From the NCBI GenBank assembly GCA_044225365.1, contig JBGAIQ010000019.1, positions 45,754 to 109,753 of the forward strand: a DNA stretch of 64,000 nt, read 5' to 3'. Numbering within the stretch: position 1 is the first letter of the stretch; each line of letters opens with the position of its first letter. Below the pieces are notes generated by a model. That model ran no database searches. It was not told the DNA's origin and saw nothing but the letters and a program-made list of their open reading frames with translations. The translations under genes and the position numbers were made by a program. Source of the DNA: Planctomycetota bacterium (GTDB lineage Bacteria > Planctomycetota > B15-G4 > JADJEK01). Below, one piece after another: positions 1 to 64,000 of the stretch.

Positions 1-2
1 CG

Positions 3-1847
3 GGACCTCCGAAGGGAGTTGCGGATAGTGGTCCGCCGCCGGGGATGAAGGACGAACCCCCGGCCGATGGCGGTCCACCGCCCGGGATGATCGACGCCCC
101 GCCGAAGCTGGATCGGGAGACGATCGCGTTCTTCGTACCCTACGTGCGAAAGCAGCGCGGACGTCTCCTCGCGATCCTCGGCATGCTCCTGTTCTCCGCG
201 CTGATGCCGGTCGCGATGAGCTTCCTGCCGACGAAGCTCGCTCAGAATTGGCATCCGGGCGGCGAACACGAAGTCATGAAGTGGCTCGTGGCATTCCTGG
301 CGCTCTCGGTCGTCGCGCTCACGCTCGCGCCCGTCCAGGGTTATCTGACGGCGCGCGTCGCGCAGGACCTCGCGTGTGATCTGAAGGGCGCGATCTTCCG
401 CAAGGTCGGCGCGATGTCGAAGACCGCGATGGCGTTCCGGTCGGTCGGATCGCTCGCGCATCGCAGCTCCGGCGATGTCGCTCATCTCCAGGAGTTCCTC
501 GCCCGCTTCGTGCCCGATGCCGTCGCGAACGTGATCCAGCTCGTGTTCGTCGTCCTCGCGATGCTCTGGCTGCAGCCGGTCATCGCGATCGTCGGGCTCG
601 TCCTCGTTCCGACGATCTGGTTCATCATGGACCGCTTCAACGCGAAGGTTCGACTGCTCGCACGCAGTTCGCAGAAACAGAGCGAGTCGTCGCTCACGCG
701 GCTGATCGAGGGCGTCGCGGGGTACATCGATCTCGTCGCCGCCGGACGCTTCCCCAAGGCCGCGGACGAATACGTGAGCGTGCTCGACGATCTGCGGCGC
801 ACGGCGATCAAGATGACGCTGACGAGTTCGATCGCCGCGCTCATTCCGAGCATCGCGTTCATGGCGATCACGAACGGCTACTACTTCGTCGCCGCGGCCG
901 ACGAGAAAATGCTCGCCGCGACGACGGTCGGATTCGGCCAGGTGATGACCTTCGTTTCGCTGATCAACGTCGTGCGCATGCCGATCATGACGCTCGCTCG
1001 GTTCTTCACCGAGACCGCGATCGCCGCTCCGAGCTTCCACGAAGTGAAGAAGCTCCTCGAGTCGCCCGAGGTGTCCGCGCCGACGCACGGCGTGAAGATC
1101 GACGGCAGCGCGATCGAGTTCAAGGGCGTGGTATTCAGTTACGGCCCAGGCTTCCCGCCCGTGCTCGATGGCGTCTCGTTCCGGATTCCCGAAGGGAGCT
1201 TCACAGCGATCGTCGGCGAGACCGGGTCCGGCAAGACGACGCTCTTCCACATGCTGCTGCGGCTCCTCGAGCCGACGAGCGGAGAGATCCGCCTCGGCAA
1301 CTCGACGCTCGGCGCGATCGCCCTCGAGGATTTGCGGTCGTACGTCGGATTCATTCCGCAGTCGCCTTTCCTGTTCGATGCGACGATTCGTGAGAACGTC
1401 GCGATCGCGCTCGCCGAGAACGAAGTCGATCAGGAGCGATTGCTGCGGGCCGTGAAGCTCGCGCGGCTGGAGCCCGTCGTCGAGAAGCGCAAATCCCAGG
1501 GCGGACTCGATGCCAAGGTCGGCGCCGCCGGCGCGAGTCTCTCGGGCGGAGAACGGCAGCGCGTCGCGCTCGCGCGCGTCTTCCTGCGCGATCCCAAGAT
1601 CATCGTCTGCGACGAATACACGGCGAACATCGACAACGCGACGGCGCGGATCATCCAGGAGTCGATCGCACGCGAATTCGCCGGGCGCACGCGCGTCGTC
1701 ATCACGCATCAGCTCTACACGATCCGCGGGGCGGATCAGATCCTGGTGCTCGACCGCGGGCGAATCGTCGATCGGGGCACGCACGAGGAACTCGTCGCGC
1801 GCGGCGGGCTGTATCGTGAGATGTGGGAAGTCCAGCGGCTCGCGTGA
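3..1847 (+). CDS. ABC exporter, fused permease/ATPase (MsbA/MdlB-like); probably 5'-truncated by the window edge
   Basis: TM region followed by Walker A GETGSGKT, signature LSGGE, Walker B IIVCDE and H-loop. The frame is open from base 3; the first ATG is at 45. Confidence 0.9.
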   Translation, partial: GPPKGVADSGPPPGMKDEPPADGGPPPGMIDAPPKLDRETIAFFVPYVRKQRGRLLAILGMLLFSALMPVAMSFLPTKLAQNWHPGGEHEVMKWLVAFLALSVVALTLAPVQGYLTARVAQDLACDLKGAIFRKVGAMSKTAMAFRSVGSLAHRSSGDVAHLQEFLARFVPDAVANVIQLVFVVLAMLWLQPVIAIVGLVLVPTIWFIMDRFNAKVRLLARSSQKQSESSLTRLIEGVAGYIDLVAAGRFPKAADEYVSVLDDLRRTAIKMTLTSSIAALIPSIAFMAITNGYYFVAAADEKMLAATTVGFGQVMTFVSLINVVRMPIMTLARFFTETAIAAPSFHEVKKLLESPEVSAPTHGVKIDGSAIEFKGVVFSYGPGFPPVLDGVSFRIPEGSFTAIVGETGSGKTTLFHMLLRLLEPTSGEIRLGNSTLGAIALEDLRSYVGFIPQSPFLFDATIRENVAIALAENEVDQERLLRAVKLARLEPVVEKRKSQGGLDAKVGAAGASLSGGERQRVALARVFLRDPKIIVCDEYTANIDNATARIIQESIAREFAGRTRVVITHQLYTIRGADQILVLDRGRIVDRGTHEELVARGGLYREMWEVQRLA

Positions 1848-1895
1848 GCCGTCGTCGGATACTCCCCGCTTCGCTCTCGTTCCCGGAATCCTCCC

Positions 1896-2945
1896 GTGAC
1901 CTCGCAATCGGTCCACGGCCGCGGCGCGGCCGACAATCCCGACAACCGATTCGTCCGCCTCACGGTCGAGCCCGATCCGGAGTGCAGCCAAGAAGAGCGG
2001 GCGATCGTCACCGAGTACTTCGTCGATGCCTCGAAGACGATCCTGTCGCGCAACGACAGCCCCGACATCGGATTCGAGTTCAGCGTCAACCCTTATCGGG
2101 GCTGCGAGCACGGATGCATCTACTGCTACGCGCGGCCGACGCACGAATACCTCGGCCTCTCCGCGGGGCTCGAGTTCGAGAGCAAGATCTTCGTGAAGGA
2201 GAAGGCGCCCGAACTCCTGCGCGCGGAACTGATGAACGAGAGGTGGCGGCCGCAGGCGATCAACTTCTCGGGTGTGACCGATTGTTATCAACCGCTCGAG
2301 CGACGGCTGCGCCTCACGCGGCGCTGTCTCGAAGTGCTGATCGAGTTCAAGAACCCGGCGGCCGTCATCACCAAGAGCGCGCTGATCGAGCGCGACATCG
2401 ACGTGCTGGCCGAACTCGCGGCGATCGGCGGAGCGCTCGTGGGCATCACGATCACGACGCTCGATGAGTCGCTCGCTTCCAAGCTCGAGCCGCGCGCCGC
2501 TTCCCCGCGGCGGCGAATCGGCGCGATCGCAGCACTGGCAAACGCGGGCGTCCCGGTGCACGTGATGACGGCGCCGATCGTGCCCGGGCTCACCGATCAC
2601 GAGATCCCGGCGATCCTGAAGGCCGCTGCAGAAGCCGGTGCGCGGTCAGCGGGATGGACTCTTCTGCGGCTCCCGCACGCCGTGAACCCGTTGTTCGAGG
2701 ACTGGCTCACGCGGTACGCGCCGGGTCAGAAGGAGAAGGTGCTGCGACGCATCGAGGACGCGCGCGGCGGCGAGCGGCACGACTCCAGATTCCATGTTCG
2801 GATGCGCGGTGAAGGACGCATCGCCGAGGAAGTTGCCGACATGTTCGCCTTCGCGCGCGACCGCGCGGGCCTCGCGCCGGATGCTCCGAAACTGTCCGCG
2901 ACGCACTTTCGTCGACCTGGCCCGCAACAGGGCAAGCTCTTCTGA
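1896..2945 (+). CDS. PA0069/SplB-like radical SAM protein
   Basis: NPYRGCEHGCIYCYAR motif, TDCYQPLE, and C-terminal QGKLF typical of the family. Confidence 0.9.
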   Translation: MTSQSVHGRGAADNPDNRFVRLTVEPDPECSQEERAIVTEYFVDASKTILSRNDSPDIGFEFSVNPYRGCEHGCIYCYARPTHEYLGLSAGLEFESKIFVKEKAPELLRAELMNERWRPQAINFSGVTDCYQPLERRLRLTRRCLEVLIEFKNPAAVITKSALIERDIDVLAELAAIGGALVGITITTLDESLASKLEPRAASPRRRIGAIAALANAGVPVHVMTAPIVPGLTDHEIPAILKAAAEAGARSAGWTLLRLPHAVNPLFEDWLTRYAPGQKEKVLRRIEDARGGERHDSRFHVRMRGEGRIAEEVADMFAFARDRAGLAPDAPKLSATHFRRPGPQQGKLF

Positions 2946-3024
2946 TGGACCGCCAAGCTCCAGCTTGGCTCCTCTCTTCTCTTCCGATGGACCGCCAAGC
3001 TCCAGCTTGGCTCCTCTCTTCTCT
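2944..3024. repeat. Two tandem 42-bp units, each holding the REP-like palindrome GGACCGCCAAGCTCCAGCTTGGC
   Basis: Identical copies of the palindrome at 2947-2969 and 2989-3011, between convergent genes. Confidence 0.85.
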
Positions 3025-3048
3025 GAGAGCCCATCGCTCCCACGCTGC

Positions 3049-3423
3049 TCAGCCCGCCGCTGCCGCCCCCGCAGCCCCGGCGGCCCCGGCACCTGCCGCC
3101 GCCTGGTCGCTCGCCTCCTGAGCCGCGAGGATCGCGAGCAGTTCGCTCCGGTTCGACCCTATGGCGCTCGTGACGTACACGATCCCGCTTCCGAGTCCGG
3201 GAAGATCGTTCGTCCAGAGGATCGCGCCGTTCTCTGGGTCGAGCGCGAAGGCGCGGCCACCCGCCGCGCAGAACACGAGCCCGTCTTCGTAGAGGATCGA
3301 GACGACGCCGTAGCCGGTGCTCGGCAGGGAGGTCTGCCAGATGGTCCTACCGCTCGCCTTCTCGATTGCGGCCACATGACCGTAGGTGCCGAGGAAGAGG
3401 AGTTTGTGCGCAGCGATCGTCAT
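3049..3423 (-). CDS. Small PQQ-like beta-propeller repeat protein
   Basis: AIEKASGRTIW and ALDPENGAILW repeats; ATG at 3423. Confidence 0.7.
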   Translation of the reverse strand: MTIAAHKLLFLGTYGHVAAIEKASGRTIWQTSLPSTGYGVVSILYEDGLVFCAAGGRAFALDPENGAILWTNDLPGLGSGIVYVTSAIGSNRSELLAILAAQEASDQAAAGAGAAGAAGAAAAG

Positions 3424-3526
3424 TTCGCGCCCTCGTAGAGATCGACGGATCCTCTCCAGTGTACCGCCGATCGACTCCTTTCTATGCTGCGCGGCTTCGT
3501 CGCCACCTCCCGATCGGAACCCGAGC

Positions 3527-4840
3527 ATGAACGCAGCCGCGCCGCCGCTCTCGATCTCGTTGAACATCCGTCTGTCGCTGATGATGTTCCTGCAGCTCGC
3601 GATCTGGGGAGCGTGGTTGCCGCTCATGTGGACTTTCCTCGAGACGCATCGGCACTTCACGGCCGATCAGATCGGCTTCATGTTCATGGTGGGCGGCGTC
3701 GGCGCGATCGCCGCGCCTTTCATCGCGGGGCAGATCGCCGATCGTTGGTTCAATACGGAGCGATTCCTCGCGATCAGCCATCTCGTCGGGGCGATCCTCG
3801 TCTGGCAGCTGGCGAACATCGAGACGTATTCGAGCTTCCTCGTCTTTTCGCTGCTGTACTCGCTCGTGTATTCCCCGACGCTCTCGCTCACCAATTCGCT
3901 CGCGTTCCATCACGTGCCCGATCGCGATCGCGACTTCGGACGAGTTCGCGTGTGGGGGACGTTTGGCTGGATCGCGGTTGGGATCGGCATCGGCCAGTGG
4001 CTCCTGCATCACCACACTCCGCAAGGCGCGAGCGTCGAGGTCGTGAAGGCGGCGCAAGCAGCGGGCATCGCCGATGCGTTCCGTCTCAGCGCGATCCTCG
4101 GCGCGATCATGGGCGTCTTCTGCCTCACCTTGCCCGCAACCCCGCCGTCGAAGGGCCAGCGTGCGAGTGCGATCGCCGAGGCGCTCCTCGAGATCAAGAA
4201 GCAGCCGCTGTTCACGCTCTTCCTTCTCGCGATCCCCGTCTCGTGCGTTCACCAGTTCTACTTCGTCCACACGGCGAGCTTCCTCGGGAAGTTCCAATCC
4301 GAGATGGCGAGCAAGATCAACGAATTCGTTGGCGTGGGCGGCGGCGGCCTCATGACCATCGGGCAGATGTCGGAGCTCGCCGTGCTCGCGGTGATCCCGT
4401 TCGTGGCGCGCGCTCTCTCGCGCAAGACCCTGCTCTCGATCGGAATCCTGGCGTACGCCGTCCGCATGGCGCTGTTCGCGTACGTTCATCCCATTCACGA
4501 AGCCACGGGGCTCCCTGAAGTGGCGATCCTGATCACCGGCATCGCGATGCACGGGATCTGCTTCGGGTGCTTCATCTTCGTCGCGTTCATGGTGATCGAC
4601 GAGGAGACGACGAGCGACGTGCGGGCGACGGCGCAGAGCCTATTCGGCCTCGTCGTCTTCGGCGTCGGCATCATCGTGGGATCGATCGTCGCGGCGCGAG
4701 TCGCGGACTGGGCGAAACAGGTAGAGAGCGAGTACTACACGCGCCTGTTCAGCGTGCCGTTCTACGGCGCGATCCTCTGCGTCGTGCTGTTGCTGTTGCT
4801 CTACCCGAATCGGAGCCGAATCGCGGAGGACCCAGCGTGA
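3527..4840 (+). CDS. MFS nucleoside:H+ symporter (NupG/XapB-like)
   Basis: MMFLQLAIWGAW, GQIADRWF and FGRVRVWGTFGW motifs; many hydrophobic segments. Confidence 0.9.
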   Translation: MNAAAPPLSISLNIRLSLMMFLQLAIWGAWLPLMWTFLETHRHFTADQIGFMFMVGGVGAIAAPFIAGQIADRWFNTERFLAISHLVGAILVWQLANIETYSSFLVFSLLYSLVYSPTLSLTNSLAFHHVPDRDRDFGRVRVWGTFGWIAVGIGIGQWLLHHHTPQGASVEVVKAAQAAGIADAFRLSAILGAIMGVFCLTLPATPPSKGQRASAIAEALLEIKKQPLFTLFLLAIPVSCVHQFYFVHTASFLGKFQSEMASKINEFVGVGGGGLMTIGQMSELAVLAVIPFVARALSRKTLLSIGILAYAVRMALFAYVHPIHEATGLPEVAILITGIAMHGICFGCFIFVAFMVIDEETTSDVRATAQSLFGLVVFGVGIIVGSIVAARVADWAKQVESEYYTRLFSVPFYGAILCVVLLLLLYPNRSRIAEDPA

Positions 4841-5325
4841 AGCTCGCCGGTCTCGCGATCCTCGAGTTGGCCTCGTGCTGCGCCTTCGTGTTGGTGGGCT
4901 GCGCCGCGGGCCCCGCGAGAACGGAGGCCGAGGTCTTCGCTCGCCACGCGGTCCTGCAGCGCCTCGACGACTACATGGTCGCATCGCGCGCCGTGGATGC
5001 CGATGCGATCGCGGCCTTCTACTCGACGACCGGAACGCTCTTCGAACCCGGGATCGAGCCCATCGTGTCGGCCGATGCGATCCGCTCTTTCATCCGGTCG
5101 TTCCCCGGCGCGATGGTCGAAGTCGCCAACGTGACCCCGGACGAGGTCGAAGTGTTCGGCGCCACCGTTGTGATCTGGGGCTCGTACCACGAGCGCCTGA
5201 GTTTCCCGGGCCAGCCCGTCAGCGAGCAGGATGGGAAGTTCGTGATGGAGTGGAAGAAGGATCCATACGGCGTGTGGCTCGTCGAGCGGTTGCTCCGCGT
5301 GCCCTTGCCGCCCAAGACGCCGTGA
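4837..5325 (+). CDS. NTF2/SnoaL-like (DUF4440-type) protein, possible lipoprotein
   Basis: GTG overlaps the upstream TGA; LVGC lipobox-like motif; DADAIAAFY and GKFVMEWKK..W pattern. Confidence 0.7.
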   Translation: MKLAGLAILELASCCAFVLVGCAAGPARTEAEVFARHAVLQRLDDYMVASRAVDADAIAAFYSTTGTLFEPGIEPIVSADAIRSFIRSFPGAMVEVANVTPDEVEVFGATVVIWGSYHERLSFPGQPVSEQDGKFVMEWKKDPYGVWLVERLLRVPLPPKTP

Positions 5326-5329
5326 TGCG

Positions 5330-5545
5330 GGAGCGCCGGGCTCTGCCCGGCAATGGGGCGGCGATGCGGAGGAAAGAAGATGCCAGGCTGGAGCCTGGCG
5401 GTCCGCCTGGCGGTCCGAATTTGGAGCGCCGGGCTCTGCCCGGCAATGGGGCGGCGATGCGGAGGAAAGAAGATGCCAGGCTGGAGCCTGGCGCTCCGCC
5501 TGGCGGTCCACCTGGCGGTCCACCGGGCGCTCCGCCTGGTGGTCC
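5330..5545. repeat. REPIN-like cluster: two units with a 93-bp period, each an inverted REP pair, followed by tandem 12-bp half-REP units
   Basis: GGAGCGCCGGGCTCTGCCCGGC...GCCAGGCTGGAGCCTGGCGSTCC starting at 5330 and 5423; four 12-mers like GCCTGGCGGTCC at 5498-5545. Confidence 0.85.
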
Positions 5546-5551
5546 GGCCGC

Positions 5552-8332
5552 TCAATCCTTCATGCGATACGCGTCGTTCGTCGGGCGGACGGCGCGGGCG
5601 AAGTGGAGGGGGCGTCGGAGGCCACCGGGATGTACCGGCCGGGCTTTCTTCACCCACTCCTCGAAGACCTCCATCGACTTCTTCGTGTCGATGAACACGT
5701 CGCCGTATTGATCGCCTTCGCGCGCTCGTTCCACCGTCACCGCCTGGTGCCAGCAGTGCATTCCGGAGACCGGGTCGGGCTGGACGCAGAACGTAAGGTT
5801 CTGATGCACTCCGCCGTCGGTCCACCACACGCGCTTGCTGTCGGGGTCCTTGCTCTCGAACGGAGCGACGTCCTTCAGGCGTGAGAAGCGCACCTTGCCC
5901 GCGGCGTCGATCTCCTTCTTCACGAGCGCGCTCGCCCAGCGATCCGTGCCGACCGTCTCGAAGAGACGCCAGCGTCCGAGGTGATGCGAGCACGCGATCA
6001 CGCCGGGCCGGATGCCCTCGGTCACCCAGGCGCGATTCACGAAGTGCCCGATCCGGGTCGATACACGCACGAGTCCGGCCATCTCGATGCCGAGGCGTTT
6101 CGCGTCCTCCGGATGGACCCAGACGGGATTCGTGTTCGATAGCTCGTACAGCCACTTCGCATTCGCGGACCGCGTGTGGATGAGCGTCGGAAGACGGAAC
6201 GTCGCGACGAGCACCATCTGGCCCTTCGCCGGATCCATGTGCTTGCGATGGACGTGGCTCTCGATGTAGGTCGGCAGCGCGAACTCGGGCCAGCCCCAGT
6301 CGGAAGTCGTCTTGCTGTAGATCTCGAGCCGCTTGCTCGGCGTCGTGAACCCGGTTACGGGCTTGCCGTCGGCGACGATGCCGACCTTCGCGCCGTCCTT
6401 CGTCACATCGTTCGACTTCTCGTCGATCGTGGCGCCCGTCGCGACCGCGGCAGCGAGCGACTTCTTGTGGCCGTCCCAGGTCTCCTTCTCGACGAGGAAC
6501 GCGCCGTGGCGGCGCATGTACTCGAGCGGAGTCATGCCGTGTTTCTTCGCTTCTTCCGGAAGGCCCGGCACGGAGTTCTCGAAGATCCAGCGGTAGTACT
6601 CGGGGACCGTGATCTTCTCGGCTTTGCCGGGGCGATACGGATTCTCGTAGTACTTGCGGACCCCGAGACTGCCGTCGGGATCGATCGCCCAAGAGAGCTC
6701 GATCCAGAATTCGTCCTCCTCCCACACGTCGCCGGGGTTCGTGTCGCGAGTGCAGTCGACCTTCTTGCCCTGCAGCTCCATCATCGCGCGGACGACGGGC
6801 TGGCGGAAGCCGAGCCATTTCGCGGAGTGCGTCTCCTGGCTTTGCAGGTCGTGACGCTCGGCGCCGACGCCCATCGGAAGGACGTAGTCCGCGTACTGCG
6901 CGGTCTCGCTCCACACCGGCGTGAGCGCGGCGTGCAGCTCGATCATCGATTCATCCTTCAGCACCTGCTCCCAGAGCATGCCGTCGGGATTCGTCCACAC
7001 CGGGTTGTAGACGCGCGTGAAGTAGGCGGAGAGCTTCTTCCTGCGCGACAACATCAGGTGGGGGAGCAGGAACGAGAGCTCGTGATGCGAGAGGGGCCAC
7101 TCGGGGGGATAGAGCAGCTCGTTCCACACGTTCTGCGGCGGCGGCTTGAGGAACGGCGCCGGCACGAACTTGTCGGACGTGTTGAGATTCGTTCCGCCCT
7201 TCGCATTGATCGCGCCGACCAGCACCGAGACGAACGCGAGGCAGCGTGCGACCTGCCAACCGCCTTCGTTGCCGGAGGCAGCCGAACGCCAGACGTGCGA
7301 AGCGAACGCGGATCCGGCCTTGCCGATCTCGCGCGCGACCTCGACGATCGTCGCCGCCGCTACGCCGCACTCGGCCTCGGCGGCCTGCGGCGTGTACTTC
7401 GCGTAGTGTTTCTTCAGCGCCGCGAGGAACGCATCGAAGCCGGTCGCCCCGGGATCGAGCTGGGCGAGCGTCTCCTGCCAATTGGTCCACGTCCGCAGGA
7501 ACTCGCGGTCGAAGAGATCCTCGGCGAGCAGCACCTGAGCGAAGGCGAGCAGGAGGAAGGCTTCGGTGCCGGGATGCGGCGCGAGCCAGTAATCGGCGAC
7601 CGACGCCGTGTTCGACAATCGCACGTCGATCGCGGCGATCTTCGCGCCCTTCATCTTGCCGTCGATGATGCGCTGCGCGTGGGGATTGAAGTAGTGACCG
7701 GTTTCGAGGTGCGACGAGATCAGGAGGATGAACTTCGCGTTCTCATGATCGGGCGACGGGCGATCGGCGCCCTGCCACAATGCGTAGCCGAGGCGGGCCG
7801 CGCCCGAGCAGACGTTGGTGTGCGAGTTGTGGCCGTCGACGCCCCAGCTTTGGAGCACGCGATCCATGTAGCCGTCGTGGCCGGGACGGCCGACGTGATA
7901 CATCACCTCGGTCCGCCGGTTCTCGATGAGCGCCTTGCGGATCTGCGCCGCGAAGACCTCGATCACGTGCTCCCACGTGCAGGGCTCGAACTTACCGCTG
8001 CCGCGTGGGCCGACGCGCTTCAGCGGAGTGAGGATGCGCTCGGGATCCTGGATCTGCGAAAGCGTCGCCGGTCCCTTCGCGCAGTTGCGACCCCGCGAGC
8101 CGGGGTGATAGGGGTTGCCCTCGACCTTGCGGATCGAGTGATCCTCCTTGTCGATGTACGCGACGAGGCCGCAGGCCGCTTCGCAGTTGAAGCAGGTCGT
8201 CGGCACCAACGTGTAATGCTTCTCGACGCGCTTCGGCCAGGCCTTCGAATCGAGCTCGACCCAGTCGTTCCACTTCTCGAAGGGCGGGAAGGACTCGAGC
8301 GGAGTCACGCGCATTTCGGCGGAATCACTCAT
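5552..8332 (-). CDS. Molybdopterin (bis-PGD, DMSO reductase superfamily) oxidoreductase, catalytic subunit
   Basis: CFNCEAAC..C 4Fe-4S motif, NVCS putative Mo ligand, C-terminal HTRSAN and WVHPEDA domain. Confidence 0.9.
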   Translation of the reverse strand: MSDSAEMRVTPLESFPPFEKWNDWVELDSKAWPKRVEKHYTLVPTTCFNCEAACGLVAYIDKEDHSIRKVEGNPYHPGSRGRNCAKGPATLSQIQDPERILTPLKRVGPRGSGKFEPCTWEHVIEVFAAQIRKALIENRRTEVMYHVGRPGHDGYMDRVLQSWGVDGHNSHTNVCSGAARLGYALWQGADRPSPDHENAKFILLISSHLETGHYFNPHAQRIIDGKMKGAKIAAIDVRLSNTASVADYWLAPHPGTEAFLLLAFAQVLLAEDLFDREFLRTWTNWQETLAQLDPGATGFDAFLAALKKHYAKYTPQAAEAECGVAAATIVEVAREIGKAGSAFASHVWRSAASGNEGGWQVARCLAFVSVLVGAINAKGGTNLNTSDKFVPAPFLKPPPQNVWNELLYPPEWPLSHHELSFLLPHLMLSRRKKLSAYFTRVYNPVWTNPDGMLWEQVLKDESMIELHAALTPVWSETAQYADYVLPMGVGAERHDLQSQETHSAKWLGFRQPVVRAMMELQGKKVDCTRDTNPGDVWEEDEFWIELSWAIDPDGSLGVRKYYENPYRPGKAEKITVPEYYRWIFENSVPGLPEEAKKHGMTPLEYMRRHGAFLVEKETWDGHKKSLAAAVATGATIDEKSNDVTKDGAKVGIVADGKPVTGFTTPSKRLEIYSKTTSDWGWPEFALPTYIESHVHRKHMDPAKGQMVLVATFRLPTLIHTRSANAKWLYELSNTNPVWVHPEDAKRLGIEMAGLVRVSTRIGHFVNRAWVTEGIRPGVIACSHHLGRWRLFETVGTDRWASALVKKEIDAAGKVRFSRLKDVAPFESKDPDSKRVWWTDGGVHQNLTFCVQPDPVSGMHCWHQAVTVERAREGDQYGDVFIDTKKSMEVFEEWVKKARPVHPGGLRRPLHFARAVRPTNDAYRMKD

Positions 8333-8338
8333 GGTGTC

Positions 8339-9811
8339 TCACGACAACGGCGGTAGCTGGCCTGCGCGGACGAAGGCAGCTTCGAACAGGAACAACGCGA
8401 ACAGAGCGGGGATCCAGGCGATCATTGGTGCGAAGAGCGCGAGAGGGATCGCGAGGAGGGAGAGCGCGATTCCGGTCGAGTAGGCCGGGATCGATCCAAA
8501 GCGCACTGCGGTGAGGAATCCAGCGGCCTGCCGTGCGTTCGCCGTGGCGTGTTTCTTGATCGGCTCCAGGATCGCGAGGAGTACGTGCGCGACGCTTGCC
8601 ACGATCGCCACGATCGCGAGCGGGCGCGGCGAGTCCGAGAACGGCAACAGCGCAAACGCTCCCGCGAGCACGGCCTGCGCGACGAGATGTGGCAGCACGA
8701 GCGAGCTCTGCCACAGATCGCGCCCTTCGCACTGCTTGAGCAGGAACGCGGTGTAGGCGGCGGCGGCGAAGCCGAACAAGACGTTGGGGATCCGCAATAG
8801 GTCCGCGACGCCGTCGAAGCCGAGGAATCGCAGACCGAGGATTGCCGATGTCGTCATCGAGAAGGCGATCAGGATGTAGGCACCCTTCACGAGCCAGCTC
8901 GTCCGATTGCCGCGAGTCAGGAGCGTGAGGAACTTCCATGGCCGCTTCAGATCCTCGACCAGGATCGCCGTCGTGATCGTGGTGAAGACGAGCGCGAGGA
9001 TCTCGGGAGCGTACCGCCCCTTGTTCGCGAGGATTCCGAACGTGGCGACGAGCGGCGCGAGCAGCGCGGCGCCGCCCGCGATTCCCTTGGTGAGGAAGTA
9101 GAGCGAGACCGCGGCTCCCCATTCGACCTTGTGCCCGGTGTCGAGCACCGTGGTCACGTTCGGCAGCGTCGGCACGCTCTCGGGCCACGCTTCCGGTTTG
9201 CTCTTCGGCTTGTCGCTCCACAAGTAGATCGGCGGTCGCGCGGCGGCGCCCGGCGCGAGGATCGAGGGCTCGTGGCCGACGTAATGCACGTTCGGGCCCG
9301 TGTTCTGCTCGGGCCGTCGCACCTCGGTCGCGAGCTCGCGAGTCATGATCGAGATCTTCGAGTTCGGATCGTGCAGGTCACCCGGGATGATCGCTTGTTC
9401 GGGACACACGATGACGCATGCCGGCTCGAGACCCTGCTCGAGGCGATGGTTGCAGAAGTGGCACTTCTCGACGGCGCCCTTGTCCTCGTTCAGGTAGATC
9501 GCGTCGTAGGGGCAGGCCTGCATGCACGCGCGGCAACCGATGCAGACGTCGCGATCGATGTCGACGACGCCGTTCTTCTCCTTGGAGAGCGCGGTCACCG
9601 GGCAGATCGTGACGCAGGGCGCGTTCGTGCAGTGGTTGCACCGCAGCACGGCGAAGTGTCGCTTCACCGTCGGAAACGTTCCCGTCTCCTGGTACTTGAC
9701 CCAGGTGCGGAAATCGCCGACCGGGACGTCGTTCTCGGACTTGCAGGCGACGGTGCACGCGTGGCAGCCGATGCATCGCCGATGATCGATCAAAAAGCCG
9801 TACTGGGTCAC
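8339..9811 (-). CDS. Fused 4Fe-4S ferredoxin (NrfC/DmsB-like) and NrfD/PsrC-like membrane anchor
   Basis: CIGCHAC, CNHC..APC, CIGCRAC and CHFC..PAC motifs; C-terminal multi-TM region with DLKRPWKF. Confidence 0.9.
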   Translation of the reverse strand: MTQYGFLIDHRRCIGCHACTVACKSENDVPVGDFRTWVKYQETGTFPTVKRHFAVLRCNHCTNAPCVTICPVTALSKEKNGVVDIDRDVCIGCRACMQACPYDAIYLNEDKGAVEKCHFCNHRLEQGLEPACVIVCPEQAIIPGDLHDPNSKISIMTRELATEVRRPEQNTGPNVHYVGHEPSILAPGAAARPPIYLWSDKPKSKPEAWPESVPTLPNVTTVLDTGHKVEWGAAVSLYFLTKGIAGGAALLAPLVATFGILANKGRYAPEILALVFTTITTAILVEDLKRPWKFLTLLTRGNRTSWLVKGAYILIAFSMTTSAILGLRFLGFDGVADLLRIPNVLFGFAAAAYTAFLLKQCEGRDLWQSSLVLPHLVAQAVLAGAFALLPFSDSPRPLAIVAIVASVAHVLLAILEPIKKHATANARQAAGFLTAVRFGSIPAYSTGIALSLLAIPLALFAPMIAWIPALFALFLFEAAFVRAGQLPPLS

Positions 9812-9861
9812 GAACGGTTCCTCGCTTCGAAGGTGTGAGAAGCTACCCGAGGAACGGTTCG
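9811..9861 (-). promoter_or_regulatory. 14-bp inverted repeat covering the RBS and first base of the start codon
   Basis: Arms at 9811-9824 and 9848-9861, one mismatch. Confidence 0.45.
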
Positions 9862-9968
9862 GAACGCTCGAGATTCAGCCCTGGAGCGGCCGCGCGTTTC
9901 GGATCCAGAAGGGGCGCGGTATCCTCCGCCAGGACGCTTCGGTTTCCCCGTGCCCTGCGGAGTCCTCG

Positions 9969-11276
9969 ATGATCGCGCTCCTTCCATTCTTCTCGTTCCT
10001 TTTTCCCGCCTCGGGAGTGCTCGCCGCAGCGCAAGAGCAAGCGGGCGACGTCGTCGGCACCGGCTCCTTCGAGCTGAACAGCCACCTCGCGCGCGGCGAT
10101 TTCTATCGCGACAACTTCCTCGGCTTCACGCCCGCGACGATCGCGCTCTCGAAGGACAAACCCTCGAGCGTCGCGAAGATCCCCGCCGTCGCAGATTCCG
10201 CGCTCTACGGGACCGTGGTGTTCGGGAACGGCCCGCATGCGGCGACGAACGTCCTCGTCGACGACGCCGCGAAGAAGATCTTCATCGATGCCAATCAAGA
10301 TGGCGATCTCTCGAACGATCCAGAGGTGAAGTGGAGCAAGGTCGACAAGAACGAGCGCGGCGAGTTCCTCTCCGGTGAGTTCGAGTTCCTCGCCTCGTGG
10401 AAACTCTCGGACGGGAAGTTCACGGCGGGGAGGTACGAGATCGCGATGTACCGCGGCGCGGGCGACGCCCGCGCGTTCTACTACCCGTTGAGCGGACTCT
10501 CGGGGAAGGTGACGATCGAGGGCAAGACGTATTCAGCGGCGATGATCGACGTCGGAGGTCCGACCGGGGGACACGCCTTGTTCGGTTCGCCCGGGGCCGA
10601 TGGCGCGGCGACGGCGGCGCCCACATTGCTCATCGACCTCGACGCCGATGGCACGTTTCGTTCCCTCGGCCACGGCGAGGCGTTCGGCACGGACGGTGAA
10701 CGCGCGTCTCCGATCGGTGAGGCCTGGTACCTGTTCTCGGCGTCGGACTTCGGAACCCGGCTCGCCGTGAAGAAGGGCGACATCCCCCTCGAGGTGAAGT
10801 ACCGCAAGCCGATGGCGAAGGCGGGCGACGTCGCGCCGGGCTTCGACATGATCGGCGCCGACGGATCGAGATCGAGCCTCGCCGATCGCAAGGGCAAGGT
10901 CGTCCTCGTCGACTTCTGGGCGACGTGGTGCGGCCCGTGCCAGAAAGCGATGCCGATGGTTCAGCAGATGCACGAGAAGACGAAGGACCGAAAGGACTTC
11001 GAGATCATCGGTCTCTGCGTCGGCGACGAGAAGACGGCGTTCGACGAGTGGGTCGTCAAGAACCGCGAGAAGTACACGTTCACGATCGGCTTCGACCCCG
11101 TCGGCAGGAAGGTCGAAGAGAATGCGCAGATGTTCCGCTGGGGCATCTCGGGCATTCCCTTCGGCGCCGTCATCGACAAGGAAGGAAAGGTCGTGGAGAC
11201 CGTCACCGGCTACACGCCGGAGAACGAGAAGAAGATCAAGGACGCGCTGAAGAAGCTCGGTGTCGACGTCGAGTGA
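9969..11276 (+). CDS. Exported TlpA-family thiol-disulfide oxidoreductase with N-terminal extension
   Basis: Signal peptide; LVDFWATWCGPC; GIP cis-Pro loop. Confidence 0.9.
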   Translation: MIALLPFFSFLFPASGVLAAAQEQAGDVVGTGSFELNSHLARGDFYRDNFLGFTPATIALSKDKPSSVAKIPAVADSALYGTVVFGNGPHAATNVLVDDAAKKIFIDANQDGDLSNDPEVKWSKVDKNERGEFLSGEFEFLASWKLSDGKFTAGRYEIAMYRGAGDARAFYYPLSGLSGKVTIEGKTYSAAMIDVGGPTGGHALFGSPGADGAATAAPTLLIDLDADGTFRSLGHGEAFGTDGERASPIGEAWYLFSASDFGTRLAVKKGDIPLEVKYRKPMAKAGDVAPGFDMIGADGSRSSLADRKGKVVLVDFWATWCGPCQKAMPMVQQMHEKTKDRKDFEIIGLCVGDEKTAFDEWVVKNREKYTFTIGFDPVGRKVEENAQMFRWGISGIPFGAVIDKEGKVVETVTGYTPENEKKIKDALKKLGVDVE

Positions 11277-13534
11277 GATTCACTTGGCCGCACCGACACT
11301 CGCCGCCGCAGGCGCCGCTTCCTTCTCGACGGTGGCGCTGCTCGCAGCGGAGGAAGGCTGAGCGCGATCACGCCTTGTCGGCCGGCCATGAGCAGGCGCC
11401 CGACCAGTGTGCGATGCGCTTCGGAATCGAACTCGACGGTCTCAGCAGGCGTGATCGGGTCGGCGCTGCGCGGCAGCTTCGAATCGATCCAACGGTCGCC
11501 GCGCTTGTAGAACGCGCGATCGCCGATCTGCGCGACGCCCTGGATCTCCACGTTCTTGAAGGTCGAGTCGAGCATCCGATTGCGTCGGTTCTGCTGCGAT
11601 TGCGCGGCCTGGCCCCGGGTGTTGATCGCTTGCACGATCGCGCCGCGACCCGTTCGGACGTTCTGCAGTCGACTCGCGATCCTGCGGTTCATCTCGCCGA
11701 CGTTGAGCTTCTCGGCGTCGAGGTTCGTGCCCTCGAGCGCGAGGAAGGCGGTGTACTCCGTCATCACGCCGAACTCGCGGGACAAGCGGTACACCTCGTT
11801 CGCAACCTCGGAGTTCGCTTTCTCGTCGATCTTGGCGTCCTTGCCGACGGCGCCCGCCTGTCGCAGTTGATCGACGAGGAAACCGATTCGCCTGCTCGCC
11901 CACAGGCGCGGCACGTAGGCGCACTCGAGACTCGCTTTCGCCGGGTTCAGCTCGAAACGAAATGCGCGCATCGTTCCGAGGTAGTCGCCGCGGATCTCGA
12001 GGACGAGCGGCTCCTTGCCGCGATAGCGTCCGGTGAGGACGAGTTCGTCGCCGTCGAAGAGGTCGGGCAGTGGCGTCGGCAGTAGATCCACGGCGCGCGC
12101 ATCGGCCGGTTTGCCGCTGGTATCGAGGATCGCGATCTGCGGCGACGCGAGGATCGGATCCTTCAACTTCACGAAGACCTCGGAGACGCGCTTCTCGACC
12201 GCCTCGTTCGGACGCACGTATGCGCTCGTCGCCCGCGATCGCGTCGCAATCACGTCGAGCAGCGGTGCGTTGACGTCGTCGCCGACGCCGAACGTGAAGA
12301 TGCGGCGGCGGAACTTGTTCTCCGTCTCCGCGTCGCCGCGGATCGTCGCTTCGTCGGTGACTCCGATCGTCGGCAATCCGTCGGTGAGGAAGAGGACGAT
12401 CGGGATCATGGCTTCATCGTGCGGTTGCGCGAGTGCGCGCTCGAGCGCGCCGTGCAGGTTCGTGCCGCCGAGCGCCTTCATCGTCTCGATGTAGCCGCGC
12501 GCCCGCAGAACGGCGTCCTTCGTCTTCGCGATCGGCTCGGACTCGAAGCTGCGAACCTGATCCGAGTAGTCGATGATGTTGAAGCGCTCGCCTTCGTCGA
12601 GTCCTTCGAGCACCTGCAGCGCTGCGGCTTTCGCCTGCTCGATCTTTGTCCCGGCCATCGAGCCGGAGGTGTCGAGCACGACCACGACCTCGCGCTTACG
12701 ACTCTTCTCCAACTTCGGATCGCGCTTCACGGGCACTCCGCCGAGCAGCAGGAAGTAGCCGTCGTCGCCTCGGTCCGGGTAGAGGAAGTACGAGCCGTTC
12801 ACTCCGTCGCCCTGCAGCAGGTACGAGAAGTCGATGGGCCCGGGCTCGCGCGCGGCGTCGAGCATGAGGCGGAGGCGCAGCTCGTTCTCCGCGACGCGTA
12901 TCTGTTGGAACGAATGGGTCGGCGAGTACGCAGAAGCGATCGGTTTGCTGGCACGGAGGCGCACCTCGACGCGCCAGGGAATCGCGCACGCGGCGAGCGA
13001 TTCGGAGCGCGGCAGTTCGTAGTCGATGCGGTCGCCGTCACCCTCGAGGAGATGCTCGTAGACGAGGCGAACCGTCTGCGTTCCCTTGCCGGGGACGGGA
13101 AACACCGAGGATCGGACCATTGCGCGGCCCGCGAATTCGAGGATTGCGGGATCCTTGATCTTCGAGACGAGCGACTCGTACGTCCGGCGCGCCTCGTCGA
13201 CGGGCAACACCTTCGCGGTCGGTTCGCTCGACTTGCCGAGGAAGTCGAACGAACGGATCGTGGCGCCGTCGGGGATCGGCATCAGGATCTCGGCCTCTTC
13301 GACAGTCGCCGCGAGGTTGCGCAGGTGGATCGTGAGCGACGTCACCGCGACGCGCTGCATGACGTCGACATCGGCGCCGACGTCGACGATCGCGATCGAG
13401 GTCGCGCCGCCGCCCGTGGCGATCGATCGTGACTGCGGGACGACGACGTTCCGCGCGAACTGCGCGCGAGCGGAGGCCGTGAAGAGGAGTGCGGTCAAGG
13501 CGAGGCAAAGGACGCGACACGCGCTGCGCGACAT
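11210..13534 (-). CDS. Secreted VIT + von Willebrand A domain protein; 3' end probably frameshifted (likely true stop at 11280)
   Basis: Signal peptide, VIT domain, MIDAS DTSGS, FLTDG and FGVG motifs. Confidence 0.85.
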   Translation of the reverse strand: MSRSACRVLCLALTALLFTASARAQFARNVVVPQSRSIATGGGATSIAIVDVGADVDVMQRVAVTSLTIHLRNLAATVEEAEILMPIPDGATIRSFDFLGKSSEPTAKVLPVDEARRTYESLVSKIKDPAILEFAGRAMVRSSVFPVPGKGTQTVRLVYEHLLEGDGDRIDYELPRSESLAACAIPWRVEVRLRASKPIASAYSPTHSFQQIRVAENELRLRLMLDAAREPGPIDFSYLLQGDGVNGSYFLYPDRGDDGYFLLLGGVPVKRDPKLEKSRKREVVVVLDTSGSMAGTKIEQAKAAALQVLEGLDEGERFNIIDYSDQVRSFESEPIAKTKDAVLRARGYIETMKALGGTNLHGALERALAQPHDEAMIPIVLFLTDGLPTIGVTDEATIRGDAETENKFRRRIFTFGVGDDVNAPLLDVIATRSRATSAYVRPNEAVEKRVSEVFVKLKDPILASPQIAILDTSGKPADARAVDLLPTPLPDLFDGDELVLTGRYRGKEPLVLEIRGDYLGTMRAFRFELNPAKASLECAYVPRLWASRRIGFLVDQLRQAGAVGKDAKIDEKANSEVANEVYRLSREFGVMTEYTAFLALEGTNLDAEKLNVGEMNRRIASRLQNVRTGRGAIVQAINTRGQAAQSQQNRRNRMLDSTFKNVEIQGVAQIGDRAFYKRGDRWIDSKLPRSADPITPAETVEFDSEAHRTLVGRLLMAGRQGVIALSLPPLRAAPPSRRKRRLRRRVSVRPSESHSTSTPSFFSASLIFFSFSGV

Positions 13535-13661
13535 GAGGTTCTCCCGTCGAGTTCGAATTCCGACTTGCTCCTACCGTGACGCGGGGAGCGCGGTCTTCTC
13601 GATCGGCAGAACGTAGGTGCGATCCGCGCGCGGCGGAGTAAGCACCGCGTAACGTGCGCGG

Positions 13662-16232
13662 TTACTGCACGTGCATTTCGACGGCGTTCGAAGCGCAGAA
13701 GCCCCAGGGCACGCCGGCGTCCAGCACGATGGCCTGGAAGTCGATGAAGCCGAGCGCCGCAGGCGTAGGGAGTTTTCCAGAGAGCGTGAGTTTGCCGTTG
13801 CCTGCTCCGGTGCCTTGCATGGGCAAGGCGATCGTGACGGGGAACAACGGGCTCGTCAGCAGGAAGCAGCCCATACCGAGCGGAACGTGTGCGTGAGACG
13901 CGCCGAGGACGAGGATCGCGGTCGCGCCGCCGAGGCCCTTCGTGAGCGACGCCTTCACCGTACCGCTACTCGTCGCGGTCCCCGAGAGAGCGAGGTTCGG
14001 CACGAAGCCACCGGAACCCGCGCACCCCGTTCCATAGGACGTGAAGAACCGCGGAAGGAGGTTCTTGTGGAGGACGAGTCGGCTCGGTGCAGCGATGGTG
14101 ATCGCTGCGAGATTCGCGATGTCCATCCGGCCGTCCCGATTGCCATCGTAGGTACAAAGACCTCCCGCGAGTTCGCCGCCGGATGCGAACCACCGTGACT
14201 CGAGCGCGAACTGCGCATGGCCGCACAGCGCATAGAGCGCGTTCGGTCCGCTCGCGACGACGTCGTCGTAGCCGTCGCCATCGGCATCGAGGGCGGCGAT
14301 CGTGTTCGGATGACCCCCTGCGGCGCCGCCGAGGTTTCCATTGAAGACGACCGGTGCGGCGAACGTGCCGAGTCCGAGTGCTCGATGGGCACGCAGTTGG
14401 CTCGAGTTGTTCGTCGTGACGACGTCCAGATTGCCGTCGCCGTCGAGATCCGCGAACGCCACGTCCTGGAGATGAGCGCTTGCTCCGGGATCGATCGATG
14501 CCGAGACGAGGAAACCGCCGTGCCCGTTCCCCGGACATACGAACAAGCGACTGCTCGTGAAGAACGGCGCGCCGTCGGCGACGAGCGCGAGGTCGAGGAT
14601 TCCGTCGTTGTCGACGTCTCCCACCGCCTGTTGACTGAGGCCGTTCGCGGAAAGAGGGCCCGAGGTGCCGCTCACGAGCGTTCCGCTCGCCGTGCCGAGG
14701 AAGGTCACGAAGTTCGTGCCCTGCTCGAACGTCGCGGCGACGTCGTTGCGTCCGTCGCCGTCGAAATCGCCGATCGAGAACGACGAGAGCGAGTTCGAGA
14801 TCGGGACCGTGAAGCCATAGTCGGCCGAAGTCGGGAATCCGCCCGCGCCGTTGCCCTTCATGACCCGCACGACGCTTCCGTTGCCCGCGACGAACGCGCC
14901 GACGATGGCATCGGAAATGCCGTCGCCGGTCACGTCTCCCATCGAGAAGGACGACACCGATCCGGGTCCCTGCGTGACCGCGGGCACGCTCACGTGCGAT
15001 GCGACGCCGCCCGAGCCATCACCGGCGTACACCTCGAGCGATTTGCCCGGGATCGACAGCGCGACGAGATCGGGAGAACCGTTCTGATCGATGTCGGCGC
15101 TCTCGACCGCACTCGCTCCATTGGAATCGAACGTGGGATTGCTCGCGAAGATCGGGACACTGCCCGGGTTCATCAGAGAGACCGCACCGAATGCGGCGCT
15201 GACGGCGAGATCGGTCCAACCGTCCCCGTTCCAGTCGCCCGCTGAGAGGTCCGCAGGCTTCCCCGAGAGGAACGACGTGAGAGCTGGGGCGAAACCGCTT
15301 CCGGTGCCGAGGAACACCTGGAGCGAGCGGTCGACCGTTCCCGCCGTGGCGGCATCGACGAGTCCGTCGCCATTCAGATCGCGGACCACGAGCCCGACGG
15401 GAAGCGATGCCGTCGGTATGCCGAACGCCGGCCCGAACGCTCCGCCGGGCGAACCGAACATCACCTTCAGCGAGGCGGCGGCACTGTCGAGCACGACGGC
15501 ATCGACCCGGGCATCGACATCGAGGTCGAAGAGCGCGAGGCGCGTGCCACTCCCCGGCGAGGTGATCGGCGAGTTGAAGATGCCTCCTCCCGCCCCTGTG
15601 AACGTTGCGAGATTCGGTCCGATGCCGACGATGTCCTCGATTCCATCGCCGTCCTTGTCCGCGACCGCGAAATCGGTGTAGCCGTTCGAACCCGCGAGCA
15701 GGTGGGCGAACGTGACCGAACCCGTTCCATCGTTCTCGCAGATGTTCGCGCTGTTCGTGCCGGTGAGGACGTCCGGGCGTCCGTCACCCGTGACGTCGGC
15801 CACCGCGAAGATCCGCGTGTCGCTCGTTCCGGCAAGAGGAAGGGTCGAATGGATCGTGAAACCACCGCTGCCGTTGCCGAATGCGACGACCAGGGATGTG
15901 AACGTCCTCACGACGAGATCGACGTTCCCGTCGCCATCCATGTCGCCGAACTCGACGCCGCTCGTGAAGGCCGGCATCGCGATGGGTGTGCTCGGTCCGA
16001 ATTTGCCCGTGCCATCGTTCTTGGCGAGCGAGACGAAGGCTTGGCCGCCGGCGCTCGCCCAATCGAGGTCGCCGTCGTGATCGATGTCCGCGACGGCGAG
16101 GCGCGATGCGCTGCCGAGCGGAAAGGTCGGTTGAAGGTACGGGGTCTGCCCGAGGGCGGTGGTGGGCGCGAGAATCGTCGCGATGAGGGTCGTCAAACGA
16201 AGGAATGGCGTGAAGCGCGTTCGCATCGACAT
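13662..16232 (-). CDS. Secreted FG-GAP/VCBS repeat protein with C-terminal beta-rich domain
   Basis: Many DxDGDGxxD repeats; signal peptide; C-terminal YGTGCAGSGG...SNAVEMHVQ. Confidence 0.9.
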   Translation of the reverse strand: MSMRTRFTPFLRLTTLIATILAPTTALGQTPYLQPTFPLGSASRLAVADIDHDGDLDWASAGGQAFVSLAKNDGTGKFGPSTPIAMPAFTSGVEFGDMDGDGNVDLVVRTFTSLVVAFGNGSGGFTIHSTLPLAGTSDTRIFAVADVTGDGRPDVLTGTNSANICENDGTGSVTFAHLLAGSNGYTDFAVADKDGDGIEDIVGIGPNLATFTGAGGGIFNSPITSPGSGTRLALFDLDVDARVDAVVLDSAAASLKVMFGSPGGAFGPAFGIPTASLPVGLVVRDLNGDGLVDAATAGTVDRSLQVFLGTGSGFAPALTSFLSGKPADLSAGDWNGDGWTDLAVSAAFGAVSLMNPGSVPIFASNPTFDSNGASAVESADIDQNGSPDLVALSIPGKSLEVYAGDGSGGVASHVSVPAVTQGPGSVSSFSMGDVTGDGISDAIVGAFVAGNGSVVRVMKGNGAGGFPTSADYGFTVPISNSLSSFSIGDFDGDGRNDVAATFEQGTNFVTFLGTASGTLVSGTSGPLSANGLSQQAVGDVDNDGILDLALVADGAPFFTSSRLFVCPGNGHGGFLVSASIDPGASAHLQDVAFADLDGDGNLDVVTTNNSSQLRAHRALGLGTFAAPVVFNGNLGGAAGGHPNTIAALDADGDGYDDVVASGPNALYALCGHAQFALESRWFASGGELAGGLCTYDGNRDGRMDIANLAAITIAAPSRLVLHKNLLPRFFTSYGTGCAGSGGFVPNLALSGTATSSGTVKASLTKGLGGATAILVLGASHAHVPLGMGCFLLTSPLFPVTIALPMQGTGAGNGKLTLSGKLPTPAALGFIDFQAIVLDAGVPWGFCASNAVEMHVQ

Positions 16233-16343
16233 TTCTCCTGATTCGTCCCGATCCGGAAACGATGCGCGATCAGGAACTGTAACGCGAGAAGATCGAGCGG
16301 GTAACGGAGCAATCCATTTTCGTGGGAGGTCGGCGTCCGACGA

Positions 16344-19300
16344 TCACTCGGCGATGACGTTGCTCCGACCGAGCACCGCACCGAACGCGTCGAGTGCGTC
16401 TTCGTTCATCGCAACCTTGAATTTCGACCCGGCTCGGATCACGTCGGCGCGCCCCGTGCCGGTGTCGAAGCACAGGTAGAGCGGGATCTCGCCGGGGAAC
16501 TTCTTCACCACGGCCTGCACCTTCTCCACGAGCGGGATGTCCGGCGAGCGCAGTCGCAGCACGAGGCGCGTGATCTGTCGCGAGAGCAGGGCCTCGAGGG
16601 ACTCGAACTTCACGATGCGGAGAGACGGCTCCTCGCGCGAACGGTCGACGGTGCCGCGGAACACGCCGATGGCGTCATCGATGAGGGCGTTCTGCGCACG
16701 TTCGTAGTCCTCGGCGAAGCAAACGGCGTCGCAGCTCTCCCCGTCCGCGCCGGTGACCTTCAGCATCGCCATCTTCTTGCCCATCGAACGGCCGCGCTTC
16801 GTGACCACCGTTCGCAATCCCGCGACGGCGCCCGCAAGGCTGACTTCGCTCTTGTCCTCGAGGTTCCGAAGATCCGCGAGGGTGTGAGTGGAGAATCGAC
16901 GCAGGACTCCCGCGTTCTGCCGCAGCGGATTGTCGGAGAGGTAGAAGCCGAGTGCTTCCTTCTCACGCCGCAGCTTCTCGCGCAGCGGCCATTCCTCGAT
17001 CGCGGGAGGACGGTACTCCGGTTTCTCGTCGTCGCCGAGTGCGTCGAAGAGCGACTTCTGCCCGCTCTTCTTGTCGCGCTGCGCGATCTGTCCGATCTTC
17101 TGCAGGGAGTCGAGCGAAGCGGTGAGCGCCGCGCGCGGGAAACCGGTCCAGTCGAACGCGCCCGCGGCGATGAGCCTTTCGCCAGCCGCGCGATTGAGCG
17201 ACGCGGCGTCGACGACCTCGAACATCTCGGCGATCGACTTGAAGGGACGTCCGAGCTTCTTCCGGGCCTCGAGCACGGCTTCGACCGCTTTCTCGCCGAC
17301 GCCCTTGATCGCGCCGAGTCCAAATCGGATCTTCCCTTCCTCGATCGCGAAATCGAGTTGCGAGGCGTTGACGTCGGGACCGAGGACCTTGATGTTCGAG
17401 AGCGCGCATTCGCCGAGATAGAGTCCGACCTTGTCGGTATCGCCTCGGTCGATCGACATACAGGCAGCGAGGAACTGCTCGGGGAAGTTGGCCTTGAGGT
17501 ATGCGGTGCGGTAGGTGACGAGTCCGTAGGCGACGGTATGGCTCTTGTTGAAGCCGTAGCCTGCGAAGAACGCCATCGTCTCCCAGATCTCCGACGCGAG
17601 CTTCTCGTCGCAGCCGCGCGCGGCGGATCCCTTCACGAACTTGCCCTTGAACTTCTCCATCACCTCGGGCTTCTTCTTGCCCATCGCCTTGCGGAGGTTG
17701 TCCGCTTCTTCGAGCGTGAAGCCGGCGAGCACGTTCGAGATGCGCATGATCTGTTCCTGGTAGACCATGACGCCGTAGGTCTCTTTCAAGATGCTCTCGA
17801 GCGAAGGATGCGGGTATTCGATTGGCTCGCGGCCGTGCTTCCTGTTGACGAACGTCTCGACCATTCCCGAGCCGAGCGGGCCCGGTCGATACAACGCGAG
17901 GATCGCGACGATGTCCTCGAACACGTCGGGCTTCATGCCCTTCAGCAGTTCGCGCATGCCCGTGGATTCGAGCTGGAACACGCCCGTCGTCTCACCGCGC
18001 GTCAGCATCTCGTAGGTCTTGCGGTCGTCGAGAGGGGCGGTAGCAGAGTCGACCTCGTGACCCGATTCACGGATGAGTTGTTCGGCGCGCTCGATCACGG
18101 TGAGCGTCTTCAGGCCGAGGAAGTCCATCTTCAGCAGCCCGATCGATTCGAGCTCGGTCATCGCGAACTGGGTGTTCACTTCGCCTTGCACTACGCAGAG
18201 CGGCGCATACTCGATGAGCGGTCGGTCGGTGATCACGACGCCGGCGGCGTGCGTCGACGTGTGTCGGTTGAGGCCTTCGATGGAGAGCGCGATCTTGAAC
18301 AGGTCCTCGAGCTGCTTGTCATCGTCTCGCAGCTTCTTCAGATCCGCATCCTGCTCGATCGCGTCCTTCAGCTTGGTGCCGGGAGTATTCGGGATCTTCT
18401 TGCTGATCTTGTCGACGAGGACCGGATCGATGCCGAGGACGCGGCCCGTGTCGCGAACCGCGGCCTTCGCGGCGAGCGTTCCGAACGTCACGATCTGGCA
18501 CACCGACTCCGTGCCGTACTTCTTGCGCACGTACTCGATGACGTCGCCGCGCTTGTCGCGGCAGAAGTCGATGTCGATGTCGGGCATCGACACGCGGCCG
18601 CGATTCAGGAAGCGTTCGAACAGCAGGTCGTAGCGCAGGGGATCGACGTCGGTGATCCGCAGGCCGTAGGCCACGATCGAGCCCGCTGCCGAGCCGCGGC
18701 CGGGGCCGACCGGGACGCCGTGCGCCTTGCCCCAGTTGATGAAGTCCGCGACGATCAGGAAGTACGCGACGAAGCCCATCTCCTCGATGACTTCCATCTC
18801 GTACGCGAGGCGCTTCTCGATCGCGTCGGTGAGCGGCCCGTAGCGCTCGATGCAGCCTTCGCGACAGAGGCGCCGGAAGTAGACCTTCGGATCCTCGCCC
18901 GTCGGCACCTCGAAGTGCGGCAGGTGGAACTGGTCGAGCTTGAGGTCGACGTTGCAGCGCGACGCAACGGCGTAGGCGTTCTCGCAGAGTCGATCGGCGC
19001 CGCGGAACAGGGTCGCCATCTCCGAGGTCGAGCGGAAGAACTGCTTCTCGGTATCGAGGTGCCAGCGATTCTCGTCGGCGAGCGTTTTGCTCGACGCCAC
19101 GCACATCAACACCTCGCGGGCCGGAGCGTCCTCGGCCCGGAGATAGTGCACGTCGTTCGTGAGCACCGGGATCGCTCCCGTTGCTTCCGCCAGTTCGAGA
19201 AGGCCATCGCGCTGCTTGCGTTGCAAGGGCAGCTCGTTGTCCATCACTTCGAGGTAGTAGTTCTCCTTGCCGAAGATCTCCCGGTGCTCGGCGACGACGC

Positions 19301-19763
19301 GCTCGGCGCCGGCCTTGTCCGCAGCGAGAACCCGGCGCGATAGTTCGCTCTTCATGTCGCCGGAGAGGGCGAGGATTCCCTTCGCGTGCGTCGCGAGCAG
19401 CGACTTCGAGACGCGCGGCTTGAAGTAGAACCCCTCGAGGTAACCCTTCGAGACCAGCTTGATCAAGTTCCCCCAACCCTCGAGGTTTTCGCAGAGCAGT
19501 ACGAGGGGGTAGGTCGGAGACTTCGCATCCTTGGCGGTGTGATCGCCGTCGACGACCAAGACCTCACATCCGAGGATCGGGGTGACGCCCTTGTTCTTCG
19601 CGGCGTTGTAGAACTGGATCGCTCCGAACAGATTTCCGGAGTCGGTGAGCGCGAGACGATCCTGAGAGTGGGCGGCCGCTGCTGCTACGAGATCGGGCAG
19701 CCGCGTCGGGCTCTCGAGGATGCTGAAGTGGCTGTGGACGTGCAGGTGCGCGAAGCGAACCAT
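16344..19763 (-). CDS. dnaE: DNA polymerase III alpha subunit
   Basis: PHP domain HLHVHS, GRGSAAGS, MPDIDIDF and FNKSH motifs. Confidence 0.98.
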   Translation of the reverse strand: MVRFAHLHVHSHFSILESPTRLPDLVAAAAAHSQDRLALTDSGNLFGAIQFYNAAKNKGVTPILGCEVLVVDGDHTAKDAKSPTYPLVLLCENLEGWGNLIKLVSKGYLEGFYFKPRVSKSLLATHAKGILALSGDMKSELSRRVLAADKAGAERVVAEHREIFGKENYYLEVMDNELPLQRKQRDGLLELAEATGAIPVLTNDVHYLRAEDAPAREVLMCVASSKTLADENRWHLDTEKQFFRSTSEMATLFRGADRLCENAYAVASRCNVDLKLDQFHLPHFEVPTGEDPKVYFRRLCREGCIERYGPLTDAIEKRLAYEMEVIEEMGFVAYFLIVADFINWGKAHGVPVGPGRGSAAGSIVAYGLRITDVDPLRYDLLFERFLNRGRVSMPDIDIDFCRDKRGDVIEYVRKKYGTESVCQIVTFGTLAAKAAVRDTGRVLGIDPVLVDKISKKIPNTPGTKLKDAIEQDADLKKLRDDDKQLEDLFKIALSIEGLNRHTSTHAAGVVITDRPLIEYAPLCVVQGEVNTQFAMTELESIGLLKMDFLGLKTLTVIERAEQLIRESGHEVDSATAPLDDRKTYEMLTRGETTGVFQLESTGMRELLKGMKPDVFEDIVAILALYRPGPLGSGMVETFVNRKHGREPIEYPHPSLESILKETYGVMVYQEQIMRISNVLAGFTLEEADNLRKAMGKKKPEVMEKFKGKFVKGSAARGCDEKLASEIWETMAFFAGYGFNKSHTVAYGLVTYRTAYLKANFPEQFLAACMSIDRGDTDKVGLYLGECALSNIKVLGPDVNASQLDFAIEEGKIRFGLGAIKGVGEKAVEAVLEARKKLGRPFKSIAEMFEVVDAASLNRAAGERLIAAGAFDWTGFPRAALTASLDSLQKIGQIAQRDKKSGQKSLFDALGDDEKPEYRPPAIEEWPLREKLRREKEALGFYLSDNPLRQNAGVLRRFSTHTLADLRNLEDKSEVSLAGAVAGLRTVVTKRGRSMGKKMAMLKVTGADGESCDAVCFAEDYERAQNALIDDAIGVFRGTVDRSREEPSLRIVKFESLEALLSRQITRLVLRLRSPDIPLVEKVQAVVKKFPGEIPLYLCFDTGTGRADVIRAGSKFKVAMNEDALDAFGAVLGRSNVIAE

Positions 19764-19886
19764 GGCGGCGACGAAGGGGTGCTGCGAGGCGTGAATCGAC
19801 GACGATGGGAGATGCGACCGCGTCGCGCTCCCGTCTCGCTCTCACCAGGAAAGCGCCGCACTCGCGTTACCTCAATCCCCAAACCC

Positions 19887-21095
19887 TCAATCTTCGAGAG
19901 CGCCAGCCGTCGCCATGACGGCGAGGAGCGCCTCGGCGATCGGCCATGCGACGTCCGGGAATTCGAGGACCAGGAAAGTCTTCGCGAGTACGTAGAGAAC
20001 GAGCGCGGTGATGACGCCGCGCCGCGCGCCCCGCGCGAGGAGCGCGTTGAGCGGTGGATAGGCGACGAGGAGCACGGCGGTATCGAGAACGGGTCGGGCG
20101 GCGCCCGGAGCATCGAACAGGAAAGACGATGCCGCGAGGATCAGTGCGAGCCCGTACGAGATGAGTCGGAAGCGCCGTGCGCGTCGTTTGGCGTCGAACA
20201 GGATCGGCGGCAGCGCCGACGCCGTGACGGCGAACAACACGCATTCGGGGAGCACGCGCGCATCGGAGTAGAAGTCGGAGAGCGCAGGAACGAGCGGCAG
20301 GAGCAGGAACGGCGCGACGGCGAGCGCACGTTCCACGATATGCATGTCGTGAACGGCGGCTTCGTGACCACTCGGGTCTCGTTCGGCTTGAGAAATACCG
20401 AACCCCGGTCGCGCGAGCCGGCTCGCGGCCGCGAGATAGCGCTGGACACCTGCCCCGAGGACGTTGCCCACGATGATCGACGGCACCGCGATCCGGACGA
20501 GTCCGTCGAGATCCGGTCGCGCGATCAGCGTCGTGAGCGCGAAGACGAGCGCACCCCAGGACGGACCGATGCTGGGACGCGCCGTGGGGATTCCGCGATG
20601 CTCGCGAACGATGGGGGATGCGATCGCGTAGGACGCCATCGTGAGTGCGAGGATCTCGATGGCGCGCAGGAAGTCGCCGGAGCGGCTACCCCGAGGATCG
20701 ACGAGAAGGTGTGGTACTGCCCACGCGGCGAGCAGGACGAAGAGCAACGTGAGGCGCAGCTTGACTCGAAGCAGCGCACGGCGAACGTAGTGCTCGGAGA
20801 ATGGCGCTTCCTCGAGACGCCCGCAAACCACCAGATTCGGCGCGGTATCGCAGACGAGGCGGAGCACGAGGAACAGCCCGCCGATCTCCACCATGCGCCG
20901 CGCTTGTTCGGGATGCATTCGAAAAGTGAGCGCGAGTGCGACGCACCAGAGCAAGGGCTCGGCGAGCCGCGCGGCGACCGGGCGTCGAGTGAACGAAGCG
21001 ATGCGATCGAGCACGGCGCGAGCCGAGCTTGACGCATTCGAGCGCTCGCTGCTAGCTTTCGCACGTCCATTCGCTTTCATCGCCCGTTCGTCCAT
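19887..21095 (-). CDS. Hypothetical polytopic membrane protein (start uncertain)
   Basis: Many hydrophobic segments; fills the gap upstream of dnaE. Confidence 0.6.
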   Translation of the reverse strand: MDERAMKANGRAKASSERSNASSSARAVLDRIASFTRRPVAARLAEPLLWCVALALTFRMHPEQARRMVEIGGLFLVLRLVCDTAPNLVVCGRLEEAPFSEHYVRRALLRVKLRLTLLFVLLAAWAVPHLLVDPRGSRSGDFLRAIEILALTMASYAIASPIVREHRGIPTARPSIGPSWGALVFALTTLIARPDLDGLVRIAVPSIIVGNVLGAGVQRYLAAASRLARPGFGISQAERDPSGHEAAVHDMHIVERALAVAPFLLLPLVPALSDFYSDARVLPECVLFAVTASALPPILFDAKRRARRFRLISYGLALILAASSFLFDAPGAARPVLDTAVLLVAYPPLNALLARGARRGVITALVLYVLAKTFLVLEFPDVAWPIAEALLAVMATAGALED

Positions 21096-21113
21096 CTTCG
21101 ATTCCGGTGGTGC

Positions 21114-22025
21114 ATGTTCCTACGCGCCGTTTCCGCTTTCGCCTGCGTCCTCGTGCTGTTCGCTTGTTCGAGCCCAACGGGGTCCTCGAAATCGGCGAAC
21201 GAGTCCGGCGCGAGCGCGGCGGCGGGGCCGAACAAGGCCCAGATGGACGGCTGGTGGAAACTCTATCAGGCGGGCGACCCGAAGTGGCCCGCCGCGCGTC
21301 AACGCTGGTCCGCTTACGGCGGGTCGGCGCGGACCACCTTGATCCTCTCGCTCGTGCGCGAACTCGTCGTCGCCGCGGGAGTGCGCAATCCGGATGGATC
21401 CCTTGCGCACAAGAAACCGCAAGCCGAACTGCTTGCCTTGCCGGCCGACGACGTCATCCCCGTACTGATCGAAACGATCCGGATCGGAAAACATGCGACG
21501 GCGCTCGATGCGCTGTCGACGACGATCGCCGAGACGGGACGCGACGAAGCGGTGATCGCGGCCCTCGAGTCGCCGAAAGAAGGGGATTCGTCGCAATCGG
21601 CGCCGACCTTGCTGAAGACGCTGATTCGAATCGGCGGCGCGCACGCGCTGTCGGCGGTGGAGAAGCAACTCCTGACTGCGAGCGACTGGCAGGTCCGTGC
21701 GGCGGCGGCCGAGGCGTGCCGACTCGCCCACGTCTCGGATCATCCGATCGTGATCAAGACGCTCGCGAAGGGCCTCGACGATGCCGACGGATTCGTCGTG
21801 CGAACGAGCCTGAAATCGCTGTCGTCGATCGGCGATGTCCACGCGACCTCCTACGTCGCTCGCGCCTTCGAGAAGATCGCGGAGGGCAGCGACAAGGAAA
21901 CGAAATCGGAGGCGATTGCCACGTTGCGTTCGCTGAGCGGGCGGATCATCGAGGGGAACGATCCGAAGCGCTGGCAGGAGATCGCGGTCGAGGTCATCCG
22001 CGACGCCGATGCGAAGAAGCCCTGA
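21114..22025 (+). CDS. HEAT-repeat lipoprotein
   Basis: LFAC lipobox; repeats DWQVRAAAAEA and DGFVVRTSLKSL. Confidence 0.8.
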   Translation: MFLRAVSAFACVLVLFACSSPTGSSKSANESGASAAAGPNKAQMDGWWKLYQAGDPKWPAARQRWSAYGGSARTTLILSLVRELVVAAGVRNPDGSLAHKKPQAELLALPADDVIPVLIETIRIGKHATALDALSTTIAETGRDEAVIAALESPKEGDSSQSAPTLLKTLIRIGGAHALSAVEKQLLTASDWQVRAAAAEACRLAHVSDHPIVIKTLAKGLDDADGFVVRTSLKSLSSIGDVHATSYVARAFEKIAEGSDKETKSEAIATLRSLSGRIIEGNDPKRWQEIAVEVIRDADAKKP

Positions 22026-22162
22026 CGCAGGGCGCGAACCCGGGCATCGGCCCTTGATTTCCGATGCGGCGGCCTGTTGCTTGTAGGGGAGTCGTCCTGG
22101 CGGAGGGCGCAATGGAATCCCCCGTTGCGCCTACCTTCGCGGCAAGTCGACCGACGGATGTG

Positions 22163-22720
22163 ATGGAATACAAGATTCGCAAGACGGCCGGGACGTGCGG
22201 CGGGTGCTCCCAGGAGATTCCGCTCGACACCGAGATGGTGTCGACGATCCTCCTCGAGTCGATCGAGCCGTCGCGTCGCGATTTCTGCATTGCGTGTTTC
22301 GAGCGCCTCGATCGCAAGCCCGAGGACGAATTCGCGTATTGGCGAACCAAGCGAACTGGCACGAAGCAGGTCCGGCGCGTCATCGACTTCCCCACATTGC
22401 GCGCGTTGTTCTATCGCATGGCGCAACAGGCCGGCGAGGAATACCGCAAGATCGGCTATCTCGTCGCGCTCCTTCTGTTGCGCAAGAAGTACCTGCGTCT
22501 GCACGAATTCGTGACCGAGGGCGGCAAGGACTACGTGGTCGTGAGCTCGAAGGAGAAGCCGGACGCGCTCAAGATCGAGGCGCCCTCGCTACGGGCGGAA
22601 GAGTTCGCCGAGATCCGCGAGAAGCTGAGTTGCCTCCTCGATGTCGACATCGAGGCCGACGGTGGACTCGAGGCGCCGACGAGCGATGTCGAGTCGAGCG
22701 CCGTGACCGACGCCGGCTGA
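22163..22720 (+). CDS. Hypothetical protein with putative Zn finger
   Basis: CGGC...CIAC; LLLLRKKYL motif. Confidence 0.7.
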   Translation: MEYKIRKTAGTCGGCSQEIPLDTEMVSTILLESIEPSRRDFCIACFERLDRKPEDEFAYWRTKRTGTKQVRRVIDFPTLRALFYRMAQQAGEEYRKIGYLVALLLLRKKYLRLHEFVTEGGKDYVVVSSKEKPDALKIEAPSLRAEEFAEIREKLSCLLDVDIEADGGLEAPTSDVESSAVTDAG

Positions 22721-22981
22721 GGCGCGGCGAGCGACCGTGTTTCGTGAATGCGATCGAAAAGCTCAAAAAAAATCTTCGATTCGGCTTGGGTTCGACGGGC
22801 GCGGCAAATTGCCTCACGATTGAGTGTGGAAGAATGGTTGAGAACTCGCGCGGAATACGGGAATCGGTGGTGGAGAGTCAACCGCGACCGAACGCCATAA
22901 GATGCTATTAGTAACTGGCTTGTAAGAAGAGCAGGGCAAGCGGTGAAGACGCCCGAGGCGCCGTCGTCGGCACGTTTTCGG

Positions 22982-23196
22982 GTGGTGGAAAGTGGGTGAG
23001 TCGCTGATCCGTAGAAGTCTTGCTACCTGGCGAAAAGGGCATCTTCGGCACCCTGGCAATGCATCTCGAAATCAACAGAACAACATATTTTAAAGCGACT
23101 AAAGATCGATAACGCTTTCTGACGAGTCCGTGATCAAGGGCTCTTGTGCGAAAAGTCGAGTGGAGGTACAACCCTCCTCGGTGGCGCAAAGTGGAG
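22982..23196 (+). promoter_or_regulatory. Putative MraZ-binding GTGG boxes in the dcw promoter/leader
   Basis: GTGG pairs spaced 10 bp apart at 22982/22992 and 23181/23191, plus GTGGAG at 23160, upstream of mraZ. Confidence 0.55.
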
Positions 23197-23207
23197 GCGA
23201 GCGCTCT

Positions 23208-23651
23208 TTGGACTTCTACGGTACGAACGATCACTCGGTGGATGCGAAGGGTCGCGCCTTCGTGCCGAGCAAGTTCCTCGAATCGATGGAGGGTTCGGAG
23301 CCTCGTTGGCTGTACGTGACGCGCGGACTCGACGGCTGCCTCGCGCTCTATCCCGATAGCACTTGGAAGGACAAGCTCGCCAAGATCGCGGCGAAGCCCG
23401 ACGGCGATCCGGACAAGCGGGCTTACATGCGAATCTTCGCGGGTCAGGCGAAGAAGCAGGAAATCGATGGCTCCGGCCGAATCCTCATCCCCGAGGAATT
23501 GCGCAAGCTCGCGGGCCTCACCGAGAAGGTCGTGTTCGTCGGCCAGGGCATCTTCATCGAGCTGTGGGACAAGGGTCGCTGGGATGCGAAGTACGGCGGC
23601 ATCTCCGACGCCGATCTCGAGGCGATGGCGGCGAGGTTGCTCGGCCAATGA
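23208..23651 (+). CDS. mraZ: Division/cell wall cluster regulator MraZ
   Basis: DAKGR and DGSGR motifs, IELWD; TTG start after GGAGG. Confidence 0.92.
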   Translation: MDFYGTNDHSVDAKGRAFVPSKFLESMEGSEPRWLYVTRGLDGCLALYPDSTWKDKLAKIAAKPDGDPDKRAYMRIFAGQAKKQEIDGSGRILIPEELRKLAGLTEKVVFVGQGIFIELWDKGRWDAKYGGISDADLEAMAARLLGQ

Positions 23652-23782
23652 ACCGCGCACACAACGATCCCGCTCGCACGACCTACGCGCTGTTCCGCGC
23701 CCGACGGGTTCGCGCGCCGCGTCGCCGCGACTCGTTCGCGATGACGATCGTCCTGCGACCGCGGGGTGGGCGAAGTGAAGCG

Positions 23783-24787
23783 ATGGGTTCCATGAACGAT
23801 CCGCACGCGAGGGTCCACGAGTCGGTGCAGGCCGACGCCGTCCTGCAGTACCTCGCTCCGCGGGATGGCGATCTCATCCTCGACGGAACGCTCGGTGCCG
23901 GTGGACATGCTCTTCGCGTCCTACAGGCGACGGCGACGGGACGCGTGATCGGGCTCGATCGCGACCCCGAGATCCTCGCGATCGCGAAGCAGCGTCTGGA
24001 GGGATTTGCGGCGCGTGCGCGGTTCGAACTCGCGAGCTTCGAACGGTTCGACGAATTCCTGGGCGATGCGCCGCTTGCCGGGGCGTTGCTCGATCTTGGA
24101 GTCTCGTCGCTGCAGATCGATCGTGCAGCGCGCGGCTTCTCGTATCGCGAGGATGGACCGCTCGACATGCGGATGGACGCCTCGGGGACGAGCGCGGGCA
24201 AGAACGTCCCGCGTCATCTGCGAAGCGCCGCCGACCTGCTGAACAAGGCGCCCGCCGACGAGCTCTATCACGTGCTGCGCGACCTCGGCGACGAACCGGC
24301 AGCGAAGCGAATCGTCGCAGGAATCGTGGAAGCGCGCGGCCGGGCTCCCCTGCGCCGCACCTGCGAGTTGCGCGACGTGGTCGCGAAGGCGCTCCGTCGC
24401 CCCTCCGAGGACTCGCTCACGAAGAGTCTGTCGCGCGTGTTCATGGGTATCCGAATGGCGGTGAACGACGAACTCGGCGTGCTCGAGCGGACGCTGCCAC
24501 GCCTCATCGCGCGGCTCGCCGCGGGGGGTCGGCTCGTCGTCCTTTCGTTCCACGGCGGAGAGGATCGCGTCGTGAAGCGCGCGTTCCTGGACGCGGCCGG
24601 CGCCGGGCTCGCCCGTGTGCTGACCGATCGTCCGCTCGAACCGACGGCCTTCGAAGTGGCGAAGAACCCCCGTGCGCGCAGTTCGAAGCTGCGAGCGCTG
24701 GAGCGAGTCGCCACCGACCGCTCGACCGCGACGAATTCCCTGGTCCAACGCCCGACTCCCTCGAATCCGAATCCACGCAAGGACTGA
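23783..24787 (+). CDS. rsmH: 16S rRNA m4C1402 methyltransferase
   Basis: DGTLGAGGH, DLGVSS, SFHGGEDR and NPRARSSKLR motifs. Confidence 0.95.
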   Translation: MGSMNDPHARVHESVQADAVLQYLAPRDGDLILDGTLGAGGHALRVLQATATGRVIGLDRDPEILAIAKQRLEGFAARARFELASFERFDEFLGDAPLAGALLDLGVSSLQIDRAARGFSYREDGPLDMRMDASGTSAGKNVPRHLRSAADLLNKAPADELYHVLRDLGDEPAAKRIVAGIVEARGRAPLRRTCELRDVVAKALRRPSEDSLTKSLSRVFMGIRMAVNDELGVLERTLPRLIARLAAGGRLVVLSFHGGEDRVVKRAFLDAAGAGLARVLTDRPLEPTAFEVAKNPRARSSKLRALERVATDRSTATNSLVQRPTPSNPNPRKD

Positions 24788-24790
24788 GCG

Positions 24791-25129
24791 ATGCGACACG
24801 AAGCCGCCTGCATCGGAATCCTCGGACTCACGAGTCTCCTCATCTACACGGTGCAGCTCAACATCGAGTCGCGCCAGATGGGGTATCGGATCGGGAGCAA
24901 CATCACCGAATCCGACAATCTGCGCCAGCTCATCCTCTCGCGCCGCGAGAGCTGTCGGCAGATGCTCGAGATGAAGGACGTTCAGAACTACGTGAAGCAG
25001 CTCGGGCTCACGGTGGATGAGCTCTTGCCCCCGGTCCTGCCCGAGGAGAACTACGACAAGGTCGTCGCCTACGGCGGCCCCGTTCGCGATCGCCATGCCC
25101 TCGACGCCATCTCGGCGAGGAGCAACTGA
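24791..25129 (+). CDS. Small bitopic protein, FtsL-like by position
   Basis: One N-terminal TM plus coiled-coil-like segment, between rsmH and the PBP gene. Confidence 0.6.
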   Translation: MRHEAACIGILGLTSLLIYTVQLNIESRQMGYRIGSNITESDNLRQLILSRRESCRQMLEMKDVQNYVKQLGLTVDELLPPVLPEENYDKVVAYGGPVRDRHALDAISARSN

Positions 25130-25132
25130 GTC

Positions 25133-26935
25133 ATGGTCACGTTCGCAAGCGGAATGGGAGCGGTCGACACGTCGAGAGGTCGCTTCACCTTCATGATGGG
25201 GATGTTGCTGTTCAGCTTCGTCGCCATCGAGGCGCGACTGTTCTTCTTACAGGTACGGACGCATCCTGATCGTCTCGCGGAGGCCACGGAGCGCTACTTC
25301 AAGGACGATGAGATCCTGGCCGCGCGTGGCTCGATCCTGCTGCGCAACGACTTCCCCGTCGCCGAATCGGTTCCTGCAGTACGCATCTGGGCGGACTCGA
25401 ACTGGACCTCCCATCAAAAGGATCCCGCGAAGACGCAGCAACTGCGCGATGCGATCGCCTCCGAGATCGAAGAGGCCCTCGGGCGGCGGATCGACAATCT
25501 GCGTGCCGAACTCGACAAGCCGGGATACCGCCTGATCGCGACCGAAGCGCTCGCGAACGGGAAACCGGTCAAGGTCGTTTCCGACGGCGAGTCGATCAAG
25601 TCGCTCCTCGAGAAGAAGAAGAACGGCAAGCTCCCGGGAATCGTCATCGAGCGCACCTGGGTTCGCTCGTATCCGCACGACAGCGTCGCGGCGAACGTGC
25701 TCGGCTACGTCGACACCGAGGGCCGCGGGCAGGCGGGCACGGAACTCGCATTCAACTCCGACCTGAACGGCAGCAACGGTCGTCGCACGCTCGCGCGCGA
25801 CGGCGCGGGTCGACCGATCTTCGACGTGGGTTGCGAGTCCGTAGCGGCGAAGCCAGGGGCCGATGTCCATCTCACGCTCGACGTCGTCCTCCAGTACTAC
25901 CTCGAGGAAGCGCTCGCGAAGATCGTGAAGGATCACAAGCCCAAGTGGGTCTCTGGCATCGTGCTCGATCCGAAGACGGGCGAGATCCTTGCGATGGCGA
26001 ATCTGCCCACTTTCGATCCGAACCACTATTCCAACTACGATCCCGAGAACTATAACAATCGTGCGATCGACTGCACGTACACACCGGGCTCGTCCTTCAA
26101 GCCGTTCATGATGTCCGCGGTAATGGAGTGGAGTCCGTTCTCGCTCTCCCAGTCCATCGACTGTTCGTCGTACGTCGTCGACGGCCGTTCGATCCACGAC
26201 GCCCATCGCCACGCGAAGCTCACGCCGCCGGAGATCATGGCGGAGTCGTCGAACATCGGCATGTGTCGACTCGTCATGCGACTCTGCCCGGAGTCGATGA
26301 CGTCGCACGACAAACAACTCGCGGTGTTCTCGCGGGTGAGGAACTTGCTCACGGATCTGGGATTCGGCTCGCGTCTCGAAATCGGTCTGCCTGCGGAGTC
26401 GAACGGTCGCCTCGCGGGCGTCGCGCAGTGGAGTCGGCGATACACGCTGGCTTCGCTCGCATTCGGTCACGAGATCGCGGTGACTCCGCTCCAGCTCGCC
26501 GGCGCCTTCTCCGTGTTCGCGAACGAGGGCGTGTACGTGAAGCCCTACATCGTCGATCAGGTGATCGGGCCAGACGGAACCGTGCTGCGCCGCAACGTTC
26601 CAGAGAGCCGAAGGATCTACACGAAGGCTACCGTGAAGAAGGTGCTCGAGATGCTCGTCGGCGTCGTCGACGAGGGCACGGGCAAGAGCGCGCAGATCGA
26701 TGGCTACAAGGTCGCCGGCAAGACTTCCACGGCGCAGTGGGAGAACGACGGCAGCAAGTACACGTCGAGCTTCGCGGGTTTCGCGCCTGCATACGATCCG
26801 CGGTTGCTCGTCTCGATCGTCGTCGATCAACCCACGAAGGGCGGCCATTACGGCGGCACGGTCGCTGCGCCCGCGGCGGCCGACGTGCTCGCGCGTGGAC
26901 TCCAATATCTCCGCGTTCCCCAGGATCCGGAGTGA
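25133..26935 (+). CDS. ftsI: Class B penicillin-binding protein (FtsI/PBP3-like)
   Basis: RGSI, RSYP, SSFK (SxxK), SSN; KTS in place of KTG; dcw position. Confidence 0.85.
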   Translation: MVTFASGMGAVDTSRGRFTFMMGMLLFSFVAIEARLFFLQVRTHPDRLAEATERYFKDDEILAARGSILLRNDFPVAESVPAVRIWADSNWTSHQKDPAKTQQLRDAIASEIEEALGRRIDNLRAELDKPGYRLIATEALANGKPVKVVSDGESIKSLLEKKKNGKLPGIVIERTWVRSYPHDSVAANVLGYVDTEGRGQAGTELAFNSDLNGSNGRRTLARDGAGRPIFDVGCESVAAKPGADVHLTLDVVLQYYLEEALAKIVKDHKPKWVSGIVLDPKTGEILAMANLPTFDPNHYSNYDPENYNNRAIDCTYTPGSSFKPFMMSAVMEWSPFSLSQSIDCSSYVVDGRSIHDAHRHAKLTPPEIMAESSNIGMCRLVMRLCPESMTSHDKQLAVFSRVRNLLTDLGFGSRLEIGLPAESNGRLAGVAQWSRRYTLASLAFGHEIAVTPLQLAGAFSVFANEGVYVKPYIVDQVIGPDGTVLRRNVPESRRIYTKATVKKVLEMLVGVVDEGTGKSAQIDGYKVAGKTSTAQWENDGSKYTSSFAGFAPAYDPRLLVSIVVDQPTKGGHYGGTVAAPAAADVLARGLQYLRVPQDPE

Positions 26936-26953
26936 GGAAGGCGTGAGGACACC

Positions 26954-28480
26954 ATGTCGGTGATCACCATGAATGCAGCACTTCGCGATCCTCGGCTAGG
27001 ACGCTCCTTCGGAGATCCGAACCGGCGTCGCACGCTCGCCGATCTCATCGACTCGATCGACGTCATCTCGATCGCGGGGAATCCAAAGGTTGCGGTGACC
27101 GATCTGTGTTCCGACTCGCGGAACGTCACGCCGGGCGCCGTGTTCTTCGCGATCGCAGGCGAGAAGGAGAACGGCGCGGCCTATGTCGATCAAGCGATCG
27201 CGCGCGGCGCCGTCGCGATCGTGACGGAGCAGGATTCGCTGCTGCCGGAAGAAGTCACCGTCGTTCGCGTTTCCAACTGTCGCGCCGCGAAGTCACGGAT
27301 CGCCGCGGAGTTCTTCGGCAATCCGAGTCACGAGATGCCGACCGTCGGAGTCACCGGGACGAACGGCAAGACGACGACGACGAAGATGCTCCAGTCGATC
27401 TCGGACTACGATCGGGGTCCGACCGTGTTCCTCGGAACGACCGGCTACGAGATCGCGGGCGAGCACCAGGACGCGCCGAACACGACTCCCGATCCGATCG
27501 TGGTGCATCGCATCCTTCGCCAGGGTGTCGATCGCGGCTGTCGCCTCGCGGCGATGGAGGTCTCCTCGCACGCGCTCGAGCAGGGCCGCGTGTCCGACGT
27601 GCGCTACCAGGTGGGGGTCTTCACGAACCTCACGCCCGAACATCTCGACTATCACGGCGATCTCTCGACCTACCGCGATGCGAAGGCGAAGCTCTTCGAG
27701 CAGCTCGCGCCGGGTGCCGTCGCCGTGCTGAACGCCGACGACAAGGCGAGTGCGACGTTCCAGTCGCGGACTCAGGCTCGGGTGCTCACCTACGGGCTCG
27801 AGCATCGCGCCGATGTGACCGCACTCGTGCGTCGGATCGATATCGATGGACTCTGGTTCACATTGAAGACGCCGCTCGGTTCCGTCGACGTCGTGACGCG
27901 TCTCGTCGGGCGCTACAACCTCATGAACGCGCTCGCCGCATCCGCGGCCGCGCTGAGTCTCGGTTACCCGCTGGAGTCGATCCGCGGCGGTTTCGAGATG
28001 CTCCGCGGCGTGCCCGGCCGGCTCGAATCGGTCGACTGCGGCCAGGACTTCCGAGTCCTCGTCGACTTCGCGCACACCGATGACGCAATGCAGAAAGTCC
28101 TCCTCAATCTGCGACCTCTCACTCACGGGCGGATCATCACGGTGTTCGGTTGCGGCGGAGACCGCGATCGCACGAAGCGTCCGCGCATGGGGAAAGTCGC
28201 GGCAGAGCTGTCCGACCGCGTCCTCGTCACCTCGGACAATCCTCGCAGCGAGGATCCCGGCGCGATCGTCGCCGAGATCGTGGGCGGCATCGAGGATCGA
28301 AACAACGTCGAGATCGAGGTCGATCGCCGCGCGGCGATCACGAAGGCCATCGGCTACGCTCGCGGGGGCGACATCGTCCTGATCGCCGGCAAGGGCCACG
28401 AGGACTATCAGATCCTCGGCGACCGCAAGGTTCATTTCGACGATCGCGAGATCGCGCGGGAGGCACTGTGGAGCCTCTGA
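26954..28480 (+). CDS. murE: UDP-MurNAc-dipeptide--meso-DAP ligase
   Basis: TGTNGKTT, DNPR and GKGHEDYQ motifs. Confidence 0.97.
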   Translation: MSVITMNAALRDPRLGRSFGDPNRRRTLADLIDSIDVISIAGNPKVAVTDLCSDSRNVTPGAVFFAIAGEKENGAAYVDQAIARGAVAIVTEQDSLLPEEVTVVRVSNCRAAKSRIAAEFFGNPSHEMPTVGVTGTNGKTTTTKMLQSISDYDRGPTVFLGTTGYEIAGEHQDAPNTTPDPIVVHRILRQGVDRGCRLAAMEVSSHALEQGRVSDVRYQVGVFTNLTPEHLDYHGDLSTYRDAKAKLFEQLAPGAVAVLNADDKASATFQSRTQARVLTYGLEHRADVTALVRRIDIDGLWFTLKTPLGSVDVVTRLVGRYNLMNALAASAAALSLGYPLESIRGGFEMLRGVPGRLESVDCGQDFRVLVDFAHTDDAMQKVLLNLRPLTHGRIITVFGCGGDRDRTKRPRMGKVAAELSDRVLVTSDNPRSEDPGAIVAEIVGGIEDRNNVEIEVDRRAAITKAIGYARGGDIVLIAGKGHEDYQILGDRKVHFDDREIAREALWSL

Positions 28481-29868
28481 AACTCGATGACGTCCTCGGC
28501 GCGACCGGCGCGGCCCCGATCGGCGAATTGCCGAGTTCCATCACCGGCGTGTCGACCGACACTCGGGCGATCGAACGCGGAGCGTTGTTCGTTGCCCTGA
28601 AGGGTGAGCGCTTCGACGCTCACGACTTCCTCCAGGAGGCCAAGGACCGCGGCGCGTCCTGCGCGCTCGTGGAGCGCGAGGTGCCCAATTCGCCGCTGCC
28701 ACTGCTGCGGGTCGCGGACAGCATGCGAGCGCTACTCGCGCTCGGCGGACTGCATCGCTCGCGCCTGCGCGCGAAGGTCGTCGCGATCACCGGCTCGAAC
28801 GGCAAGACGACGACGAAGGACCTCACGGCGCGAACGGTTTCCCCGCGCTACCGCGTGGTGCGTTCGCCGTCGTCGTTCAACAACTTCATCGGTGTCCCGC
28901 TCACGCTCTTCTCGGCCGACGAGACGACGGACGTCGTCGTGCTCGAGGTCGGAACCAATGCGCCGGGCGAGATCGCCGCGATCGGACGCGTCGCACGGCC
29001 CGACGTCGCGATCATCACGACGATCGCTCCCGCACATCTCGAGGGCCTCGGATCGCTCGAAGGTGTTCTCGCCGAGAAGAGTTCGCTGCTCGATCATCTG
29101 CGTCCGACCGGTTTCGCCGTACTGAACGCGGACGAGGAGCACTCGATCGAGCCGCTGAGAGCGCGCGCGAAGAACCGCGTCGTCACCGTGGGAGTGCGCA
29201 AGCGAGCGGACTACGTGGCCACGATGCCGGCCTGCGACGTCGATCGCATCGCCTACCACCTGAATGGTCGCGACAAGGTGCGCGTCCCGTTGCTCGGCTG
29301 CCACAACCTCTACAACTCGCTGTTCGCGCTCGCCGTCGCCGTCGAACTCGGCGTCTCGGTCGAGGCGGCCTGCGCCGCGCTGCGGGATTTCGAAGGCCCG
29401 CCGATGCGCCTCAAGAAGCAGCGGCTCGGATCCTGGCTCGTCATCGACGACGCCTACAACGCGAACCCCGGATCGATGAAGGCGGCGATCAAGACGCTCG
29501 CGACCTTGCCGGTCGAGGGCCGCCGCGTGATCGTTCTCGGCGACATGCTCGAACTCGGAGCGGCGAGTGAAGAGATGCATCGCGACGTCGGTCGCCAGCT
29601 CTCGTGCGCGCCCTTCGATCTCGTCGTCGCGGTCGGCGCCGGCGCCAAGGCGATCCTCGATGGTGCGCGCGAGCGCGGAGTCGAGTCCGCGCGCATGCGC
29701 GCGTATCGCGACAGCGCCGATTGTGCTCGTGAATTGCCGCGCTTGCTCCTTCCTGGCGACACGATCCTCGTCAAGGGATCGCGCCGGATCGGGCTCGAGC
29801 GCGTGGTCAAGACAATGGCGGATGTCGCAGCGTCAGTCGGCGCTGCGACGTTTGCCGACGGTACGTGA
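28468..29868 (+). CDS. murF: UDP-MurNAc-tripeptide--D-Ala-D-Ala ligase
   Basis: TGSNGKTTTK, DAYNANP, GDMLELG and VKGSR motifs; GTG start at 28468. Confidence 0.96.
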   Translation: MEPLKLDDVLGATGAAPIGELPSSITGVSTDTRAIERGALFVALKGERFDAHDFLQEAKDRGASCALVEREVPNSPLPLLRVADSMRALLALGGLHRSRLRAKVVAITGSNGKTTTKDLTARTVSPRYRVVRSPSSFNNFIGVPLTLFSADETTDVVVLEVGTNAPGEIAAIGRVARPDVAIITTIAPAHLEGLGSLEGVLAEKSSLLDHLRPTGFAVLNADEEHSIEPLRARAKNRVVTVGVRKRADYVATMPACDVDRIAYHLNGRDKVRVPLLGCHNLYNSLFALAVAVELGVSVEAACAALRDFEGPPMRLKKQRLGSWLVIDDAYNANPGSMKAAIKTLATLPVEGRRVIVLGDMLELGAASEEMHRDVGRQLSCAPFDLVVAVGAGAKAILDGARERGVESARMRAYRDSADCARELPRLLLPGDTILVKGSRRIGLERVVKTMADVAASVGAATFADGT

Positions 29869-29870
29869 AA

Positions 29871-30019
29871 TTCAGTCCTCGGTGTGAAGCGTCGACCAGG
29901 TGCAGCGGATCGAGAATCCAGCGTTCAGGTGTGTCCGGGTGTTCCGGATGCCAGAGGGAAACGAAAGCGGTATCGGCCGGTCCGTCGCTCCCTAGTCCTG
30001 CTTCGCCACCGAGACTGAA
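29871..30019 (-). ncRNA. Rod-shaped structured RNA, 6S RNA-like candidate (strand tentative)
   Basis: Termini pair (TTCAGTCCTCGGTG / CACCGAGACTGAA); inner helices GAAGC/GCTTC and GCGGATCG/CGGTCCGT; apical TCCGG..CCGGA. Confidence 0.5.
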
Positions 30020-30168
30020 CACTTGCCGCGACCGGCTCGTCCCCCCTTCATGGCGGTTGGGGGCGGCGAGCCGGTCGCCCCCTTTCGATTCGATCGACGA
30101 TCCATGAACGCTTGGCGGTGTTCTTCCTCGTCGATCTCATGGCGACTCCGTGAAGGAATGACCAAGGC

Positions 30169-31287
30169 GTGATCCTCGAGATCCTCACTCGATGGTTCCA
30201 GGGCACGACGCTCTTGAACTTCTTCCAGTACCTGACGGTGCGCGCCGCGCTCTCCGCCGTCGTGAGCTTCCTCGTCGCGCTCTTGATCGGGCCGAAGATG
30301 ATCGCGTGGCTGCGGTACCGCAAGATCGGCGAGGACACGGGCAAATCGGACTCGGCGGTCCTGAAGCAACTCCATCACGACAAGAAGGGGACGCCGACGA
30401 TGGGCGGCGTCCTCATCATGGCGAGCCTCTTCATAACGGTCGGCCTGTTCGGACAGTGGCGCAATCTCTACGTCGTCCTCGCGATGTTCGGCACCGCGGC
30501 GCTCACCTTCGTCGGCGCGCTCGACGACTGGATCAAGCTGAACCACGTGAAGCAGTCCGGACTCTCGGCACGGGCCAAGATGCTGCTGCAGGTCGCGGTC
30601 TGCCTCGCTCTGTCGTACGCGATCTACCTGATCGCGCGGAACAGCGGCTACAAGTCGCCGTTCCTGCTACGGATCCCATTCCTGAAGGACGCGTGGATCG
30701 ACCTGTCGTTCTGGGCCGGTGCGCCCTATGTCGTCGTCGCCGCCTTCGTGATGGTGGGTTGCTCGAACGCCGTGAACCTGACCGATGGACTCGATGGGCT
30801 CGCGACGGGCTGCTCGGTGATGGCCACGCTTGCGCTCACCGTCATCATCTACGTGGTCGGCCGCGAGGACTTCACGCGCTACCTGCTCCTGCCGCATGTT
30901 CCCGGGGCCGCGGAACTGACGATCGTCGGAGCGGCGCTCGCGGGATCCTCGCTCGGATTCCTCTGGTTCAATGCGTATCCCGCGCAAGTGTTCATGGGCG
31001 ATACCGGCTCGTTGCCGATCGGCGGCCTGCTCGGTTATCTCGCCGTGGTGGCTCGACAGGAACTCGTCCTACCGTTCATCGGAGGACTGTTCGTGATCGA
31101 AGCTCTCTCCGTGATGTTGCAGGTCGGCTGGTTCAAGCTGAGCAAGGGGAAGCGCATCCTCCGGTGTGCACCGCTGCATCATCATTTCCAGTTCCTCGGA
31201 TGGCACGAGGTCAAGGTCGTCACGCGCTTCTGGATCGTCGGCGCGATCTGCGCGATCATCGGCCTGGCAACTCTCAAGGTGAGGTAA
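30169..31287 (+). CDS. mraY: Phospho-MurNAc-pentapeptide transferase
   Basis: KGTPTMGG, NAVNLTDGLDG, FMGDTGS and APLHHHF motifs. Confidence 0.98.
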   Translation: MILEILTRWFQGTTLLNFFQYLTVRAALSAVVSFLVALLIGPKMIAWLRYRKIGEDTGKSDSAVLKQLHHDKKGTPTMGGVLIMASLFITVGLFGQWRNLYVVLAMFGTAALTFVGALDDWIKLNHVKQSGLSARAKMLLQVAVCLALSYAIYLIARNSGYKSPFLLRIPFLKDAWIDLSFWAGAPYVVVAAFVMVGCSNAVNLTDGLDGLATGCSVMATLALTVIIYVVGREDFTRYLLLPHVPGAAELTIVGAALAGSSLGFLWFNAYPAQVFMGDTGSLPIGGLLGYLAVVARQELVLPFIGGLFVIEALSVMLQVGWFKLSKGKRILRCAPLHHHFQFLGWHEVKVVTRFWIVGAICAIIGLATLKVR

Positions 31288-31290
31288 GGG

Positions 31291-32556
31291 ATGGCTGGCG
31301 AAAGCGACTCGGCGGATCGCGACGCGCTCGATCTCAATGCGAAGCGCGTGGAGTTCGCGACTCTCGCACTCTGTGCGATCGGACTCGTCATGGTGTACTC
31401 GGCGTCGTCGCCGTACACCGACAAGGTGCGTACGGGCTCGGTCCCCGACACCTTTCCGACCCTGATGATGCAGTTCCTGAAGCTCGGGCTCGCGTTCGCC
31501 CTGTTCCTTTGCGGGCGTTTCATCAGTCTCGAGTTCATCCGGCGCCATGCCGCGAAGTTCTTCGTGGGCTCCCTCCTGTTGCTGTGTCTCGTGCCGTTCA
31601 TCGGCATCTCGCTGAATGGCAGCCGGCGCTGGCTCGCCGCGGGGCCATTCACCTTCCAGCCCGTGGAGATGGTGAAACTCGCGATTGTCGCGCTGCTCGC
31701 GAGCCGACTGGGTGCGCTCGGAAGGAAGATCGAGGAATTCCCGCGACTCATGGGCGTGGTCGCGCTCGCCCTCGTTCCGCCGCTCGCACTGCTCTGGAAG
31801 CAGCCGGACTTCGGTTCCTCGGTGTTCCTGTTCGGTGTCTGCGTCGTCCTCGTGGTCATCGCGGGGGCAAAGGTGCGGCACTGCGCGCTCGGCCTGCTCG
31901 GCGGTCTCGCCGGGCTCGCGCTGACGGCCGCGCTCTTCATGCCCCACGTGCGTGAGCGATTCGAGAAGCACAGCGCGCCGAAGCCGGGCGATCAGGTCTA
32001 CGAAGCCCTGCTCTCCCTCGGCTCGGGCGGCCTCGCGGGCGGAGAGAGCGGGATCGGTGGCGGAGTCGGCAAGCTCGGTTACGTGCCGATGATCCAGAGC
32101 GACTTCATCTTCGCGGCGGTGGGCGAAGAGACCGGCTTCATCGGCACGTCGCTCGTCATCGCCCTCTTCGTCACGCTCACGTACGCCGGAGCACGGATTG
32201 CCCGCCTCCAGCGCGATCCCTTCCGTTTCCTTCTCGGCGTCGGCCTCATCGTGGAGGTCGCCGTACAGGCCTTGATCAACCTCGTCGTCGTGACCGCCCT
32301 CGGGCCGACGAAGGGGATCGCATTGCCGTTCATCTCGTCCGGCGGCTCTGCATTGATGTTCTCACTGTTCGGTATCGGCCTCCTCGTCAACATCGCGCGC
32401 ACTCCGCAACAAGTCGCGGTGGAGTCGAAGGACTCACCTCGCTACGCTGCGGACGACGACAGCGCGGGGCCCGAAGAAGGTGGCCGTATCCTTCCCTTGC
32501 GTCGCCCGACTCCGGTGCGCGTCGCAGCTCGCAAAAAGGTGGTTGCCCATGGATGA
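31291..32556 (+). CDS. ftsW: SEDS family glycosyltransferase
   Basis: NGSRRW, FQPVE, QPDFG, SDFIFA and LPFISSGGS motifs. Confidence 0.92.
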   Translation: MAGESDSADRDALDLNAKRVEFATLALCAIGLVMVYSASSPYTDKVRTGSVPDTFPTLMMQFLKLGLAFALFLCGRFISLEFIRRHAAKFFVGSLLLLCLVPFIGISLNGSRRWLAAGPFTFQPVEMVKLAIVALLASRLGALGRKIEEFPRLMGVVALALVPPLALLWKQPDFGSSVFLFGVCVVLVVIAGAKVRHCALGLLGGLAGLALTAALFMPHVRERFEKHSAPKPGDQVYEALLSLGSGGLAGGESGIGGGVGKLGYVPMIQSDFIFAAVGEETGFIGTSLVIALFVTLTYAGARIARLQRDPFRFLLGVGLIVEVAVQALINLVVVTALGPTKGIALPFISSGGSALMFSLFGIGLLVNIARTPQQVAVESKDSPRYAADDDSAGPEEGGRILPLRRPTPVRVAARKKVVAHG

Positions 32557-33469
32557 ACTCCAGCGCTACGGATTGCTCTCGATCGCTTGCCTGATCGTTC
32601 TGTGCCTGGCACTGACCTTCAAGGATCGCGATCACGCGAACGCGAAATCGGCGAAGGCGCCTATCGTCAAGCCGGAAGGCGTCGGCGAGGGCGCCACGAA
32701 CGATGCGAACGCTCTCGCAGGCGGTGATTCCGCTCCGCCGTCGAAGCCGGGCGGCGAGGTCGCGAATCAGGATGCGGGATCGAAGCCGAAGGCGGGAAGC
32801 GACGGCAAGGTCGCTCCGGATGCGAAGGAATCGTCGTCCGGCTCGAAGTCCCCCCTCGCTGCGAACGGAAGCGAAGGCAAGGACAAGGCAACGCCTGCGA
32901 CCAACCCCGACCTCGAGCCCTCGACCTACAAGGTCCAGGCCGGGGATACGTTTCGCAAGATCGCGAAGACGAAGCTCGGTGACGAGGCTCGCTTCGCCGA
33001 GATCGTCGCCGCGAATCCCGGTGTGAAGGCGAACGCGCTCAAGGCGGGTGCGACGTTGAAGATCCCTCCGAAGTCGAAGCCGCTGCCGCCGACCTCGCCG
33101 CAAGCCGAATCGAAGCCGGGCGATTCCGTCGCCAAGGACGGCAAGAATCCCGCTCCGGATGCCGCGAGCGGGAAGAACCCTGCGGCGCCGGGCGACGTGA
33201 AGAGCCCTTCGGGCGCTCGACCCAAGTCGAAGAAGGACCTCGCCGAGTCGGCAGCGACCAAGTCGGATCCCAAGTCGGATTCGAAGAAGGCCGCGAAGGC
33301 GCGCACGATCCCCACGAGTCACAAGGTGGGGCGAGGCGAATCGCTGGCATCCATCGCTCGCAAGTACTACGACGACGCGACCGACTGGAAGAAGATCTAC
33401 TCGGCCAACAAGTCGAAGATGAAGAACTCGAGCGACATCCATGAGGGTCTGGTTCTCACGCTGCCGTGA
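32549..33469 (+). CDS. Membrane-anchored protein with two LysM domains
   Basis: N-terminal TM; YKVQAGDTFRKIA and HKVGRGESLASIARKYY; K/P/S-rich linkers. Confidence 0.88.
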   Translation: MDELQRYGLLSIACLIVLCLALTFKDRDHANAKSAKAPIVKPEGVGEGATNDANALAGGDSAPPSKPGGEVANQDAGSKPKAGSDGKVAPDAKESSSGSKSPLAANGSEGKDKATPATNPDLEPSTYKVQAGDTFRKIAKTKLGDEARFAEIVAANPGVKANALKAGATLKIPPKSKPLPPTSPQAESKPGDSVAKDGKNPAPDAASGKNPAAPGDVKSPSGARPKSKKDLAESAATKSDPKSDSKKAAKARTIPTSHKVGRGESLASIARKYYDDATDWKKIYSANKSKMKNSSDIHEGLVLTLP

Positions 33470-34671
33470 GGATCCTGCTCGCCGCCGGCGGTACCGGCGG
33501 ACACGTGACCCCCGCGATCGCGACCGCGCAGGCGATCGTCGAACGACTTCCATCCGCCTCCATCGTGTTCGTCGCCGACGGCCGACCGGTCGCCGAGAAG
33601 TTCTTCTCGCGCGTCTCGTTCGGCCGCGAGCATCTGTTCCCCGATCACGTCACGGCGCCGAAGAAGCACGAACTCCTCGCCTGGTGGGCCGCATTTCGCC
33701 GTGCGCGGGCGTTGCTGCGGGATTTCGAACCCGACGTGATCGCCGGTTTCGGTGGGTATCCGACGTTCGTCCTGGGACTCGCAGCGCTCGGATCGCCCGT
33801 CACGGCCCTGCTGCGCGCATGGCTAGGGGCGCCGGCGCCGAGGCTCCCCGCCTTCCCTTCTCGTGCTCCGTCCCGCCCGCCGCTCGTCCTGCTCGAGCAG
33901 AACGCGCATCCCGGAAAGGCGGTCCGGTTCCTCGCCAAGAACTGCGCGGCGGTCCTTCTCGCGATGCCGGACGCGAAGGACCATTTGCGAGGCGGTGTGC
34001 GCAGCGAGGTCGTCGGCAATCCGCTTCCGGCTGCGTTCACGAGTTCGCCCGTGAAGGGCAAGGCGGAGGCTGCCTCCGAATTCGGTCTCGACCCGGGTCG
34101 GCCGACGCTCCTCGTGTGTGGGGGCAGTCAGGGTGCGCGGGGCGTGAACCGGCTGGTGCTCGGTGCGCGCGCCGAACTGTGCAAGCGCTTCCCCGATCTG
34201 CAGATCCTCTTCATCAGCGGGGACGCGGAGTTCGAGGCGGTCCGTCGAGAAGTGCAGGACAACCCCCAGCCTCAGACGATCGTCCTGCCTTTCGAACATC
34301 GCATGCGACTCGCCTACGAGTGCGCGGACGTGGTGGTCTGTCGCGCGGGCGGGACCACGCTCGCCGAACTCGCGATCGTCGGACGGCCGATGGTCGTCGT
34401 TCCGTATCCGTACCACCGCGATCGCCATCAATCGCGCAATGCCGAAGCCTTTGCCCGAGTGGGCGCGGCGCGGATCGTCGAGGAAGGCGAGGGCGCTCCA
34501 TCGAAGATGCTCGAAGCCCTGACGAACTACCTGCGCGATCCAGGACTGCGGACGTCTGCGGCCGCGGCAGCGCGCACGCTCGGATTCCCCGATGCGGCCG
34601 ATCGAGCGGCGAAGCGCATCCTCGAGATCGGCGGGCTGCGAACGGCCGGCGACGAAACGGCGTGGACTTGA
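33466..34671 (+). CDS. murG: Lipid I GlcNAc transferase
   Basis: GGTGGH, GGY, EQN, GNP, GGSQGA and RAGGTT motifs. Confidence 0.96.
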   Translation: MRILLAAGGTGGHVTPAIATAQAIVERLPSASIVFVADGRPVAEKFFSRVSFGREHLFPDHVTAPKKHELLAWWAAFRRARALLRDFEPDVIAGFGGYPTFVLGLAALGSPVTALLRAWLGAPAPRLPAFPSRAPSRPPLVLLEQNAHPGKAVRFLAKNCAAVLLAMPDAKDHLRGGVRSEVVGNPLPAAFTSSPVKGKAEAASEFGLDPGRPTLLVCGGSQGARGVNRLVLGARAELCKRFPDLQILFISGDAEFEAVRREVQDNPQPQTIVLPFEHRMRLAYECADVVVCRAGGTTLAELAIVGRPMVVVPYPYHRDRHQSRNAEAFARVGAARIVEEGEGAPSKMLEALTNYLRDPGLRTSAAAAARTLGFPDAADRAAKRILEIGGLRTAGDETAWT

Positions 34672-34674
34672 ACG

Positions 34675-36087
34675 ATGGGTGAGCTTGAACTCGAAGGTCC
34701 GGTTCACCTCGTGGGCTGCGGCGGCTCGGGCATGAATGCGCTCGCTCGCGTGCTGCTCGATCGGGGGATGGCCCTGACCGGCTCGGATCGGAAGGAGAGC
34801 GAATCCATCGCGTCGCTCCGCGCGCGGGGCGCATCGATCGTCGTCGGCGATCATCGCAAGGAAACGCTTCCGACCTCCGCGAAGTCGGTGATCGCGAGTG
34901 CTGCGATCCAAGAGACCAATCCGGAGATCGTCGCCGCGAGGGCCATGGGAATCCCGGTCCGGCGTTATGCCGAAGCTCTCGGATTGGCGATGGCGGACCG
35001 GCGCGGCATCGCGATCGCCGGCACGCACGGCAAGAGTACGACGACGGCGATGGTGGCGAGCACCCTCGTCCTCGCGGGTCGCGATCCCAGCTTCGTCGTC
35101 GGCGCCGATGTCCCGATGCTGAGGACTTCCGGGCGAGGCGGGAGCGGCGCCGAGTTCGTCGCCGAGGCTTGCGAATATCACCGTTCGTTCCTGTCGCTCC
35201 GCTACGAGATCGCCGCGATCATCAACGTCGAGGCCGAACATCTCGACTACTTCAAGGACTTCGACGACGTGAAGCGGGCGTTCGCGGGCTTCGCGGCGCG
35301 AATCCCATCGGGCGGAACGCTCGTGCTCGGCGTCGGGGCGTTACGAGTGCTGCGCGATCACCTCGAATCGTCGGCGTCCACCGCCGTGAAGCGCATCGTC
35401 ACCGGGGTGGAAGGCGACGCCGCCGCGGATCTCGTGGCGTCGAACCTCCGCTTCGATGAGGGCTGCGCGCGTTTCCAACTGCGGGGGCCGTACGGATCGT
35501 CGGCCACGACCGAGGTGTCACTCGCGGTTCCCGGCAGGCATTTCGTCGACGACGCGCTCGTCGCGGCGGGCGTGTTGTTCGCGGTCGGGCTGACGTCCGA
35601 CGAAATCGCTCGCGGCTTGTCCGCGTATCGCGGAGCTCGGCGGCGACTCGAAGAAGTCGTCGACGGCCGGATCCGAGTGCTTTCCGACTACGCGCATCAT
35701 CCGACCGAACTCCGTGCGGTGTACTCGGCGTTGCGGGGGAGCCATCCGGGGCGGCGACTCGTTGGAGTCTTCCAGCCGCATCAAGCCTCGCGCCTCAAGG
35801 CGTTCCTTCCCGAGTTCGCTGCGGCGCTCATGCCCTTCGATCGGGTGCTCGTGTCGGACGTCTACCGCGTTCGCGACAGCGAAGCCGACTTCAAGGCGAT
35901 CACCGCGAACGATCTCGCGCACGCGATCGCGGCTGGGAGCGGGAACGCGCTCGCCAGCGGGGACCTGATCTCTACCATGGAGCGACTGCGCTCCGAATGG
36001 CGCGACGGCGACGTCGTCGTGCTCCTCGGTGCGGGAGACATCGATGACCTCCGCGATGAAGTTGCAGCTGCCCTGTCCCAGCCGTAG
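34675..36087 (+). CDS. murC: UDP-MurNAc--L-alanine ligase
   Basis: GCGGSGM, GTHGKSTT, DYAHHPTE and FQPH motifs. Confidence 0.96.
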   Translation: MGELELEGPVHLVGCGGSGMNALARVLLDRGMALTGSDRKESESIASLRARGASIVVGDHRKETLPTSAKSVIASAAIQETNPEIVAARAMGIPVRRYAEALGLAMADRRGIAIAGTHGKSTTTAMVASTLVLAGRDPSFVVGADVPMLRTSGRGGSGAEFVAEACEYHRSFLSLRYEIAAIINVEAEHLDYFKDFDDVKRAFAGFAARIPSGGTLVLGVGALRVLRDHLESSASTAVKRIVTGVEGDAAADLVASNLRFDEGCARFQLRGPYGSSATTEVSLAVPGRHFVDDALVAAGVLFAVGLTSDEIARGLSAYRGARRRLEEVVDGRIRVLSDYAHHPTELRAVYSALRGSHPGRRLVGVFQPHQASRLKAFLPEFAAALMPFDRVLVSDVYRVRDSEADFKAITANDLAHAIAAGSGNALASGDLISTMERLRSEWRDGDVVVLLGAGDIDDLRDEVAAALSQP

Positions 36088-36961
36088 CGACGTCCCGCTC
36101 GGGCCCTTCACGACGATGGGCGTGGGCGGACGAACGCCGTTGCTCGTCGAACCGCGGAATGCGGACGAAATGATCGGTGCGCTCTCCGTCCTGCGCAAGG
36201 AAGGTCTCGCGTTCCGCATGCTCGGCGGCGGCGCGAATCTCCTCATCGACGATCAGGGCGTGAACGAGCCTGTGATCCTCACCGTGAATTCTCGCTACTG
36301 CATGCGGGAGGGCGAGGACGGGCGGACATTGCGCGTCGCGTGCGGATTGCCGATCCCGACGTTCGTGCAGCAGACGCGCGAGATGGGCCTCACCGGCGCC
36401 GAGTGCCTCGTCGGCATCCCCGGCACGATGGGCGGGGCGACCGCGATGAACGCGGGCGGGCGCCATGGCTGGCTCTCCTCGATCGTGACGCGCGTGCGCA
36501 TCCTCACGAACGACGGCGAGGACGTGACCCTCGCGAAGAACGACGCGATGTTCGCGTATCGCAATTCGATCTTCAGCGACGGCCGCGCCGCGGTGATCGA
36601 GACGGTCGTCGAACTCGCTCCAGGAAATCGCGCGGCGATCCAGGAGCAGATCAAGACGATCCTCAAGGAGAAGAGCACGGCGCAGCCGCTCACCGAGAAG
36701 AGCGCGGGGTGCATCTTCAAGAATCCGCCCGGCGGATCCGCCGGCAAGGCGATCGAAGCCGCGGGCCTCAAGGGCCACTCGATCGGCGGCGCGAAGATCT
36801 CGACGAAGCACGGCAATTTCATCGTGAACACGGGCGGGGCGACCCTTGCCGACATCGCCGCTCTCGTGCGCGAGATCCGGCGCGTGGTGAAGGAGCACTC
36901 GGGCATCGTGCTCGAGCGCGAGGTGAAGGCGTGGACGTCGGCGCCCGATCTCCTCGATTGA
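36056..36961 (+). CDS. murB: UDP-GlcNAc-enolpyruvate reductase
   Basis: GIPGTMGG..MNAG, SAGCIFKNP and HGNFIVN motifs. Confidence 0.96.
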   Translation: MKLQLPCPSRSDVPLGPFTTMGVGGRTPLLVEPRNADEMIGALSVLRKEGLAFRMLGGGANLLIDDQGVNEPVILTVNSRYCMREGEDGRTLRVACGLPIPTFVQQTREMGLTGAECLVGIPGTMGGATAMNAGGRHGWLSSIVTRVRILTNDGEDVTLAKNDAMFAYRNSIFSDGRAAVIETVVELAPGNRAAIQEQIKTILKEKSTAQPLTEKSAGCIFKNPPGGSAGKAIEAAGLKGHSIGGAKISTKHGNFIVNTGGATLADIAALVREIRRVVKEHSGIVLEREVKAWTSAPDLLD

Positions 36962-36983
36962 ACGACTCTCCAAGGAGACAACG

Positions 36984-38207
36984 GTGACGATCTCAGCCAG
37001 CGTTCTCGCGACCGTCCTGCTCGTCGTGTGCGGCCCGCTCGATCCTCAGCAGTCGAAGGAAGGCGCAGGGCAGAAGCCCGCGACCCCGACGACGTCGCCG
37101 CCCCAGATCGATGCCAACGCATGGACGACGACCGGGATCGCGAAGCTCCTCGCCATGCAGGAAGGATCGAACGCGGCCGAGTGGCCGTATGAGGGCGTCT
37201 ACCGCGAGTCGAACGAGATCCCGATGGGATACCGCGTCGGTGGCACCGCGATCTGTGCGCAGGCGTTGCTCGAACTCCCTGGGTTCGAGAAGGACGAGGC
37301 TCGGAAGGCGGCGGTGAAGAAGGCTGCGCTGTTCGTCGCCAAGATGGTGATGGACGATGGGGCGATGGGCAAGACCATCTCACGCAATTACGACGTTCGC
37401 GGCTGGGGGCACGCCTACGCACTCGCCTTCTTCATGGCGCTGGAGCGGAGCAAGCAGGTCGACGGCGAGTTGAAGGACGTCTTCGAGAAGGCGATCGCCA
37501 GTTCGCTCGACGTCATCGCCGCGACCGAGATCCCGTCGTTCGGGGGCTGGAACTACTCCCGTCCGCGCGGGTTCAAGGCGCCTGCGAGTCCGTCCTCGTT
37601 CATGACCGCGGCGACCCTGCTCGCGCTCTACGACGTGGCCGCGAGCGGGCGCAAGGTCGACGCCGCGATGATCACGCGCGCGCTCGATTTCCTCGAGAGC
37701 GGGAGGACCGAGAAAGGTACCTACGTCTACGCGGGCGCCGCGACGAGCAAAGGCGCGTGGGGCGGTGAGCCGGAGGGTAATTGCGCGCGCGCGGCCGTCG
37801 TCGAGATCGCGCTCGACCTCGCCGGACGCTCGAGCCCCGATCGCGTGCGCACCGCGATCGATCAGTTCGTCGAGCATTGGGAATGGCTCGAGAAGCGGCG
37901 TGCTCAGCCCGGCACCCACGAGCCACCGTTCAACATCGCGCCGTACTACTTCTACTTCGGACACGAGTACGCGGCGATGGCCGTCGAGCTCCTGCCCGAC
38001 TCGGAGCGACCGGGTTACCGAGCGGCGATCGCAAAGCTGCTCGCACGCACGCGCGCGGAGGACGGCACGTGGGACGATCGCGTCTTTCCGCGCTCCAAGA
38101 ATTTCGGCACCGCGGCCGCGCTGCGCACGCTGCTCGCTTCGCAGCTCAGAATGCCCGCGACCTACGCTGCGGCGAAGAAGGACGAGAAGCCGACGAAGCA
38201 GGGCTGA
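36984..38207 (+). CDS. Exported alpha-barrel protein, prenyltransferase/squalene-oxidase repeat-like
   Basis: Signal peptide; GGWNY, YYFYFGHEYAA and DGTWDD motifs. Confidence 0.7.
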   Translation: MTISASVLATVLLVVCGPLDPQQSKEGAGQKPATPTTSPPQIDANAWTTTGIAKLLAMQEGSNAAEWPYEGVYRESNEIPMGYRVGGTAICAQALLELPGFEKDEARKAAVKKAALFVAKMVMDDGAMGKTISRNYDVRGWGHAYALAFFMALERSKQVDGELKDVFEKAIASSLDVIAATEIPSFGGWNYSRPRGFKAPASPSSFMTAATLLALYDVAASGRKVDAAMITRALDFLESGRTEKGTYVYAGAATSKGAWGGEPEGNCARAAVVEIALDLAGRSSPDRVRTAIDQFVEHWEWLEKRRAQPGTHEPPFNIAPYYFYFGHEYAAMAVELLPDSERPGYRAAIAKLLARTRAEDGTWDDRVFPRSKNFGTAAALRTLLASQLRMPATYAAAKKDEKPTKQG

Positions 38208-38216
38208 GCGCCCGCG

Positions 38217-39974
38217 TCAGGCGATCTTGACGTCACGAACCTCGAGTTCGACCTCGGCCTGGCCGCGGAACAGATTGAGTCGGGGCGTATAGGCGAGAGC
38301 GATCTTCTTGCCTTCGAGCGCGGCGGCGCGATCGGCGAAGCCGAATGCGATCGCGCGGCGACGAATTCCGTTGTCCATCACCGAGAAGCTCAGGTGATTC
38401 TGGCTGCGGCCGACGCGCTTCAACGGGCCGCTCGTCTCGACGCTCGGTGTCGAGAACACCGGGATCGCGAGCCCTTCGCCGAAGGGCGCCAACTGATTGA
38501 TGTCGTGCATGAAGCTCGGAGTGAGCACTCCGAGCGGGAGCTCGGCGTCGATGAGGATCTCGCGCTCGTCGGTGTTCGCAGGATTCTCCCGAGCATAGGC
38601 GCACATCGCATCGCGCAACGCGGCGACGTTGCCGGCCTCGACCTCGAGACCGGCGGCGAAGGCGTGGCCCCCGAAGCCGACGAGATGCGATGCGCAGGCC
38701 GACAAGGCACGATGGAGATCGAAGCGTCGTACCGAGCGACCGGAGCCACGGCCGCGGTCCTTCGCGTTCTCACCGGAGAGTGCGATGAGGACGGCCGGCC
38801 GATCGAATTCGGTTGCGATCCGTGAGGCCACGATCCCGACGACGCCGGCGTGCCAGCGCGAATCGGCGAGCACGAGGATCGGATCGCCGCGCTCCGCGGC
38901 ACGAGCGGCGTGCGCCCGCGCGGTGTCGAAGATGTCGGCTTCGAGTACCTGGCGTTCGGCGTTGCGCGTATCGAGCTCGCGCGCGATCGCCTGGGCCTCG
39001 GCCTTGTCGTCGGCGAGCAAGAGGGCGAGCGCACGCTCGGCCTGACCGAGGCGTCCCGCGGCGTTGATGCGAGGGCCGAGTCGGAACGAGAGATCGTCCG
39101 ACTGGACCTCGCGACCGACGCCGGAGATCGCGCGAAGCGCGGCGAGCCCGGCGTGTTCCGACGAACGCAGGGCGGTGATCCCTGCGCGCGCCAGGAGACG
39201 ATTCTCGCCGACGAGCGGGACGCAATCGCAGATCGTCGCGAGCGCGACGAAGGCGATCGAGGTCTTCGAGAGATCGTAGAACGCGTCCTGCGCCGAGCCG
39301 CGCGCGGGCACTCGGCTCGCGAGGCCGGAGATGAGTTGGAACGCGACGCCACTTCCGCAGAGGTAGGGGAAGGGATACCCCGAACCCTGGAGCTTGGGAT
39401 TGAGCAGGGCGGTCGCCGGAGGGAGTTCGCCCCCCGGCTCGTGATGATCGCACACGATGACGTCGATCCCGAGCGCGCGCAGTTCACGGACCTTCGCGAC
39501 CGCCGTCGTCCCGTTGTCGACGGTGATCACCACCTTGGCGCCGCGACGCGCGATCTCCTCGACCCCGGCCTTCGAGAGCGAATACCCCTCGACGAGGCGA
39601 TTCGGGATGTAGGCACTGACGTTCATCCCGATCTGGCGCAGGAAGCGGACGAGCAGCGCCGTTCCGCACACGCCGTCGACGTCCGAGTCGCCGTAGATCA
39701 CGACGGGCTCGCGTCCGAAGAGTGCGACGAGGAGTCGCTCGACCGCGGCTTCCATCTGGACGAGGGCGAACGGATCGGTGAGCCCGTCGAGTCCGGGCTT
39801 CAGGAAGAAGTGGGCCTCCTCCGGCGAGCGCACGCCGCGATTGACGAGCAGGCGGGCGAGCAATGCGGAGACGCGGGACTTCTGCGAGATCTCGTCTTGC
39901 AGCGGTCCGCGCTCGGGATGGAATCGCCAGCGGTAGCGCGGGGCACTCGGTTGCGGTTCGAGGCGATCGCTCAT
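38217..39974 (-). CDS. recJ: Single-stranded DNA exonuclease RecJ
   Basis: GDSDVDG, TVDNG, DHH, PRINAAGR and GGHAFAAG motifs. Confidence 0.96.
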   Translation of the reverse strand: MSDRLEPQPSAPRYRWRFHPERGPLQDEISQKSRVSALLARLLVNRGVRSPEEAHFFLKPGLDGLTDPFALVQMEAAVERLLVALFGREPVVIYGDSDVDGVCGTALLVRFLRQIGMNVSAYIPNRLVEGYSLSKAGVEEIARRGAKVVITVDNGTTAVAKVRELRALGIDVIVCDHHEPGGELPPATALLNPKLQGSGYPFPYLCGSGVAFQLISGLASRVPARGSAQDAFYDLSKTSIAFVALATICDCVPLVGENRLLARAGITALRSSEHAGLAALRAISGVGREVQSDDLSFRLGPRINAAGRLGQAERALALLLADDKAEAQAIARELDTRNAERQVLEADIFDTARAHAARAAERGDPILVLADSRWHAGVVGIVASRIATEFDRPAVLIALSGENAKDRGRGSGRSVRRFDLHRALSACASHLVGFGGHAFAAGLEVEAGNVAALRDAMCAYARENPANTDEREILIDAELPLGVLTPSFMHDINQLAPFGEGLAIPVFSTPSVETSGPLKRVGRSQNHLSFSVMDNGIRRRAIAFGFADRAAALEGKKIALAYTPRLNLFRGQAEVELEVRDVKIA

Positions 39975-40209
39975 GGTGGCGTCGTTCCCAAGGTGTACAC
40001 GATGTTCGCTGCGAAACGGGAGTTCTCGATTCCGCGCGTGGCCCGTTCAACAACTTGGCCAGCAACTCGATCGGTTCGCGCCGCGACGTCCGTAGGATAC
40101 ATGGGTCCACGGCGGCGTCGAGCGAAGATCGCGGGTGTCCGTGAGCTCGGTGCACGCCGTTCGGACCGGGCACTCATTCCACTCGGATTCGGATCGTCGG
40201 GAGATCGCG

Positions 40210-41619
40210 ATGACGGAACCCGCCGCACCTCTACGCGGAATACCGCAGGTCGACGCGCTGATCGGCCGTGCGGTCGCCGAACCCGCCCTCCGCAAGATCC
40301 CTCGCTCGATCGTCCGCGATGTCGTCCGCGAGATCGTCGGGGAAGTGCGCGAGCGCTGGCGCGGTGGACGCGGGCCGGCGGGCGATTACTTCCTGCGCGA
40401 GGACTTCCTCGCGGACGTCGAAGAGCGCGTTGCGCGGAGACTGCGGCGACGTCACGAGCCCGTCGTGAATGCGACCGGCATCCTGCTGCATACCGGGCTC
40501 GGCCGCGCGCCACTCTCCGATGCGGCGATCGATGCCGCGGCGGCCGCTGGGCGCTATGCGATCGTCGAAGTCGATCCCGATCGCGGCGACCGCGACCTTC
40601 GTGAGGTCCGCTGCGCAGAACTCGTCGCGGAACTCACGGGCGCGGAGTCCGCGACGGTCGTCAACAACAACGCGGCCGCGACGATGCTGATCCTCGCGAC
40701 GCTGGCTCCTCGGCGCGACGTCCTCGTATCGCGAGGCGAACTCGTCGAGATCGGTGGCGGCTTCCGCATGCCCGACGTGATGGCGGCCGCGGGATGCCGA
40801 CTCGTCGAAGTGGGAACGACGAATCGAACGTACGTGAAGGACTACGCATCGGCGATCGGGGAGACGACGGGGCTCCTGCTGAAGGTGCACACCTCGAACT
40901 TCCGTGTCCTCGGTTTCACCCATTCACCCGCGATCGGTGAACTCGCGGATCTCGCGGCGACGCGCGGTGTACCGCTCGTGTACGACCTCGGTTCCGGGCT
41001 CCTCCGCCACTTCGATGTCGAACCGCTCACGAACGAGCCCACGGTTTCCGACGCGATCGCCGCAGGCGCCGACGTGGTTTGCTTCTCCGGCGACAAACTG
41101 CTCTGCGGACCGCAGTCCGGGATCCTCGCGGGCAAGAAGCGATACATCGATCGCATCCGGGAGAATCCGTTGTTCCGCGCGCTGCGGCCCGGCAAGCTCG
41201 ACCTCGCGGCCCTCGAAGCAACGCTTCTCGCCTATCGCATCGACGACGGCGGGAGCGATGAACTCCCCGATCTGCCGCTCTACCGTCAGCTCGCGTTGTC
41301 GTGCGACGAGTTGCGTCGACGCGCGGAGCGAATTCGCGGCGCGCTCGCTCACCTGCCAGTGCGACTCGAGATCCGCAAGACGATCGGATTCCTCGGGTCG
41401 GGCTCGGCGCCGGCGCGTGAGATCGAGAGCGTTGCGCTCTCGATCGTCGCCCCCGATCTCTCGGCCGCCCAGCTCGCCGATCGGCTGCGGCGCGGCACGC
41501 CACGCGTGTTCGCTCGCATCGCCGACTCCGAAGTGCTGGTCGAGATGCGCAGCGTGTTCGAGGATCAGGTGGAAGCTCTCATCGCCAGTCTGACGGGAGC
41601 CCTCGCTGCCCACGCTTGA
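40210..41619 (+). CDS. selA: L-seryl-tRNA(Sec) selenium transferase
   Basis: VNATGILLHTGLGRA, ELVEIGGGFR, EVGTTNRT and FSGDKL motifs. Confidence 0.97.
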   Translation: MTEPAAPLRGIPQVDALIGRAVAEPALRKIPRSIVRDVVREIVGEVRERWRGGRGPAGDYFLREDFLADVEERVARRLRRRHEPVVNATGILLHTGLGRAPLSDAAIDAAAAAGRYAIVEVDPDRGDRDLREVRCAELVAELTGAESATVVNNNAAATMLILATLAPRRDVLVSRGELVEIGGGFRMPDVMAAAGCRLVEVGTTNRTYVKDYASAIGETTGLLLKVHTSNFRVLGFTHSPAIGELADLAATRGVPLVYDLGSGLLRHFDVEPLTNEPTVSDAIAAGADVVCFSGDKLLCGPQSGILAGKKRYIDRIRENPLFRALRPGKLDLAALEATLLAYRIDDGGSDELPDLPLYRQLALSCDELRRRAERIRGALAHLPVRLEIRKTIGFLGSGSAPAREIESVALSIVAPDLSAAQLADRLRRGTPRVFARIADSEVLVEMRSVFEDQVEALIASLTGALAAHA

Positions 41620-41680
41620 TTCGTCATCGACCGTCGTCCGTTTCCCGGAAGGACGCCCGAGGGGCGTCGAGGAGTTCCTC

Positions 41681-42730
41681 ATGAGCGAAGGCAAGAAGAT
41701 CCGCCTCACCAGCTATTCGTCCTGCGCGGGCTGAGCCGCGAAGTTGCCGCCGGGGGACCTCGTGAAGGTCCTCGATCGCATCCCGAAGTCGCACAGCGAT
41801 TCACTCATCGTGGGGCCCGACACGCTCGACGATGCGGGAGTCTTTCGTCTCACGAGCGAGATCGCGCTGGTGCAGACCCTCGACTTCTTTCCGCCGATCC
41901 ACGACGACCCGGTTTGGTTCGGGCGGATCGCGGCCGCGAATTCGTTGTCCGACGTCTACGCGATGGGAGGCGTTCCGCTCACGGCGATGAACATCGTCGG
42001 CTTCCCGAAGGAACTGCCGATCGAGATCCTCGGCGACATCCTGCGCGGTGGCGCGGAGAAGGTGATCGAGGCCGGCGCGGTCATCGTGGGCGGGCACTCC
42101 GTTGCGGACGCGGAGATCAAATACGGTCTGTCGGTGACGGGCCGGGTGCATCCCGACCGCGTGGTGACGAATGCCGCAGCGCGACCGGGCGACGTCCTCG
42201 TGCTGACGAAGCCACTCGGAATGGGTGCGACGTCCACCGCGATGAAGTTCGAGAAGCTCAGTGAGGAACGCGGTCTGCTGGCGGCCGAGCAGATGGCGAC
42301 GCTCAATGCCGGGGCGGCGCGCGCGATGAACCAGGTCGGCGCGCGCGCAGCGACGGACATCACGGGCTTCGGCCTCGCGGGCCACGCCCGCGGGATGGCG
42401 GAAGCCAGCGGAGTGACGCTCGAATTCGCGGCCGAGTCGGTCCCCCTGTTTCCGGGAGCGCTCGAGTTCGCGGAGCAGAAGCTGGTGTCCGGCGGTGCGA
42501 AGCGCACTCGCCTGTTCCTGGGTGAGCGCGCCGAAGTGAAAGCGACCTTGCCGCCCTCGCTCGTGAGCTTGATGTTCGATGCCGAGACGTCCGGCGGGCT
42601 CATGATCGCGGTTCCACCCGAACGACTCTCGGAACTCCTTCGAGCCCTCGCTGCCGAGCAGACCTTGTGCGCTGCCGTCATCGGCAGAGTCCTCGAGCGG
42701 CAGGGCGAGATCCGCGTCCGATTCGTCTGA
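41681..42730 (+). CDS. selD: Selenide, water dikinase (selenoprotein; UGA read as Sec at codon 18)
   Basis: ATG at 41681 after GAGGAG gives MSEGKKIRLTSYSSCAG-TGA(41732)-AAK, in frame with the 41744 ORF; DDAGV, QTLDFF and TDITGFGL motifs. Confidence 0.95.
41753..41773 (+). promoter_or_regulatory. Putative bacterial SECIS hairpin
   Basis: GGGGACCT-CGTGA-AGGTCCTC; the loop begins 26 nt after the UGA and has G at its second position. Confidence 0.65.
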
Positions 42731-42767
42731 ATCCGGAGCGGAGGGGCGAGTTGCACCGAATCCCGCG

Positions 42768-42797
42768 TTGCCGAAACGGCTCGCGGCGGAGTACACT
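42768..42797 (+). promoter_or_regulatory. Possible sigma70 promoter for the S1-domain gene
   Basis: TTGCCG-18 nt-TACACT. Confidence 0.35.
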
Positions 42798-42862
42798 GGC
42801 GCGCCCGGCGTGGCTCGACAATCGACGAGCTTTCACCGTGGGTCCCGTGGACTGTGAATACC

Positions 42863-44185
42863 ATGACCAACGAACAGAATCTCGACGACCAGGCGGCGCA
42901 GGCGATCCGCGCCCAGATCGATGCTCACCTCGACAAGATGGGGGATCCGTCGCTCGGACCCGATGCGGGAGGCGGCGAGAAGAAGAGCCGGCGCTCCAGT
43001 GGCAACCGCGGATCGTCCGGCTCCGGACAGGGCGGACACGGTGCGCACGGGGGTCACGCGGCTCCGGCGCAGGACGTGCCCCACTTCGTGAACGGCACGA
43101 TCACGTCGATCGACGCGGAGCGCAAGCGCGCGATGGTCGAGCTCGGACCGAAGAGCCACGGTGAGATCACGCTCGAGGAATTCGACGAAGAGCCGAAGGT
43201 CGGCGAGACGTTCGAGTTCAGCCTGGTATCGATCCAGGAGGGGCTCTGGTCGCTGTCGCGCAAGGAAGCGCGTACGCTCGCCACGTGGAAGGAACTCGAG
43301 AAGGGTCGTATCGTCAAGGCGACCGTGATCGGTGAGAACTCCGGCGGCCTCGAATTGAAGGTCGGCCCGGTGTCGGCGTTCATGCCGGCGTCCGAGATCG
43401 ACGTGAAACGCATCGACGAATTCACGACCCTCGTCGGACAGACGTTCGTGTGCGAGGTGATCGAAGTCGCTCCGAAGCGCAAGCGAGTCGTTCTCTCGCG
43501 GCGCGCGGTGCTCGCGCGCGAGAAGCGTGAGGCGCGCGAACGCGCGTTCGAGACCGTCGCGGTCGGCCAGGTCGTGAAGGGTAAGGTCGACAAGATCGAG
43601 TCGTTCGGCGCGTTCATCGACATCGGGAATGGCGTGAACGGTCTGCTGCACGTCTCGAACATCTCGCACCAGCGCGTCGAGGATCCTTCGAAGGTGCTGA
43701 CCCTCGGCCAAGAGGTCGAAGTCCAGATCCTCGAGATCAAGCCGGGCAAGAAGATCGGTCTCGGCATGAAGCAGCTGAAGACGGACCCCTGGGAGGCCAC
43801 GGCCGCCAAGCTGCGTACCGGTCAAGTGCTCCAGGGGAAGGTGAAGCGGCTCCAGGAATTCGGAGCCTTCGTCGAGATCGAACCCGGTGTCGAAGGACTC
43901 GTCCATCGTTCGCAGATCACGCCTGATCGTATGGTGAAACTGTCGGACGTGGTGAAAGAAGGCGAGAACATCACCGTCCGCGTCGTGTCGGTCGATGCGA
44001 AGGCACGTCGCATCGCGCTCTCGCGGCTCACCGAGCGTGGCCACCTCATCGGTTCCGACGAGGACGTCGCCCCTGAGGAACGCGATCGCTACATCCACAA
44101 GGGCTCGGGCCCGGTGGGTGGTACCAACCTTGGCGCGCTCCTCCGCGAGGCGATGGCGAAGAAGTCGACGCCGCCGTCGAACTGA
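42863..44185 (+). CDS. Ribosomal protein S1-like protein with four S1 domains
   Basis: FMPASEI, FGAFIDIG..GLLHVS and FGAFVEIEPGVEGLVH; C-terminal TNLGALL. Confidence 0.88.
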   Translation: MTNEQNLDDQAAQAIRAQIDAHLDKMGDPSLGPDAGGGEKKSRRSSGNRGSSGSGQGGHGAHGGHAAPAQDVPHFVNGTITSIDAERKRAMVELGPKSHGEITLEEFDEEPKVGETFEFSLVSIQEGLWSLSRKEARTLATWKELEKGRIVKATVIGENSGGLELKVGPVSAFMPASEIDVKRIDEFTTLVGQTFVCEVIEVAPKRKRVVLSRRAVLAREKREARERAFETVAVGQVVKGKVDKIESFGAFIDIGNGVNGLLHVSNISHQRVEDPSKVLTLGQEVEVQILEIKPGKKIGLGMKQLKTDPWEATAAKLRTGQVLQGKVKRLQEFGAFVEIEPGVEGLVHRSQITPDRMVKLSDVVKEGENITVRVVSVDAKARRIALSRLTERGHLIGSDEDVAPEERDRYIHKGSGPVGGTNLGALLREAMAKKSTPPSN

Positions 44186-44191
44186 CCGCGC

Positions 44192-44241
44192 GGACCGCCG
44201 GGCTCCGCCCGGCATCTCATTTCAATGCTGCCCGGCGGTCC
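44192..44241. repeat. REP-like palindrome plus an inverted half copy
   Basis: GGACCGCCGGGCTCCGCCCGGCATCTC (27 nt, identical to the reverse complement of 63832-63858), then GCCCGGCGGTCC at 44230-44241. Confidence 0.8.
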
Positions 44242-44245
44242 ACAC

Positions 44246-45376
44246 TCACCGCTGCAGCATCGGCAGGTACTCGTCGGGGACCCGCAGGATGATGCACGCG
44301 ACCGCGGTCGCGAAGTTGTCGCCGGGACCCACGTCGTTGCACCAGCGGCCGTCTTCCTGCTGGCGACGCAGCAGATCGGCGGAGATCTTGTCGAAGAACC
44401 GTTCGAAACGGCGACCGCCGATCTGGTGCAGCGCCTGCGTCGCGTAGTAGTTTCCGTACCAGAAGTAGAAGTGGTCCGGGTAGTTCCTCGAGAGACCGTC
44501 GTACTCGTCCTCGAGGTACTTCACCGCGGCGCCGAACTGCGATTCGTCGTAGACGCCGGCGCACAGGAGTGACGTTGCAGCCGCAGCGTTGATCGCGTAC
44601 GACGACTTCGTCCTCGCCGCCGTCCCGTAGATCTTGTAGTAGAACCCGCCGGTCTCGTAGCCGTCCTCGATTCGACTCGCTCTCACGTAGTCGAGGACGC
44701 GGCGGATCGTCGCGATCGGGACGTGCGCGCCCACGTCGCGTGCGGATCGGAGCGCCTGCACCTGGCACACCGTCACCGAGAGATCCGCTTCGGTGGTGAA
44801 GGGTGAATAACGCCAGGCGCCGTATTCGTTCTGCGTGTCGGCGATGAACTGCGACGCGCGTCGTAGCGTCTCGTGGACGACGGCCTTCTTCGTCTTCGTC
44901 ATGCCCTCCACCTCGGCGAGGAAGAGCGTGGCGAACGCATGGCTGTACATCCGCGTGTCGCTGTCGCTGAGGTAGCCGTATTCGTCGGCGTGCGCGACGA
45001 CGTAGTCGATCGCGCGATCGAGAACCTTGCCGTAGGTGCCGCGACCGGGGACGTTCCCTGAAGCGAGGATCGCGAGGCCAGCGAGAGCGGTGACGCCCAT
45101 GTGGCCGCGATCGTTCGCCTCCTGCGTCTTCGCGGATTCGAAGACGAGGTAGGAATCCTCCTGCTTGTGACCCACGTCGCCGGACCATGCGCCGCAGGCG
45201 AGCTGGTGCTCCGCGAGATACTTGAGGCCGCGTTCGACGGAGGCGTCGAGTGCGCGGCGATGCGCTTCTTCCGCCACGACCTTGGGATTCGTCGCAGGAG
45301 CGGGATCGTCGTTCGCGGCGGGTGGATCCCCGAACACGCAGACGAACGAGAGAGCGATGGCGATCCGTGGATCCAT
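44246..45376 (-). CDS. Prenyltransferase/squalene-oxidase repeat protein
   Basis: GLKYLAEHQ, MYSHAFATLFLAE, GAWRY..ADLSVT..QALR and QQEDGRW motifs. Confidence 0.88.
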   Translation of the reverse strand: MDPRIAIALSFVCVFGDPPAANDDPAPATNPKVVAEEAHRRALDASVERGLKYLAEHQLACGAWSGDVGHKQEDSYLVFESAKTQEANDRGHMGVTALAGLAILASGNVPGRGTYGKVLDRAIDYVVAHADEYGYLSDSDTRMYSHAFATLFLAEVEGMTKTKKAVVHETLRRASQFIADTQNEYGAWRYSPFTTEADLSVTVCQVQALRSARDVGAHVPIATIRRVLDYVRASRIEDGYETGGFYYKIYGTAARTKSSYAINAAAATSLLCAGVYDESQFGAAVKYLEDEYDGLSRNYPDHFYFWYGNYYATQALHQIGGRRFERFFDKISADLLRRQQEDGRWCNDVGPGDNFATAVACIILRVPDEYLPMLQR

Positions 45377-45431
45377 CGCGCGCGATGTTACTCCATTCGC
45401 ACGTGTCGACGTCGCAGGATTCGGTTCGCCG

Positions 45432-47570
45432 TCAATGCGTCGCGCTGCGGGCGATCTCCTGCGCCGCACCACCGATCGCAGAGGCCTTCAAGTCGTCGTG
45501 ATGCAGCGATAGCGCCCAATCGGCGACCGCGAACGCGGATTCCTTCGGATCGCGGATCCGACACGCCGCGAGTTCGGCGGCGGCGCTCGCGCCGTACGGT
45601 GAGTCGGTGTGCGTGATCCCGTCGAAGAGCGCCCGGGCTTCGCTCGCGCGGTCCTGGCGTGCGCGCGCCGCGGCGAGCGCGTAGTCGGCCGCCGTCCGCA
45701 TCGATTCGAACGTGATCTGTTTGCGGAGTTCGTCGGCATCATCGATCCGCGACAGAGCAATCTCCGCCTCGGCGAATTGCCAGAGCGCGACGCCGCCGCG
45801 CATCGTCGATCCGAGGAGGCCGCCATCGAAGGCGGCGAGCTTCGCCTTGCGGTGGATCTCGGTGTTTCCCGCTTCGGCGGCGCGCCAAGCGAGCCAGGAG
45901 AGAGCGATCTCTCCGAAGTCGCGAAGGTTCGGATCGTGCACGAGGAGCAGGGCCTTCGCGAGTGATTCGTCGAATCGTTTCAGATCCGCGAGATAGATCG
46001 CTTCGGGGAGGCTCGACAGGTCCTTCGCCGAGGCAACGATCTCGAGCGCGCTTCGCATCAAGTCCTTCGAACGCGTCGAGTCGGAGATCGACTCCGCGAG
46101 GGCCGCGAGGCGGGCGTATCGAAGCACCGAGTCGGCATCCTTCGGGACCACCGACAGCGCCTCCGCGGTGGCCTCGAGGGTCGCCGTCACGTCCGCACTC
46201 GGGTCGAACCGAACCTGCGCGCGTGCAATCGAGATCAAGAAGTCGGAGGCGGCGCGAGGGTTCGGCAAGCGAAGCGCGTCCCGATAGGCCTCGAGGAGCA
46301 GAGGGCGGGGCGACAACGGCGCAGGTGACTTGCAATCACGCTCCGCGAGCGCGAGCATTGTGCGCAGTCGATCGGCGATCTCGATCCTGGGCTCGCCGTG
46401 GATCGTCTTGTCGAAGAGGTCCGTCCAGAACTCCGGGCAGGAGCGCGCCAAGGAATCGAATCGATCGCGCGCCGCGGGATCGCCGTCGCGCGCCGCCTCG
46501 AACAGCAGACGGAGCGCCCCTTGGACATCGCGCTTCGACATCGCGCCTTCGGCCTCCTCGAGCATCTTCGCCGCGCGCGCGGCCCGAGCGGTCCTCGCTT
46601 CGTTCGTGGCGCGCTCGAAGATTCCCTTCGCACCGGCGAAGCGGTCCGCACCAAAGCCCTTCGAGCTCGAGTCGTACTCGCGCGTGGCGGCACCGAGCTC
46701 TTCGATCCCCGCTTGCCACGTCTGGGGCGCGAACTGCGCAACGCGCTCGGCGATCGCAGAGTTCTTCGCCGACTCCGCTTCGAACCGGATGGTGGTCGCC
46801 GCGTCGCGCTGGCGCTCGAGGTCCTGGAGCCGAGCGACGACGTCGAGCGCCTTCCTGAACCGCTCCCCCGCGGCTCGGTATTCGTACTCGCTCCAGAAGT
46901 GTTCGCCGGAGTTCACTTCGGCATCCAACTCCTTGAACAGGGTGTCGAATGCCGGGAGCTTGCCGAGCGACTCGAAGTGCTCGCGATTCGCACGAGCCTC
47001 GCGCCGCAGCGGTTCCGCTGCACTCTCGCTGCCGTGGAGCGCGCGCTTGATGAGGGGCGGGAGAACGATGAGCGCGAGGATGCACGACACGATGAGAACG
47101 AGGGTCGTGCGGTCGAGACCCGATCGAGTCGGCGTCGCGGTTGCAGGTCGTGGGCCTCGCGGCTTCTCGACCTTCGGCTTCTTCTCCCGTTCCGGATCGA
47201 CGTGACTGCCGCGAACGATCGCGCTGGCGACCGTGGGATCGATCGCGGGGAGCGCTTCGAGGAGACCGCGGCGCAGGATCTTTGCAGCGCGCTTGATCTC
47301 GCCCTGCCCCGGAGACTTGCGATTCGAGTTCGTGGCGTGCACGAGATCGTTGCGGACGCCGATTGCGAACATCATGTCGGGCAGCGAAGTGAAGAGCCCC
47401 GCATTGCGCTTGATCCGCTCGCTCGGAGATTGCGCACGATCCTCGTTCCCGGAACGCGGCAACGATGCGAGCGCGAAGTCGATCAGGATCGTGAGATCGA
47501 TGATTCGGCTCGCAGGATCACTCTGCTGCTCGATCTCGCGCAGGGGTTTCTTGCCCGGAGGAAGTTCCAT
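45432..47570 (-). CDS. Bitopic membrane protein: N-terminal HEPN-like domain, TM helix, helical/TPR-like region
   Basis: RNDLVH (RX4H) at 47337-47354; TM LVLIVSCILALIVLPPLI; Ala/Leu-rich helical repeats. Confidence 0.65.
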   Translation of the reverse strand: MELPPGKKPLREIEQQSDPASRIIDLTILIDFALASLPRSGNEDRAQSPSERIKRNAGLFTSLPDMMFAIGVRNDLVHATNSNRKSPGQGEIKRAAKILRRGLLEALPAIDPTVASAIVRGSHVDPEREKKPKVEKPRGPRPATATPTRSGLDRTTLVLIVSCILALIVLPPLIKRALHGSESAAEPLRREARANREHFESLGKLPAFDTLFKELDAEVNSGEHFWSEYEYRAAGERFRKALDVVARLQDLERQRDAATTIRFEAESAKNSAIAERVAQFAPQTWQAGIEELGAATREYDSSSKGFGADRFAGAKGIFERATNEARTARAARAAKMLEEAEGAMSKRDVQGALRLLFEAARDGDPAARDRFDSLARSCPEFWTDLFDKTIHGEPRIEIADRLRTMLALAERDCKSPAPLSPRPLLLEAYRDALRLPNPRAASDFLISIARAQVRFDPSADVTATLEATAEALSVVPKDADSVLRYARLAALAESISDSTRSKDLMRSALEIVASAKDLSSLPEAIYLADLKRFDESLAKALLLVHDPNLRDFGEIALSWLAWRAAEAGNTEIHRKAKLAAFDGGLLGSTMRGGVALWQFAEAEIALSRIDDADELRKQITFESMRTAADYALAAARARQDRASEARALFDGITHTDSPYGASAAAELAACRIRDPKESAFAVADWALSLHHDDLKASAIGGAAQEIARSATH

Positions 47571-47752
47571 CCGTCGTCGCGTGCTTCCGTGGAGAGTCCA
47601 GTCGTTTCTGCTTCAGGTCGTGGTCCGCTAGACTACCGATCGCGAGCCCCGAAGAAGAGCGTCCCTACTCGCTGCGGCGCCCTTCTCACGAAGAATCTCA
47701 TCGGATCGGGAACTGCCGGACGATGAGTCGGTCTCGCGGGTGACGAAAGACC

Positions 47753-48415
47753 GTGGACAACGACTTGCGCGAAGCACCTGATTCGCAGGACGGGCTCCCC
47801 GACGAGCTACTGCTCCAGAAGAGCCGCAGCGGCGATGTCGCTGCGTTCGGTGTCCTCGTCGATCGTTACCAGGATCTCGTCTTCCGGGTCGTTCGGAGGA
47901 CAGCCCGGGTGAACGTCGAGACGGCGGAAGATCTCGCGCAGGACACGTTCCTTCGGGCCTTCCGCGGCCTGCCGCAGTTTCGCGGTGAGTGTCGTTTCGT
48001 CCACTGGTTGCTTCGGATCGCGCACAACGCGGTCATCAATCGAGGGACGTCGATGAGCGTTCGATTCGAACAGAAGATGAACTCGATCCACTCCTCACGA
48101 ACGGGGCACGACGACGACCGCGGGATGGACCCCGTCGATGGACTCGCCGAGTCGCCTGCCGCCGGCGTCGAACGCGCGGAGCTCAAAGAGGTTCTCGGCC
48201 GGGCGCTGGAGCGACTCCCCGACGAGTTCCGCGCGGCGGTCGTGCTGCGGGACATCGAAGGGCTCGAATACGAGGAGATCTCCCTCATCCTCTCGGTTCC
48301 GCTCGGCACCGTGCGATCCCGGATCCATCGGGGCCGCGAAGCGCTGAAGGACATCGTCGCGCGCGCATTCAAGGGCGCAAGAACCGGCTTCGAGCTGCGG
48401 GGGAACGAAGCATGA
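47753..48415 (+). CDS. ECF sigma factor
   Basis: AEDLAQDTFLRA, WLLRIAHN and YEEIS..GTVRSRIHRGR motifs. Confidence 0.95.
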   Translation: MDNDLREAPDSQDGLPDELLLQKSRSGDVAAFGVLVDRYQDLVFRVVRRTARVNVETAEDLAQDTFLRAFRGLPQFRGECRFVHWLLRIAHNAVINRGTSMSVRFEQKMNSIHSSRTGHDDDRGMDPVDGLAESPAAGVERAELKEVLGRALERLPDEFRAAVVLRDIEGLEYEEISLILSVPLGTVRSRIHRGREALKDIVARAFKGARTGFELRGNEA

Positions 48416-49953
48416 CGAGATCGGAGCACCCGAGCGATCCACTTCGCGAGCAGATGCACGACCTGTTGGATGGACGGCTCTCGAACGCCGATGCGGAGAG
48501 CGTGCGGGCGAAGATCGCGGCGGACGAGAATCTGACCCGCGAGTACGGGGAGTTGTCGCAGCTCGTCGACGATCTGTCGGCGCTTCGCGAGGACAGCGCG
48601 CCGCATCGCTTGCGCGACTCCGTGATTCGAGCCGTTTCCGCGGAGTCGACCTCGCGCACGAGAGGCCCACGACGATCCCTCCGCGTCGTCCTTCCCATTG
48701 CGGCGGCGGCGCTACTTTCCGCGACGGCGCTCCTGATCCATCGCACGAGTGCGCCGTCCGCGCCGGAGACGGCGAGAGAGTCCGACATCGCCCGATTGGA
48801 GCACAAGGACGAGGACTTCCGGCGCATGGACTCCGAGTCTCGCGACTCCTCGCGTTCGAACGATTCGGCTCCGCCTGCGCAGCCGGTCGAAGGCGCGAAG
48901 TTCACGGGACGCGACGGCGATGTCGCTGAGAAGGCCCCAAAGGAGCGGGCCACCGGAATCGATGCGAAGCGCGACAGGGGTGATCCTTCTCACGACGAGC
49001 CTCGCAGCGCCACGGCGCGAGGCGCGGGCGGGGGCGGGGGAGCCGGGCCGGTCCTACCCGAGTCCGGGAAAAGTGCATCCGACAAGGACACGAAGTTCGG
49101 CGCTCATCCCGGGCAGAAACCCGGCAAGAACAAGTCGGGGGCAGCGACCGGGTCACCGGGCGCCGAGATACCTACGGGCGGGATGCCGCCGAAGGCACCG
49201 GGCGTCAAGTCGGCGGCGCCCGCCGGAGCCGTCGCTGCGCCCGGGAAACCGGAGGAGGCCTCCGCGTCGGACAAGCGCGAGGCCACGGCAGCCGGAGGGG
49301 AATTGAAGGCGGTCCGCCCGAACGGCGAGAAAGGCGGAATCGACGGATCCACCGCTAGCGCGGGAACCGGAGCCCCGCGACTCTTGCGCCTTCGCGCTAC
49401 CGCGAATCACACGTCGCCCGAGTCGGCGTCGGCGTCCGACGATCGACGGATCGGCGGGCTTCTGAAGACGAAGGACGATCTCGCGAGGGTCATCACGAAC
49501 GACGCCGAGATCGAACGGGCGATCGCGGCGTTGCCCGAGGCGGCGCGCGAAGCCGTGGTTGCCGCGCGCAAGCGAGCACCGAATCGTGTTCACCTCGTGT
49601 CTCTCACCGAGGCGGAGAGCGATACGTTGATCGCGAACGCGAAGAAGGCGCACCGGGAAGTCGACGAATTCGTCGCCGGTGAGCCGAAGCGGGACGACGT
49701 GTCGAAGCCAACCCTTCTCGACTCGGGCGAGCAGGCCGGCGCACCCGTCTGGCGTTCGCTCGGAGAGAGCACCAAGAAGAGCGGCGGGGACGCGGGCAGC
49801 ACGGTGGGGCCAGCGACGGGCGGCGGCAAGAAAGCAGGCGAGACGAAGGGTCGAGCGGTCGACACCGCGACGAAGGAAGCATCGACTCCCGCGAAGGCCG
49901 CCGCATCGACTGCGCCGACACGGAGACTCGTGATCGTGATCGACGAGTCGTGA
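48412..49953 (+). CDS. Putative anti-sigma factor with long low-complexity extracytoplasmic region
   Basis: ATGA overlap with the ECF gene; LLDGRLS motif; TM VVLPIAAAALL. Confidence 0.75.
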   Translation: MTRSEHPSDPLREQMHDLLDGRLSNADAESVRAKIAADENLTREYGELSQLVDDLSALREDSAPHRLRDSVIRAVSAESTSRTRGPRRSLRVVLPIAAAALLSATALLIHRTSAPSAPETARESDIARLEHKDEDFRRMDSESRDSSRSNDSAPPAQPVEGAKFTGRDGDVAEKAPKERATGIDAKRDRGDPSHDEPRSATARGAGGGGGAGPVLPESGKSASDKDTKFGAHPGQKPGKNKSGAATGSPGAEIPTGGMPPKAPGVKSAAPAGAVAAPGKPEEASASDKREATAAGGELKAVRPNGEKGGIDGSTASAGTGAPRLLRLRATANHTSPESASASDDRRIGGLLKTKDDLARVITNDAEIERAIAALPEAAREAVVAARKRAPNRVHLVSLTEAESDTLIANAKKAHREVDEFVAGEPKRDDVSKPTLLDSGEQAGAPVWRSLGESTKKSGGDAGSTVGPATGGGKKAGETKGRAVDTATKEASTPAKAAASTAPTRRLVIVIDES

Positions 49954-49966
49954 CGCGGGATCGACT

Positions 49967-50290
49967 TCAGGGCGAGGGGTCGATCTCGACGGCCGTGCCA
50001 TAAGCGACGATCTCGGCAGCGCGGCTCGCGACTTCCGCCGTGGCGAAGCGCACGCCGACGACGGCGTTGGCGCCGAGCTCGCGCGCGTGAGTGCGCATGC
50101 GATCGAGCGCCTGCTCGCGCGCCTCCGCGATGATCTTCGTGTACTCGAGCACTTCGCCGCCGAGCATCCCCGAGAGCGCCGCCGTGAATCGTTTCCGGAG
50201 TGGGAGCGCTCGCGTCACGGTCCCCTGGACGAGACCGAGAGTCTTCTTGAGTCTTGCTCCATGCACCCCGTCGGTCGTGGCGATCAGCAT
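49967..50290 (-). CDS. YbjQ (UPF0145) family protein
   Basis: GGEV.EYT, AREQALDRM, GANAVVGVRF and AYGTAV motifs. Confidence 0.92.
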   Translation of the reverse strand: MLIATTDGVHGARLKKTLGLVQGTVTRALPLRKRFTAALSGMLGGEVLEYTKIIAEAREQALDRMRTHARELGANAVVGVRFATAEVASRAAEIVAYGTAVEIDPSP

Positions 50291-50724
50291 CAACGCTGAA
50301 CTCCCTGATAGTCGTCGAGAGCGAGGAGACGTCTGCGCGCCCAGATCTCGGCCGCCGAGAACAGCGAGGCGCCACCGATCATTCCGCAGAGCGAGAAGGT
50401 CATGAGCCGCGAGGAATACGCATCGAAGAAATCGACGACGATGCTCGCCGCCACGCCGATGAATCCGACGACGGCCGCGACCGCGCCGACGGCGCGCGCA
50501 ACGCGATAACCGCGGTGTTGGCCAAGGCGGCGAATCAGTTCGTCCTGGGGCTCGGCGAGTTTCATCGCGTCGGAGATGCGCGCGAGGTGCTTGTAGCGGG
50601 AGAGTTCAGAAGCGAGCGCCGGGTCGGCGGCGCATTGCTGGAGCAACTCCTTGCGTTCGTCGGGAGTGAGTTCCCCGTCGACGAATCCCATCATCAGGAT
50701 CTTGGTGCGTTCTGAATCGGTCAT
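50290..50724 (-). CDS. Putative anti-sigma factor with two TM helices
   Basis: MMGFVDGELT motif; lies directly downstream of an ECF gene. Confidence 0.78.
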   Translation of the reverse strand: MTDSERTKILMMGFVDGELTPDERKELLQQCAADPALASELSRYKHLARISDAMKLAEPQDELIRRLGQHRGYRVARAVGAVAAVVGFIGVAASIVVDFFDAYSSRLMTFSLCGMIGGASLFSAAEIWARRRLLALDDYQGVQR

Positions 50725-50734
50725 CCTTGCACCG

Positions 50735-51367
50735 TCACAGATGACGCTCGAGGCGTTCGCGCAACCGACGTCGTGCGTGGAAGAGACGGGACATCACGGT
50801 GCCGATGGGGATGTCGAGTTCGGTCGCGATGTCGTGATACTCGAGTTCCTTGAAGTGTCGCAGCGCGAGGATCTCGCGATCGTTCTTCGGGAGCAGTTCG
50901 AACGCCTTCCAGAACTCTCGGCGCAGGTCGCCGCGTACGAGATCGTCGTCGGGTCTCAGCGCCGAGTCGTCCGCGAGCGGCATCTCGCTGGAGTCTTCGT
51001 CGATCGGGCTGATCGAAACCGTCTTCAGGGTTGCAGGCCCGCGCTTGCGACGCAGATGCGACAGGCTCGTGTTCTTCAGGATCCGATAGAACCAGGGAAA
51101 GAAGCGCTGGTTCGTGTCGAACCGCGCGATCGCGCGAAAGCTCTTCACGAACGCGTCCTGCACCACTTCGCAGGCGTCCTCCGCGTTCTGAACGAACTGC
51201 ATGGCGACGGCCTGGGCCCGAGTCGCGTACTTGTTGACGAGAGGGGCGTAGTACTCGTCCTGGCCAGCCTGGACGAGTCGGATCTTGCGTATGTCGCTGA
51301 TGTCGGCGGCTTCCATCTTCATGGGTCGCCCTGCTTCGCTGTCCGCCCCCGGATTATTCACGTCCAT
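50735..51367 (-). CDS. ECF sigma factor (start 51367 or 51322)
   Basis: DACEVVQDAFVK, FFPWFYRI and GTVMSRLFHAR motifs. Confidence 0.92.
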   Translation of the reverse strand: MDVNNPGADSEAGRPMKMEAADISDIRKIRLVQAGQDEYYAPLVNKYATRAQAVAMQFVQNAEDACEVVQDAFVKSFRAIARFDTNQRFFPWFYRILKNTSLSHLRRKRGPATLKTVSISPIDEDSSEMPLADDSALRPDDDLVRGDLRREFWKAFELLPKNDREILALRHFKELEYHDIATELDIPIGTVMSRLFHARRRLRERLERHL

Positions 51368-51453
51368 CGATCCAATTTGAGCGCCGACGGTGACTCGTCG
51401 CCCGGAACCACGTGGCGATCGAGAGGATACCACAGATGCCGATTCCCGGCTTG

Positions 51454-52614
51454 TCAGGTCGAAAGGGCGCGCAAGATGGCATTTGCGGCGCGACCCGCGG
51501 CCCCCGGCTCGAAGGCGCTTCGAAGTTCGTCGCGCAGCGCCAAGAGCGTCGACTCGCGCACTTCTCCGTCGCGGATACGCGCAAGGGCGAGTTCCACGAC
51601 GGGTGCTACGGGCTCGTCCGTGGCCACGAACTCGGGTACCAGTTCGCGGCCCGCGATGAGATTGATCTGCGAGATCCACGGCACCGTGAGCAGGATGCTT
51701 CCGAGGAAGCGCTGCATTGCCGTGATCTTGTAGAGCACGATCATGGGGACGCCGAAGAAACCGACTTCGAACGTGGCGGTTCCCGAAGCGACGAGCGCGA
51801 AGCGCGCGGCGCGAAGCACGGGGACGACTCGCTCGACGATCGTGACGTCGAGTCCGTGGCCCTCGGTGGCAAGGAGGGCGGTGCAGATCGCCCGGGTGTC
51901 GTCGCGCAGTTGCGGCACGACGAATCGCAGGCGCGGCATGGCGACTCGCAGTTCGCGTGCGATCCGCAGCATCCACGGCAGGATCGAACGGACCTCCTGG
52001 GGCCGGCTGCCGGGAAGCAGTGCGATCACGAAATCGCCGGGCTCTTCATGCGCGAGTTCTCGCGCGATCGCAACGTCACGCGCGTCACCCTCGCTCGAGC
52101 GTTCGTCCTTCATCCGATCGGCCGACGGGTGACCGACGTAGTCGGCGGCGACCCCGAGATCGCGGAAGTAGCGCTCCTCGAATTCGAAGATGGTGAACGC
52201 GTGATCCACGCGTTTGCGGAAGCGCGCCGCGCGCCACGGAGCCCACGCCCACAGTTGGGGGCAGCAGTAGTAGAAGACCTTCACGCCGCGACGCTTCGCG
52301 AGCTGAGCGAATTTGAAGTGGAGCCCCGGATAGTCGACGAGGACGACGGCATCGGGACGGCGTTCGTCGAGCGTCGTGGCGAAGGTCTCCAGGATCCGCG
52401 CGAACAACGGGATCGCGCCGAAGACGGCCTTGAATCCCATGATCGCGTGGCGGGAGAGCGGAAACACGAGGCGCGCGCCCGCCTCGCTCATCAACTCGCC
52501 GCCGAATGCGTCGATCTCGATCGTGGGGTCGCGCTCGCGCAATGCGGTGATCAGACTCGCCGCATGTTGCTCGCCGGAAAGTTCCCCGGCGGAGATGAGG
52601 AGTCGCCGCGTCAC
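51454..52614 (-). CDS. lpxB: Lipid A disaccharide synthase
   Basis: AGELSGE, VDYPG, PQLWAW, VGHP, LLPGSR and SGTAT motifs. Confidence 0.93.
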   Translation of the reverse strand: MTRRLLISAGELSGEQHAASLITALRERDPTIEIDAFGGELMSEAGARLVFPLSRHAIMGFKAVFGAIPLFARILETFATTLDERRPDAVVLVDYPGLHFKFAQLAKRRGVKVFYYCCPQLWAWAPWRAARFRKRVDHAFTIFEFEERYFRDLGVAADYVGHPSADRMKDERSSEGDARDVAIARELAHEEPGDFVIALLPGSRPQEVRSILPWMLRIARELRVAMPRLRFVVPQLRDDTRAICTALLATEGHGLDVTIVERVVPVLRAARFALVASGTATFEVGFFGVPMIVLYKITAMQRFLGSILLTVPWISQINLIAGRELVPEFVATDEPVAPVVELALARIRDGEVRESTLLALRDELRSAFEPGAAGRAANAILRALST

Positions 52615-52633
52615 GCGGTCTCCACGGAGGTCA

Positions 52634-53065
52634 TCACAGCAACCGATTCTCGCGCGCCGCGTTCTTCAACACGTCGACGGCTCGCTCGGCGAGTTCCTCG
52701 CGGATGAAGACGTGATCGCGATCGAATGCGGACAAGGCGCCGAGCGGGATGTCGGCTTCGGCGAGGATCGACGTCACGCGCGCCATGAAGCCGACGAGAG
52801 TCCACGGCAATGTCGGGGTGAACGTAATGACGCGGTAGTTCGTGGGCTCGATCGTTGCCCGCGTCAGGAACTCGCCGACGGTCTTGGCGTCGTGCTCCGA
52901 GATCAGGAGCGAAACGCACTGATCCTCCCGCAGCATCGAGAGAAAGGGGGACTCGACCGCGGCGACCCTGCGCATGAGCACGCTCGCGTTCGCCCCTTCG
53001 ACCTTGATCAGTCGGAACTTCTCCGGACGGAGCACGATGTCCTTCGGGCGAATCGTCGTTCGCAT
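52634..53065 (-). CDS. ACT-domain protein (CASTOR/ACT_7-like)
   Basis: LVGFMARVTSILAEADIP..ALSAFDRDHVFI. Confidence 0.8.
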   Translation of the reverse strand: MRTTIRPKDIVLRPEKFRLIKVEGANASVLMRRVAAVESPFLSMLREDQCVSLLISEHDAKTVGEFLTRATIEPTNYRVITFTPTLPWTLVGFMARVTSILAEADIPLGALSAFDRDHVFIREELAERAVDVLKNAARENRLL

Positions 53066-53066
53066 G

Positions 53067-53996
53067 TCAGACCTTCGTGAGCCAATCGGCGTGCGATGGA
53101 TCGCGGCCGCGGACGACGTCCGAGTAGGCCTGGATCAACGCTCGCGTCACGGGGCCCGGCATCCCGGAGCCGATCACTCGACCCTCGATCTCGCGCACTG
53201 GCGTGATCTCGGCGGCGGTTCCCGTGAGGAATACTTCGTCGGCGAGATAGAGCGCCTCGCGACCGAATCCACACTCGCGGATCGTGATGCCGAGCGACTT
53301 CGCGCGTTCGCGCGCGAGGGTGAGCACCGTCTGCCGCGTGATGCCGGGCAGGATCGGGCTCTCGAGTCCAGGTGTCAGGAGCTCTCCGTCGCGCACGACG
53401 AAGATGTTCTCGCCCGTGCCTTCCGCGACGTTTCCGAGATCGTCGAGGAGCAACGCCTCGTCGTAGCCCGCGAGCTTCGAGGCGCGCTTCGCGAGGATCG
53501 AATTGACGTACTGTCCGCAGATCTTGGCGCGCGTGAGATGCGCGGCGTTGCTCATGCGTCGCAGCGAGGAGATGCAGCAGCGGATGCCCTTCTGCGCGGC
53601 CTCTTCGCCGAGATAGGCACCCCAGGCGAACGCACCGATGCCGACTCGCACCACATTCGTCGTGGACCCGATGCCGAGCGGTCCTTCGCCGAGCCAGATC
53701 AGCGGTCGGAGGTAGCAGTCGCGCAGACCGGAGTCGCGCGTGACGTCGCGACAACCCTCGATCACCTGTTCGGCCGAGATGGGGACGTCGATGAGCGTCG
53801 CCTTCGCCGAGTCGTAGAGTCGCCGAATGTGCTCCTTGAGCCGGAAGATCGCCGCGCCGCCGCCCGCCTGCTCGTAGGAACGTACGCCTTCGAACGCGCC
53901 AAGCCCGTAGTGCAATGTGTGCGTGAAGAAGTGGAACTGGGCCGATTCCCAGGGAACCAGCTTGCCATCCAGCCAGATCGACTTGACTTTCTCCAT
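53067..53996 (-). CDS. ilvE: Branched-chain amino acid aminotransferase
   Basis: LHYGLGAFEG, AKICGQYVNS, EGTGENIF, LPGITR and GTAAE motifs. Confidence 0.96.
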   Translation of the reverse strand: MEKVKSIWLDGKLVPWESAQFHFFTHTLHYGLGAFEGVRSYEQAGGGAAIFRLKEHIRRLYDSAKATLIDVPISAEQVIEGCRDVTRDSGLRDCYLRPLIWLGEGPLGIGSTTNVVRVGIGAFAWGAYLGEEAAQKGIRCCISSLRRMSNAAHLTRAKICGQYVNSILAKRASKLAGYDEALLLDDLGNVAEGTGENIFVVRDGELLTPGLESPILPGITRQTVLTLARERAKSLGITIRECGFGREALYLADEVFLTGTAAEITPVREIEGRVIGSGMPGPVTRALIQAYSDVVRGRDPSHADWLTKV

Positions 53997-54117
53997 CGCA
54001 GCTCCGACGCGTCGTGCAGGAATCGCGGCATCCTAAAAGCTGAACCCGCTGTCCGCCACACCGCCTTCTTTCGAGGAGAGCGATTGCGTCGGCGCGTTGC
54101 TTCGGGATACTGGCGAG

Positions 54118-54936
54118 ATGATCCCCAGTGAGACGCCCGAAGGCTCCGAGACCCAGAAGAAGCAGAAGAAGCAGAAGAAGACGGCGAAGACGATCGACCA
54201 GGCTCCGCCGATCGAGCCGAAGGACCATCTCGCCTTCGAGAAGCACAAGTGGTCGGATCCCGACTGCAACGACCAGCGCTTGCGCATCAAACGCAAGCTG
54301 CAGGACATCGGCGAGCCCGTGGTGGCCGCGTTGCACGCCGCGACCGGGATCGAGCTCACGCTCCGCACGTCGATCCACAACCCCTACAAGTTCAATGGGA
54401 ACAAAGTGGATTCGATGCGCTTCTATCTCGCCCCCTCGGACAAGGCGAAGAAGCAGCTCAAGGACCTTCTCGGCGTCGAGTTCGCCGAGGACACCGATGC
54501 GTCGTACGTGCACGCGAATCTCGTGTTCGTGATCGACTTCACAGGGTTGCGCCTCGGCCTGACGGTCCATGAGCGCGCCTGGTACGACACTCAGAACGTG
54601 CGCAATCTCTGTTCGACGCGTCCGGGCGCCGAGCGTTTCGCCGCGGCGCTGAACGGGGTGCCGTCGACCTACAGTCTCGTGCTCCACGACTGGCAGAAGC
54701 GTTACGTCTGCGGGCAACTGAAGTGGGACGACATCCTCGAGTACTTCCGGTACTTCGTCCCTGGGCAGCATCGGATCGCCGTGACCCGCCAGATCCAAAA
54801 AGGCGCGTCGGAGCTCACGGAGCCCGATTTCTACGCGCGCGTCGTCGCCGAGTTCGCTGCGCTCATTCCGGTGTATCGACTCATCCTGTGGACGACGGAC
54901 AACAATCATCTCGGGATGAAGAACCCGTCGCCGTGA
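54118..54936 (+). CDS. Hypothetical protein
   Basis: ORF with host-like codon usage (C/G-rich third positions). Confidence 0.75.
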   Translation: MIPSETPEGSETQKKQKKQKKTAKTIDQAPPIEPKDHLAFEKHKWSDPDCNDQRLRIKRKLQDIGEPVVAALHAATGIELTLRTSIHNPYKFNGNKVDSMRFYLAPSDKAKKQLKDLLGVEFAEDTDASYVHANLVFVIDFTGLRLGLTVHERAWYDTQNVRNLCSTRPGAERFAAALNGVPSTYSLVLHDWQKRYVCGQLKWDDILEYFRYFVPGQHRIAVTRQIQKGASELTEPDFYARVVAEFAALIPVYRLILWTTDNNHLGMKNPSP

Positions 54937-55079
54937 GCGACGAAGGCGCGTCAGCGCGTCGTGGCGTTTCCCGGCATCGCGCTTGCGGCCAGCGATTCCC
55001 GATGGCGCAAGCTCGGGCTCCAGACGGAAGCCTTGTCTCGCCGATCATGTCCCTTACGATGCGAACCGAGGAATCTCTC

Positions 55080-55736
55080 ATGAGCTCGAAATGGAATCCC
55101 GCGATGACCGACGTGAACCCCCGACTCGATGACGACGATGAGGATGGCGAAGGTTGCCCATCGCACGAAGGCGGGAAGGGCAAGAAGGGCGAGGATGGCT
55201 TCGCTCTCCGGATGCTGAAGGCCCGCACGATCCTGATCGCGAAGCCGGTCGACAAGGATCTGATGCAGGCGGTCTCCGCCCAGTTGCTGCTCATGTCGGC
55301 CGAGGACTCGCGCAAGCCGATCACGGTCTACGTCAATTCGCCGGGTGGCGACGCCGATTCCGGCTTCGCGATCTACGACATGATGCGCTTCGTGAAGGCG
55401 CCCGTTCGCACGGTCTGCGCAGGACTCTGCGCCTCCGCCGGCATCATCATCTTCCTCGGCGGCGAGAAGGGGCAGCGCTATACCCTGCCGCATTCGCGCT
55501 TCCTGATCCACCAGCCCTCGACCTATGCCCAGGGCCAGGCGTCCGACCTCGAGATCACGGCGAAGCAGATCCTGCGGATCCGTGAGAAGTACAACGAGAT
55601 CGTCGGCAAGGAGACGGGCCGCACGGCGGATCAGGTCACGAAGGACGCGAACCGCGACTTCTGGCTCGACGCGACGGAGGCCAAGGCCTACAAGCTCGTC
55701 GACAAGATCGTCACCGAGGCCGGCGAGATCGACTGA
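55080..55736 (+). CDS. clpP: ClpP protease proteolytic subunit
   Basis: YVNSPGG, CASAG, IHQP and RDFWL motifs. Confidence 0.93.
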   Translation: MSSKWNPAMTDVNPRLDDDDEDGEGCPSHEGGKGKKGEDGFALRMLKARTILIAKPVDKDLMQAVSAQLLLMSAEDSRKPITVYVNSPGGDADSGFAIYDMMRFVKAPVRTVCAGLCASAGIIIFLGGEKGQRYTLPHSRFLIHQPSTYAQGQASDLEITAKQILRIREKYNEIVGKETGRTADQVTKDANRDFWLDATEAKAYKLVDKIVTEAGEID

Positions 55737-55826
55737 GCGAGCGGCACAAGCGGCACCAGCGGCATCGGCGGGATGGATTCCAGGCGGGAAGCGATCGGAT
55801 CGATCGCCTTCCGCCTGTTTCGTTTC

Positions 55827-57350
55827 TCACACCGATCCGGACCCGTGGGTCATTGGATCGCCGAACCGCGCCGCGAGCTTGGGGAAGAGCTTCTGTCCCC
55901 ACAGGCCATGGAGCAGCTTTCCGGGAATCCGGTTGCCGATCCAGAGCATCGGCTTCGAGATCAGGAAGCGGATGAGCCAGTCGGGCGCGATGCCGCGCGC
56001 GCGATGCCGCAGCAGGAACACGTAGGTCAGGAAGGAGTGCCGCACGTCGCGTAGCGAGTTGAACACGTTGAGGTAGGTGTCCTTCTCGCCCGTGATCACG
56101 CCGTCCTTCAGCGCCTTGTTGTAGATCTCGGTGCCCGGGTAGTAGGTCAGCGTGAAGATGTTGGTGCGCAGGAAGCGGGGCAGGTCGATCGTGTTGATGA
56201 CCGTCTCGAGCTGATCGAGCTGCGTCTCGTACGGATTGTCGATGATGAAGTCGGCGGTGACCTGGAGTCCCTTCGGGATGCCCACGCGCTCGATGATCTT
56301 CAGGTGTTCCTTCACCTTCCACATCGGGAGGAAGCGCTGATAGATCTCGCGATTCAAGCGGTCCGAACCGCTCTGGATCCCGATCTGAACGACCTTGAGA
56401 CCGCAGTCCATCAGGAGGTCGAGCTTCTCCTCGTTGATCGACGCCGGGATCGCGGAGCAGCCGAACGGCAGGCCGACCTCGGCCTTGTAGCGCTTCGCGA
56501 AGTACTCGAGGTCGGTGAGCTTGCGGGCGAAGAAATCGTCGTCGCTGAAGCTCACGTGCTTCAGGAAGGGGAAGCGCTTCGTGCGCTCGTTGATCTCCGT
56601 CATCACCGAGTCGACCGATCGATAGCGGAGCTTGCGCGGTCGATCGTTGTTCTGCGACTGCTTGTTGTTGTCGTTGTAGGTGTTGACGAAATAGTTGTTG
56701 TAGCAGTACGAGCAGACGAAGGGACAGCCACGCGTCGCGAGCACGAAGTACGACGGCTCGTCGAAGTAGTACACCGTGTGGTACTTCCGCATCAGTTCGT
56801 CGGTCATCGGCCGAATCGTGCGCGCTTCGTCGAGGATGTAGCAATCCTCGATCTCGTAGTCGGGGAACGGGTGCTCGTCGAGGTTGGTCTGCAGCGGTCG
56901 CAGGCAGTTCTCGATGACCTTGCCGTCGACCTTGAACGTGAAGTTCTTGGTGTCGTAGTAAGGCTCGCCGCGCTCCATCTTGCCGAGCAGTTCGACGATC
57001 GCTTCCTCACACTCGCCGCGCGCAGCGATGTCGCACCAATCCATGCTCTGCTTCGTTCGCGCCGTCGCGTGGATTCCACCCCACATGATCTTCGTGGTGG
57101 GGAAGCGGCGGCGGAGGTACTTGGTGACGTCGATCGCCCGATCTTCGTAGCAGGAGTAGAGCGAGACCGCGAACAAGTCCTGATCGCCCAGGATCGCCTC
57201 GACGTCGGGAGTGATCTCGATCTGAGCCGTGCCGTAGAAGGGCAGGAAGAACTGGGTGACCTTGTGGCCCGCCTGCTTCAGGCAGGCCGCGATGAGGCGA
57301 GACCCCTCACCGGAGAGTTCATCGCAGAAGTTGAACAGGCAGACCTTCAT
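55827..57350 (-). CDS. Cobalamin-binding-domain radical SAM protein
   Basis: WGGIHAT, GECE, TRGCPFVCSYC and GIQSGS motifs. Confidence 0.92.
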   Translation of the reverse strand: MKVCLFNFCDELSGEGSRLIAACLKQAGHKVTQFFLPFYGTAQIEITPDVEAILGDQDLFAVSLYSCYEDRAIDVTKYLRRRFPTTKIMWGGIHATARTKQSMDWCDIAARGECEEAIVELLGKMERGEPYYDTKNFTFKVDGKVIENCLRPLQTNLDEHPFPDYEIEDCYILDEARTIRPMTDELMRKYHTVYYFDEPSYFVLATRGCPFVCSYCYNNYFVNTYNDNNKQSQNNDRPRKLRYRSVDSVMTEINERTKRFPFLKHVSFSDDDFFARKLTDLEYFAKRYKAEVGLPFGCSAIPASINEEKLDLLMDCGLKVVQIGIQSGSDRLNREIYQRFLPMWKVKEHLKIIERVGIPKGLQVTADFIIDNPYETQLDQLETVINTIDLPRFLRTNIFTLTYYPGTEIYNKALKDGVITGEKDTYLNVFNSLRDVRHSFLTYVFLLRHRARGIAPDWLIRFLISKPMLWIGNRIPGKLLHGLWGQKLFPKLAARFGDPMTHGSGSV

Positions 57351-57710
57351 CACGGACTCCGCGCGGAACTCTACGGGCGAAAGACCGAACCGCCTCGCTC
57401 GTAGGAGGTTCGCGACGATGCCGAGGGCGTCGTTCGAGCGGATTCGGGCTTCGTACGGAACCCGCTCACCGGAACGGGTTGCCGTTCAATAGCATCGGTC
57501 GGCAGCGCGTCACGCTGTAGACCCCTGCTTTTTTCGGCCGCCACGGATCCGGCGCGTGAGCATATCTCATTTCCGCAGCCCCTGCATCCGGAAGCTCGTG
57601 AGGGCATTGCGTCGGAGCGGTGCAAACCTCCATAATCGCTCGTTTCCGCCCGCCCTCGATGTACGAGAGGGGTGGATGCGCCGGATGGTCCTTTCGGGTA
57701 GGCAACCAAT

Positions 57711-58412
57711 ATGGATTACGACCTTCGCAGCATCGCCTACGTCGCCGAGTTGCTCCACGCTCCCAAGCAGCACAACCCGGTAGAGCTCCAGAAGGTCCAC
57801 GCGGTCGCGTTCGCGGATCCGAAGTGCACGTACCAAAACTTCCAGGTGACTCCGCTGGGTGCGTCGTTGTTCAATCCGTCCACCGACAACAACACCGTCT
57901 CCGCGGTCCATTTCCTTCAAGATCGGATTCAGATCCGCGAGGAGATGACGGGAATCAGCCGCGAAGAGTTCCAGGATCGCATCGAACGTATCGCGGGATA
58001 CTCGATCGAACACCTCGCCATCGAGCAGTTCGCGTTCCAGAACTTCGTGGTGCGCTCGCTGGTGAACGCGAGGTACTTCCCCGACTCGCGCGAGTTCATC
58101 CGCAAATCGGTCCTCAACATGGAAGAAGAGGACTTCACGTGCCTCGAGCGTGAGCCCCAGATCGTCGGGCTGCGGCTGTTCTTCCCTCAGACCAACGAGA
58201 CCCGCGGCGCATTCAACGTGCGAATCGAGTCGTACGAGCGAGACCCGCGGTCGGTGTTCATCGAGAACGTGGGGATCTTCCGTTCGGTCGTGAACAGCGG
58301 CAATCTCAACGAGATCACCTCGAACTTCTTCTCCACCTACGACTACCTCGACGCGAACATCGTCGACTTCCTCGCTCAATTCGACAGCAAGGAAGCTCCG
58401 CCGCCCGGTTGA
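57711..58412 (+). CDS. Hypothetical protein
   Basis: ORF with host-like codon usage, followed by a strong hairpin. Confidence 0.8.
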   Translation: MDYDLRSIAYVAELLHAPKQHNPVELQKVHAVAFADPKCTYQNFQVTPLGASLFNPSTDNNTVSAVHFLQDRIQIREEMTGISREEFQDRIERIAGYSIEHLAIEQFAFQNFVVRSLVNARYFPDSREFIRKSVLNMEEEDFTCLEREPQIVGLRLFFPQTNETRGAFNVRIESYERDPRSVFIENVGIFRSVVNSGNLNEITSNFFSTYDYLDANIVDFLAQFDSKEAPPPG

Positions 58413-58440
58413 TCGCGAATCGATCGGACAGGGAACGCCA

Positions 58441-58472
58441 CGGGGCGCTCACGACGAATCGTGAGCGCCCCG
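58441..58472. terminator. Perfect 14-bp hairpin between convergent genes
   Basis: CGGGGCGCTCACGA-CGAA-TCGTGAGCGCCCCG; no long U tract. Confidence 0.65.
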
Positions 58473-58499
58473 CGTGATTTCATGAGGAGTGAGTCGCGA

Positions 58500-60185
58500 T
58501 CAGTTCGTCGACGTCACACCTTCGAAGATCCAGTTGTCGAAGCCCTGGTAGTTGTTCGGCATCGCCGGCGCTTCTTCGCCCGGCATCGCCAGCTTCGTCG
58601 CCTGGATCTCGGTCTCGCCCTGGATCATGTCCGGAGCGCCCGACTTGCTGCCCGCATAGATGAGCGGCGTCACCATGATCACGATCTCCTTGTGACCACG
58701 GGTCTGCTGCTCACGACCGAAGAGGTATCCGAGCACCGGGATGTCGCCGAGGCCCGGCGCCTTGTCGGACGCATGGATCTCTTCATCGCGCATCAGACTG
58801 CCCAGGATCTGCGGCTTGCCGTCCACCATGCGCTGCTTCGTGACGAGGCGGCGCGTGGAGATGATCGGCGTCCCGGCCGGCGTGGTTCCAGCGAGGTCGG
58901 TCGACAGGAAGTCGACCTGCACTTCGGAGGACTCCTGGCCGATCGCAGCGAAGACCTGCAGCGTGAGGCCGAGGGTGTTCTTCGGCAGGACGTCGTGACG
59001 GAGGAATCGGTTGTGGGCCGAGAAGTCGCTGTCGGCCGTCGCGCCACCCGTGAGACCCGTGTTCGCCTTGTTGAGCTTGGTCGGCTTGATGCCGAAGGCG
59101 TCCGGAGCGCTCGGAGTGACGTCGAACGACAGGAATTGATCGACCGACGACCAGGTCGCCGTCTTGTGCGTGAGCGCGAAGATTTCGGGCGTCGCGACGA
59201 CGCGGGCCTTGCCCTTCACGCGGAGGAAGTCGAGGTACGCCGAGGTGAGCAGGTAGTTCACCGAGAGCGCGGTCTGGTCGACGTCGAGATGTCGGCCGTG
59301 ATCACCCGGGTTGTAGTGGGTGCCCGCGCCGAAGTTCGGGTCGAAGTTGCCGGTGGCGTTCTCGAAGACGTTGTGCGACCACTGGCCCGCCGCGATCAGT
59401 TCGAAGAGGCTGCGGCCCGGGCCGTTCTTCCATGCCACCCAGTCGACGCCGACGAGATAGTCGTTGCTCGCCGTGATCTCGTAGATGCTGAACTTGAAGA
59501 GAGCCTGGGGCGGCGGCACGTCGTGCTTCGCGAGGCCGACGAAGTACTCCTCGACGCGATAGGGCTCGTCGCGACGAGTGACCGAGCCGGTGAGCCCGTC
59601 GATCGTCGTGACGCCTTCACCGCCGTAGAGGGATGCGAACTGATCGACCGTGTCGGCGGGGCGGAACTTGGTGCCGACCGTTCGGCGCTCCGACCCGTCG
59701 CGAGCGTTGAGAACCCACTTCTCGTCGAGGTCATGAACCGCCTTCTCGAGCGAGGGCATCATGAACGTCGGCGCGATGAGCTGGATCCAGTTCTCCTTCG
59801 TCTTCTTGTCGATCACGACCTCGGCGCGGCCGCCTTCGATCGACGTCACGCTGCGGAAGATCGTTCGAATCTCACGCGGGTGGACGTTGTTCAACTTGAT
59901 GAGCTTGGTGACGAAGTCGTTGATCAGGTTCTTCTGGTTGACGCGCAGGACCTTCACGACGCCGGTGTTCATCGGGTCGATGTTGATCTGCTCGTCCTGA
60001 TAGATGTAGTCGTCGATCCGACTGTTCGTCTCGTTCGTCGAGAAGCCGGGCGCGGGGCTCGGGTTGCCGACGCGGTTCTGGATGCCGCCGAATTCCTCGC
60101 CGTTGCGGCCGGGGAACTGAGCGAGAGCGGTGGTCGCGAAGAAGGCCGAGACCGTCGCGACGAAGAAGATTCGATTGGTATTCAT
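58500..60185 (-). CDS. Secretin-family outer membrane protein (paralog B)
   Basis: Signal peptide; KARVVATPEI; KAPGLGDIPVLGYLFG..EIVIMVTP secretin signature. Confidence 0.82.
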   Translation of the reverse strand: MNTNRIFFVATVSAFFATTALAQFPGRNGEEFGGIQNRVGNPSPAPGFSTNETNSRIDDYIYQDEQINIDPMNTGVVKVLRVNQKNLINDFVTKLIKLNNVHPREIRTIFRSVTSIEGGRAEVVIDKKTKENWIQLIAPTFMMPSLEKAVHDLDEKWVLNARDGSERRTVGTKFRPADTVDQFASLYGGEGVTTIDGLTGSVTRRDEPYRVEEYFVGLAKHDVPPPQALFKFSIYEITASNDYLVGVDWVAWKNGPGRSLFELIAAGQWSHNVFENATGNFDPNFGAGTHYNPGDHGRHLDVDQTALSVNYLLTSAYLDFLRVKGKARVVATPEIFALTHKTATWSSVDQFLSFDVTPSAPDAFGIKPTKLNKANTGLTGGATADSDFSAHNRFLRHDVLPKNTLGLTLQVFAAIGQESSEVQVDFLSTDLAGTTPAGTPIISTRRLVTKQRMVDGKPQILGSLMRDEEIHASDKAPGLGDIPVLGYLFGREQQTRGHKEIVIMVTPLIYAGSKSGAPDMIQGETEIQATKLAMPGEEAPAMPNNYQGFDNWIFEGVTSTN

Positions 60186-60215
60186 GGTTCTATTCTCCAT
60201 CTTCGATCGCACGGA

Positions 60216-61826
60216 TCAGTTCGGACGGATTCCGGGGTTCGTCGCGGGCACCGACGTGTCGGCGCCGCCCATGGCCTTGGCTTCGGCCTCGAGCTCTTCC
60301 GGCGTGCGAGCGTCCTCGCCGAGCGACGGAATGCGACTCTTCATCGTGACGACGATCATGCTCTTCTGGTCGAGCTTCGACTTGCCGCCGAACAGGTAGC
60401 CGAGGATCGGAATGTCCCCGAGGCCCGGCATCTGGTTCGCGCCGTCATTGCGGCGACTCCGCACGAGGCCTCCGATCGTGATCTCGTTCGGGCTCGGCGG
60501 CAGACGGAAGACCGTGTTCGCCGTTCGACTCGCGAGGACCGGCGTGCCGTCGTCCTGGTACCCGGTGATGTCGACGATCGACATGTTGAAGGTCACCGTG
60601 ACGAGGTTCGCGTGGATGATGGGCTGGAGCTGCAGGAAGAAGCCGCTCTTCACCGAGCCCAGCGTGCGCGGTTGGAGGGTGGGGACGACCGTGCGGTTGT
60701 CGGGATAATCCGCGACCTTGACGCCGTACGTGTCCGTCTTCTCACCCGTCGCACTCGTATCGGTGAACGGCTCCAGATTGCCGTATGGATCGAGCGGCTC
60801 GATCCGCGCACCCGCGCGCTGGTCGGGAGCGTGATTCACCTTGTAGAACAGCGTCTCCTCGCCGATCTCGAGCGAGGCCGTCGCACCCGTGAGGGCCGTG
60901 AGCTTCGCGCGAGTCATCGTCCGACCGTAGCCGTTGCTCGCGAGGTAGTCGAAGTACGCCGAGGGGACGTCGTACATGTACGCCAGGTTGCGACCGGTGC
61001 TCTCGTACTCGCTCTCGGGCAGGCCGTAGACGCCCTTGCCGGAGTTGTAGATCAGCGAACCGGCGCCTTGCTTCTTCGCACGGGCGTCGAAGTTGTCGAT
61101 CTTCTCGCGCTGGGCGAAGGCACCCGCGGCGAACAGATTGCGACCGGGGCCGTTCTTCCACGATACGTAGTCGAGACCGATCGTGCCGTCGTCGGTGAGA
61201 TCGATCTCGTAGACCGTCGTGATCGCCTCCCAGTTGGCGGTCGGAACGTCGAATTCCGCCCACGCCTTGCCGACCGACTCGAAGCCGGAGGGGCTCTCCT
61301 CGAGGTACATGCCGTTGATCTGGGTGTCGGGGAGCGCGATGACCGTCGGCGTACCGGCGAGCGCGAGTTCGCCGATGAAGCCGGGATCGCTCACGTCACG
61401 GTGCTTCGGCTGGAACATCGCGCGCTTGTCGCCACCGGAGCTGGTGAGATCGGCGCGGTCGAGCTGCGCCATCATCTCGTCGAGGCCCGCGAGCTGGTAC
61501 TCGGGGCACACGCAGAGGATCTTGCCGCTCTTCATGTCTTCGTTCGCGAACGAGTACCACGCACCCTCTTCGATCTCCATGAAGCGCCGCACGAAGCGGA
61601 TCACGGCGAACGGGTTGACGTTCTTGAACTCGTACACGCGGGGGAAGTAGCGATTCGTCTGCGCCTTGTTCGTCGTACGCAGCACCTTCACGAGGCGCTG
61701 CGGAAGCTCCGTCGCGTCGAGGGTCGCATTGCCCTCGATCGGTTTTGGGTTCGATGCGTCCTGAGCGAGAGCGATGCTCGAGAGTGCCGCCGTGGCGGGC
61801 ACGAGAGCGATCCACCAACTACGCAT
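60216..61826 (-). CDS. Secretin-family outer membrane protein (paralog A)
   Basis: AGGAGGAG RBS; signal peptide; ITIGGL..QMPGLGDIPILGYLFG signature. Confidence 0.82.
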   Translation of the reverse strand: MRSWWIALVPATAALSSIALAQDASNPKPIEGNATLDATELPQRLVKVLRTTNKAQTNRYFPRVYEFKNVNPFAVIRFVRRFMEIEEGAWYSFANEDMKSGKILCVCPEYQLAGLDEMMAQLDRADLTSSGGDKRAMFQPKHRDVSDPGFIGELALAGTPTVIALPDTQINGMYLEESPSGFESVGKAWAEFDVPTANWEAITTVYEIDLTDDGTIGLDYVSWKNGPGRNLFAAGAFAQREKIDNFDARAKKQGAGSLIYNSGKGVYGLPESEYESTGRNLAYMYDVPSAYFDYLASNGYGRTMTRAKLTALTGATASLEIGEETLFYKVNHAPDQRAGARIEPLDPYGNLEPFTDTSATGEKTDTYGVKVADYPDNRTVVPTLQPRTLGSVKSGFFLQLQPIIHANLVTVTFNMSIVDITGYQDDGTPVLASRTANTVFRLPPSPNEITIGGLVRSRRNDGANQMPGLGDIPILGYLFGGKSKLDQKSMIVVTMKSRIPSLGEDARTPEELEAEAKAMGGADTSVPATNPGIRPN

Positions 61827-62058
61827 GATGCGAACTCCTCCTAGTAAAGTTCTTGGTGCGGCAGAGTGCCGCTCCGGAAAGAGAGAAATCATTCCTTCGT
61901 TCGCGCCGCCGTGATCGCCTCGACCCTTGTCGGGTCATCGAGTACACCAGCCAACCGCTTGGCCGCGCACTCTCCGAGTCGGCATCAAGTTGTGACGGCG
62001 GATTCGCTAAGTTTTCGCAAAGATCGTTCCAGCAGCGTATGCAGCCGCGAGACGTGAA

Positions 62059-62877
62059 TCACTTTCGCTTGCCACGCTCCGCGGCGACTGTCGTATTGGC
62101 CTCGCGCTTGAAACTCCCGGTGTACGGGCTCACGAGGGCCGATTTGTCTTGGGGCTTCGTGCTCGCTGCGGGCGCTTCCTTTGCAGTGGGCGCAGTCGGC
62201 GCCGGCGCGGCCGGCGGCGCGTGCAGAGTCACGAGCCATACGTTGAGGCGAGTCTCGTCCTTCGCGAGGACGGCTTCGGCCGGGATGTCGTCGCCGAGCT
62301 TGAAGTGCTCACGCGCGACCCGGATCGCTTCGGCCTCGGTGAGAAGTCCCTCGCGATCGCGATCGAATTTCGTCGATCCTTCGATCGCGAAACCGACGAT
62401 CGCCGAGGAGACCTCCGCGTTCTGCACCGACTTCTCGTCGGTCCGGTAGCGGGCGAACATCTCGTATTTGCCGGCCTTTCGCCCGTAGCGATACACGAGG
62501 AGCTTTCGCTCGAACGACTCACCGGCCTCGACGTCCTGCATCGAGGTCGTCTCGTCGGGCGCGCTGAGGTACTGGACGGAATCGATCGTCTCGGGATCGC
62601 CGTCGACGCGATGCGCGTAGAACTCGCAGATCCCGGCTCCGGGCACGGCGATGACGTTTCGCTCGGTACCCGTGTTCTTCACCGAGACCGTCGCGATCAT
62701 CGGTTCGCCGATCTGATAGGTTTCCTTGTCGAGCTTCAGGGTGACCTCGACCTTCGGGGTCTCGAGATCGAGCTCTCCGCTCCCGCCCTGGAGGATGCAG
62801 CCGGTGATGCCGAGGGAGAGGGGAAGCAGCAGCGCTGACGCTGCGAGGTGCGACCGTAGACTGCGAGAGAATCGCAT
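62059..62877 (-). CDS. Lipoprotein with Ig-like domain
   Basis: ITGC lipobox; LDKETYQIGEPMIATVSVKN. Confidence 0.75.
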   Translation of the reverse strand: MRFSRSLRSHLAASALLLPLSLGITGCILQGGSGELDLETPKVEVTLKLDKETYQIGEPMIATVSVKNTGTERNVIAVPGAGICEFYAHRVDGDPETIDSVQYLSAPDETTSMQDVEAGESFERKLLVYRYGRKAGKYEMFARYRTDEKSVQNAEVSSAIVGFAIEGSTKFDRDREGLLTEAEAIRVAREHFKLGDDIPAEAVLAKDETRLNVWLVTLHAPPAAPAPTAPTAKEAPAASTKPQDKSALVSPYTGSFKREANTTVAAERGKRK

Positions 62878-63011
62878 CCGTCGTCCGTTTCTGTGAGGTT
62901 CCTCGTGATGCGTGCGAATTCTTTCAACACCAACTGGGAAATCCAGTGCGCGTTTTCGGCATTCGCGGGAGCAGGCATTCGAGGAAAGTCTCCGACCGTA
63001 GGATCGAGGAA

Positions 63012-63794
63012 ATGATGCGCAAGGAGCACGCCGACATTTCGGACATGGAAGTCGCAATTGCCGCCGCGAGCGCGGGTTCGGCAGTCGTACGTGCGGCGTT
63101 CGGACGCAGGGTCGAGGTCGAGATCAAACCCGATCACTCACCGGTGACCGCCATCGATCGCGAAGCGGAGCGGGTGATCGAGACCGAGATCGCCGCGCAT
63201 CGGCCGAACGACGGCTTCTTCGGCGAGGAGTCGGGTCGCAGCGATGGGCCGTCGGGAAGGCTCTGGGTCGTCGATCCTTTGGACGGGACCAAGAATTTCC
63301 TCCGGCGTCTGCCGTTCTGCTCGGTGCAAGTCGCGTTGTTCGCCGAGGGCGACTTCCAGGTCGGGGCGTCCGCGGCGCCGAGCTTCGACGAGACGGCCGC
63401 CGCGGCGAACGGTAACGGAGCGTTCCTGAACGGTGAACGCATCCACGTGAGCTCGGTCGATCGCATCGAAGCCGCGTCACTCTCGTTCGGGAACCTGAAG
63501 ACCCTCGCGCGGGGCAGGGGCTGGGCGCGGCTCGGCGATCTCGTGCGTCGCGCCGATCGCACGCGCGGCTACGGCGACTTCTTCCACTATCACGCGCTCG
63601 CCGCCGGGAAACTCGACGTCGTGATCGAATCGGACGTGTCGATCTACGACGTCGCCGCGCTCGCGGTGATCGTGCGCGAAGCGGGTGGCCGCGTCACCGA
63701 TCTGAACGGCGGTCCCCTGAGTCTGAGCTCGACCTCGATCGTCGCGACGAACGGATTCCTGCACGATGCGGTGCTCGAGGCGCTGGCGTCGTGA
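63012..63794 (+). CDS. Inositol monophosphatase family protein (histidinol-phosphatase HisN-like)
   Basis: GEE, WVVDPLDGTKNF, RGYGDF and YDVAA motifs. Confidence 0.9.
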   Translation: MMRKEHADISDMEVAIAAASAGSAVVRAAFGRRVEVEIKPDHSPVTAIDREAERVIETEIAAHRPNDGFFGEESGRSDGPSGRLWVVDPLDGTKNFLRRLPFCSVQVALFAEGDFQVGASAAPSFDETAAAANGNGAFLNGERIHVSSVDRIEAASLSFGNLKTLARGRGWARLGDLVRRADRTRGYGDFFHYHALAAGKLDVVIESDVSIYDVAALAVIVREAGGRVTDLNGGPLSLSSTSIVATNGFLHDAVLEALAS

Positions 63795-63800
63795 TCGACG

Positions 63801-63858
63801 GGACCGCCGGGCTCCGCCCGGCGTGGTTCAGGAGATGCCGGGCGGAGCCCGGCGGTCC
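63801..63858. repeat. REPIN-like inverted pair of REP palindromes
   Basis: GGACCGCCGGGCTCCGCCCGGC at 63801-63822 and its perfect inverse at 63837-63858. Confidence 0.88.
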
Positions 63859-63860
63859 GC

Positions 63861-64000
63861 GTGTGCTGAGCATGTTCAACGGTCGAGGGTGCAAGTCCCT
63901 CGTTCAACTTGATGGAGGTGCAGAACACGCGTAACGCAGAGGCCGGCCCGCGAGGGAGGTCCGAAGGAAGCGTGAAGCGAAGGTGCGGGTCGATGAACAA
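63861..64000 (+). mobile_element. 5' end of a group II intron (IIC-like), truncated by the window edge
   Basis: GTGTG (GUGYG) start, GAGGGTGCAAGTCCCTC hairpin and CCCGCGAGGG..GAAGGAAGC pattern, directly after a stem-loop. Confidence 0.7.

Follow-up and report, generated by a model that had tools for sequence, protein, structure and literature searches.

The last 200 nt of the DNA analysed here, a stretch of 64,000 nt from a Planctomycetota bacterium that we call the window, raise the question of whether a group II intron has inserted itself next to a REP element and, if so, what it recognises there. The original prediction, made from the letters alone, was that an intron begins 2 nt past a perfect inverted REP pair (a REPIN) and takes the host REP family as its target. 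The geometry is as described: the two 22-nt arms are 100% complementary and separated by a gap of 14 nt, and the right arm is followed by GC (63859-60) and then by GTGTGCTGAG (63861-70). Six nt separate the REPIN from the stop codon of a gene of the inositol monophosphatase family, and the intron is located downstream of this gene, in sense orientation (Table 1). We argue below, with a probability of about 0.8, that the window closes with the first 140 nt of a IIC intron of about 1.9 kb that uses REP monomer hairpins as its target.

Table 1. Features at the end of the window (positions are those of the 64,000-nt stretch).
Feature	Positions	Strand	Basis or remark
Gene of the inositol monophosphatase family, upstream of the intron	62946..63794	+	ORF; PF00459, 180.8 bits
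REPIN left arm: REP monomer of type B, 0 mismatches	63801..63822	-	inverted-repeat search and consensus count
REPIN right arm: REP monomer of type B, 0 mismatches	63837..63858	+	inverted-repeat search and consensus count
Monomer hairpin in the right arm	GCCGGGC 63837-43, loop GGA 63844-46, GCCCGGC 63847-53	+	
7-nt spacer GGTCCGC, from hairpin foot to insertion site	63854..63860	+	
Putative IBS1, CCGC	63857-60	+	inferred for the C90 copy; CCGT in the C7 copy
First 140 nt (domain I) of a IIC group II intron, ending at the contig end	63861..64000	+	alignment, fold, RF02001
GUGUG 5′ start	63861-65	+	
RF02001 truncated match	63944-64000	+	31.0 bits
AGGAA bulge motif, IIC-specific	63965-69	+	

Identity of the last 140 nucleotides

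Relatives of the element were collected by scanning a domain V sequence against species-representative genomes, which gave more than 120 loci. The 140 nt match 22 of them with an identity of 68.5-81.5%, which does not exceed 77% where the match spans all 140 nt, and in all 22 a domain V lies 0.6-1.96 kb downstream. Once two loci that align only partially (L057 and L071) and one duplicate (L072, of L073) are left out, 19 relatives of about 0.6-1.96 kb remain, and the 140 nt align with their 5′ ends in their entirety, with a mean column identity of 84% and 55 invariant columns. The consensus fold of this alignment has 36 pairs, 13 of which show compensatory changes, so that the domain I-like hairpins that had been noticed after the GTGTG start at 63861 are borne out. 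Within the bulge motif, G107, A108 and A109 of the alignment are invariant; 16 of the 20 rows read AGGAA and the other 4 read AAGAA.

Group IIC introns are small, have CGC instead of AGC in domain V, a distal stem that is 2 bp shorter and an AGGAA bulge in the epsilon′ region; further traits are an IBS1-EBS1 pairing of 3-4 bp, the lack of an EBS2 and a 5′ exon that bears a stem-loop (Toor et al. 2006, PMC1702495). The element belongs to this class: its 5′ end aligns in full with the relatives, it carries the AGGAA motif, and 3′ ends found in the same genome (see below) have the CGC in domain V.

The Rfam group II models, which had been proposed as a check, agree in part. At gathering thresholds the whole window gives no match; RF02001 (group-II-D1D4-3) emerges only when the last 221 nt are scanned with matches reported by E-value; its offset there is that seen in the relatives, but its score of 31.0 bits is below the gathering score of 32 (E 6e-5, the match being cut at its 3′ side). 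The match begins 83 nt into the intron of the window, and at +83 to +86 in the full-length relatives. A search of the whole genome with RF02001 at E ≤ 0.01 returned no match, the two truncated 5′ ends included. Five full-length relatives score 107-136 bits with RF02001 and are also matched by RF01998, while the gathering score of RF00029 is reached by two of the five (L021 and L080). The intron-encoded proteins (IEPs) of the relatives are 462-464 aa long, consist of RVT_1 and GIIM only and match TIGR04416 with 424 bits; their best match among solved structures is the GsI-IIC RT (6AR1, 470 bits, versus 141 for LtrA and 132 for 6ME0).

We note that ORF-less IIC introns of about 620-660 nt that are related to the full-length ones are found at L081, L035 and L090, in Vicinamibacterales, Latescibacterota and deltaproteobacterial MAGs.

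Other copies and the continuation of the element

The original prediction stated that only 140 nt of the element are visible, and this has a simple origin: the end of the window is the end of contig C90, in an assembly of 103 contigs that overlap by 140 nt. As C90 ends there, there is no next window in which the rest of the intron could be read. Contig C7 likewise ends in this 140-nt 5′ end (100% identity), which there too follows a REP. Five other contig ends (C14, C58, C60, C8 and C84) share one identical 3′ end, which contains the end of an ORF (..LSVKYFTNLGLPRLAPPRHR, then the stop), a domain V, a domain VI in which an A is bulged, and the sequence ..GTCGAT; all five terminate in ..CCTATGTCGAT. 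RF00029 scores 39.8 bits on these five ends, its gathering score being 40, and in the cmscan alignment the CGC of domain V is placed opposite the consensus AGC and the distal stem shows a gap of 4 nt. These 3′ ends contain the final 20 residues of the IEP, and ..YFTNLGLPRL.. resembles the ..YFKSLGLPSL.. of the relatives. Since none of the contigs spans the element from a 5′ end to a 3′ end, it is by inference that we treat the two as parts of one element.

The assembly lacks the body of the intron, but the element goes on in contigs from sequencing runs. In the Logan contigs of run X1, which is probably the source sample, a contig of 993 nt with a depth of 95.3 extends over 63860-64000 and 852 nt beyond, while the contig of the flank has a depth of 14.1 and stops at 63862. 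The depth ratio of about 6.8 fits 5-7 near-identical copies, to which other organisms in the sample could contribute. The assembly breaks here because of these approximately 5-7 near-identical copies, only two of whose 5′ junctions are present in it, and a multi-copy intron also explains several other contig breaks.

A dead 5′ fragment or an artefact of the assembly is a very improbable explanation of the 140 nt. The missing full copy would fit such a reading, as would two exact-word scans of JGI metagenome contigs, which gave no match to the element. However, three further runs have contigs with the same sequence, two of which continue for about 850 nt; moreover there is 100% identity between the two 5′ ends, no difference among the five 3′ ends, and a depth about 6.8-fold that of the flank. 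Regarding the distribution of the element, 60 relatives and 400 genomes of the phylum hold no near-identical copy, the only matches being at 72-75% identity in 3 other genomes; the best match in plasmids has 77% identity, and nothing closer than 77% was found among the phylum genomes, the species representatives and the plasmids.

The candidates for the contig that carries the 3′ exon of the C90 copy are C58 and C60. In the C8 and C84 copies, the 3′ exon is part of a larger composite repeat that starts with a REP variant (tail GCTCC) and extends over C8:146-400 and C84:82-330, with paralogues at C2:93, C35:38491, C93:212, C38:71 and on C37; many contig ends fall within this repeat family.

Contigs C7 and C14 probably represent a single locus, seen from its two sides. 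Exactly two copies of a REPIN of 61 nt, whose 15-nt spacer is unique, exist in the genome, one directly before the 5′ junction of C7 and the other 3 nt after the 3′ junction of C14 (loci L015 and L011). Because tandem REPIN arrays, which are present in this genome, share array-specific spacers, the simplest reading is that the intron lies between two units of one array. The abutment of the only two copies of this REPIN on intron ends could also be taken to mean that REP or REPIN units were placed beside introns that were already there. We give almost no credence to this order of events: just a handful of the 386 REPs are near introns, the relatives sit behind a hairpin of some kind in 18 of 19 cases, and with array-specific spacers an intron between two array units is the simpler explanation of C7 and C14.

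Insertion sites and the REP monomer hairpin

The arms at the end of the window belong to a real REP family, made of high-copy extragenic palindromes and accompanied by a REP-flanked Y1 transposase. Counting sequences with at most three mismatches to either of two consensus types, there are 386 REP monomers in the 6.53-Mb genome (215 of type B and 171 of type A), in 172 clusters that include 70 inverted pairs with a modal gap of 14 nt. The ORF at C76:107789-108547 matches NF047646 (REP-associated tyrosine transposase, RAYT) with 84.8 bits, the cut-off being 80, and has REPs on each side. The original prediction counted three other REP loci in the window, all unoccupied. With the same mismatch criterion these are three further monomers at two loci (5382-5404, 5475-5497 and 44192-44213), and indeed none of them is followed by an intron. 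The monomer at 44192-44213, on the minus strand, is followed by GC, as at the occupied site, yet it is empty.

Both 5′ junctions of the assembly, in C90 and in C7, read GCCGGGC-GGA-GCCCGGC-GGTCCG[C/T]|GTGTG, where the bar marks the start of the intron. The chance that one insertion falls at exactly this offset from a REP is about 3e-5. The same intron end appears in two further contexts in run X5, an independent metagenome from another study: in the first, it follows the same REP with a different upstream spacer; in the second, it follows a REP in reverse orientation, GGACC-GCCGAGCT-CC-AGCTCGGC-TTCCCAT|GTGTG, that is, a hairpin and 7 nt. Last, the intron-free paralogues of the repeat that forms the 3′ exons of C8 and C84 have GCCGGGCGGAGCCCGGC-GCTCCTT directly before the equivalent point. 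All the junctions that could be read or inferred (two in the assembly, two in X5, two from the paralogues) are therefore located 7 nt past the foot of a REP monomer hairpin, and all the hairpins are of the REP type. Whether other copies share REP 5′ flanks was the check that the original prediction called for, and they do: C7 lies behind a REP at the same offset, as do the X5 and the paralogue-based junctions.

We propose that the stem-loop read by the intron at the end of the window is the monomer hairpin of the right arm. The host REP family as target thus agrees with every readable junction, but what is constant is a distance of 7 nt after a monomer hairpin of 7-8 bp and not the foot of a REPIN 2 nt away, as was first suggested. 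It is important to note that the long REPIN stem has arguments in its favour. Folded as single-stranded DNA, the REPIN of C90 reaches -36.7 kcal/mol (z -8.3, none of 200 shuffles folding as well), while the right-arm monomer reaches -9.6 kcal/mol, and this far stabler stem would bury half of the IBS1 proposed for the C90 copy, which speaks against the monomer; an outer 9-bp stem in C7 closes 2 nt before the site, and the empty sites paralogous to C8 and C84 are also REPINs that end 2 nt before it. We nevertheless favour the monomer, because of the reverse-oriented X5 junction and of the spacing in the relatives, and consider recognition of the REPIN stem quite unlikely. Since the REP of this X5 junction is reversed, no REPIN partner can lie upstream of it, and none is present in the 30 nt shown. 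At least 5 bp of hairpin precede the site in 18 of 19 relatives, and among these 18 the distance from foot to site is 7 nt in the modal class (6/18), 6-8 nt in 13 and 2 nt in none; the splice sites of B.h.I1 are described as lying 3-11 nt behind the stem-loop (PMC1702495). A 2-nt spacer also leaves no IBS1 single-stranded.

The IBS1 candidates vary from one junction to another: CCGC, CCGT, CCAT and, by inference from the paralogues, CCTT. An EBS1 such as GYGG could accommodate them if wobble pairs are allowed, a prediction that concerns a position beyond the visible 140 nt. In the relatives, EBS1 is found at about nt 181-184; the automatic pairing of columns was ambiguous and EBS1 was placed at column 185 by inspection. 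It pairs over at least 3 bp with the last 3-4 nt of the exon in 17 of 19 relatives, the exceptions being L073 and L090.

The other explanation that has to be weighed is that of an ordinary IIC intron that accepts any intergenic hairpin with a short IBS1, REPs being merely the commonest GC-rich hairpins downstream of genes. IIC introns are described as reading structure more than sequence (PMC1702495; PMC7306698), and the hairpins of the relatives are unrelated: some are classic terminators (as in L021), others are small hairpins, and the IIC copies from P. putida and Stutzerimonas that we examined are behind classic terminators. A census of the genome gives 445 sites with a perfect 7-bp hairpin and a 7-nt spacer that ends in CCRY. 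As only 62 of these are in REPs, a specificity for REPs beyond that for an intergenic hairpin is not proven. The other 383 probably lie for the most part inside genes, where insertions would not survive. However, the run of REP junctions (2 + 2 + 2, every one that was read or inferred) exceeds what a random choice among the 445 sites would give, REPs making up 14% of them, and the constant CC of the putative IBS1 comes from the REP tail. We take the REPs themselves to be the probable target, and regard indifference to the kind of hairpin as unlikely.

One relative offers a parallel. L041, from a Terriglobia genome (G420 C10:995614-995682), is behind a palindromic repeat of the type GCGGTC-ACA-GACCGC, which has 94 matches in that genome; the genome contains a single copy of the intron. 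Four other relatives, L027, L095, L023 and L071, which belong to different Acidobacteriota genomes, have a common 5′ flank, ..CACGCG.TAGCGTCCGCCGC....GCGGCTTCGTT. This flank was considered as a possible REP-like family and rejected, since it has 0-4 matches per genome; the flank may have been conserved as a context for homing, or it may be a site that resembles attC.

By analogy with B.h.I1 and with the relatives, from which the mode of mobility, the role of the hairpin and the assignment of IBS1 are taken, the following sequence of events can be proposed. The IIC ribozyme would encode an RT/maturase that has no endonuclease domain. Instead of homing to a long sequence, the intron would reverse-splice into DNA a few nt past a stem-loop, with the help of an IBS1-EBS1 pairing of 3-4 bp, and would then be copied into DNA by its own RT. 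The stem-loop would here be the REP monomer hairpin, GCCGGGC-GGA-GCCCGGC, with the insertion point 7 nt past the foot, and IBS1 would be provided by the REP tail together with two flanking bases (..CC-R-Y). If the monomer hairpin is the stem-loop, then the REP family of the host, spread by its RAYT to about 386 monomers, would act as the landing pad, with insertions downstream of genes and in sense orientation.

A second group II intron, unrelated to the first, is also present in REPs of this genome. It is 2,028 nt long (C77:12371-14398, locus L147:971-2998), and its other copy is at the contig ends of C85 and C40. It matches RF02005 with 108 bits and RF00029 with 47.7 bits, and has an AGC triad and an RVT_1 ORF. 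Both copies (2/2) are inside REP monomers, at the same point of the REP loop: the 5′ exon ends in GGACCGCCGGGC and the 3′ exon starts with TCC(A)GCCCGGC, and the joined exons of the C85/C40 copy are the reverse complement of the type-B REP over 22 of 22 positions. This suggests that the second intron homes into REPs by sequence. A candidate EBS2 is at nt 260, and a candidate EBS1 at nt 313/321. A tentative reading, for which the balance falls just short of even, is that the REP family is a landing pad common to two unrelated group II introns, a IIC lineage that inserts 7 nt behind the monomer hairpin (a REP-specialised counterpart of the IIC-attC introns) and a non-IIC intron of the RF02005 type that homes by sequence into the REP loop. 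If this is true, repeats spread by a domesticated transposase shape where retroelements live, and the spread of the repeats creates new sites for introns.

Comparison with known systems

Three target specificities are listed for bacterial group II introns, namely homing sites, terminators and attC sites (PMC4424553), to which Toor et al. add "other inverted repeats". Given this addition, and since insertion sequences that target REPs are well known, the mechanism is ordinary IIC behaviour, of which the use of a RAYT-spread REP as stem-loop with a GC-rich IBS1 is a variant. A IIC intron all of whose readable junctions are behind REP hairpins would add host REPs to the stem-loops that serve as targets. 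It would give a tangible example of a selfish element that lives off the progeny of another, and its near-identical natural targets form a series on which one can test what a IIC intron reads, the stem, the spacing or the IBS1.

The closest comparison is with B.h.I1 from Bacillus halodurans and GsI-IIC, which insert behind terminators. The likeness extends to the 5′ GUGYG, the AGGAA motif, the short domain V with CGC and, in the relatives, the IEP (it has no endonuclease domain and is closest to the GsI-IIC RT) and the IBS1-EBS1 pairing of 3-4 bp, and insertion takes place a few nt after a stem-loop in both cases. On the other hand, the hairpin is here a GC-rich REP hairpin without a T-run, the putative IBS1, CCRY, is not U-rich, and the target consists of hundreds of near-identical host repeats.

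The IIC-attC introns, such as S.ma.I2, are a sub-lineage of IIC that uses a repeated imperfect palindrome, the attC of integrons, as stem-loop (Zimmerly and Semper 2015, PMC4424553). The repeat is here a REP and not an attC, and no integron context was seen.

Our literature search for a IIC intron that targets REPs returned a single table row: the group II intron of Pseudomonas putida KT2440 is associated with REPs in 2 of its 9 copies (Tobes and Pareja 2006, PMC1525189), a minority, unlike the intron described here, and this row proposes no mechanism.

Last, several insertion sequences (ISPpu9, ISPpu10, ISPsy8, ISPa11 and IS1397) also use a REP family as a safe landing site (PMC1525189, PMC12288879, PMC8450116). 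These are DNA transposons, whose recognition of the target is based on a protein, whereas the element at the end of the window is a retroelement that would read a hairpin and a few base pairs.
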